Below are positions 1 to 42,451 of a stretch of DNA of 42,451 bases, piece after piece. The DNA is from Bacteroidales bacterium. Lineage in GTDB: Bacteria > Bacteroidota > Bacteroidia > Bacteroidales > JAGOPY01. Every line of letters begins with the position of its first letter. Position 1 is the stretch's first letter. The stretch covers positions 1 to 42,451 of the forward strand of contig DAOWEV010000111.1 in assembly GCA_030638325.1 (NCBI GenBank), written 5' to 3'. The translations under genes were made by a program, and so were the position numbers. Under the pieces are notes generated by a model, which saw only the letters and a list, made by a program, of their open reading frames with translations, searched no databases and had not been told where the DNA came from.

Positions 1-2195
1 CAGCCAACATCCGGCAGGATATCAGCAATGGGGTGACTTTTGGGAATTACACGGCCCATTGTAACCCTACCGGATGGGGTAATCCTTCATTTAATACAGG
101 CCATATTCCTCAACTACAAAACCAGGATAAATATGGCCTTCTCGTTGGGAACTGTTGCTCATCGAGTGAATTCCAGCAAAACGAATGTTTCGCCGAAGCA
201 TTGTTAAGGGCAGAAGGGAAAGGAGCCGTTGGATATATCGGGGCTTCCAACAGCACATTCTGGGATCCGGATTATTACTGGGGTGTCGGCGTAGGCCAGA
301 TCTCCGGCACACCTCCGCCGTACGAAGAAACTACTTTGGGGGCCTACGACCGTGCCTTTCATTCTCATGGAGAACCCTTTGAGAGCTGGTGTACTACCCA
401 GATGCAGATGATATATGCCGGAAATCTTGCCGTAACGGAAGGAGACCCCAGTTCAGCGGAGTATTACTGGGAAGCCTATTGCCTTATGGGTGATCCGAGC
501 CTCATGATCTATTTCTCGGAACCCCCGGCCTTAACGGCCACTTATGATCCTTTACTGCCACTTGGCAGCTCAAGCCTTACGGTCACTACAGAGCCTTATG
601 CATACGTTGCTCTTTCCATGGACGGGATTTGTTATGGAACCGGCCTGGCAGGCGCCGATGGTGTGGCACAGCTAAGCCTGCAACCTATATCCCAACCCGG
701 TACTGCCGACATTGTAGCTACGTGCCAGAATTTTCAGCCGTTTACGGGAACCATATTGGTAGCCAACCCGGAAGGGCCTTATATAATGCTTAACGATTTT
801 ATGATCAACGATGACGCAGGCAACAATAATGGCCTGGCAGATTATGGAGAAGATATTTTATTAGACGTGGAACTTAAGAACTGGGGCAACTCTGATGCTC
901 CCAACGTGAGGGCTACCCTGAGCGCTGAAGATGAGTTTATCATCATTTCGGATGATTACCAGGAATGGGGTACTATCCTGGCCCAGGACTCATCGCTTCA
1001 GACAGATGCCTACCTTTTTACGGTAGATGACTCAATACCGGATCAACACATTGTTTATTTTACCCTTGATATTGAAGATGATACACGGGAAACATGGAGT
1101 TCTGATTTTACTGTCATTCTGAATGCACCCCTGCTTCTCGCTGGCAGTCTTGCCATTGATGATTCCCAGAGTGGAAATAACAATGGCAGGATGGATCCCG
1201 GAGAAAATGTCGATATTATTATCGGAGTTATCAACAACGGCCATAGCGATGCTTTCAATGTCGTTGCTAACTTATACACCGGCAGTACTGATATAACCAT
1301 CCATAATTCAACTGTAGAATATGATACGCTTGAAATGCTTACTGCCGATCAGGCTATATTCAACGTTACCGTTGGTGAAGACGTGGAGATCGGCACGGTG
1401 ATCGAACTGAATTTTACCCTGACTTCAGGCCCCTATTATGTTGAGAAAGATTTTGCACCCGTTGTAGGTCTTATCGTGGAAGATTTTGAGACCGGCGACT
1501 TTACTGCTTTCAACTGGCTATTTGGTGGAGAGCTACCCTGGCAGATCGTTGACAACGAGGCTTATGAAGGCAATTGCGCGGCAAGATCAGGAGCCATCAC
1601 AGACGAGCAAACATCTGAAATATATATCGATCTGACTGTCCTGGCCGACGACAGCATCAGCTTCTTTAAAAAAGTATCATGCGAACCTGACCCTCCGAAC
1701 ATGAATTATGATTACCTCGCTTTCTTTATCGATGGTGTTGAGCAGGAACGCTGGGATGGGGAGCTTGGATGGAGCCGGAATGCTTACCCGGTAACTGCCG
1801 GCGATCATACATTTACATGGCTTTATAGCAAGGATTATTCTGTAAGCAACGGGGAAGATTGTGCCTGGATAGATTACATTGTTTTCCCGGCAATAGCTGA
1901 CCCTGTTTCTGTTGCAGAGCAGAATAAATTAACCGGCCTGGCCCTCCGGGTCTACCCTAACCCGGCCAAAAACAAGATCAATTTTGTGGCACGCTTACCT
2001 GAAACATGCATTGTATCCCTAACCATCCTTGACCTCATGGGCCGGCAGGTAAAACAAGTTGTGAATATGCAGGAATGGCAGGCAGGTATGCATGAAATCC
2101 AACTGGAGATACCGGAACTGAATAATGGCATTTATTACTGTATATTTACTGCTGGTGATCAGAAGATGGCTGAGAAGCTGATCATCTCAAAATAA
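1..2195 (+). CDS. Peptidase C25 (gingipain-like) family protein, 5' end outside window, with T9SS C-terminal sorting domain
   Basis: The frame is open from nt 3 (ANIRQDISNGVTFGNYTAHC...), so the GTG at 33 is not the true start. Catalytic-region motifs NYTAHC and VGNCCSS are present. Two tandem beta-sandwich modules carry the GNNNGxxDxGE motif. The last ~80 aa (VYPNPAKNKINF...GIYYCIF...KLIISK) look like a Por/T9SS CTD. Confidence 0.8.
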   Translation, partial: ANIRQDISNGVTFGNYTAHCNPTGWGNPSFNTGHIPQLQNQDKYGLLVGNCCSSSEFQQNECFAEALLRAEGKGAVGYIGASNSTFWDPDYYWGVGVGQISGTPPPYEETTLGAYDRAFHSHGEPFESWCTTQMQMIYAGNLAVTEGDPSSAEYYWEAYCLMGDPSLMIYFSEPPALTATYDPLLPLGSSSLTVTTEPYAYVALSMDGICYGTGLAGADGVAQLSLQPISQPGTADIVATCQNFQPFTGTILVANPEGPYIMLNDFMINDDAGNNNGLADYGEDILLDVELKNWGNSDAPNVRATLSAEDEFIIISDDYQEWGTILAQDSSLQTDAYLFTVDDSIPDQHIVYFTLDIEDDTRETWSSDFTVILNAPLLLAGSLAIDDSQSGNNNGRMDPGENVDIIIGVINNGHSDAFNVVANLYTGSTDITIHNSTVEYDTLEMLTADQAIFNVTVGEDVEIGTVIELNFTLTSGPYYVEKDFAPVVGLIVEDFETGDFTAFNWLFGGELPWQIVDNEAYEGNCAARSGAITDEQTSEIYIDLTVLADDSISFFKKVSCEPDPPNMNYDYLAFFIDGVEQERWDGELGWSRNAYPVTAGDHTFTWLYSKDYSVSNGEDCAWIDYIVFPAIADPVSVAEQNKLTGLALRVYPNPAKNKINFVARLPETCIVSLTILDLMGRQVKQVVNMQEWQAGMHEIQLEIPELNNGIYYCIFTAGDQKMAEKLIISK

Positions 2196-2222
2196 ATTAT
2201 TTAAATAAATATTCTTTGAGCT

Positions 2223-5200
2223 ATGAAAAAACTGTTTTTAACTATTGTATTTGTTTTCTTTTTGAGGGTGATCTTCGCAGATCCCGGGTGTGATGTACAG
2301 TACAATGAACCACGTGAAGGTGTTTATGAGCTGACTTTTGAGATCGGAGATTTTCAATTGAAAAAAACCACCCTTGACGCACTTACTTTTACAAAGATAC
2401 TTTTCGAGAGTGGTGTTACCACTAAATTAAAGGGCTATGCCGAGCTGCCTTTTGTGCATGCATCGGTGATGATCGATCCGGTTAAAAATGTGAATATCGT
2501 TATCACTCCCGGAGAATATGAAGATTTCGTGCTGGAGAACCCGTGTGTTCCTTCAAGGGGCGTGATCTACCGTGATACAGACCCGGCAACCGTACCTTAT
2601 GTGATCGATCCTAATTCCATCACTGATAAATGGTACCCTGCAAATATTGTAGAGCAAACGGCCCCTTTCATCCTGAAAGATATCCGGGGAACAAATGTTT
2701 ATGTTTACCCGTTTCAGTATAATGCAAAGGATCAGATATTGAGGGTTTATAAAACAATAAAGGTAGAACTGATCGAGAACAATACCACCCCTGTTAATCC
2801 AATGCCTTATGAGGTTAATACTGTTTTGCGGGAGATGGATGCTATTTACCGTTCGATTTTTATCAATTATGGTATTGACGGTTCGAGGTATGATCTGACG
2901 GTAGGACAATACGGAGACATCCTGGTGGTCACCACTGCGCGTGATGAAGCGGCCATTCAACCCTATATTGACTGGAAAACGGAAAAGGGTTACAATATAC
3001 AGCTGGAGGTGGTCGCTCCCGGCACTATTGTGAACAGCATGGTGCAGACGGCTTATGATAACAATAATGACCTTTTGTATGTGCAGTTGGTAGGCGACTG
3101 GAACGACATTAAGTGTAATACTTTAGGCTCATCTCCTATGGACCCGCAGGTTGGATGCGTTGTCGGAGGCGATGACTACGCGGATATATGTGTCGGCAGG
3201 ATATCTGCAGAATCACCGGCAGATGTTACTGTTCAGGTGGACAAGTTCATCAATTATGAAAAGAACCCGCAGGCCGGCGCTGCCTGGTATGCAACTGCTA
3301 CAGGCATAGCTTCAAACCAGGGTCCCGGTGACGACAATGAAATAGACTATGCACACAATGATACGATATTCAGTAATAAACTGGATCCGTTTTCATTCGA
3401 TACTTATAATCCGATCTATGATCCCGGTGCTAGCACTCCCGATGTATTTGCAGCCGTAAATAACGGCACGAGTGTCATCAATTACACCGGGCATGGATCG
3501 CCCCAGAGTTGGGGTACATCGGGTTTCAGCAATTCCAATGTGGCATCTCTTACCAATGGTGCTATGCTGCCATGGATCGTTTCGGTGGCTTGCAATAATG
3601 GGGATTTCCATACCGGCACCTGTTTCTCGGAGTCCTGGCTCAGGCAAAGCAACGGGGGTGCTGTGGCCATGATGGGAGCATCAATAGGCCAGCCATGGGA
3701 TCCTCCTATGCGCGGACAGGATTACTTTATGGATATGATCATCGGCGGATATGATTATGCTGCACATAGCACACAAAACGGGATCAGTAGCACCGAGGGA
3801 AGAACCACCCTGGGAGCTGCCATCTTCAATGGATTGACAATGATGACCACGGAATCGGGGACAAACTCTGACTGGGAGACAGCCAAGACCTGGAACCTTT
3901 TTGGAGATCCGTCGCTGCAGGTCCGGACTGCTGCACCGGAAGCGCTCACACTTACCAGCAACCTTGTGATGGCTGGCATTCCGTTTACTACAACAGTGAC
4001 CACTGCAAACGGTCCCGTTGAAGGCGCCATGGTGGCGCTTAGCCAGGATGGAATGATGTTCAGTGGTGTTACCGATATTTCAGGATCAGTAACTATCAAC
4101 CAGACACTGGACCAGGGCACGGCTTTATTGGTGGTGACGGCATTCAACACTGAAACCATTTATGAAGATGTGATAGTGGTTCCTCCGGATGGGCCTTACG
4201 TGCTTTTTGATACGCTCGAGATCAATGATATGAATGGCAATAATAACGGCTTGCTGGACTATGGTGAAACGGTTTTCCTTACGGTAACCCTGACCAATGT
4301 CGGCAATGATGATGCAATAGATGTCACGGCCGTGATCTCATCAGCAGACCTGTATGTAACGGTTATCGACAGTACGGCAGATTTCGGCCTTATCCCGGCA
4401 AACAGCAGCGTAACGGTTCAGGATGCTTTTGAAATTGAAGCTGCCGACAGTATTCCGGATAATCACAGTGTATTCTTTACGCTGGATGCCACCGGGTCGG
4501 GTGATGATATCTGGTCTTCCGGCTTTGTTATCCAGGCACAAGCCCCGGTACTCGAATATGTATCCTTTGAGATTGACGATTCTTCATCAGGAAATGGCAA
4601 TGGAAGGCTTGATCCGGGAGAGACAGCAGATCTGATCATCGATGTTTGCAACACAGGATCATCAGAGGCATATAATGTAACCGGAGGCCTATCCACTACA
4701 AGCAGTTTTATCACTATTAATACTGCATCTCAGAATATGGGAAACCTAATGGGTGGTGATACCACCTCACAGGCCTATAATATTACGGTGGATGAAGCCA
4801 CCCCGGCCGGTCACCTGACAGAGTTTATGATCGATATTACGGCTGATCTGAACATCGGCACCCAGGGTGAATTCTCAGCCGTGGTTGGACAAATACCTGT
4901 GTTGGTTGTGGATCTTGATGGTAATAACAATTCAGCCCCGTCTATCCTGACTTGTCTTGAGAACCTGTCTGTCGGGTCTGAAAACTATGATGCTTTCCCG
5001 GAAAACCTTGACCTGTTTACATCGGTCTTTGTTTGTCTGGGGATATATTCCGATAATCATATACTCACGGGGGCAGAAGGACAAAAACTGGCTGACTACC
5101 TTAACAACGGCGGCAATCTTTATATGGAAGGCGGGGATACCTGGTATTATGACCAGCAGTATACACCTACTCCGGTGCACCCCATGTTCAGCATCAATGC

Positions 5201-5798
5201 CTTAGCTGATGGGGCTGATGACCTCAGTTCGATTTTGGGCGAGGCGGGTTCAATAGTGGAAGATATGACATTTACTTATTCCGGAGATAACAGCTACATA
5301 GATCATATTGAACCAGAAGGCAACGCATCACTGATGTTCAAAAACATGAACCCGGAATACGGTTGTGTAGTGTCTTATGATGAAGGGGAATACAAAACCA
5401 TTGGTTCATCATTTGAATTTGGCGGCCTTGATGATTTTGACTACACAAAAGATGATTATATGATCGCCATCCTGGATTTCTTTGGGATAGAAGGCGTCTG
5501 GACAGATGTTGATGAAGCTGTTACGGCAGAGATATTAACTGTTAGTTATCCGAATCCATTTTCTGCTGTTACAAGCATTCACTTTCAGCTTCAGGAGCGT
5601 TCAAGGACAGTTATCGAGATCTTTAATATAAACGGCCAGAAGGTAATAACTTTATCAGACATGGAACGGGATGCCGGTAATTATGAGGTAAAGTGGAATG
5701 GTACCAATGAGTCAGGACATAAAGTTGCAGACGGAATTTACTTCTATCACCTGCGTGCCGGAGGACAAGTGGTTTCCGGGAAGATAATCAAGATGTAA
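2223..5798 (+). CDS. Peptidase C25 (gingipain-like) cysteine protease, full length, with T9SS C-terminal sorting domain
   Basis: ATG start followed by a signal peptide (MKKLFLTIVFVFFL). There is an N-terminal C25 propeptide-like region. The catalytic His motif is INYTGHGSPQSWG and the Cys motif is VSVACNNGDF. It has the same two GNNNG/GNGNG..D.GE modules as the upstream paralogue. The C-terminus SYPNPFS...DGIYFYHL...GKIIKM is a T9SS CTD. Confidence 0.85.
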   Translation: MKKLFLTIVFVFFLRVIFADPGCDVQYNEPREGVYELTFEIGDFQLKKTTLDALTFTKILFESGVTTKLKGYAELPFVHASVMIDPVKNVNIVITPGEYEDFVLENPCVPSRGVIYRDTDPATVPYVIDPNSITDKWYPANIVEQTAPFILKDIRGTNVYVYPFQYNAKDQILRVYKTIKVELIENNTTPVNPMPYEVNTVLREMDAIYRSIFINYGIDGSRYDLTVGQYGDILVVTTARDEAAIQPYIDWKTEKGYNIQLEVVAPGTIVNSMVQTAYDNNNDLLYVQLVGDWNDIKCNTLGSSPMDPQVGCVVGGDDYADICVGRISAESPADVTVQVDKFINYEKNPQAGAAWYATATGIASNQGPGDDNEIDYAHNDTIFSNKLDPFSFDTYNPIYDPGASTPDVFAAVNNGTSVINYTGHGSPQSWGTSGFSNSNVASLTNGAMLPWIVSVACNNGDFHTGTCFSESWLRQSNGGAVAMMGASIGQPWDPPMRGQDYFMDMIIGGYDYAAHSTQNGISSTEGRTTLGAAIFNGLTMMTTESGTNSDWETAKTWNLFGDPSLQVRTAAPEALTLTSNLVMAGIPFTTTVTTANGPVEGAMVALSQDGMMFSGVTDISGSVTINQTLDQGTALLVVTAFNTETIYEDVIVVPPDGPYVLFDTLEINDMNGNNNGLLDYGETVFLTVTLTNVGNDDAIDVTAVISSADLYVTVIDSTADFGLIPANSSVTVQDAFEIEAADSIPDNHSVFFTLDATGSGDDIWSSGFVIQAQAPVLEYVSFEIDDSSSGNGNGRLDPGETADLIIDVCNTGSSEAYNVTGGLSTTSSFITINTASQNMGNLMGGDTTSQAYNITVDEATPAGHLTEFMIDITADLNIGTQGEFSAVVGQIPVLVVDLDGNNNSAPSILTCLENLSVGSENYDAFPENLDLFTSVFVCLGIYSDNHILTGAEGQKLADYLNNGGNLYMEGGDTWYYDQQYTPTPVHPMFSINALADGADDLSSILGEAGSIVEDMTFTYSGDNSYIDHIEPEGNASLMFKNMNPEYGCVVSYDEGEYKTIGSSFEFGGLDDFDYTKDDYMIAILDFFGIEGVWTDVDEAVTAEILTVSYPNPFSAVTSIHFQLQERSRTVIEIFNINGQKVITLSDMERDAGNYEVKWNGTNESGHKVADGIYFYHLRAGGQVVSGKIIKM

Positions 5799-5832
5799 GA
5801 TATTGGTTGTATGATTATCGTTATGCACATTT

Positions 5833-5856
5833 AACCGACGGGTTAACCCGTCGGTT
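5833..5856. terminator. Bidirectional hairpin between convergent genes
   Basis: AACCGACGGGTT/AACCCGTCGGTT is a perfect 24-nt palindrome (12-bp arms) followed by TTT. It lies between the stop of the C25 gene (5798) and the stop of the minus-strand phosphatase gene (5913). Confidence 0.55.
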
Positions 5857-5912
5857 TGAGCCCAGCTTTATTACTTATACATATCCGCAAAAAAATAGAA
5901 AAAAATCAGCCT

Positions 5913-6626
5913 TTAAAGATCAAGATTATTCTGTATGCGCAGTTCCCTGGAGTTTAATTCCAGCGCCACCAGGTTGCCGAAATTTTCTTTGTTGTTCATA
6001 TAAACCCCATTGTCGAGGGCTATAAAATCGAAGGAAGGGGTTTTGTTTACCAGGTCTATGAATTCCAGGCTGACCGGAACGTGTCCGTGAACGATCTTTT
6101 TGTTGTTTGCTTTTTCAGCATTTACCCTGAATTCTTTGATCCAAAGCATACTGTGCAAATCCTTGAAGGGATCCTCAATGTTGAAGTTAAAACCGGCATG
6201 GACCAGGTAATAAGAGTCCATCTCGATATAATATTCAAGCTTTTTCAACCAGTAGATATAGTTGTGAGGGATTTCACTTACGTGGCTGACATTGAAACTG
6301 GCCAGCGTTTCTCTTCCTCCGAATTTGAACCATTCGGATTTCATTTTATTCCGCAAAGGAATGCCGAAAAAATTCTTCGGTTTTTTATTTTCAAGGATCC
6401 GCAGCAGATAGTCTTCATGGTTCCCTTTCAGCAATCTTATATTATATTCTTCCTGCTGCAGGTACATGATATAATCGATAACACCTTTCGAATCAGGCCC
6501 CCGGTCGATGTAATCGCCTAAGAAATAAAGCCAGTCGTGCTTCGACGGTTTTATTTGCTCTGCAACAAGTGCAATTAATGTTTGAGAGCATCCGTGGATG
6601 TCAGGAATTACCCAGTGTTTTTTCAT
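5913..6626 (-). CDS. Metallophosphoesterase, PPP-family Ser/Thr phosphatase / ApaH-like
   Basis: Carries the canonical calcineurin-like motifs: IPDIHGC, GDYIDRGPDS, GNHE and VHGH. Confidence 0.8.
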   Translation of the reverse strand: MKKHWVIPDIHGCSQTLIALVAEQIKPSKHDWLYFLGDYIDRGPDSKGVIDYIMYLQQEEYNIRLLKGNHEDYLLRILENKKPKNFFGIPLRNKMKSEWFKFGGRETLASFNVSHVSEIPHNYIYWLKKLEYYIEMDSYYLVHAGFNFNIEDPFKDLHSMLWIKEFRVNAEKANNKKIVHGHVPVSLEFIDLVNKTPSFDFIALDNGVYMNNKENFGNLVALELNSRELRIQNNLDL

Positions 6627-6640
6627 ACTTTTTCTCGTTG

Positions 6641-6648
6641 CAAAATTA
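6641..6648 (-). promoter_or_regulatory. Bacteroidota -7 box TAnnTTTG (TAATTTTG on minus strand)
   Basis: The + strand reads CAAAATTA, 15 nt upstream of the phosphatase ATG at 6626. This is a single 8-mer consensus match. Confidence 0.35.
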
Positions 6649-6689
6649 TTGTTTTTTCTATATTTATTAGAATTAAAAACTTAATTCTT

Positions 6690-6697
6690 CTAATTTT
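6690..6697 (+). promoter_or_regulatory. Bacteroidota -7 box TAnnTTTG (TAATTTTG)
   Basis: Lies 37 nt upstream of the gpmI ATG at 6734 in AT-rich divergent spacer. Confidence 0.4.
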
Positions 6698-6733
6698 GTT
6701 TCCATAAGTGAATTTTGAACAGATTTAAAGATA

Positions 6734-8260
6734 ATGGAAAACAGAAAGAAGGCACTTCTTATGATCCTCGACGGTTGGGGGATTGGAGATAAATCCAGGG
6801 CAGATGTAATCTATAATGGGAATACCCCTTATATGAATAAATTATTAAACAATTACCCGAATTCGCAATTACTAACGAGTGGTGAAAATGTTGGATTACC
6901 TGACGGGCAAATGGGTAACTCGGAAGTAGGGCACATGAATATTGGAGCTGGAAGAATTATTAACCAGGATTTGGTAAAGATAAACATGGCAATTAAAGAT
7001 AACACGATATCGAAAAATCAGCAACTAATTAATGCTTTTACTTATGCAAGAGACAACGGGAAAAGTGTCCATTTTATCGGTCTTGTTTCAAATGGCGGGG
7101 TACATTCCATGGATACCCATTTGTATAAACTATGCGATTTAACCTTGGATTACGGTTTGGAAAATGTATATATCCATGCCCTGACGGATGGTCGTGATAC
7201 CGATCCGAAAAGCGGCAAAGGTTATGTGAAAAACCTCCTTGACCATTTAAAAAAGTCCAATGGACAAATAGCGTCGTTAACGGGCCGGTATTACACCATG
7301 GATCGTGATAAACGCTGGGAACGGATTAAAGAAGGTTACGACCTAATGGTATGTGGGAAAGGCAAAAAGTCAAAGGATATTTTACAATCCATTCAGGAAT
7401 CGTACGATGAAGGTGTTACGGATGAGTTCATTAAACCTGTTGTAATTGTTGATGATATAAACCAACCCATTGGAACAATTAAAGAGGGTGATGTTGTCAT
7501 TTGTTTTAATTTCAGAACGGATCGCTTGCGACAGATCACCGAGGCTCTCACACAGCAAAACTTTCATGAATATGGAATGCACACCCTGGATTTAAAATAT
7601 TATACCATGACCAACTATGATGACTCTTTCAGGGGGATCAATGTTTTCTATAGAAACGACAATGTTGAAAATACACTTGGAGAGGTCATTGCAAAAGCAG
7701 GTAAAAAACAAATCAGAATTGCAGAAACCGAAAAAGCTGCCCATGTTACCTTTTTCTTTTCAGGTGGCAGGAAAGAAAAGTTTGAGAATGAAAAAAGAAT
7801 ACTGATACCATCACCTAAAGTAGCCACTTACGATTTACAACCCGAAATGAGTGCCTACCTGGTAAAGGATGCCATTGTAGATGAACTAAATAAACAAGAA
7901 GCCGATTTTGTTTGTCTGAACTTTGCCAATGGTGATATGGTAGGGCATACCGGTGTTTATGATGCAATTTTAAAAGCGGTTGAAGCGGTTGACCAATGTG
8001 TTCATGAGGTGGTTGAAACTGCTAAATCAAACGGTTATGAAGTATTAATAATTGCCGACCATGGTAACGCTGATAACGCAGTTAATCCTGATGGTACGCC
8101 TAATACTGAACACTCTCTGAACCCTGTCCCCTGTATTCTTGTTTCGGATAGATATAAAAAAATCGACAACGGCATCCTTGCCGATGTTGCACCAACCATC
8201 CTTACGCTGATGGAGATGGAAATTCCGCAAGAAATGACAGGTAAAGTATTAGTACAATAA
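6734..8260 (+). CDS. gpmI: 2,3-bisphosphoglycerate-independent phosphoglycerate mutase
   Basis: Diagnostic motifs are [25 protein letters not shown] (phosphoserine loop) and IIADHGNAD. The length (508 aa) is typical. Confidence 0.95.
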
Positions 8261-8969
8261 TTTTTTAATTAACTCCGGACCACCAAGGAAATAATCTTTA
8301 AGCAATTTCATTTTATCCGTAAATTCAAAAAACATAAGGTATTCCTGTAGGAATATTAAACTTAAGGATTTCATCCTCATCCATATTTTTTAAGTGTTTT
8401 ACGATAGCTCGCAAACTATTACCTTACGCAATAACAATAATCTCTTCATTCTTAACCAGCGATCTTAAAATTTGACTTTTCCAAAATGGAATGATTCTGT
8501 AAAATGTATCTTTTAATGACTCAGATAAAGGAATCTCATGTGGTTTTAAATTTGAATATCGCGGATCATTTTTAGGATGACGAATATCGTTTTCTTCAAG
8601 TTTGGGCGGAGCTATTGAATAACTTCTTCGCCATAGTAAAACTTGCTCATAACCAAATTTCTCGGCCATTTCTCTCTTTTCCATTCCTTGTAGAGTTCCA
8701 TAATGTTTTTCATTTAACCGCCATGATTTAATTACAGGTATCCACATTTGATCCATTTCTTCCAATAAAATCCATGCAGATTTGATTGTTCTAGTTTGTA
8801 ATGAAGTAAAAACCCTTTTAAAATGAAATCCCTTTTCTTTCAAGGTTTTACCTGCTTCTTTGGCTTCAGCAATACCTTTTTCGGATAAGCTAACATCACC
8901 CCAGCCTGTGAAGCGATTTGACTTGTTCCATACACTTTCTCCGTGCCTTAATAATACCAGCCTTAACAT
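8249..8969 (-). pseudogene. gpmA: 2,3-bisphosphoglycerate-dependent phosphoglycerate mutase, disrupted (premature TAA plus 1-nt frameshift)
   Basis: The N-terminal 181 codons are intact (LVLLRHGESVWNKSNRFTGW). TAA at 8424-8426 replaces the His of the conserved AHGNSLRA motif. The same frame continues [32 protein letters not shown]. An A6 run on the + strand (8327-8332) then shifts the frame before [25 protein letters not shown] and a stop at 8249-8251. Confidence 0.85.
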
Positions 8970-8985
8970 CTTATGCGTTTTTTTA

Positions 8986-8993
8986 CAAAATTA
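8986..8993 (-). promoter_or_regulatory. -7 box TAATTTTG upstream of the gpmA pseudogene
   Basis: The + strand reads CAAAATTA, 17 nt upstream of the ATG at 8969. Confidence 0.35.
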
Positions 8994-9060
8994 TGAATAT
9001 TTGTGATTTTTCCTGCTAATCAGATAACGGTAAAGTTGCTTTCTTATTTTCATTTCAATC

Positions 9061-9158
9061 TCATCCCCTGACTCCTTCTTTTGAAAACACCTCAACCCCT
9101 AACCCCTTCTCCTCCAGGAGAAGGGGGATGGGTGTGGGGATAGGGGCAGGGGTTGAAG
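9061..9158. repeat. GC-rich imperfect dyad built from CCCC-words then GGGG-words
   Basis: The left arm has ATCCCC, AACCCC and AACCCC words. The core hairpin is CCCCTTCTCC-TCCA-GGAGAAGGGG (9103-9126). The right arm has GGGGAT, GGGGAT, GGGGCA and GGGGTT words, and AGGGGTTGAAG pairs with CCTCAACCCCT. Confidence 0.7.
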
Positions 9159-9300
9159 TTTAGGAATGGAGATCATTTTGTACAAATCTGATGATTGTTT
9201 GTATAACTTCATCCGCCCCTAATTGCAACGAGTGATCAAATGTTTTACCGAGAAAAGCCATAGTTAAATGTCTTGTTAAATTGTTTACAATCAGCGGCAT

Positions 9301-9341
9301 ACCCCTTCTCCTGGAGGAGAAGGGGGCAGGGGGATGAGGTG
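9301..9341. repeat. Second copy of the CCCCTTCTCC/GGAGAAGGGG hairpin, in inverted orientation
   Basis: CCCCTTCTCCTGGAGGAGAAGGGGG (9302-9326) is the reverse complement of the 9103-9127 core; the loop asymmetry shows the inversion. The following CAGGGGGATGAG pairs with CTCATCCCCTG at 9060-9070. Confidence 0.7.
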
Positions 9342-9442
9342 TATTACAACACGCTTAAAAATTTAATCAACTAATAAAATTACGTATTTCTGTGAAGAAC
9401 CATCTTTATTAACCTGCCTACTGCCTCTGTGCCTTTTTCTAT

Positions 9443-9450
9443 TATCTTTG
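9443..9450 (+). promoter_or_regulatory. -7 box TAnnTTTG (TATCTTTG)
   Basis: Lies 19 nt upstream of the pdxA ATG at 9469. It overlaps the TTG at 9448 used by the ORF track, which argues against that start. Confidence 0.4.
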
Positions 9451-9468
9451 CCTCTAAATGAATTTGGT

Positions 9469-10626
9469 ATGATTAAATCAGGAGATAATTCTCCAAAAGA
9501 GCATAAGATCAGGGTTGGTATCACTCACGGGGACCTGAACGGGATTGGTTATGAGGTCATTATAAAAACTTTTCTGGATCACAGGATGCTGGAACAGTTC
9601 ACACCCATCATTTATGGGGTATCAAAGGTGGCGTCCTATCACCGGAAGACATTGAAGGCCGGAGAGTTTAATTTCAACCTTGTCAGAAACGCAGGTCTGG
9701 CCAATCCAAAACGGGCGAATATCGTAAATTGTTATTATAATGAAGTTAAGATCGACCTTGGTAAAACCACAGAAATAGCTGGTGAATTGGCATATGCGGC
9801 ACTTGAATATGCAGTCAGGGACATAAAGAGCAACCTTATAGATGTCATCGTTACGGCACCTATAAATAAACAGAATATACAATCAGAAAAATTCAGTTTC
9901 CCGGGTCACTCTGAATATTTTGCCAGGCATTTCGGTATAGAAGACCACCTCATGCTGATGGTATGTGATGAGTTCAGGATTGGTGTAGTTACCGGACATA
10001 TCCCGTTGAAAGACGTCCCGGAAAAACTAAATACCGACCTGATCCAGGGAAAGATCAGAATCATGAATGACTCTCTGGAAAAGGACTTTGCCATCCCGAA
10101 ACCGAAGATAGCAGTACTCGGTCTGAACCCGCATGCAGGCGACGGTGGTTTGCTTGGTTCTGAGGAAGATGAGATCATTATACCTGCCATTGAAAAAGCC
10201 AGGGATATGGGAATGTTGATCTATGGCCCCTATCCTGCCGATGGGTTCTTTGCCGGTGAATCTTTTCATAAGTTCGATGGCATACTGGCTATGTATCACG
10301 ATCAGGGATTGATCCCTTTCAAAGCCATGGCTTTTGACAGGGGCGTGAATTTTACCGCAGGCCTTTCGATAGTCAGAACTTCACCTGCCCATGGAACTGC
10401 CTTTAATATTGCCGGTAAGAATGTAGCTTCGCCTGCATCATTCAGGGAAGCGATCTATCTCGCTGAAACAATATTTAAAAACCGGAAAATGTATGAAGAA
10501 TTGACTGCCAATCCCCTTCCCAATTTCCTGAAAGAGTTTGATAACAGTCAAAATGCTAAAGAAAAAGCAGAAAAAGCAGAAAAAGCAGTTGATGAACCTA
10601 ACCCTGACCAGCCCGAACAGAAATAA
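9469..10626 (+). CDS. pdxA: 4-hydroxythreonine-4-phosphate dehydrogenase
   Basis: Motifs are GITHGDLNGIGYEV, GLNPHAGDGGLLG, HDQGLIPFK and TSPAHGTAFNIAG. I prefer the ATG at 9469 to the TTG at 9448. The low-complexity tail contains EKA x3. Confidence 0.9.
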   Translation: MIKSGDNSPKEHKIRVGITHGDLNGIGYEVIIKTFLDHRMLEQFTPIIYGVSKVASYHRKTLKAGEFNFNLVRNAGLANPKRANIVNCYYNEVKIDLGKTTEIAGELAYAALEYAVRDIKSNLIDVIVTAPINKQNIQSEKFSFPGHSEYFARHFGIEDHLMLMVCDEFRIGVVTGHIPLKDVPEKLNTDLIQGKIRIMNDSLEKDFAIPKPKIAVLGLNPHAGDGGLLGSEEDEIIIPAIEKARDMGMLIYGPYPADGFFAGESFHKFDGILAMYHDQGLIPFKAMAFDRGVNFTAGLSIVRTSPAHGTAFNIAGKNVASPASFREAIYLAETIFKNRKMYEELTANPLPNFLKEFDNSQNAKEKAEKAEKAVDEPNPDQPEQK

Positions 10627-13125
10627 ATGCAACATATTTCCTACCACATATCCGAAATTGCGGAAATAGTAAAAGGAGAACCGGTTTCAGATGAATTAAA
10701 AGATTCCCTGGTCAAAGATATCCTGATCGACAGCCGGAAACTTATTACGCCCGATAGCTGTGTGTTCTTTGCTTTAGTGAGCAAGAGAAATGATGGCCAC
10801 AGGTACATTCAGGAACTTTATGAAAAAGGTATCCGGAATTTCATTATATCTTCTGTACCTGAAAATTCTGAAAAGTATAAAAATACAAATTTTATCCTTG
10901 TAAAAAACACCTTGAATGCCTTGCAGATGCTGGCCAGGGCACATCGTGAGAAATTCGACATCCCGGTGATCGGAATTACCGGCAGCAACGGAAAAACCAT
11001 CGTAAAAGAGTGGCTTTACCAGCTCCTCGGCAAACAGAAAAAGGTAATCAGGAGTCCCAAAAGCTATAATTCACAAATCGGTGTGCCCCTGTCTGTATGG
11101 CAACTTGACAAGAAAAATGAACTGGCCATTTTTGAAGCCGGGATATCCGAGCAAAATGAAATGGATAAGTTGCAGGCCATCATTAAGCCAAACATTGGCA
11201 TATTTACCAATATAGGACAAGCCCATGATGAAAATTTTATAAGCACCAACCAAAAGGTCGGGGAGAAGCTTAAATTATTCACCCGGGTCGATACACTTAT
11301 TTTCTGTCTGGATCATCCCCGTATCCGGGAGGTGATCATCCGCTCGGAGATACTGAAAAGCATCGGGTCTTTTACCTGGAGCAGGGAACAGCAGGATGCA
11401 GACCTTTTCATTCAGGATACATCTGTTGATGATAACAAAACTTCTGTTATCAGGGCACGTTTCATGGACAAGGATATTTCCATAACCATACCGTTCATTG
11501 ATGATGCCTCGGTTGAGAATGCCATACACTGCTGGGCGCTGATGCTTCATCTGGGGTATGACAATGAAAAGATCGCCCCGGGATTTGAAACGCTGTCACC
11601 CATTGCCATGCGACTTGAGCTGAAAGGAGGTATCAACCATTGTACGATCATCAACGATAGTTATAATTCCGACATCAATTCCCTGAGCATAGCCATCGAC
11701 TTCCTGAACCAGCAGGCCGGCCAGAAAAACAAATCCATAATACTGTCGGATATTTTGCAGAGCGGGAGAAATGAGGATGAACTTTACACTACTATTGCAG
11801 ATATCATCCATAAGAAAAATATTCACAGACTGATTGGTATCGGCCCTGCCATCAGCCGCCAGGCTGCGAAATTCGAACTAAAGAAAGAACTATACCAGTC
11901 GACAGAAGAATTTTTAAGGAAATTTTCGTTTTCTCATTTCAGTAACGAAGTGATCTTACTGAAGGGAGCCAGGGTTTTTGAGTTTGAACAGATCAGCAAA
12001 GCCCTGCAACAAAAAACCCATGAAACAGTCCTGGAGATCAACCTGAATGCCCTCATCCATAACCTGAATTATTTTCGTTCGATACTGCGTCCGGAAACAA
12101 AGATCATGGCCATGGTGAAGGCTTTTTCATACGGTAGTGGCAGTTTTGAGATAGCCAATGCATTACAGTTTCACAGGGCAGATTACCTCGCGGTGGCCTA
12201 TGCCGATGAAGGGGTGGAGTTGAGAATGGCCGGTATCCAGCTCCCGATCATGGTCATGAACCCTGATGAACAAAGCTTTGACACCATTTTAAAACATAAC
12301 CTGGAACCTGAAATTTATAATTTCAGGATACTGGGACTGCTTGGAAGATCCATTAAGAAGAACCTTTTACCGCGAAATAAACCTGTGAAGATTCATATCA
12401 AGCTTGATACCGGCATGCACCGCCTGGGATTTTGTGAAGAAGATCTTGATGAACTGGTACGGAGGGTCATGGATAACATGCTCATATATACACAGTCGGT
12501 CTTTTCACACCTCGCAGCCAGTGAAGATCCTTCCCTGGATGAGTTCACTTCCGGGCAGATCAGTAAGTTTGAGACGATGAGCCGGAAGATCATTGCGGGA
12601 ATTGATCACCCGGTATTGAAGCATATTTTGAACTCCGCCGGGATCACGAGATATCCGGAGGCCCAATTCGATATGGTAAGGTTGGGGATTAGCCTGTACG
12701 GTGTTGCCGGAACCCCAGTGGACCAGGGAAAACTTCAGAATGTGAGCACTTTGAAATCCACTGTCTCGCAAATAAAACATATACAGGCAAATGATACAAT
12801 TGGTTATAGCCGGAGTTTCAAAGCGAAAAATGATATGAAGATGGCAGTGGTTCCGATTGGCTATGCAGACGGCCTGAGCAGGAGATTGAGCAATGGAAAG
12901 GGAACGCTTTATATAAAAGGGAAACATGTTCCCATTGTGGGAAATGTCTGTATGGATATGTGCATGATCGACATCACCGGAATGGATGTCCGGGAGGGAG
13001 ATGAGGTGATCATCTTCGGCGATCCCAGCCCGATTGAAAACCTTGCAAAGGCTATTGATACAATACCTTATGAAATTCTCTCAGGAGTATCCGGAAGGGT
13101 GAAAAGAGTGTACTTTCACGAGTAA
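10627..13125 (+). CDS. murF-alr: Bifunctional UDP-N-acetylmuramoyl-tripeptide--D-alanyl-D-alanine ligase / alanine racemase
   Basis: The N-terminal half is a Mur ligase (GITGSNGKT P-loop). The C-terminal half is alanine racemase (AMVKAFSYGSG PLP-lysine motif, GISLYG catalytic Tyr motif). It is a single uninterrupted ORF whose ATG abuts the pdxA TAA. Confidence 0.9.
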   Translation: MQHISYHISEIAEIVKGEPVSDELKDSLVKDILIDSRKLITPDSCVFFALVSKRNDGHRYIQELYEKGIRNFIISSVPENSEKYKNTNFILVKNTLNALQMLARAHREKFDIPVIGITGSNGKTIVKEWLYQLLGKQKKVIRSPKSYNSQIGVPLSVWQLDKKNELAIFEAGISEQNEMDKLQAIIKPNIGIFTNIGQAHDENFISTNQKVGEKLKLFTRVDTLIFCLDHPRIREVIIRSEILKSIGSFTWSREQQDADLFIQDTSVDDNKTSVIRARFMDKDISITIPFIDDASVENAIHCWALMLHLGYDNEKIAPGFETLSPIAMRLELKGGINHCTIINDSYNSDINSLSIAIDFLNQQAGQKNKSIILSDILQSGRNEDELYTTIADIIHKKNIHRLIGIGPAISRQAAKFELKKELYQSTEEFLRKFSFSHFSNEVILLKGARVFEFEQISKALQQKTHETVLEINLNALIHNLNYFRSILRPETKIMAMVKAFSYGSGSFEIANALQFHRADYLAVAYADEGVELRMAGIQLPIMVMNPDEQSFDTILKHNLEPEIYNFRILGLLGRSIKKNLLPRNKPVKIHIKLDTGMHRLGFCEEDLDELVRRVMDNMLIYTQSVFSHLAASEDPSLDEFTSGQISKFETMSRKIIAGIDHPVLKHILNSAGITRYPEAQFDMVRLGISLYGVAGTPVDQGKLQNVSTLKSTVSQIKHIQANDTIGYSRSFKAKNDMKMAVVPIGYADGLSRRLSNGKGTLYIKGKHVPIVGNVCMDMCMIDITGMDVREGDEVIIFGDPSPIENLAKAIDTIPYEILSGVSGRVKRVYFHE

Positions 13126-13166
13126 GTGAGTGTGAAATATCTGTTCAGTCCCATAACTGATAAATT

Positions 13167-13901
13167 ATGAGTATAAACAAATTATCCATTCTCATCCCGG
13201 CTTATAATGAAGCTAAGACCATACATCAAATCCTTGACCGGGTTATTGATATAGACCTGGTCAACGGTATTCAAAAAGAGATCATCATCATTAATGATTG
13301 CTCGAAAGATGACACTCAATTGGTTGTTGAGCAATATATAAGGGAACATCAGGATATAAAAATAAGGCTCATAAACCAGGAGGTAAATCAGGGCAAAGGC
13401 GCGGCATTGCATCGCGGGATAGAAGAGGCTACAGGTGATTATATTATCATCCAGGATGCCGACCTGGAATATGATCCTGAAGAATACAATGATCTTCTGA
13501 AGCCTGTAATCAAAGGTTTTGCTGATGTGGTCTATGGCTCCAGGTTTATGGGCAGTCATCCGCACCGTATCCTGTTCTTCTGGCATTCCATAGGGAATAA
13601 ATTCCTGACTTTCATCTCCAATATGTTTACCAACCTGAACCTGTCGGATATGGAGACCTGCTATAAGCTATTCCGTTCTGATATCATTAAGAAGATCCGT
13701 TTCAAGGAAAAGAGATTCGGGTTTGAGCCGGAGGTTACCGCCAAGATATCCCGTTTTCCGAAGATCCGGATTTATGAAGTCGGGATATCATATTATGGCC
13801 GGACTTATGAAGAGGGAAAAAAGATTGGCGCTTCGGATGGTTTCCGGGCTATCTGGTGTATTCTTAAGTACAATCTCTTCGACCGGAAATACCGGAAGTA
13901 G
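13167..13901 (+). CDS. Glycosyltransferase family 2, soluble Dpm1-like (polyprenyl-phosphate hexosyltransferase-like)
   Basis: Motifs are [22 protein letters not shown] and [12 protein letters not shown] (DxD). No C-terminal hydrophobic helices. Confidence 0.8.
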
Positions 13902-13912
13902 ATTAAAGGATA

Positions 13913-15238
13913 TTACAGGTCTTTTCTTTTTACACTGAAGGTAATCTTTTTCCAGAATACTTTAAAATTATTAAAAACCGTTCCGACAAACTTCTGGGGA
14001 AGCATTTCAAAGATACGGATAGCAGGTTTCGTCCTGAGGGTTAAAAATACCAGGTTGAGGGTGGTCTCAAATACCTTTCTTTTAAATGTAATGTTATTAG
14101 GAAAAGGCAGGTTGTAATCGGGAGCATATTTTAACCTTCTCATCCTGATAAAAGCACCCCTCTTCTTATTGTCATACATATGAGAGTGCATTTTCACGGC
14201 TTGATCGACCTCAATAGTCTTTAGGTCGATCTCGTTTTCATCAAGCATACAGTCGAGGATGCCGGCCCCTTTTTGGGATCTCGCAACTACAAAAGAGAAA
14301 CCTTTACCTCTCTCTTCATAAACAGGCGCCCAGGCATCTCCCACCGATATATCAGTAAATTCATTTGATGCATCGATACATGCCATGCACCTTTTCATCA
14401 TATGAAAGGGGATCAGGTAGTTGGCATGAAACTTAGGAAGCTGAAAGACTTTACCATTGTTCATTTCCACACGCATATTGCCGGGCCACTCACCATGGCG
14501 AAACCGGATGTCTTTAATATCCTTGTAATTTTTTTCACCATGTGATCTCAGGAAGCTGATGACAGATGAAAAGTGGAGGTTTAACCCGCAAAATGGGGCG
14601 ATGATGTATTTTATGTTTGACACTTCAGGAAATCCTGCAGCCTGCATCTTACGAATGGAATGCACCTGGCACGGGAGCCCCACATAAGCCAGGGAACCAT
14701 TGAATTTTATTATTTCCGGCAAAATATCATTAACAGAACTGATGGTGTATTTGCTTTGTGCTGCTTTTATGACTTCTTCAGGTGTGGTAGCGATAAACGG
14801 TTTATTCATCCATGGCTCTTCTTCAGACATGCCGAGTACCACAGCACCGTCGACCAGCCCTTTATTCATCAACCAGGTCAAAGTGGTGGTGATGACACCG
14901 GCGCTGCCTGCTTTTCTTCGCAGCGTATCATTCTTTGAAAACCCAATGTACAATCCCCTGTATGTGCCAAGATAGGGGTGGTGATGGCCTTTGCCTTCAA
15001 ACAGGAACCGCTCCAGTCCGGGAAAGTCAACATATTCCCCACTGCAGCTTTCCAGGATCTTTTCAGCAAGAACCTGGTCAACATTTTCATGGAGCTGGGG
15101 AAGATACTTGCCTGTCTTGTCAGTAAATTTGATTGCCCCTTCAGACAGGCCAACGCAACTCCCACATCGTGTACAAAGACCGTTGTCAATTACTTTCTGC
15201 AGATTATTTAAAGCTTTGTTCATATTAATGTGCCTCAT
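13913..15238 (-). CDS. FrhB/FdhB-family (coenzyme F420 hydrogenase/dehydrogenase beta subunit-like) FeS flavoprotein
   Basis: There is an N-terminal Cys cluster (CTRCGSCVGLS). Other family-like motifs are GSAGVITTTL..GLVDGAVV, GLPCQVHSIRK and DISVGDAW. An alternative start is the ATG at 15223. Confidence 0.7.
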   Translation of the reverse strand: MRHINMNKALNNLQKVIDNGLCTRCGSCVGLSEGAIKFTDKTGKYLPQLHENVDQVLAEKILESCSGEYVDFPGLERFLFEGKGHHHPYLGTYRGLYIGFSKNDTLRRKAGSAGVITTTLTWLMNKGLVDGAVVLGMSEEEPWMNKPFIATTPEEVIKAAQSKYTISSVNDILPEIIKFNGSLAYVGLPCQVHSIRKMQAAGFPEVSNIKYIIAPFCGLNLHFSSVISFLRSHGEKNYKDIKDIRFRHGEWPGNMRVEMNNGKVFQLPKFHANYLIPFHMMKRCMACIDASNEFTDISVGDAWAPVYEERGKGFSFVVARSQKGAGILDCMLDENEIDLKTIEVDQAVKMHSHMYDNKKRGAFIRMRRLKYAPDYNLPFPNNITFKRKVFETTLNLVFLTLRTKPAIRIFEMLPQKFVGTVFNNFKVFWKKITFSVKRKDL

Positions 15239-15321
15239 ACCTGTTTTGGAATGTTATGAGAAGAAGAGCATGCTAAAAATGCTGGTTAACAGGGGTATAT
15301 GACACCGGCCTTTCACTTAAC

Positions 15322-16983
15322 TTATAACTTGATGGTTCTTTTAAATAATACCTGATCTACCTGCGTTACTGCTTTACGCTCAGCTTCCGGAACGCTTTCA
15401 TCTCCTGGAAGAGCTTCTGTCTCTGTGACGGCAACAGCTTTCGGGATACCTATTAACTCCTCCGGGACAAAAAGCCCGGCACTGGAAACGTGGCGCAACG
15501 AGTAATGGGGAGCTCTGTACAATTTTATGTCAGGTAATTCCGCCCCTTTGAAAACATCCCTCACTTCGATCCTGTCTTCATACAGGGTAATTTTTCTTTC
15601 AAAAGATATTCCTGTCTCTTTATCTCCAAAGATCATTACCTTCTTTAGCCATGGTATCAGCCGGTTTCCAAAGAAATAGCTGGTTGCTCTCAGCACAAAA
15701 TGTTTAAAAGGCGTGGGTTTCATCCAGGAATGAGACGACATCCTGCCTTTGATCAGCATACTGTTATCTGATTCCAGGTCTACTTCATAATACCTGCTTA
15801 ACCAGTGCGTTACTGCAATTTTACCCCCCGGTTGATGAGCCCTCCAGCCAAAATCAACATCTTTGATACCGTTCACGCCGAAAACATTTATTATTCCACC
15901 TTTCCGGGCATTCACATAAAGACTGGTGTTCTCTTTTACATGCTTAATTAGGATTCCCGCTTCTTTAAATAGTATCTTTTTATTACGGCCGGCAGGAAGA
16001 TTGTCGCTGCCATGGCATATTTCATCGAGATAAGGGAGACTGCGGAAGCATGACTGGTAAACGTAATGGCTGATATACCGGTCATCAGTGCGGTTTAAAT
16101 AGTGATCCGGCTTTGTGGTGTTGTTTATAAGCTGTTCAAGGATCATAGATGCTGCCGGGTTATCTTTGGCCATCCTGGTAATACCATAAAACACGATGTA
16201 ATCGGTATTCCTGGAGTTTATCATCACCGGCGTTTCTCCTGAAACCGATATCATAGATGCGATATATTGCACTGCCTTGTTCATGGCCTGCAAAGCCCTT
16301 TGATCTGCAGTTGCTTCATAAATGTCCCAGAGGCAGTCAATGGTCACAGAAAGGTATCCGGTATCCGGTCCGTCATATTCGGGGAACCACCCTTCCGGGG
16401 ACTGGCGTTCATAGAATTCACTGAGCCGTGCTTCCAGCCTGGCTTTATCGACTTTTATACCATCAATTTTACTGCATAGTGTCAATCCGGCGAGGGCGGC
16501 TGCTTCCTGGTTGAGAGCATCTTTCTCGATGTGCTTTGACAACCAGTCACAGGCTTTCTGAACGGCCCTGTAAACTTCTCCTCCGGGTTTTGCAAGATCC
16601 CTGTTTTTCAGGATCAAACCAACGGCGTATAAGCTGAAAGCAGTAGGAGGGAAGCCTTCCTCGAAAGGATAGTACTCATTGAAAGAGCCGCTTCTCAACT
16701 GCTTGGAAGCCCAGAACTTGAGGCTCCCTTCTATCCATGTATCCATCAACGGGTGCCTGTAAAAAGCATTTCCTTCGAGATCATGATCTTTTAAGATGGC
16801 AGGAATAAGCATACCCTGCTGCAGGATCATAGAAGAAAAGTCACGGATCTTATAATGCCAGAAGTTCCTGTCGAAGCTACCGAAAAGAGGAGAGTCCTGG
16901 TCGCGGTTCAGTTGTGATAAAACCCGGGATAGGTTTCTCCTGAGTAAGGCCCAGAGCTTATCTTTCATTGTATCGGCCATCAT
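15322..16983 (-). CDS. Hypothetical cytoplasmic protein, 553 aa (helix-rich N half, strand-rich C half)
   Basis: This is a long ORF with no signal peptide. Its ATG overlaps the upstream stop codon (ATGA). I recognise no catalytic motif. Confidence 0.6.
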   Translation of the reverse strand: MMADTMKDKLWALLRRNLSRVLSQLNRDQDSPLFGSFDRNFWHYKIRDFSSMILQQGMLIPAILKDHDLEGNAFYRHPLMDTWIEGSLKFWASKQLRSGSFNEYYPFEEGFPPTAFSLYAVGLILKNRDLAKPGGEVYRAVQKACDWLSKHIEKDALNQEAAALAGLTLCSKIDGIKVDKARLEARLSEFYERQSPEGWFPEYDGPDTGYLSVTIDCLWDIYEATADQRALQAMNKAVQYIASMISVSGETPVMINSRNTDYIVFYGITRMAKDNPAASMILEQLINNTTKPDHYLNRTDDRYISHYVYQSCFRSLPYLDEICHGSDNLPAGRNKKILFKEAGILIKHVKENTSLYVNARKGGIINVFGVNGIKDVDFGWRAHQPGGKIAVTHWLSRYYEVDLESDNSMLIKGRMSSHSWMKPTPFKHFVLRATSYFFGNRLIPWLKKVMIFGDKETGISFERKITLYEDRIEVRDVFKGAELPDIKLYRAPHYSLRHVSSAGLFVPEELIGIPKAVAVTETEALPGDESVPEAERKAVTQVDQVLFKRTIKL

Positions 16984-17930
16984 GAATTTTTTGTTTGCCT
17001 GATAAAAAATGGCAATCCTGTCAAAGCGGGTATAACGATACGCATCAAAGAAATAATGCCTGCACCGGCCAGTACTTCCAAAGGGGCATACGGACTGAAA
17101 AACCCGATGATTACGGCATCTCTGGTGCCAAGACCGGCCACTGAGACCGGCAACGCTCCTGCCAGCAAAGCAAGACAGCTTCCCGAAAATATATAAAAAA
17201 ACGGAGCTTCAACACCTATCATCGAAAAGATGAAATAAAATTGCAGTACCTGGATGAACCACAATAATATGGTTATTGAAAAATAAACCAGGCTTCTCCT
17301 GTCAATAACACTCAGCATAAAGACTATGCGGTTTGCAAGTGATGTCACATCTTCACGTTTCCCTTTTTTATCATGCCATCTTTTCATCTTTCCTGCTAAC
17401 GACTTCTTAAAGATAAATACCAGGAGCATCAGCACCACAATACCGGTAGTGATATAAAAAATACTGTTAATATTAAAAGGGAATTGAAAATCAATGAGTT
17501 TCAATAAAAACAGTGAAAAAAACAGGATGAAGACAACACCTGCAATATCCAATAGTTTTTCGAACAGGACCATCAGGGCTACGGGTGTTTTAGTGGCGTA
17601 CTTGCGCATCCACGGAAGCCTGACTATTTCACCCAACTTACCGGGTATAATCAGGTTGGCGCTGTAGCTTCCAACTACCTGTTCCATAGAAATAAAAAAT
17701 GGCAGGTTGACCTTCCCCATATCCCGGGTGATGATATTCCAGCGCCAGCTTGCAATAATAAGCTGGATCACAATCAATATGAGGAACATAACAGATGCTC
17801 CGGTTTCGATATGCAAAAAAACCTGGCCGAGTTCTGCGAAATCAATCCTTTTATATATCAGGAAAAGTATCACAAAACTTAAAAGAATCGATACGATCAG
17901 CTTTATCTTCTTTTTGTGGGATTTATCCAT
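16980..17930 (-). CDS. Flippase-like (UPF0104 / lysyl-phosphatidylglycerol synthase TM-region family) membrane protein
   Basis: It has a Lys-rich N-terminus followed by about 8 hydrophobic segments. The early ..ASWRWNII.. motif and overall layout resemble the TIGR00374-type family. Confidence 0.6.
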   Translation of the reverse strand: MDKSHKKKIKLIVSILLSFVILFLIYKRIDFAELGQVFLHIETGASVMFLILIVIQLIIASWRWNIITRDMGKVNLPFFISMEQVVGSYSANLIIPGKLGEIVRLPWMRKYATKTPVALMVLFEKLLDIAGVVFILFFSLFLLKLIDFQFPFNINSIFYITTGIVVLMLLVFIFKKSLAGKMKRWHDKKGKREDVTSLANRIVFMLSVIDRRSLVYFSITILLWFIQVLQFYFIFSMIGVEAPFFYIFSGSCLALLAGALPVSVAGLGTRDAVIIGFFSPYAPLEVLAGAGIISLMRIVIPALTGLPFFIRQTKNS

Positions 17931-17969
17931 ATATATGATTGGGGATCAGATGATGCATTGGCTGAAAGG

Positions 17970-18932
17970 TCAGGTCTTTTTATTTTTACGAGAATTATCA
18001 GCTTCCATTTTCCGCAGGCGATACTGGTTTTCTTCCATGATCTTACGGTTGACAGATATCAGGTCGGCAAGAACACCGAGAAAGATGAAAAAAACGCCGG
18101 TCAATAATAAAATGGATGTCAGGATCAGGCTCGGCAGCCTTGTCCTTTCAGCTCCCATGATCAGGTATATGAGCCATCTCAGGCCCAGTAGAAAACCTGC
18201 TCCCATGGAAATACTTGAAAGGATAAAGAAAAAGTTAAACGGTTTATAGGCTATGAAGATCCTGATGATTGTCAGCAGTGAAAGCTTGATATACCTGGGG
18301 ATACTTTTTACAAGCTTTGATGGGCGCAGGTCATCATTAACCCTTATGGGCACCGAGGCGATGGCCATATTTTTCCTTCCGGCCTGGATTATGGTTTCGA
18401 GCGTATAGGTATAATCGTTAAATACGTTCAATCGCATGGCTGCATCCCTGGAGATGGCCCTGAATCCGCTGGGAGCGTCCGGAATATCTGTATTGCTGGC
18501 CTTGCGTACAACCCAGCTACCCAATTTTTGCATCATCTTCTTCATCAACGAGAAATGCTTGATCTGGCTGATAGGCCTTTCCCCGATCACCAGGTCGGCC
18601 TGACCGGCCAGGATAGGTGCGGTAAGTTTTGGAATATCATCAGCATTGTACTGATCATCGGCGTCGGTATTGACAATTACATCGGCCCCATTATTAATAC
18701 AGGCATCCAGTCCTGCCATGAACACCTTGGCCAGCCCCTGGTTCCTTGTAAAAGAAACAATATGGTCAACACCGTTTTGTTTGGCTATCTCCACCGAATT
18801 ATCCGTACTCCCATCATCAATGATCAACCACTCGACCGTGTCAAATCCTTCAACTTTGCGGGGTAAGGCACTCAGGGCTACGGCAAGCGTTTCAGCCTCG
18901 TTATAACAAGGCATCTGTATAATGAGTTTCAT
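17970..18932 (-). CDS. GtrB/ArnC/DPM-synthase-like GT2 polyprenyl-phosphate glycosyltransferase
   Basis: Motifs are IIQMPCYNE, LIIDDGSTDNS and NTDADDQY (DxD). Two C-terminal TM helices (FFFILSSISMGAGFLLGL and LILTSILLLTGVFFIFLGVLADLI) match GtrB architecture, and the length is 320 aa. Confidence 0.8.
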   Translation of the reverse strand: MKLIIQMPCYNEAETLAVALSALPRKVEGFDTVEWLIIDDGSTDNSVEIAKQNGVDHIVSFTRNQGLAKVFMAGLDACINNGADVIVNTDADDQYNADDIPKLTAPILAGQADLVIGERPISQIKHFSLMKKMMQKLGSWVVRKASNTDIPDAPSGFRAISRDAAMRLNVFNDYTYTLETIIQAGRKNMAIASVPIRVNDDLRPSKLVKSIPRYIKLSLLTIIRIFIAYKPFNFFFILSSISMGAGFLLGLRWLIYLIMGAERTRLPSLILTSILLLTGVFFIFLGVLADLISVNRKIMEENQYRLRKMEADNSRKNKKT

Positions 18933-19002
18933 CTACACTTCTCTTTTCTGTAAATATCCGGAATCATTTTTTATCCTGCAAATATACGGATTATCATTCT
19001 TT

Positions 19003-20397
19003 CTATTCAGGCTTAATAAAATGTGGTTTTATTAAGGCTTCGACTCTTTTAATAATGTATATGAGGATGATCAGGGCGATAAAAACAATAACCCAGGTTA
19101 CCCGTGCCTGCAACCGGTCTGAGATATTTGCGAGGCTTGCAGTTATAGCAGAGTTGTATAAAATACCGAAGAAAGTTATGACTATGAACGCTTTCAGGCT
19201 CTTGTTCAATTTATTATTATAACATGCCCAAAAAATTATGATAACAGACATGCTCAGCACAAAATAGTTAATGATATTCAGGAACTTAAAGTCCAATTTC
19301 CCCCAACTTTGCAGTGTGACAAGCATTTCAACAGATTCATTACCAAAATATTTGTCAATTGGAGGATACGGAGCCGAATTCTGTCTAAAAGCTAAGAGGC
19401 CAGACCCGATATCAACGTTAAAAAGCTGCCTGAAAGTTGCTTTAATGCTTTCCCAAACAAACCTTCCCAAATATTCAGGAGTAGTATAAATACCATGAAT
19501 AACCTCAGCAAAGGCTGAATCTGCTTCTTCCCAACTGATCCCGGCTTTTTTCATGGGGGAACTCTCAGTCCATAAAAACCCGCCAGCTGAAGTTGGCAGG
19601 GTTTCAAGCTGATCACATAAAATATTAGGTTCCTGTTCACAATGTTCTTCAAGATAGTCGTGCAGGATACCTGTTTCAGATAACCTCCCCGCTAAAAAGA
19701 CATTTGATGTCAGGCTAAGCCGGAAACCTTTATTGTAGTATGCATGATGAGACATTATGATAATAGATGATCCAATGATCATTAGTAAAAGCCAGACAAG
19801 CCTGCGGTAGAATACTTTCCCGCTGACGAAATAGTTAACCCGCAATACATGGAATATGAATATGGTCGCGAGAATGAGAATGGCTAAGGGGAAATGGCTG
19901 AAATGAGAAACTATAAAAAAGAAAAAAAGTATGGAGAATAAGATCCCTTCCCAAACGGGTATTTTTTTCTCAGAAAAAAGAATAAATATTATCAAGAAAA
20001 TACCGGAGGTAAAAATATCCGGCATAATCTGACAACTATACCAGCTAAGACTACTTAAAAGTATTAAGACCACGATGATTGCGAAATGTATGAAATATAG
20101 CCTCACCTGCGGAAATATCAGTTTAAGTACCTTATATATAAGCAAATTAATGATTAAACATTGCATAAACATGACTGTCCATAATGTAGCATGCAATGAA
20201 AAGATGTTTATAAACAACCCGTAACCTATTGGCCTGGATGAGGGTGGAGTAAGTAAAAATGCTGAATGGATATAAGTTCCTGTGTCAGAAAACAACAAAG
20301 GGTAACCATTATTGAGTGCCGGTGCGCAAATAATTAGAGTAGTAAGCAGGAAATAAAGTGCTGTAATCAGATACTTCACTGTTCTGGAATATTTCAT
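19003..20397 (-). CDS. Polytopic membrane protein, putative GT-C-type glycosyltransferase
   Basis: About 10 or more hydrophobic segments. The first loop contains an acidic residue (LFSDTGTYIHS). A ~150-aa hydrophilic loop lies before the last TM helices. It sits directly upstream of the GtrB-like gene. Confidence 0.5.
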   Translation of the reverse strand: MKYSRTVKYLITALYFLLTTLIICAPALNNGYPLLFSDTGTYIHSAFLLTPPSSRPIGYGLFINIFSLHATLWTVMFMQCLIINLLIYKVLKLIFPQVRLYFIHFAIIVVLILLSSLSWYSCQIMPDIFTSGIFLIIFILFSEKKIPVWEGILFSILFFFFIVSHFSHFPLAILILATIFIFHVLRVNYFVSGKVFYRRLVWLLLMIIGSSIIIMSHHAYYNKGFRLSLTSNVFLAGRLSETGILHDYLEEHCEQEPNILCDQLETLPTSAGGFLWTESSPMKKAGISWEEADSAFAEVIHGIYTTPEYLGRFVWESIKATFRQLFNVDIGSGLLAFRQNSAPYPPIDKYFGNESVEMLVTLQSWGKLDFKFLNIINYFVLSMSVIIIFWACYNNKLNKSLKAFIVITFFGILYNSAITASLANISDRLQARVTWVIVFIALIILIYIIKRVEALIKPHFIKPE

Positions 20398-20429
20398 GTT
20401 TTCGATGCTTTTCCGGGCTGATATTGACG

Positions 20430-20454
20430 TTAATTAGTGTTTGTCCATAATGTC
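20430..20454. repeat. Left 25-bp inverted repeat of the 452-bp intergenic element
   Basis: TTAATTAGTGTTTGTCCATAATGTC is the exact reverse complement of 20857-20881. Confidence 0.95.
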
Positions 20455-20494
20455 CGATTTCTTCGTTACGCTTGTCTTTAAACTCAGTCATTTA

Positions 20495-20502
20495 CAAAAG
20501 TA
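20495..20502 (-). promoter_or_regulatory. -7 box TACTTTTG inside the IR-bounded segment, pointing at the 19003..20397 gene
   Basis: The + strand reads CAAAAGTA, about 98 nt upstream of the ATG at 20397. Confidence 0.4.
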
Positions 20503-20560
20503 AACTCCTGATTTTAAAGACGTCGCAAGCCTCGAACTCAAACATTCTGAACCAAACACT

Positions 20561-20602
20561 GACTTTATGGATGGACACTAATTAGTGTCTGTCTATAAGC
20601 TC
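20561..20602. repeat. Central back-to-back copy of the inverted repeat
   Basis: 20561-20585 matches the right IR at 20/25 positions. 20578-20602 matches the left IR at 20/25. The two copies overlap on the perfect 16-bp palindrome GACACTAATTAGTGTC (20574-20589). Confidence 0.85.
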
Positions 20603-20616
20603 TAAATTGTTGATAT

Positions 20617-20624
20617 CAAAAGTA
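20617..20624 (-). promoter_or_regulatory. Second TACTTTTG -7 box in the larger IR-bounded segment
   Basis: The + strand reads CAAAAGTA, in the same orientation as the first box. Confidence 0.3.
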
Positions 20625-20856
20625 TTTAAAAAGATAAAGATAAAAAAAGCCTTTGTACTTTTAAGCAATAGTTCGGTATTTTTTTAATATTAACAAATGT
20701 AAATAGAAAACTTTAACGAACTATTGAATAGCAGATCATCAATAATATATGATTTTTTTATGTCAAAATATTACGGTACTCCTGGCAAAAATTGCGACAG
20801 GAAAAATTTTAGTGGGTCAGGAGTTCTGAATTTATGAAATTCTCTTTCTTTTTGAT

Positions 20857-20881
20857 GACATTATGGACAAACACTAATTAA
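20857..20881. repeat. Right 25-bp inverted repeat of the 452-bp intergenic element
   Basis: GACATTATGGACAAACACTAATTAA is the exact reverse complement of 20430-20454. It ends 21 nt after the stop codon of the upstream gene. Confidence 0.95.
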
Positions 20882-20902
20882 AGTATGGGCCAGATAACAC
20901 TA

Positions 20903-22792
20903 TCAATAGTAAGGTACAGCCTTGCTCAAGGATATTATACCGCCATCGATCATATAGGATTTCGAATTCTTATTCCATACGTAAATTTTTAGCCTATGTG
21001 CATTTTCCGGTATATGTGTCAGGAGACAACCATGAAAATTATTTATTAGCTTATTCCAGCAGGCATGCTTTTTCCTTTGGTCTATTGGCTCGTAAAGAAT
21101 CAGTTGTTCTTGCTCATCCCTTAGCTCAATCCCGATATTTGCGATGAAAGGTTCGCCAAGAACAGAAAGATCAATATCTATATAAATATTTTGTCCCACT
21201 AAAGTATCAACAGTCTCATTGAAACATACAAAGCCCTTCCTGCTGATATAACCCGGTGTCTGTATGGAATCTTTAGCTGTGATTAAAGATCTGTGAAGCG
21301 GCTCTTTACGTTTTAACAGTGAAATATTAATAGCCTCATCGGTTTCAATGATATCATAATATTGGAGCCACTCAGGGTTCACGTTGACAAACCCAATTTG
21401 ATAATCAGTCAAATTCCCCGGATAGTCAAATGTTTGCATATGATTTAAAGAATCACAGTTACGAAATTTGATATAGTTCCATGTTTTTGCCTGCAAACCA
21501 GAGCCTGCCACAGTAGGAGGCGGGTTCTCTTGATTCCATGTTGATTTGATCAAATGGTAAAAGCGTTCAGGCATTGTCGCGTACTTGCGGTGGTATGAAT
21601 ACTCTAAGTTCATATTGAATGCAAAATGAACGGGTATCAATAACAATGCGAGAGATAGAATTTTTATCACCCTGGTATTTATCACATTCTGAAACATATT
21701 TAACATGAAAATGATGCTTCCAAAAAACAGGGGAAAAAAGTATATAGCTGTTCTTTCCCGGGGATAGTAAATCCCGAATAGACCCTTCAGAACAAAAATG
21801 GCAATAAGGTTCCCGATAAAAAGGTAAAAAAACGTAAAGTTGCTGTCAGTTAAGATATTTAAGGATTTCTTTTTGATAAGAAAATAGATCCAGACACTAC
21901 AGATGATAATAAAATACACGATAAATAAGACCTTCACAAACAGGTAATTATGATCTGTTAGAATAACTGTCAATGATCTCACTGTAGAATCCCAGAAACT
22001 TTTATCTGATCCGAAAATGAGGTTTTTCTTTCTTAGCTCAAATAAATACACTGTGAGAAATGCCAGCGGGATAATGCTCAGGAAAAGCACTATCCCAATA
22101 AATTTGCAGAGGTCAGCACGGGTGAAATGCCTGGCATGAATGAACTTGATAATGGCAAGACCCAGGATGATCAATGAGGTAACCATAAGTGTCAGATTAG
22201 CGCTCAATGCCAGCGTGGTGAAGACAAAACAGTATGTATAATGGTTGTATTTGTTGGTTTGCTGAGCCATCATCAAATGGTATATTCCGGCTATCATCAA
22301 CGCGATTGACATACCATATCCCCGGCAAAAGGTAAAATATTCGAGAATGCTATGTACTGTACATATGGAAAGAATGAAGACCCACCGGAGAAATTTGTCA
22401 GGAATGTGTCGTGAGATTTTGTAGGTATAGATTAGAAATAAGATTGCTGATAGCACATTAGGCAATCTTAAAGCGATTTTTGATGACCCCAGCAAAAGAT
22501 AACTGACATAAGTAAGTGCAGAATTAAGGATATGATTATTTGTGTCAAAGCGTGATAAAAAAGGAAGGAATTCTCCTGATTGAACATAGAAATGTAAGGT
22601 GGATATCTCATCCATTATAACAGGAACAAATAGGGCTCTCAAAACCAGGTATAAAAATAGAAAGGATGAAAGGATGATAAAAATTTGTTTTTCGCTAACC
22701 TTTGAAAAAGATACTCTGGTAAAGAGATCCCTGATCATACTCTGTTTCGTTTTAACCAAGCCTGGGTAATTTTTAGTTCGCCCCCCTGTCAA
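20903..22792 (-). CDS. Polytopic membrane protein, GT-C (ArnT/PMT-like) putative glycosyltransferase with ~230-aa C-terminal soluble domain
   Basis: Many TM segments. The first loop carries an acidic motif (PVIMDEISTLHFY). The TTG at 22792 is the ORF-track start, but the ATG at 22738 (MIRDLF...) is equally plausible. Confidence 0.55.
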   Translation of the reverse strand: MTGGRTKNYPGLVKTKQSMIRDLFTRVSFSKVSEKQIFIILSSFLFLYLVLRALFVPVIMDEISTLHFYVQSGEFLPFLSRFDTNNHILNSALTYVSYLLLGSSKIALRLPNVLSAILFLIYTYKISRHIPDKFLRWVFILSICTVHSILEYFTFCRGYGMSIALMIAGIYHLMMAQQTNKYNHYTYCFVFTTLALSANLTLMVTSLIILGLAIIKFIHARHFTRADLCKFIGIVLFLSIIPLAFLTVYLFELRKKNLIFGSDKSFWDSTVRSLTVILTDHNYLFVKVLFIVYFIIICSVWIYFLIKKKSLNILTDSNFTFFYLFIGNLIAIFVLKGLFGIYYPRERTAIYFFPLFFGSIIFMLNMFQNVINTRVIKILSLALLLIPVHFAFNMNLEYSYHRKYATMPERFYHLIKSTWNQENPPPTVAGSGLQAKTWNYIKFRNCDSLNHMQTFDYPGNLTDYQIGFVNVNPEWLQYYDIIETDEAINISLLKRKEPLHRSLITAKDSIQTPGYISRKGFVCFNETVDTLVGQNIYIDIDLSVLGEPFIANIGIELRDEQEQLILYEPIDQRKKHACWNKLINNFHGCLLTHIPENAHRLKIYVWNKNSKSYMIDGGIISLSKAVPYY

Positions 22793-22854
22793 GTGGACAA
22801 AATTTCAATCAAAATATTTTATAATGATACGAAGAATCGTCAATTTCGGCGCAT

Positions 22855-24306
22855 TTATTTTGGCTTTCTGTCAGGGTACATCTCGTAGTAAGTAAGGTCA
22901 TTCTTATAATATATTCCTTTTTTAGCCTCGTCATAATTTGGAAACATCAACAGGCTTTTATATTTCTCGGAAGGTCTTAAATGCAAGAATGAATCCCAAT
23001 ATGCTTCTTTCGTCATGGCAACCCAATGAATGGAGCCATATCGGTATTGTCGTGTCTGGAACAAACCATGAGCAATAAGTGTAATTAGCAGAACAATATA
23101 AAATATTTTTGCAAACCAGTTCCTGTTCAATATATATGATGTAAATGCTGCAAAGGGGAAAGCCATTATAGCATAGGAGTCAATATAAGATCTTGGGCCG
23201 TAACCCCCACCAAACCACCAGAAACACCATGAAGATAAGATGTAAATATTTATGACAATAAAGGCCAAAGTGGGTACAAAAAGTTCCTTAGGCTTTTTAT
23301 AGAGAAAAGGTAAGCCAGTGAAACTAATGACAAGGATTGGTATATAGACCAGCAGCCCTTTTCGATAACTGAAAAGACTATGATATACCTGCGGGTTATT
23401 GAAAAAGAACACCTGTTCACCATATGAGTAAAATAAGTAATCACCGGTAATGTAGTTCCAGTAAAGAAACTGTGGCACCCAGACCAGCAGGGAAACAAAG
23501 ATCATCAACAGGATAAGCCTGTACGACCTAAGCAGAAACGACAATCTTTCAATAAAGCTTTTCCATCCGGTAACTCCAAGTAAGACCAGGAAGAGGACAA
23601 CGATAGTATTATTGGGGCGTACAAGAGAAATTACACCTATAATAAGGCCTAAAAATATGGTGTTCAGGATAGTTGATTTTTTCAACCACTTAATAACAAC
23701 ATATAGAAAAATGGAAATAAGGGCAAAGCTATAAACATGCGACATGGCCGGCTCTATGGTGGAATAATAAAAGATATTCGTTCCAAGTGTAATCGAGATA
23801 AGGGTAATGGCGGTTGCCGGGTCCGAAAAATATATCAACAGGATTTTACGGAGAAAATACAGCCCTAGTGTTAGATAAAACAAACAACTAAGTATTAACG
23901 CCAGCCGGTAGGGAACTGTATAACCATCCGCTTCGAATCCAACAAAAGGTATTTCCATGTTGGTAGTAAGCAGGTGTGCTGTTAGGAAGAATGGGGAATA
24001 CAGCAATGACATACCGTAGGTGAACTGTAAAAGTGTCTTTCCTTCCGGTCCTCCTCCAAGGTAGAGCTTGGATCTGTATTTATCAAGATCATTTTGTGCA
24101 AACTCAAAGTCCAGGTCGCCATGGATGATTGCTGCTGGCAAATAAGCATAATAGCCCTTAATATCATGGGCGATTATCCTTGATGGTTCATTCCAGTATT
24201 GTAAATTCAGGTCGGCCCGGGCAACAACCACTAATATCAAGATGACAGACAGGCTGGAAAGGTTCCGGACAAGCAACGAGTAAAAGTTAGAGATTATGCT
24301 TTTCAT
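22855..24306 (-). CDS. Polytopic membrane protein, GT-C-like putative glycosyltransferase
   Basis: ATG start and about 12 hydrophobic segments. The first loop reads HDIKGYYAYLPAAIIHGDLDF. The gene starts 11 nt after the PBP1A stop codon. Confidence 0.5.
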   Translation of the reverse strand: MKSIISNFYSLLVRNLSSLSVILILVVVARADLNLQYWNEPSRIIAHDIKGYYAYLPAAIIHGDLDFEFAQNDLDKYRSKLYLGGGPEGKTLLQFTYGMSLLYSPFFLTAHLLTTNMEIPFVGFEADGYTVPYRLALILSCLFYLTLGLYFLRKILLIYFSDPATAITLISITLGTNIFYYSTIEPAMSHVYSFALISIFLYVVIKWLKKSTILNTIFLGLIIGVISLVRPNNTIVVLFLVLLGVTGWKSFIERLSFLLRSYRLILLMIFVSLLVWVPQFLYWNYITGDYLFYSYGEQVFFFNNPQVYHSLFSYRKGLLVYIPILVISFTGLPFLYKKPKELFVPTLAFIVINIYILSSWCFWWFGGGYGPRSYIDSYAIMAFPFAAFTSYILNRNWFAKIFYIVLLITLIAHGLFQTRQYRYGSIHWVAMTKEAYWDSFLHLRPSEKYKSLLMFPNYDEAKKGIYYKNDLTYYEMYPDRKPK

Positions 24307-24317
24307 AAATACATTAA

Positions 24318-26585
24318 TCAGAAATCATCCAGGTCATAATCAATTTTACTCTCCTGCCGTTCCTGCTCATACTTTTCACAATCGATTTCCACAGACAATG
24401 GCTGTAAAGGTTTTTCAAAATCACCCTGGCTGATATGCAGGGAAGGATCCTTATAAATTTTTTGCATGTAGAGCGCCCATATTGGCAGGGCCATATTGGC
24501 TCCCTGGCCAAGCCCAATGGTCCGGAAGTGGACACTCCGGTCTTCGGCACCAACCCATATACCTGTTGAAAGGTCGGGTGTGATCCCGATAAACCATCCG
24601 TCGGACTGGTTCTGTGTGGTGCCGGTTTTACCGGCGATGGGCTGGGTAAAACCATATTTGAATCTAAGCCGGATCCCGGTACCTGACCGCACCACCCCTT
24701 TCATCAGATCCAGCATCAGGTAAGCAGTTTCCTCACTCATAGCTTCCTGTTTCCGGGGAACAAAACGTTCTATAATATTTCCGAATTTGTCTTCTATCCT
24801 CATCACAAGTATGGGCTCAATATAAACACCTTTATTGGCAAAGGAGTTGAAAGCGCCCATCATTTCGTATAAGGAAATATCTGAAGATCCCAATGCAATA
24901 GCCGGAACGGGATCAAGGTCTGCTTCAACGCCCATCTTCCGGGCAATTTTAATGACTGACTGGGGGGAATACCGTTTGATCAAAAAAGCCGAAATCCAGT
25001 TGTTGGAATTGGCCAGCGCCCATTGCAGGGTAACTTCTTCGCCGATCCGCTTGCTGGATGAGTTCCTGGGAGACCAGATATCACCTGTGGGAAGATCGAC
25101 ACTGTACTGAACATTGGCAACTTTCGAACAGGGTGAAAACTCCCCTTCCTGCATGGCCAGGGTATATAAAAATGGTTTGAAAGTAGAACCCACCTGCCTT
25201 CTGCTGAGCTTTACATGATCGTACTTGAAGTGACGGTAATCAATGCCCCCGACATAAGCTTTCACGTGCCCCGTATATGGTTCCATCGACAAAAGACCTG
25301 CCTGCAGGAAAAACTTGTAATAACGGATTGAATCCATGGGTGTCATAACAGTGTCGATCTCCCCTTCCCACGAAAACACCTTCATCGGTACGGGCGTATT
25401 GAAAACGATCCGGATGGAATCCATCGACATACCACGGAGTTTTAACACCCGGTAACGTTCCGACCATGTTATAGTGAGTTCCATGACCTTTTCTATCTGC
25501 TTTTCAGCAACATCTTTCTCAAACACGAAAGGGGCATTGGTAAACCCTTCCCAGTGTTCGTAAAATGCCGGCTGAAGGTCTTCTTTCAAATGCTGTACTA
25601 CGGCTTCTTCAGCATATTGTTGCATACGGGAGTCGATGGTGGTGTAAATCTTCAGTCCGTCTTTGTAAAGATCGTATGGGGTTCCGTCTGATTTAATATG
25701 GTTCTGACACCATTCCCTGAGCTCCATCCTGAGGATCTCACGGAAATAAGTTGCCGGTCCGGAAATATGATCCCTGACCCCGTAGTTTGACAGATCGATA
25801 GGCAACTGGCTCACAGAATCAAAAACCTCCGGAGTGATAAAATCATAATTTGCCATCTGGGTCAGCACCAGGTTTCTTCGCGCTATAGATCTTTCGGGGT
25901 TGCGAACGGGGCTATACCAGGTAGGCCCTCTGATGAGACTCACCAACAGGGCAGATTCTTCCAGGTTCAACGAGTCAACGGTCTTATTGAAGAAAGTTTT
26001 TGCCGCCGCTTTTATACCATATGAATGGCTGCCGAAAGGAACTGTATTCAAGTACATGGCGATGATCTCCTGCTTGGAATAATTACGTTCCAGCTTTATG
26101 GCGGTAACCCATTCTTTGAATTTTCGCATCACCAGGTCCAGGGTTGTCAGATTCTCTCCCCTTGGGAAGAGGTTTTTAGCTAACTGCTGAGTTAAAGTGC
26201 TGCCTCCTCCTTTGTGATTCCCGGTAAGCACACCATAAGCAACCCTAAACAGGGCCTTGCTGTCAACGCCCGAATGTTTCTCAAAGCGGATATCCTCTAT
26301 GGCGAGAAGAGCTTGCATAAGCTGATCGGGCAGATCACGATACTGAATATTGGACCGGTTTTCTATGTAATAAGTACCCAGTAGTTTTCCATCGGAAGAA
26401 TAGATTTCTGAAGCCAGGTTGGTTTTCGGGTTTTCCAGTTCTTCAAAAGAAGGCATCGGGCCAAACCATTCATTGGCAACGGCGACAAAAAACAGGGCGA
26501 CAAGCAGGATAAAACTGATGAAAAATATCCAGAACTTAATTAGATAATTGAAAATCCTCTTTTTCTTTTTTTTCTCTTCTGACAT
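24318..26585 (-). CDS. mrcA: Class A penicillin-binding protein 1A (GT51 transglycosylase / transpeptidase)
   Basis: GT51 motifs are EDIRFEKHSGVD and GGSTLTQQLAKN. Transpeptidase motifs are STFKP, SNN and KTGTT. I prefer the ATG at 26585 to the TTG at 26594. Confidence 0.92.
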   Translation of the reverse strand: MSEEKKKKKRIFNYLIKFWIFFISFILLVALFFVAVANEWFGPMPSFEELENPKTNLASEIYSSDGKLLGTYYIENRSNIQYRDLPDQLMQALLAIEDIRFEKHSGVDSKALFRVAYGVLTGNHKGGGSTLTQQLAKNLFPRGENLTTLDLVMRKFKEWVTAIKLERNYSKQEIIAMYLNTVPFGSHSYGIKAAAKTFFNKTVDSLNLEESALLVSLIRGPTWYSPVRNPERSIARRNLVLTQMANYDFITPEVFDSVSQLPIDLSNYGVRDHISGPATYFREILRMELREWCQNHIKSDGTPYDLYKDGLKIYTTIDSRMQQYAEEAVVQHLKEDLQPAFYEHWEGFTNAPFVFEKDVAEKQIEKVMELTITWSERYRVLKLRGMSMDSIRIVFNTPVPMKVFSWEGEIDTVMTPMDSIRYYKFFLQAGLLSMEPYTGHVKAYVGGIDYRHFKYDHVKLSRRQVGSTFKPFLYTLAMQEGEFSPCSKVANVQYSVDLPTGDIWSPRNSSSKRIGEEVTLQWALANSNNWISAFLIKRYSPQSVIKIARKMGVEADLDPVPAIALGSSDISLYEMMGAFNSFANKGVYIEPILVMRIEDKFGNIIERFVPRKQEAMSEETAYLMLDLMKGVVRSGTGIRLRFKYGFTQPIAGKTGTTQNQSDGWFIGITPDLSTGIWVGAEDRSVHFRTIGLGQGANMALPIWALYMQKIYKDPSLHISQGDFEKPLQPLSVEIDCEKYEQERQESKIDYDLDDF

Positions 26586-26640
26586 ACGCTTCAAGATACT
26601 TAAAAAACAAAACTAAATAATATATTGTCTGTTTTATTGT

Positions 26641-26694
26641 TACAGGTTGCAAGTTGCAGGTTTCAGGTTTTCAACTTGCAACCCGTAACCTGCA
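26641..26694. repeat. Heptamer-word dyad (AGGTTGC-type words followed by their complement)
   Basis: Reads AGGTTGC AAGTTGC AGGTTTC AGGTTTT, then CAACTTG CAACCCG TAACCTG. The 12-bp perfect stem is GGTTGCAAGTTG (26645-26656) with CAACTTGCAACC (26672-26683). It starts immediately after the gldH stop codon. Confidence 0.75.
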
Positions 26695-27162
26695 TTATTC
26701 TTTCTCAATGCTAATGCCGAGGTCGGTGATCCCGGTCAGATTTTTTACACGCATGGCCTGCTCAAACTCAAACAAGTACACTCCTCCATGCTGGAACCGG
26801 AGACCTTTCTTTAGCAATATCTTCAGATCCTTCATCCGGCCAAAACCTTTACCATACCATTTCCCCTTTTTATCAGCGAGGATAAATTCCACAGTATCCC
26901 TGGCCATTTTTCCGTCAGGAAATGTAGTATTGATGAAGAAATACACATTGTTGTATTTGTAGTCAGTGGTATGCCGCAGTGTCAGATAAAAATCAAAAAT
27001 GCTGCTTGTGTCAGTGATTTCTACATCGAACCTCACAACAGCATCCTGGTTCCAAACGCTTTCAGGAATGGTTTTATTATAATTATACACTGTATTTAGG
27101 TTGCATGATGCCAGCAATCCTATGATTATAGCAATTGGTAATATTTTTAATAAAGTATTCAG
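26695..27162 (-). CDS. gldH: Gliding-motility / T9SS-associated lipoprotein GldH
   Basis: The mature part resembles GldH (~140 aa, ends GITDLGISIEKE). The lipoprotein signal KILPIAIIIGLLASC lies upstream of the TTG at 27117 chosen by the ORF track. The start codon is uncertain; the coordinate given is an in-frame CTG, and an in-frame stop lies at 27166-27168. Confidence 0.8.
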   Translation of the reverse strand: MNTLLKILPIAIIIGLLASCNLNTVYNYNKTIPESVWNQDAVVRFDVEITDTSSIFDFYLTLRHTTDYKYNNVYFFINTTFPDGKMARDTVEFILADKKGKWYGKGFGRMKDLKILLKKGLRFQHGGVYLFEFEQAMRVKNLTGITDLGISIEKE

Positions 27163-27197
27163 GTGTTAATGTAAGTTGAAAGTTATAAGTTCTCTTT

Positions 27198-27284
27198 TGT
27201 CATTTGCTTCGTGTCATTCTATTGTCATTTGCTTCGCGTCATTTAAATGACCATTGAATGACTATTGAATGACCATCGAATGAC
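27198..27284. repeat. Word dyad: 4 x GTCATT then 4 x AATGAC
   Basis: GTCATT occurs at 27199, 27213, 27224 and 27238. AATGAC occurs at 27246, 27257, 27268 and 27279 (11-nt period). The centre is the 14-nt palindrome GTCATTTAAATGAC (27238-27251). Confidence 0.8.
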
Positions 27285-27394
27285 TACCTCCTGAGAAGAT
27301 TAAATAATTAAAGCAAATTTAATAATCACCTAAATAGTTACGTATAGGCGATATATATATGTCTTTCACATGACCGTATGCTTTTTTGCTGATT

Positions 27395-28513
27395 TTATTT
27401 AGCGTCAAAGCGATCAATATCATATTGATCCAAAGGATTTTCAAAATCGATCTTCCGTTCTTTAACTTTGGCAAAGTCTTCCAGTTTGTCTGGAAAAGTA
27501 TTATGTTGGTTAAGCTGGATGACCTCCTTGACCTTGTCAATAGGTATGGCCAGCATGGCACTGTCATCTTCCTCATAGGCATACCACATAACGCAGGTAA
27601 AAATGTCTGCTTTCTGAAATATCCCATTGCCTTTTTTTGTTTTCAGAATGATTCTGGAATCCGGAAATTTATCAAGGGCTTCTTTATAAGTATCATATTC
27701 ATAATTGATACAGCATTTGAGCTTGCCACACTGTCCGGCAAGTTTTTGGGGGTTCAGTGCAAGTTGTTGCGCCCTGGCGGTATTGGTTGTAACCGATCTG
27801 AAATTGGTGAGCCAGGTTGCGCAACAGAGTTCTCTGCCGCAAGAACCGATACCTCCAAGTCTGCTGGCTTCCTGTCTTACTCCGATCTGCCGCATTTCAA
27901 TCCTCACCCTGAACATTTCAGCAAGGACCCTGATCAACTCCCGGAAATCCACCCTCTCTTCGGCGGTATAATAAAAAATAGCCTTGGTCCCATCGCCCTG
28001 ATACTCAACATCGCTGATCTTCATATCCAGCTGGAGGTTGCCTGCAGCCTCTCTTGACCCGAACATGCTGTCATCTTCTTTTTCAACGGCATGCTTCCAT
28101 TTTTCAATATCGGAAATCCTGGCTTTGCGATAGACGCGTTTCAATTCCTTTTTCGGATCGACATTCTTTTTCTTCATCTGGATCCTGACGGCTTCACCGG
28201 ATAATGATACAATGCCGATGTCATGACCTGGAGAAGACTCAACAGCTACAATATCGCCATCATTTATTTCATATTCCGTATTGACCCTGAAAAAGTCTTT
28301 CCGGCTGTTCTTGAACCGTATTTCAACACAATCGAATTTCTTTTGTAAAGGCGCCGGATTGATGTCCTTCAGCCAGTTGTATGTATTTAGTTTTGCACAT
28401 CCGTTACTGTCTGCTTTCCTGTTGTCTTTTTCGTGGAACCGTGGGCTGTTGCAACACCCGCGTGAAAAAAAAGCCGGATCATATATATGTTTGTTGCTAT
28501 TATTATCTTCCAT
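27395..28513 (-). CDS. ricT: PSP1 domain protein (RicT/YaaT-like)
   Basis: The PSP1 C-terminal domain signature is AIFYYTAEERVDFRELIRVLAEMFRVRIEMRQIGVRQEA..GGIGSCGRELCC. Confidence 0.85.
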   Translation of the reverse strand: MEDNNSNKHIYDPAFFSRGCCNSPRFHEKDNRKADSNGCAKLNTYNWLKDINPAPLQKKFDCVEIRFKNSRKDFFRVNTEYEINDGDIVAVESSPGHDIGIVSLSGEAVRIQMKKKNVDPKKELKRVYRKARISDIEKWKHAVEKEDDSMFGSREAAGNLQLDMKISDVEYQGDGTKAIFYYTAEERVDFRELIRVLAEMFRVRIEMRQIGVRQEASRLGGIGSCGRELCCATWLTNFRSVTTNTARAQQLALNPQKLAGQCGKLKCCINYEYDTYKEALDKFPDSRIILKTKKGNGIFQKADIFTCVMWYAYEEDDSAMLAIPIDKVKEVIQLNQHNTFPDKLEDFAKVKERKIDFENPLDQYDIDRFDAK

Positions 28514-28531
28514 TACCTGGATTCTTTTTTA

Positions 28532-28539
28532 CAAAAATA
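28532..28539 (-). promoter_or_regulatory. -7 box TATTTTTG
   Basis: The + strand reads CAAAAATA, 19 nt upstream of the ricT ATG at 28513. Confidence 0.35.
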
Positions 28540-28626
28540 AGAATAATTGAATTGCCTGACATGGATAAATCTGAAATCGTTAATCAAGCAGGTTAAATTG
28601 CTGTTCAGTAAGTTTGAAATAAAAAC

Positions 28627-29772
28627 TTATTGTCTCAATAGCTTGGTAAGCGTCAGGGAGAGATCCATGAAAGTTATGTTGGGATATGCATTTCGTTCAA
28701 TATGATACTGGGCTTTGTCTATCTCTTCAGCAATACGAACCAGGTTTTTCTCATTGATAACAAGCGCAAAATTCTTTAGAAATTCAAATTCCTCTTCATT
28801 CATCCTTGCCTGTGAAGAGATACTATAATTGATAAGCATACAATTTCTGATCATGCCTGAAGCATAATTCAGAAAGTTCTTTTGTTTCTCTCTTCCCAAC
28901 CTGGAGATCTCAAGGATGAAATTATTCAGGTCGGAAATATCGAGTTTGTAGCAAAGCCGCATCCACCTGATGAAAGTATCAGTCAGAAATGTATTTTCTT
29001 CCACCTGTTGGATAATTCTCACGGCCGCTATCAAATTTCCATTGGCCAGCAAAGCTGTTTTCCTGGCTTCTTCTGCTGAGGCATCATACTGTTTTATCAG
29101 GGTTTCTTCCAGTTCCATATCACCGAGTTTTGGGATCCTGACAAGTTGTGTCCTGGAGCGAATGGTATTGATGATCTGGTCAGGTTGTTCGGAGATAAGT
29201 AAAAACAAGGTTTTTTCAGGGGGTTCCTCAAGTATCTTCAGGATTTTTGGGGCAGCCGCATGATGGAGTTTTTCTACCATCCAGATCACCATCACTTTAA
29301 ATTCGGATTCATAGCTTTTATAACTCAGTGTTCTCAGGATCTCACTGCAGTCATATGTATTGATGAACCCTTGTTTTTTTTCAATCCCAATGGCTTTATG
29401 CCAGTCGTTAAGAGAGAGCCTGAACTGATTTTCAAGGAGGGCGTTGCGCCATTCTGTAACAAAGTCCCGGCTTTTCGGTTTGGCTGACACTTTCCTGGTA
29501 GTAGCAACAGGGTAAATGAAATGCAGGTCGGGATGCACAAGCTTATTATATTTAATGCAGGAGGGGCAGGAGCCACATGAATCCATTGTGCCATCATCCG
29601 GAACCTTCTTATTGCGGCAATTGATAAATTGGGCATACGCAATGGCCAGGGCCAGTTTTCCGGAGCCTTCGGGGCCATAAAATAACTGTGCATGGCTCAC
29701 CCGGTTATCCTGAACCGACTGGATTAACTTCTGCTTTATAGCTGTTTGTCCGGTGATATTTTGAAAGAGCAT
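28627..29772 (-). CDS. holB: DNA polymerase III subunit delta'
   Basis: Contains HAQLFYGPEGSGKLALAIAYAQFINC (AAA+ P-loop) and a Zn module (CGSCPSC). I prefer the ATG at 29772 (MLFQNITGQ) to the GTG at 29790. Confidence 0.88.
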   Translation of the reverse strand: MLFQNITGQTAIKQKLIQSVQDNRVSHAQLFYGPEGSGKLALAIAYAQFINCRNKKVPDDGTMDSCGSCPSCIKYNKLVHPDLHFIYPVATTRKVSAKPKSRDFVTEWRNALLENQFRLSLNDWHKAIGIEKKQGFINTYDCSEILRTLSYKSYESEFKVMVIWMVEKLHHAAAPKILKILEEPPEKTLFLLISEQPDQIINTIRSRTQLVRIPKLGDMELEETLIKQYDASAEEARKTALLANGNLIAAVRIIQQVEENTFLTDTFIRWMRLCYKLDISDLNNFILEISRLGREKQKNFLNYASGMIRNCMLINYSISSQARMNEEEFEFLKNFALVINEKNLVRIAEEIDKAQYHIERNAYPNITFMDLSLTLTKLLRQ

Positions 29773-29865
29773 AATATTGTTGAATAACACAGGAGGTAAA
29801 TCCTGTATTTACCAGAATTGATCCTGAAATCCTTCAGGTGCAAAACAGGTACCTGGATTCCGTAC

Positions 29866-30618
29866 TCAGGATTTTTGTGTGCCTATCCTGGCGCCGAAAA
29901 ATTCGCGGTTCATCCTGGCGATATTTGTTACAGAGATGCCTTTCGGGCACTCAGCTTCGCAGGCATAGGTGTTGGTGCAGTTCCCAAAGCCCAGCTCATC
30001 CATTTTTCTGACCATGGCCTGTACCCTTTGTTTGGCTTCCACTTTTCCCTGTTGCAACAAAGCAAACTGAGACACCTTGGCCGATACAAAGAGCATGGCG
30101 GATGCATTTTTGCATGCTGCCACACAGGCTGCACAACCAATGCACACAGCCGAATCAAAGGCTTCATCTGCCTTATCCTTCCTGATCAGAATTGAATTAG
30201 CATCCTGAGCGGTGCCTGCCTCGTTAGAAATAAAGCCACCTGCTATTAGTATCTTATCAAAAGCATGCCTGTCCACAATCAGGTCTTTGAGAACGGGGAA
30301 ACCCCTGGATCGCCAGGGCTCAATAACAATGGTCTTCCCTTCTTTAAACGATCGCATATGCAGTTCACAGGTCGTCGTCTTTTCACCCGGTCCGTGCGGG
30401 CGCCCGTTTATATATAAACTGCAACATCCGCAAATACCTTCCCTGCAATCATGTTCAAAAGCCACCGGGTCATCACCTTGCAGAATCAATTTTGTATTCA
30501 AGGCATCCAGCATTTCAAGAAATGACATCTCAGGACTAGCATTCTCCAGGGTGTATTTGACAAATTTCCCTTTTTCTTTAGCGCTCTTTTGCCGCCAAAC
30601 TTTGAGCTTAATATTCAT
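29866..30618 (-). CDS. sdhB: Succinate dehydrogenase/fumarate reductase iron-sulfur subunit
   Basis: Three Cys clusters are present: [20 protein letters not shown] and [12 protein letters not shown]. The start is set at MNIKLKVW, 28 nt after the sdhA stop; the longer ORF-track start would overlap sdhA. Confidence 0.92.
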
Positions 30619-30646
30619 TGTTATTTTTATTTGATAATTCCGTGTT

Positions 30647-32566
30647 TCACTTATAGCTTCTTTCTTTGACCTCCACATTTTCAAATTTCAGATCTTCCTT
30701 ATGCATCAGGGGGGGCTTGTTTTCCCCATTATACTCCCATGCTGTTACATACGAATAATTGCGGTCATCGCGTTTTGCTTCGCCCGTTTCGGTCTGGCTC
30801 TCTTCCCTGAAATGAGCGCCACAGGATTCCTTGCGGTTTAATGCGTCGGTCACCAATAATTTTGCCAGTTCAAAGAAATCAGCTACACGCCCCGCTTTTT
30901 CAAGTTCCTGGTTCAATTCGTTTGCAGTTGCCGGTACTTTTACATCACGCCAGAATTCCTGTTCTAATTCTTCGACCATTCCCATCGCTTTCTTTAATCC
31001 CGCCTCATTCCTGGTCATTCCACAATAATCCCAGAGGATCTTACCGAGCCGCTTATGGAATGATGTAACAGTCTGGGAGCCATTGATAGTTAGCAATTTA
31101 TGGATCTTTTCCTGAACGGTTTTTTGAGCTTCTTCAAATTCCGGTTTATCGACCGGTATCCTCGGTGTCCTGATCTCATCAGCGAGGTAACTTGTTATGG
31201 TATTAGGGATGATAAAATACCCGTCTCCGGCGCATTGCATCAAGGAACTTGCACCCAGCCTGTTGGCGCCATGGTCCGAAAAATTAGACTCACCAATGGC
31301 AAACAGGCCGGGGATGGTTGTCATCAGGTTGTAATCCACCCATAAACCACCCATGGTATAATGTCCTGCCGGATAAATCCTCATGGGTTCTTCATAAGAA
31401 TTGATACCGGTGGTCTTCTCATACATTTCGAAAAGATTTCCATATTTATTTTCAATGGCTTTCTTACCTTGTTTATCAATTGCATCCTTGAAGTCAAGAT
31501 TTACAGCTAAGCCTGTATCGCCGACTCCATAACCGGCATCACACCTTTCTTTGGCAGCTCTTGAGCCAACATCTCTCGGCACCAGATTTCCGTAAGCAGG
31601 GTACCTTCTCTCGAGGTAATAATCCCTTTCATCTTCAGGGATATCATTAGCAGGTCTTTTGTCTCCCTTTTTCTTTGGAACCCAAACCCTGCCGTCATTT
31701 CTCAGGGATTCCGACATAAGGGTTAATTTTGACTGGTAATCATTTAATACCGGGATGCTTGAAGGATGTATCTGAACAAAGCTCGGGTTTCCGAAAAAAG
31801 CTCCTTTTTTATAAGCTGCCCAGGCAGCAGACCCATTAGAATTAACAGCTAAAGTAGAAAGGTAGTAAATGGTTCCGTAGCCACCGGTAGCGAGAACGAC
31901 AGCATGTCCGGAATGCCTTTCCAGTTCCCCGGTCACTAAATTCCTGGTGATGATACCCCTGGCTTTTCCATCGATGACCACCAGTTCAAGCATCTCCCGG
32001 CGGCTGTACATGGTGACGGTTCCCTTACCGATTTGCCGTAAAAGGCCCGAATAAGCGCCCAGCAAGCACTGCTGACCGGTTTGTCCTTTCGCATAAAAAG
32101 TCCTTGACACCTGAACACCTCCAAACGACCTGTTATCCAAAGCTCCTCCATATTCTCTTGCAAATGGTACTCCCTGGGCAGTAAGCTGGTCAATGGTAGC
32201 ATTGCTAACTTCCGCAGCGCGGTACACATTGGCCTCTCTTGCACGGTAATCCCCGCCTTTTATCATATCGTAAAACAACCGGTATACACTGTCGCCATCA
32301 TGTTTATAATTTTTAGCAGCATTGATGCCCCCCTGGGCTGCGACGGAATGTGCCCTTCTCGGGGTGTCCTGGAAACAAAAAACCTTTACATTGTATCCAA
32401 GCTCTCCCAGGGAAGATGCGGCTGCACTGCCCGCAAGCCCGGTCCCGACCAGGATAATATCCAGCTTCTTCTTGTTGGCGGGATTCACTAATTTATGAGA
32501 TGATCTGTAATTGGTCCATTTCTCGGTCAGAGGGCCTTCCGGAATTTTTGAATCTAATTTTATCAT
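30647..32566 (-). CDS. sdhA: Succinate dehydrogenase/fumarate reductase flavoprotein subunit
   Basis: Contains the FAD fold [11 protein letters not shown], the covalent-FAD His motif [14 protein letters not shown], and [14 protein letters not shown]. Confidence 0.95.
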
Positions 32567-32601
32567 GAGTCAATATTAATTATTGATGGAACAATTCTTT
32601 T

Positions 32602-33282
32602 TTAATAATAAATGATGAAGTACAATGGGATCAGTATGAATCCAAGGGGGACCACGATGGAATAAAAATCACCCACCGCCTTGATGAAAGGAGTGTATTT
32701 TGAATGATTCAGCCCCAGTGACTGAAACGCCGACTGGAAAGCATGGTTTAGATGGAATCCCATCAAAATGAACAATACGATATAAATGCCCGAATAAATT
32801 TTATTTGAAAACAAGTTGATGGCCATGTTGTAAAAGTCATGGTCGTCAGCCACCCGGGACATCCCCTCGGGGGCTTCTGTCAATCCAAGCTTCACAAAGT
32901 AAAAATTCCCTAAATGGATGATCAGGAAAATTAAGATCACCACCCCGGTATAGATCATATATTTAGAGAAGAAAGACCCCTGAGAATGGTTTGATTTTGC
33001 ATACCTGACGGGCCTGGCCATCCAGTTCCGGAGCTGAAGAATGATCCCGATGAGGATGTGGACCAGGAATCCTCCAAATAAAAATATCTCCATGATCTTT
33101 ATCAGGGGATTGGTGGTCATGAAATGAACCCCATCCCTGAAAATATCCTGATGATTTTCGGTAAAGGGTATGATAAAAAGGTTGATCCCTAAATGAATCA
33201 GTAGAAATACCATCAGGAGAAATCCTGCCAACGCCATGATATATTTCTTAGTCAGCGATGAATACCTTAGCATTTTACTCAT
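32602..33282 (-). CDS. sdhC: Succinate dehydrogenase/fumarate reductase cytochrome b subunit (Bacteroides-type)
   Basis: Five hydrophobic helices with conserved His residues, positioned first in the C-A-B operon. I prefer the ATG at 33282 (MSKML). Confidence 0.8.
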   Translation of the reverse strand: MSKMLRYSSLTKKYIMALAGFLLMVFLLIHLGINLFIIPFTENHQDIFRDGVHFMTTNPLIKIMEIFLFGGFLVHILIGIILQLRNWMARPVRYAKSNHSQGSFFSKYMIYTGVVILIFLIIHLGNFYFVKLGLTEAPEGMSRVADDHDFYNMAINLFSNKIYSGIYIVLFILMGFHLNHAFQSAFQSLGLNHSKYTPFIKAVGDFYSIVVPLGFILIPLYFIIYY

Positions 33283-33350
33283 GATTAACAAGTTTTTTAA
33301 GTAGCTGATATTTTAAAATTTTTACACTGTTTTAAATAAAAAGCAGTTCT

Positions 33351-33370
33351 TTTGTGAAAGAATTCACAAA
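33351..33370. promoter_or_regulatory. Perfect CRP-family-type palindrome TGTGA-N6-TCACA (8-bp arms)
   Basis: The sequence is TTTGTGAAagaaTTCACAAA, and 33353-33368 equals TGTGAaagaatTCACA. It lies in the sdhC/pepP divergent spacer and overlaps the sdhC -7 box. Confidence 0.4.
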
Positions 33371-33374
33371 GGTA
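33367..33374 (-). promoter_or_regulatory. -7 box TACCTTTG for sdhCAB
   Basis: The + strand reads CAAAGGTA, about 85 nt upstream of the sdhC ATG. Confidence 0.35.
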
Positions 33375-33455
33375 AAATAAATCTCATTCTATGTTTTCAG
33401 TTTAACACCTTTTAGAATAATTTTTATTGAGTTTAAATAATAAGACTTTATAATT

Positions 33456-34742
33456 ATGAAATATCCGGAAATTAACCCCAGGCTGTTTATCACCAACCGT
33501 AAGAATTTTATAAAGATGATGGACCCAAATTCCCTCGCTGTCTTTCATTCAAATGATGAATTCCCCAGGAACGGCGACCAGAACTTTCCTTTCAGGCAAA
33601 ATTCCGACATGTTTTACCTGACGGGGATCGACCAGGAGAAAACAATACTGTTGTTATTTCCCGGTTGCCCGAACAAAGAACTGCGGGAAGTGCTGTTCGT
33701 CAGGCAGACGAATGAAAAGATTGCCGTCTGGGAAGGGCATAAGTATACTAAAGAAGAGGCTAAAAAGACATCCGGCATTAAAAAGATCATATGGTCGGAA
33801 GAGTTTGATGCGGCCCTGACGGAGGTAATGACATATGCAGATAAGGTTTATCTTAACACTTACGAATACATTAAGTATTTCAATGAAGTGCCATACAGGG
33901 ATATGCGATTTTCACATGAGATCCGGAACAGGTATCCCAATCACGAATACAAGAGGACAGCGCCCATTATTGCATCCCTGAGAACGGTTAAATCGCCCAT
34001 TGAGATCGACCTGATCCGGAAAGCTGTTGATATAACTGAAAAGGCATTCCGCAGGGTGCTGGCATTTGTGAAGCCCGGAGTTATGGAATACGAGGTACAG
34101 GCAGAGATCGGGCACGAATTCGCCATCAACCGGGCCAACGGCCACGCTTACCTGCCCATCATCGGCTCCGGCAAAAACTCTTGTGTGTTGCATTATATTG
34201 ATAATGACCAGGTTTGCCAGGATAATTCCCTGTTGCTGATGGATTTTGGGGCCGAATATGCCAATTATGCCGCAGACCTTACCCGTACCATTCCGGTCAA
34301 CGGCCGGTTTACCAAACGGCAACTCGACTGTTATAAGGCTGTGCTGGATGTACAGCGGGAAGCCATCAGGATGTTGGTGCCGGGAAATACGATTGACAAA
34401 CTGAATGGAGAGGTCAATAAGCTGATGGAGCAGAAGATGATCGAACTTGGCTTATTCACGAGAGAGGATGTCGACAAGCAGGATCCGGAAAATCCATTGC
34501 GCCAAAAGTATTTCATGCACGGAACCTCGCATTTTCTGGGCCTGGATGTTCATGATGTCGGCTCTAAGTACGAACAATTGAAGCCCGGTATGGTATTAAC
34601 CTGCGAACCGGGCCTGTATATTCCGGAAGAAGAGATTGGCATCCGGCTCGAAAACAATATCCTGGTAACAGATAAGGGGCCTGTGGACCTGACAGCGAAC
34701 ATCCCCATAGAACCTGGTGAAATTGAAAAGTTGATGCATTAA
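33456..34742 (+). CDS. pepP: Xaa-Pro aminopeptidase (M24B)
   Basis: Has an AMP_N-like N-terminal domain. The M24 metal ligands are present: DFGAEYANYAADLTRT, HGTSHFLGLDVHD, CEPGLY and IRLENN. Confidence 0.88.
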   Translation: MKYPEINPRLFITNRKNFIKMMDPNSLAVFHSNDEFPRNGDQNFPFRQNSDMFYLTGIDQEKTILLLFPGCPNKELREVLFVRQTNEKIAVWEGHKYTKEEAKKTSGIKKIIWSEEFDAALTEVMTYADKVYLNTYEYIKYFNEVPYRDMRFSHEIRNRYPNHEYKRTAPIIASLRTVKSPIEIDLIRKAVDITEKAFRRVLAFVKPGVMEYEVQAEIGHEFAINRANGHAYLPIIGSGKNSCVLHYIDNDQVCQDNSLLLMDFGAEYANYAADLTRTIPVNGRFTKRQLDCYKAVLDVQREAIRMLVPGNTIDKLNGEVNKLMEQKMIELGLFTREDVDKQDPENPLRQKYFMHGTSHFLGLDVHDVGSKYEQLKPGMVLTCEPGLYIPEEEIGIRLENNILVTDKGPVDLTANIPIEPGEIEKLMH

Positions 34743-34823
34743 TGGCCGCGCCTTCCCGAGCTAAACTCATGTTCCGGGGGATACGACTTGTTTATTCAAC
34801 ATTATCAACAAAACCTGGGAAAA

Positions 34824-34901
34824 AATAAGGTAATAAGGTTTTAGGTCGCGTTTCTAATTATTTTTCATAACGGCCACCTTATAAACCTTATTAACCTTAT
34901 T
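34824..34901. repeat. Word dyad: 2 x ATAAGGT then 3 x ACCTTAT
   Basis: AATAAGGTAATAAGGTT (34824-34840) faces ACCTTATAAACCTTATTAACCTTATT (34876-34901), with a 35-nt loop. Confidence 0.75.
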
Positions 34902-35015
34902 GAAGACATAGTTTGTTAAAATATATAAGAAACTCATTTTTATTCCCCGGCACATCGAAATAATAGTAAAAATCCCCCCTCTAAGAAGATGGCTTTGAAT
35001 TGCACTCATTGGGCG

Positions 35016-35127
35016 TTGAAGAATGGAATACTGGAATACTGGAAGAATGGAGAAATTGCTACTTTCAAAGACTCGAAATTGAGCCAATTCCAACATTCCA
35101 ATATTCCAACATTCCATCGTTCCAACC
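35016..35127. repeat. Word dyad with 8-nt period: GGAAT words then ATTCC words
   Basis: ATGGAATACTGGAATACTGGAA (35023-35044) is complementary to TTCCAATATTCCAACATTCCAT (35096-35117) at 19/22 positions. There are five ATTCC words on the right arm. Confidence 0.8.
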
Positions 35128-35274
35128 ATCAAAGAAGGTGGATTTCTAATTCAAATTAAATCTAATTTTTTGCCGGTCAGCTGCGTCTTATAATAAAATA
35201 TTAATTTTAGCGGCTATTTGAAAAAACAGAACAATTCGAAATCATTTAAAAAAAAATTATAAATCAAAAACCAT

Positions 35275-36663
35275 ATGTTCAAACAAGAAGTCTATAGCAA
35301 TCGCAGAAACCGGTTGAGAAATGAAGTCTCCTCAGGGATCATCTTACTGCCCGGCAATATGGAAGCCTCTATGAATTATCTTGCCAATACTTACCATTTC
35401 AGGCAGGACAGCAATTTCCTATATTATTTCGGACTGGATCATCCGGACCTCGCAGGAGTGCTGGACATCGATGAAAACAAAGATTATATCTTCGGCAATG
35501 ATGTGGATATGGATGATATCATCTGGATGGGGCCACAGCCTTCGATGAAGGATCAGGCACTGAAAGTGGGAGTAGAGAACACCAGCCCGCTGTCGGCATT
35601 AGGCCCATTTATTAAAAATGCACTCGCTGGCGGCAGGCAGGTCCATATTGTTCCTCCGTATCGTGGAAAGACGATGATCTGGCTGGAGGACCTGTTGGGA
35701 GTACATCATTCCGAAGTGAAGAATTTTGTTTCCGAAGAATTGATAAGAGGCATAGTAAAAATGCGCTCGGTCAAGGATGAGTATGAGATCCGGGAGATCG
35801 AAGGGGCCGTGGATGTGGCTTATGAGATGCACACTACTGCCATGAAACTGGCAAACCCAGGTCTCCGGGAGCAGGAGATTGTGGGGGCGGTGGAAGGCAT
35901 TTCCATCTCCTACGGCGGCCCGGTGTCTTTCCCGGTGATCCTGAGCATGGACGGACAGACCTTGCACAATCACTATCATGGTAACATTTTAACGGAAGGC
36001 AGGATGATGGTGACGGATGCCGGCTCGGAATCTTCCCTGAGATATGCCAGCGACATCACCAGGACTGTGCCGGTAGGCGGAAAATTCAATGAGCGCCAGA
36101 AAGAAATTTATGAGATCGTGTTGAAAGCCAATACCGATACCATTGCGGCAATGAAGCCGGGCGTTCTCTACAGGGATATTCACCTGATGGCGGCCAGGAT
36201 CATCGCCGGCGGACTGAAAGAGCTGGGCCTGATGATGGGAGATGTTGACGAAGCTGTGGCACAGGGTGCCCACGCCTTGTTTTTCCCGCATGGCCTGGGC
36301 CATATGATGGGCCTCGATGTGCATGATATGGAAGGCCTCGGAGAGAATTATGTAGGGTACGATCAAAATATCAAGCGCAGCGATCAGTTCGGACTGGCGT
36401 TTCTGCGCCTCGCAAGAAAGCTAGAACCAGGCTTTGTGCTGACCGACGAACCGGGCATCTATTTCATCCCGGCCCTGATCGACCTCTGGAAAAAGGAAAA
36501 CAAGTTCACGGATTTTATCAACTATGCCGTGGTTGATGCGTATAAAGATTTCGGCGGCATCCGCATAGAAGACGACATCCTGATCACCGATGACGGCTAC
36601 CGTGTCCTTGGAAAACCCATTCCGAAAACGATAGAGGATGTGGAACGGATTATGTCGGAATGA
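35275..36663 (+). CDS. Aminopeptidase P family protein (M24B), second paralogue
   Basis: Metal ligand motifs are DAGSESSLRYASDITRT, HGLGHMMGLDVHD, DEPGIY and IRIEDD. Confidence 0.88.
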   Translation: MFKQEVYSNRRNRLRNEVSSGIILLPGNMEASMNYLANTYHFRQDSNFLYYFGLDHPDLAGVLDIDENKDYIFGNDVDMDDIIWMGPQPSMKDQALKVGVENTSPLSALGPFIKNALAGGRQVHIVPPYRGKTMIWLEDLLGVHHSEVKNFVSEELIRGIVKMRSVKDEYEIREIEGAVDVAYEMHTTAMKLANPGLREQEIVGAVEGISISYGGPVSFPVILSMDGQTLHNHYHGNILTEGRMMVTDAGSESSLRYASDITRTVPVGGKFNERQKEIYEIVLKANTDTIAAMKPGVLYRDIHLMAARIIAGGLKELGLMMGDVDEAVAQGAHALFFPHGLGHMMGLDVHDMEGLGENYVGYDQNIKRSDQFGLAFLRLARKLEPGFVLTDEPGIYFIPALIDLWKKENKFTDFINYAVVDAYKDFGGIRIEDDILITDDGYRVLGKPIPKTIEDVERIMSE

Positions 36664-36703
36664 CGAGGCAGCTATTTCGCTTATTCACGCCTCTCCCGCT
36701 CAG

Positions 36704-36801
36704 GATTTATTATTTATTATTTACTATTTATTATTTACTGTTAACTGTTTACTATTAACTGTCAGCTGTCAGCTGTCAACTGTTAACTGTCAACTACTCA
36801 C
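36704..36801. repeat. 14-unit degenerate heptanucleotide tandem array
   Basis: The units, in one register, read gatttat tatttat tatttac tatttat tatttac tgttaac tgtttac tattaac tgtcagc tgtcagc tgtcaac tgttaac tgtcaac tactcac. The array starts 41 nt after the stop of the M24B gene. Confidence 0.9.
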
Positions 36802-36813
36802 GTCTTTGTTTCC

Positions 36814-36841
36814 GGCTTCGGACTTCGGTCTTCCGACTTCC
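36814..36841. repeat. 4-unit heptamer array GNCTTCS
   Basis: The units read ggcttcg gacttcg gtcttcc gacttcc. A near-palindrome CCCGAAAGCTTTCAGGG and another GGACTTC word follow. Confidence 0.7.
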
Positions 36842-36930
36842 CCCGAAAGCTTTCAGGGTCGGACTTCTTTGAATTTTCAACAAATTAACAATTATTTTCT
36901 CTAAAATGTTGCCAGTTCAGAATAACATTC

Positions 36931-36938
36931 TATTTTTG
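36931..36938 (+). promoter_or_regulatory. -7 box TATTTTTG
   Basis: Lies 44 nt upstream of the ATG at 36982. Confidence 0.4.
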
Positions 36939-36981
36939 CCGGCTTTTACAAATTAGTTTTAACCTTAAAAATGAAAGAAAC

Positions 36982-37263
36982 ATGGAAAACATAATTAACG
37001 AAAACCTGAGAAACAACTGTGCAAACGCATTGACTGTACTGGAAAAAGCGAAAGATCAAAACACCGTTGAACTGCAATCGAAACTGATCTGGTGCATGGG
37101 AAGTTATGATAATGACAAAAATCCTGTGGGCCTGCACGAATATGGTGTTGTCGCTCTTGAAACCTTAAAAAATATCAAGAAAAACAACCCCAGGAGGATC
37201 AATAAAAAGATCATTGAAGGATTGGAAAAAGGTATCAGGGATTATGAAATCAGTTTGAATTGA
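36982..37263 (+). CDS. Small hypothetical protein (93 aa, predicted helical, no signal peptide)
   Basis: ATG start, its own -7 box upstream and a strong intrinsic terminator downstream. I recognise no family. Confidence 0.5.
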   Translation: MENIINENLRNNCANALTVLEKAKDQNTVELQSKLIWCMGSYDNDKNPVGLHEYGVVALETLKNIKKNNPRRINKKIIEGLEKGIRDYEISLN

Positions 37264-37286
37264 TTTCTTTAAGAATCTCATTAAGA

Positions 37287-37322
37287 AACGGGAATCCTTA
37301 TTAGGCGTTCCCGTTTTTTTTT
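37287..37322 (+). terminator. Rho-independent terminator
   Basis: The stem is AACGGGAA (37287-37294) with TTCCCGTT (37308-37315), a 13-nt loop, and a run of 9 T through 37322. Confidence 0.7.
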
Positions 37323-37404
37323 AATATTGATCTTTGTTTGTGCCTCGCAGTCTTCCCGGATTTTTGTTTCTTTGCAAAAAGTTTTAAAGCCTAACAAACT
37401 ATCC

Positions 37405-39408
37405 ATGAGCGGAAAGAGAAAAGATAAAAGGAAAATCAAAGAAAGCAAAACAATTGACCCGAAAGTACTGAACCGCATATTCATTGCCGTCATTATCATT
37501 TTCACCTTCGCTTTATATGGCAATACGGTCAGGAATTATTATAGCTTAGATGATTATCACATTGCTAAGGAAAATCCCAATTTCAAGAATGGAATAAAAG
37601 CAATTCCTGAAATATTTACCTCCATGTACGCCACTGAAAGCGGTTTGAACTATGGATACAGGCCTTTAGTAAGATCCTCATTTGCAATTGAGTATGATAT
37701 TTTCGGGACCAATCCATATGTAAGCCATTTCATCAATATCCTGTTTTACCTGATCGGGGTATTATTGCTATACAAGGTCCTCAGAAGGCTGTTCAGGAAC
37801 CTTCACCTTTTCTTCCCTTTTATAGTATCTCTGCTTTTTTTGGCACATCCTATCCATACCGAAGTTGTTGCCAGTTTGAAAAACAGGGACGAATTGTTTG
37901 TGCTCATCTTTGCTCTGTGGGCGCTTGACTTATTCCTTAAATATGCTGATACAGAGAAATTAAAATATGCCGGCTGGGGCCTGTTATTGATCATCCTGGG
38001 ATTTTTATCCAAGCCCACTATAGCGGCATTTTTCCTTGTTATTCCTTTGTCACTGTACTTTTTTACAGACCTCAAACCCAAAAAGCTTATTTACCTCACC
38101 CTGGCCATAATGGGGATCGGTATAATTGCTGCTTTCGTACCGTTCCTTTACCTGCCAACGCTCGACAGGCCAATGCGTATGGCAGAAAACCCGATCTCTT
38201 TCGACGACTCATTCACACACCGTATCGCCTTTGGCGCTTACACTCTTTACTATTACCTGAGGTTGTTGGTCGTTCCGCATCCATTGCTATACTATTATGG
38301 TTATAACATGATTCCTGTGGTGGGCCTGGGCAATATCAAGGTGATCCTTTCAATATTGTTTCACCTCGGGATATTCATTTATGCACTTTATAGTTTCAAA
38401 AAGAAGCGTATCCTGTCATACGCCATTTTGTTCTACCTTGTTACCATTGCCATGTATACCAATATAGTGAAACCTGCGCCGGGGATTATCGGAGAACGTT
38501 TTATGCTCATTCCTTCTATCGGGTTCTGTATCGCCTTGGCTTTTGGTTTATATAAACTTTTCATGGAAACGCCTTATAAAATAAAGATCCCGGCTAAGAA
38601 AACGGCTTTTATTTTATTGGTAATGATTGTGATACTAATACCGTATTCAGCAAAGACAATTATCCGCAACACACAATGGCGGACTCAATACACCCTGTAC
38701 AATGCCGATATGCCATGGTTATATAATTCTGTCAGGGCAAATGATCTTTATGCGAATGAGATCATGAAAAGCGTGAAATGGGAACTGGCCAAACCTGTAA
38801 ATGTGCTGAAATTCATGGAACCCAGTATCCAGGAGGCCATCCATCACTGGGAGAGGTCTGTTGAGCTGTTGCCGTCTTATTATGCATCGTGGAACAGCCT
38901 GGGCGTGATACAATCAAGGATCTATAAGAATTACGATACTGCCTTGTATTATTTTAATAAAACCCTGGAATACAAACCCGACCGGCCGCAGACCCTTTTT
39001 AATATTGGCCAGGCCTACGAGGGCATGAGAAAGTATGATACTGCAATCATGTATTACGAAAAGAACCTTGAACTTGACCCCGATGCCATCAATACCAGGT
39101 CCAGGATAGCCAATATCTATTATAGTCTGGGCAGTTTTAAGAGGGCTGTAGAGTTGAATTATGAGATCATGAGGATCAATCCCGGGGAGTCTCTGCCCTA
39201 TATCAATCTAGGGAATTATCATATATTCCAGGGAGATACGGTCAATGCCGTCAGGTTTTATGAGGAAGGGGTGAAACTGGGGGCTCCTGCCGTGGCGAGC
39301 GATTTTTTAAGCAGGTACTATGCTGAAAAGGGCGATATCAGTAAGTCCGATTATTATAAAAATATTTCCAGGAAGAGACAGAAGGAAGGAAAATACCTCG
39401 TGCCATGA
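37405..39408 (+). CDS. TMTC-like GT-C membrane glycosyltransferase with C-terminal TPR domain
   Basis: The first loop carries the acidic motif YYSLDDYHIAKENP, followed by about 10 TM segments. The C-terminal ~200 aa are clear TPRs (e.g. FNIGQAYEGMRKYDTAIMYYEKNLELDP). I prefer the ATG at 37405, since the TTG at 37327 lies just after the terminator. Confidence 0.75.
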   Translation: MSGKRKDKRKIKESKTIDPKVLNRIFIAVIIIFTFALYGNTVRNYYSLDDYHIAKENPNFKNGIKAIPEIFTSMYATESGLNYGYRPLVRSSFAIEYDIFGTNPYVSHFINILFYLIGVLLLYKVLRRLFRNLHLFFPFIVSLLFLAHPIHTEVVASLKNRDELFVLIFALWALDLFLKYADTEKLKYAGWGLLLIILGFLSKPTIAAFFLVIPLSLYFFTDLKPKKLIYLTLAIMGIGIIAAFVPFLYLPTLDRPMRMAENPISFDDSFTHRIAFGAYTLYYYLRLLVVPHPLLYYYGYNMIPVVGLGNIKVILSILFHLGIFIYALYSFKKKRILSYAILFYLVTIAMYTNIVKPAPGIIGERFMLIPSIGFCIALAFGLYKLFMETPYKIKIPAKKTAFILLVMIVILIPYSAKTIIRNTQWRTQYTLYNADMPWLYNSVRANDLYANEIMKSVKWELAKPVNVLKFMEPSIQEAIHHWERSVELLPSYYASWNSLGVIQSRIYKNYDTALYYFNKTLEYKPDRPQTLFNIGQAYEGMRKYDTAIMYYEKNLELDPDAINTRSRIANIYYSLGSFKRAVELNYEIMRINPGESLPYINLGNYHIFQGDTVNAVRFYEEGVKLGAPAVASDFLSRYYAEKGDISKSDYYKNISRKRQKEGKYLVP

Positions 39409-40421
39409 TCAGCCGCATCAAAGCCATAAGCTATTACCTCCCCGGGGAAATTCTCACCAATGATGACCTGGCTTCCAGGTTTCCTGACCTGAAGATCGAT
39501 GATCTTACCAGGCTGACAGGTGTGTATGAGAGACATATTGCGGCGGAAGATGAAACCGCTGCCGATATGGCGGTTATGAGTGCAGAGAAACTTTTTGAAG
39601 AGCATGACATCCGGCCTGGAGATGTTGATTTTGTGCTTTTATGTACCCAGTGGAGCGATTACATAACCCCTTCCACAGCAGGTATTTTGCAGGACCGGCT
39701 GGAAATTCCGCAATCTGCAGGCGCCCTGGATATCAGCCAGGGATGTACCGGTTATATCTACGGCCTGAGCCTGGCAAAAGGACTTATCGAAAGTGGCTCG
39801 GCCAGGAATGTACTCCTGTTAACAGCAGAAACTATGACCAAATCCATTCATCCCGAAGATAAGAGCAATAGGGCGATCTTCGGTGATGGAGCAGCAGCAA
39901 CCTTAATCTCTGCGGAAGAAGATGAAGATGGCCCGGGCATCGGCGATTTTATTTTCGGTACTGATGGGAGTGCTTATGAAGAGATCATCATCCGTTACGG
40001 AGGGGCCAGGTATCCATTGTCGAAGTTTAAAGCAGAAGATTATAAAGATCCCTTTGGCAATATCAGGAACAATGCCAGTTTCTACATGAACGGTGCAGGC
40101 ATCTTCACCTTTTCCGTGAAGATCGTACCGCGTATCCTCCGGGAACTGTTTGAAAAATCCCGGTCAGCTTTTGAGGATATTGATTTTTTTGTTTTCCACC
40201 AGGCAAACCAGATCATCCTTGAGACCATACTGAAGAAAAACAGAATCCAGCCGGAGAAATCCATCATCTACCTTGAAAATGTAGGAAACACAGTTTCTTC
40301 CACCATCCCTATCGCGCTCTATCATGCCTTAAAAGAAGGAAAAGCTAAAGCAGGCGATAATGTTCTGCTGGCTGCATTTGGCGTCGGGCTTTCATGGGGC
40401 GGAACGATTGTTCGAATTTAA
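39405..40421 (+). CDS. 3-oxoacyl-ACP synthase III (KAS III / FabH-like) family protein
   Basis: The Cys-His-Asn triad motifs are ISQGCTGYIYGL, FVFHQAN and ENVGNTVSSTIP. The ATG overlaps the upstream TGA (ATGA). Confidence 0.85.
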   Translation: MISRIKAISYYLPGEILTNDDLASRFPDLKIDDLTRLTGVYERHIAAEDETAADMAVMSAEKLFEEHDIRPGDVDFVLLCTQWSDYITPSTAGILQDRLEIPQSAGALDISQGCTGYIYGLSLAKGLIESGSARNVLLLTAETMTKSIHPEDKSNRAIFGDGAAATLISAEEDEDGPGIGDFIFGTDGSAYEEIIIRYGGARYPLSKFKAEDYKDPFGNIRNNASFYMNGAGIFTFSVKIVPRILRELFEKSRSAFEDIDFFVFHQANQIILETILKKNRIQPEKSIIYLENVGNTVSSTIPIALYHALKEGKAKAGDNVLLAAFGVGLSWGGTIVRI

Positions 40422-40464
40422 AACTAAAGCTTGAAGATGATGCCGTGTCCCTACTAAAATCAAA

Positions 40465-41949
40465 ATGATGATCAGGATTACCTTCATATTAGTATTTTCA
40501 ATAATTTCATCAGGCATCTTTGCTGAATATGTATACAATGAAAGATGCCGGCAGGCTTTTGAAGACCTCTTCTCCCTGAAGATCCATACTGCGCGAAAGA
40601 TCCTCCATGAAGAGAAAAATCAAAACCCCGGTAATGTTTATGCACTATACCTGGAGAATTACTGCGATGTGATAGAGCTGATCGTTACAGAAGATGAATT
40701 GAAATACGAACGGTTTCGTGAGGATTTTTATGTAAGGCGTGACATCATGGATGAAGATGATGAGGATTCACCCTATCACCTGATGTTGAAATCAGAGATG
40801 TATTTTGCCCTGGGACTGGCATATATGAAATTTGGCAGCAAGCTGAAAGGAGCATCCAAAATTTATTATTCCTATCAGCTGATAAAGGAAAACCAGGAAA
40901 AATTCCCTGGTTTCTGGATGAATGATAAAATGGCCGGGGTATACAGCATGATCTTTGCCAATATCCCGCCAATCGTGAGATGGGCCGCGCGCATACTGGG
41001 ATTACGGGGCGATACGGATAAAGGATTCCGGCAGTTGAGAGATTACTATGAACGAGCAATAGAACTGCCCGGTTATGCGGAGGAAAGCATTCTTTTTATG
41101 AACTTCTCTTATAAGTTAAGATGGAAGGAAGAAGAAGGATTTCGTTTTCTTGCTGATCTTGACCCTGTATTTTATAATAGTGTCCTGATAACTTATTTTT
41201 ACGCTAATGACGCTTCTTTTTCCGCTGAAAACGACCTGGCTTTGGAGCTTCTTGAGAATATTGACAGAAATTCACTTGAGATTGAATTTTATTGGCTTGA
41301 CTACCTCACTGGCCGTTGTAAACTGAACCGCCTCGACAAGGATGCTGATATTTTCCTGAAAAAATACTTAGATAATTTTCCCGGTGAAGATTATAAAAAG
41401 GATGTCTGCAACCGCTTGTCCTGGTTTTACCTGGTACAGGGTGACAAGGCCGGGTTTCACAAGTACCGGAACATGGTTAAAGATGTGGGCGATGACCTCC
41501 GCGACCGTGACCAGGAAGCAATTCTGGAAAGCGAACTTCCTTATGAGCCCAATGAACAATTATTGAAAGCTCGTTTACTGTTCGATGGAGGTTATTATCA
41601 CCAGGCTGATTCAGCATTGATTCTTTTCCTTGTTTCATCCGTATTTAGGGTCTCTTATGCCCTCGAATATGATTACAGGAAAGGCAGAATATATCAAAAA
41701 CTAAGTAAATATGATCAGGCCATTAGTCACCTGCAAAGGACCATTGATAACGGTAAAGATGAACCCTATACTTTCGCTGTAAGGGCTGCTTTACAACTGG
41801 GCCTGATCTATGAAGAGCAGCACAATTATGAAAAGGCGGCAGAATATTTTAATCTCTGCATCGATCTCTACGATTCAGACCATACTGTTGCCGGTGTGGA
41901 AAACAAAGCGGAAAAAAGGCTTGAGAAGATGGAAGAGCGATTGAATTAG
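40465..41949 (+). CDS. Secreted TPR-like repeat protein, function unknown
   Basis: Has a signal peptide (MMIRITFILVFSIISSGIFA). The body is helical-repeat rich and the C-terminus has TPR-like motifs (LQLGLIYEEQHNYEKAAEYFNLCIDL). Confidence 0.6.
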   Translation: MMIRITFILVFSIISSGIFAEYVYNERCRQAFEDLFSLKIHTARKILHEEKNQNPGNVYALYLENYCDVIELIVTEDELKYERFREDFYVRRDIMDEDDEDSPYHLMLKSEMYFALGLAYMKFGSKLKGASKIYYSYQLIKENQEKFPGFWMNDKMAGVYSMIFANIPPIVRWAARILGLRGDTDKGFRQLRDYYERAIELPGYAEESILFMNFSYKLRWKEEEGFRFLADLDPVFYNSVLITYFYANDASFSAENDLALELLENIDRNSLEIEFYWLDYLTGRCKLNRLDKDADIFLKKYLDNFPGEDYKKDVCNRLSWFYLVQGDKAGFHKYRNMVKDVGDDLRDRDQEAILESELPYEPNEQLLKARLLFDGGYYHQADSALILFLVSSVFRVSYALEYDYRKGRIYQKLSKYDQAISHLQRTIDNGKDEPYTFAVRAALQLGLIYEEQHNYEKAAEYFNLCIDLYDSDHTVAGVENKAEKRLEKMEERLN

Positions 41950-42006
41950 ACGATTGTCAATTGCCTGCCCCGGCGAAGGCCGGGGTCAATTGTCGAATTT
42001 CGATGT
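41949..42006. repeat. Left arm of a long inverted repeat (28-nt perfect core)
   Basis: The core ATTGCCTGCCCCGGCGAAGGCCGGGGTC (41960-41987) itself contains the hairpin CCCCGGC-GAAG-GCCGGGG. The arm starts at the last base of the stop codon of the TPR gene. Confidence 0.9.
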
Positions 42007-42120
42007 AAAAAAATGAGCGTGGACAACTGGTAGCTATTTTTCATAAGACGGTAATGACAACCAAATCCCGCAAATAAATCGAACATCACATCCAAAATCG
42101 CAAACTAACAATCGAATATT

Positions 42121-42184
42121 ACATCGAAAATCGACCCCGGCCTTCGCCGGGGCAGGCAATGCCGAATTGACAATCGACAATTAA
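42121..42184. repeat. Right arm of the long inverted repeat
   Basis: GACCCCGGCCTTCGCCGGGGCAGGCAAT (42133-42160) is the exact reverse complement of 41960-41987. The flanks share CAATTG/CGATTG-type words. Confidence 0.9.
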
Positions 42185-42241
42185 AAAAGAGCTCAGCCGG
42201 GTATAATCCGGTCTTCCCGCAGATTAAACAAATAGATGGAA

Positions 42242-42342
42242 CGATTGCGCGATTGCCCGATTGCCCGATGTATAAGATTGAGCAAAGTGTTGCTGGCTTT
42301 CGGAAATCGAATATCGCGCAATCTCATACATCGCCCAATCTC
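42242..42342. repeat. Word dyad with 8-nt period (CGATTGCN words then their complement)
   Basis: Reads CGATTGCG CGATTGCC CGATTGCC CGATGTAT. 42259-42283 is complementary to 42318-42342 at 21/25 positions. GATTGCGCGAT (42243-42253) is perfectly complementary to 42312-42322. Confidence 0.75.
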
Positions 42343-42451
42343 TTAAGCCCCTGTTTCCCGCAATAGGACACCCATAAAGAAAAAGTCAATCTATAATTTA
42401 CAATTTTCGAGCACCAAAGGTGCGTAAATTAGTAGCCCCGAGAGTAGCTCG

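Follow-up and report, generated by a model that had tools for sequence, protein, structure and literature searches.

Two MITEs very probably form the inverted-repeat element upstream of a Bacteroidales GT2 operon

The spacer between two co-directional genes of a Bacteroidales genome contains a 452-bp element with perfect inverted repeats (IRs) at its ends, and the question is whether this element is a promoter switch, turned by inversion, or a product of transposition. The window, that is, the whole stretch of DNA analysed, is 42,451 nucleotides long. A sequence-only reading of the window had left the choice between an inverton and a MITE; the MITE part of this proposal is upheld by dispersed copies, target-site duplications (TSDs) and an ISNCY-family partner, while the inverton part has gained no support. 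The 452-bp element can be described, with high confidence, as two abutting MITEs belonging to a large family mobilised in trans by ISNCY-family DDE transposases.

Layout of the element and its surroundings

The right repeat (IR-R, 20857-20881) is the exact reverse complement of the left repeat (IR-L, 20430-20454) over 25 bp, and the match can be extended to 28 nt at 96%. At up to three mismatches, only these two copies of the repeat occur in the window, and none was obtained in 100 shuffles. The interior contains an R-like copy (20561-20585) and an L-like copy (20578-20602), each matching at 20 of 25 positions and both fused on the 16-bp palindrome GACACTAATTAGTGTC (20574-20589). The IR-bounded segments are 106 and 254 bp long; the distance from the element to the stop codon of the upstream gene (TGA, 20903-20905) is 21 nt and that to the ATG at 20397 is 32 nt. 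In all these points (the perfect repeats, the fused internal copies, the palindrome, the segment lengths and the distances to the genes), the sequence-only reading agrees with the sequence.

It is more natural to parse the region as two elements, each with 18-bp TIRs, separated by three TAATTA hexamers (Table 1). One grammar is common to all four repeat copies, namely TAATTA followed by GTGT nnn TCCATAA nGTC. In the ‘perfect 25-bp IR’, the far end of unit 2 is paired with the left end of unit 1. The 24-mer TAATTAGTGTTTGTCCATAATGTC, the third commonest end variant (24 of 126 sampled), is present at both outer ends, and the additional matching T is the commonest flanking base; the repeat is perfect because one common variant is found, by coincidence, in both outer TIRs.

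Table 1. Features of the 452-bp element and the adjoining genes, in window coordinates
Feature	Position	Strand	Remarks
Downstream gene	19003-20397	-	464-aa membrane protein, no family; first of a GT2/flippase-like/large-membrane-protein module
TAATTA, copy 1	20431-20436		target-site duplication, outer flank of unit 1; homology of 33 copies ends here
MITE unit 1	20437-20578	+	142 bp, non-coding, long imperfect hairpin; 33 full-length relatives, fold energy
Unit 1, L-type TIR	20437-20454		GTGTTTGTCCATAATGTC
TAnnTTTG box TACTTTTG	20495-20502	-	in AAAA loop of the unit-1 apical hairpin
Unit 1, R-type TIR	20561-20578		reverse complement GTGTCCATCCATAAAGTC
TAATTA common to both elements	20579-20584		centre of the 16-bp palindrome; 15 comparable junctions elsewhere
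Unit 2	20585-20874	-	290 bp, TIR-bounded, unique AT-rich interior; TIR matches
Unit 2, first TIR	20585-20602		GTGTCTGTCTATAAGCTC, slightly degenerate
TAnnTTTG box TACTTTTG	20617-20624	-	in unit 2
TAnnTTTG box TACATTTG	20694-20701	-	in unit 2; missed by the sequence-only reading
Unit 2, second TIR	20857-20874		reverse complement of GTGTTTGTCCATAATGTC
TAATTA, third copy	20875-20880		outer flank of unit 2
Upstream gene	20903-22738	-	611 aa, no family, co-directional

The other gene content of the window, which includes T9SS C-terminal sorting domains, GldH and C25 peptidases, indicates Bacteroidota. At 33-5798 on the plus strand, two neighbouring genes encode gingipain-like C25 peptidases with T9SS C-terminal sorting domains, the first of them being cut by the edge of the window. 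In related species (L126, L127 and L128), the 611-aa gene is absent, and a 483-aa gene directly precedes the homologue of the 464-aa gene, at a distance of 93-344 bp; relatives at 56-67% have neither the 611-aa gene nor the elements. The contig of the relative at 91% begins within the gene. No empty site of this locus was found among the fetched loci, and other samples yielded neither an empty site nor another orientation. The only close relative of the operon is a scaffold from another sample with 94% identity (L125 1-1582, corresponding to 18814-20148 and 25653-25866 of the window), in which position 18814 in the GT2 gene is joined directly to position 25866 in the PBP1a gene; this junction represents either a chimeric scaffold or a real rearrangement.

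Dispersed copies, target-site duplication and an autonomous partner

The end motif TAATTAGTGTNNNTCCATAANGTC, comprising 20 specified bases, was searched for in one genome per GTDB species (596 Gb). In these representative genomes, TAATTA-GTGTyTGTCCATAAwGTC is present at at least 120 loci, against about one expected by chance according to the authors' own estimate. The loci belong mostly to Bacteroidales or Lentimicrobiaceae MAGs, with several copies per MAG; among the matches listed, the motif is also found in Ignavibacteria, Chlorobiota, Nitrospira, Desulfobulbia, Treponema, Marinimicrobia and Marinilabilia salmonicolor. Many of the listed matches lie within a few tens of bases of contig ends, as expected, because repeats break assemblies. 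Among the loci listed, inverted pairs of the motif bound elements that cluster at 153-155 bp, other elements ranging from 85 to 358 bp. A search of viral contigs returned zero matches.

The segment 20431-20584 of the window aligns end to end with 33 copies of about 154 bp in other genomes, at 67-95% identity. These relatives of unit 1 occupy unrelated intergenic sites, and the homology stops exactly at TAATTA on both sides. The copy with 95% identity (L040 90-243) comes from another MAG. At one locus (L021), two copies flank housekeeping genes encoding PhoH, a nitroreductase and a Mur-ligase-family protein; this position beside ordinary housekeeping genes therefore indicates independent intergenic insertions. 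The remaining 42 kb of the window contain no further copy. Many dispersed copies with target-site duplications, the finding by which the earlier reading had proposed to recognise a MITE, are thus present.

A second set of copies was collected from metagenome contigs by means of the interior core GTCATTTAC-N4-GTAAACTCC, with the ends left unconstrained. Directly outside both TIRs, identical hexamers are found in 19 of the 36 copies collected in this way that have recognisable TIRs, and nine more copies have hexamers differing at one base. Most of the identical pairs (15 of 19) are non-palindromic direct repeats, namely TAAATA, TATTTA, TAACTA, TATCTA and TAGATA; among the 36 copies, no pair of hexamers matches only as inverted repeats. 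Without the flanking hexamers, relatives are typically 141-143 bp long, with 18-bp TIRs, and the family duplicates a 6-bp TAnnTA target. At other loci, 15 back-to-back junctions have exactly one common TAATTA and none has two, as would result if a later element inserted into the TAATTA that an earlier one had regenerated; three TAATTA copies for two elements, as in the window, fit two successive insertions. At 26 of 159 element ends (L005-L124), a flanking ORF of 100 codons or more ends with a stop codon inside the terminal TAATTAG (TAA in 19 cases, TAG in seven). The TAATTA used for insertion is therefore often one in which a gene ends.

The autonomous partner of the family is represented by a 2016-bp element in an Ignavibacteria MAG (L009 513-2528) and a 1693-bp element in a Lentimicrobiaceae MAG (L013 215-1907), both with the same TIRs and TAATTA flanks as the window element. 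Each contains a single ORF, encoding proteins of 443 and 450 aa, respectively, which are 62% identical. Both proteins possess a DDE_Tnp_1 domain (PF01609) and score 379.1 and 355.6 bits, respectively, with the NCBIfam model NF033593 ‘ISNCY family transposase’ (cutoff 325). The nearest named relatives, ISNCY-like ISRm17 and ISRtr6 of rhizobia, are only about 35% identical. The L009 element is inserted in an IS30-family transposase gene, the flanks of which are found at L009 11-532 and 2529-2700. The IS30 ORF rebuilt with one TAATTA has the best score (228.8 bits), compared with 211.5 bits with none and 221.5 bits with both; the single TAATTA restores the motif NKLIRQYIPK.

As with other MITEs of DDE insertion sequences, the elements are short and non-coding and have TIRs identical to those of the IS, a TSD of fixed length and many intergenic copies. 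Here, only the ends are common to IS and MITE, the interior of the MITE being unrelated to that of the IS. The units of the window have the size of MITEs (142 and 290 bp), lack transposase coding capacity and combine TIRs, a target-site duplication, dispersed copies and ends in common with an autonomous element.

The interior of unit 2 is AT-rich and single-copy in the source sample, since Logan contig L004 runs through the whole of it, and no homologue of this interior was found in about 125 fetched loci. The length of unit 2 falls inside the range of 85-358 bp seen for TIR-bounded elements elsewhere. Unit 2 may represent a rare MITE or, alternatively, native DNA caught between TIRs.

In the proposed mechanism, the transposase would recognise a TIR of about 18 bp (GTGTyTGTCCATAAwGTC), insert at TAnnTA, here TAATTA, and duplicate 6 bp. 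The first element would have inserted into a TAATTA of the 61-nt spacer that separated the two co-directional genes, and the second into either of the two resulting TAATTA copies, apparently in this order. Such events would leave three TAATTA copies, a back-to-back TIR junction, seen as the 16-bp palindrome, and two outer TIRs. The elements are now probably passive passengers, either carried in a longer operon transcript or supplying fortuitous promoters, and seem not to invert at a meaningful rate.

Orientation of the element in the source sample

Invertible promoters of Bacteroides are controlled by the recombinases Mpi or Tsr. The locus shares with them short IRs around a few hundred base pairs upstream of a surface-glycan locus and oriented TAnnTTTG boxes inside the segment, in a Bacteroidota genome. 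By analogy, a recombinase encoded elsewhere would flip the 402-bp region, or the 106- or 254-bp segment, and thereby couple or uncouple the minus-strand promoters and the glycosylation operon. The perfect 25-bp inverted repeats flanking the region, the three TAnnTTTG boxes, all directed toward the operon with none opposite, and segment sizes like those of Bacteroides invertible promoters speak for this mechanism, which is nevertheless very improbable, the repeats being transposon ends, with TSDs, that are found in many phyla. Pfam scans of ORFs of at least 140 aa revealed no recombinase or transposase gene in the 42-kb window, in accordance with the earlier statement that a recombinase is absent.

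According to exact-protein look-ups, the locus is present in the source sample only. The ENA scaffold of this sample has the window orientation throughout. In the k=31 Logan assembly (SRR13892601), contig L004 leads from the upstream gene across IR-R, then the 254-bp segment, then the palindrome, and ends at 20560, and contig L002 starts at 20459 and continues into the operon. The assembly has no branch at IR-R, which L004 crosses unbroken. Only the window orientation is thus seen in the two assemblies, at the level of assembly, where a rare inversion between the two identical 24-bp TIRs could escape. Among the fetched loci, there are only two same-locus pairs, and the orientation is identical in both.

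Contig breaks beside the 106-bp segment were considered as a sign of inversion and rejected. The k=31 graph was simulated for the window alone, for an additional copy of unit 1 and for inversion models comprising the whole region, the 106-bp or the 254-bp segment, with the crossover placed either at the inner edges or within TAATTA. No break arises from the window alone. Every inversion model places the breaks at other coordinates, which are not those seen, and the models that involve IR-R also break at IR-R. With an additional unit-1 copy flanked by T and GTGTC, i.e., abutting another TIR, unitigs end exactly at 20459 and start exactly at 20560. Only this simulation reproduces the observed breaks; they are therefore explained by a second copy of unit 1, which the source sample probably contains, and not by inversion.

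The properties of the elements themselves also argue against a switch. Little would change on inversion of unit 1, because it is nearly self-complementary. Related copies are frequently found between convergent genes or behind stop codons, positions in which a promoter switch would be senseless, and, unlike Bacteroides invertons, the copies related to unit 1 are not located preferentially upstream of genes.

Perfect IRs upstream of a Bacteroidota surface-glycan operon can therefore mimic an inverton, being transposon ends in this case. Scans for phase-variable promoters that use IR geometry only would repeatedly catch this MITE family, because hundreds of its copies are present in Bacteroidales and other phyla. 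The main value of the finding, which is real but ordinary, is the definition of a false-positive class for inverton scans. The family also fragments metagenome assemblies and is often located on stop codons and in operon spacers.

Promoter boxes, hairpin core and related elements

The first two minus-strand TAnnTTTG boxes of Table 1 were correctly noted in the sequence-only reading, as was the absence of such a box on the plus strand inside the element; the third box was overlooked. The further claim that the element carries the promoter of the operon is unproven: the boxes are present, and the enrichment of box-bearing copies upstream of gene starts was not replicated. As a tentative possibility, the MITEs may have been co-opted, with the boxes at 20495, 20617 and 20694 serving as the promoter of the 464-aa/GT2 operon or with the hairpin, in a 5' or intercistronic position, modulating the stability of the mRNA or read-through. 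Such co-option would be an extension of the description as two MITEs and does not compete with it.

Only 32 box-free nucleotides are left between unit 1 and the ATG, boxes elsewhere in the window are located 15-50 nt upstream of start codons, and for several related copies the distance to a start codon is 9-33 nt, all of which is consistent with co-option. In the first 29 copies, those bearing a box were more often upstream of gene starts (7 of 9 versus 5 of 20, p = 0.014); in an independent metagenome set of 75 copies, the effect was gone (3 of 13 versus 23 of 62). The idea of a mobile promoter, based on the association in the 29 copies, was dropped after this failure. The unit-1 box is one loop variant of the apical hairpin: it reads as the reverse complement of the AAAA loop together with the stem, and it is restricted to one sub-lineage. 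Furthermore, the spacer without both units and two TAATTA copies is 61 nt long and contains no TAnnTTTG box. Before the insertions, the 464-aa/GT2 module therefore probably shared a transcript with the upstream genes, and it may still do so, which weighs against a promoter role of the MITEs.

The 75 classified metagenome copies occupy 53 co-directional, 16 convergent and 6 divergent spacers. In the 53 co-directional spacers, 33 copies are sense and 20 antisense with respect to transcription, a bias that is not significant (p = 0.10). A separate box, TATATTTG (18979-18986, minus strand), is located 47 nt upstream of the start of the GT2 gene (18932), in the 70-nt spacer following the 464-aa gene; the GT2 and flippase-like genes may thus have an internal promoter that is independent of the MITE region.

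Unit 1 is predicted to fold with an energy of -57.8 kcal/mol (z = -7.3). The central hairpin of the unit-1 copies has 77 double-change (compensatory) cells, compared with 29.7 in shuffles, and controls with a shifted register are lower. The element has no Rfam match at the gathering score and only noise at E<=5. A 60-aa ORF (20309-20491, minus strand), the only one to touch the two units, which runs from an ATG beside the apical hairpin through the TIR into the start of the 464-aa gene, is probably spurious; a coding role was rejected because indels break the frame between MITE copies.

The core GCGTTAC..GTCATTTAC-N4-GTAAACTCC..GCCTTG (window 20465-20545) recurs in hairpin elements with completely different outer arms. 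Its occurrences are found in L130-L189, for example, at L131 427-448, L152 5652-5673 and L132 696-717; the arms around it are of the types TCCATAA, GCAAGAAAAC, GAGACCATTGCATAATACGGCA and GGTGTGTCATAATTGCAAAC. It is conceivable, though rather unlikely, that the asymmetric apical core is a functional module, either a site for a host or accessory factor or a hairpin for mobilisation as ssDNA or RNA, which would define a cross-phylum MITE superfamily that swaps ends to exploit different transposases. In a lesser variant, the 450-bp block as a whole would be able, owing to its identical outer TIRs, to move or now and then to invert as a promoter-carrying composite.

The earlier suggestion that the palindromic cores are operators of a dimeric regulator is very improbable, since the perfect 16-bp palindrome is fully explained by two TIRs abutting one TSD, an arrangement with 15 instances elsewhere. 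A related proposal is that the hairpin is a REPIN/RAYT-type or structured-RNA element. The conserved apical core with its compensatory changes, common to elements with quite different arms, would suit such a role; TSDs and a DDE IS partner argue against Y1/RAYT mobilisation, and the Rfam result and the non-significant strand bias argue against a structured RNA, so operators and elements of this kind hardly come into question.

REPIN/RAYT systems resemble the MITE family in that their repeats, about 100-150 bp long, are intergenic, form hairpins and are often situated in spacers of convergent or co-directional genes. REPINs lack a TSD and depend on RAYT genes of the Y1 (IS200-like) type, whereas 6-bp TSDs and a DDE partner are found here; the window element has neither of the two REPIN/RAYT hallmarks, i.e., the lack of a TSD and a Y1 transposase. 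The Correia elements of Neisseria are about 100-155 bp long, with TIRs of about 26 bp; they duplicate an AT-rich palindromic target and form intergenic mRNA hairpins, and some copies create promoters. They are not known outside Neisseria, nor is a transposase known for them. The window element resembles Correia elements in behaviour and is not one of them: Correia elements duplicate TA, whereas the family described here duplicates 6 bp (TAnnTA), is spread over several phyla and has a candidate ISNCY partner. In the accessible literature, searched with sequence strings and with keywords, neither this TIR nor the TAnnTA target was found to be described, and the family, with its strict TAnnTA target, 6-bp duplication, candidate ISNCY partner and conserved hairpin core, appears to be undescribed.

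At one further locus (L019, about 1-146), a minisatellite (GGAGTACTT, at least six repeats) is located immediately inside a TIR of this family. It recalls the minisatellite-bearing MITE reported for Porphyromonas gingivalis (PMC4596501).
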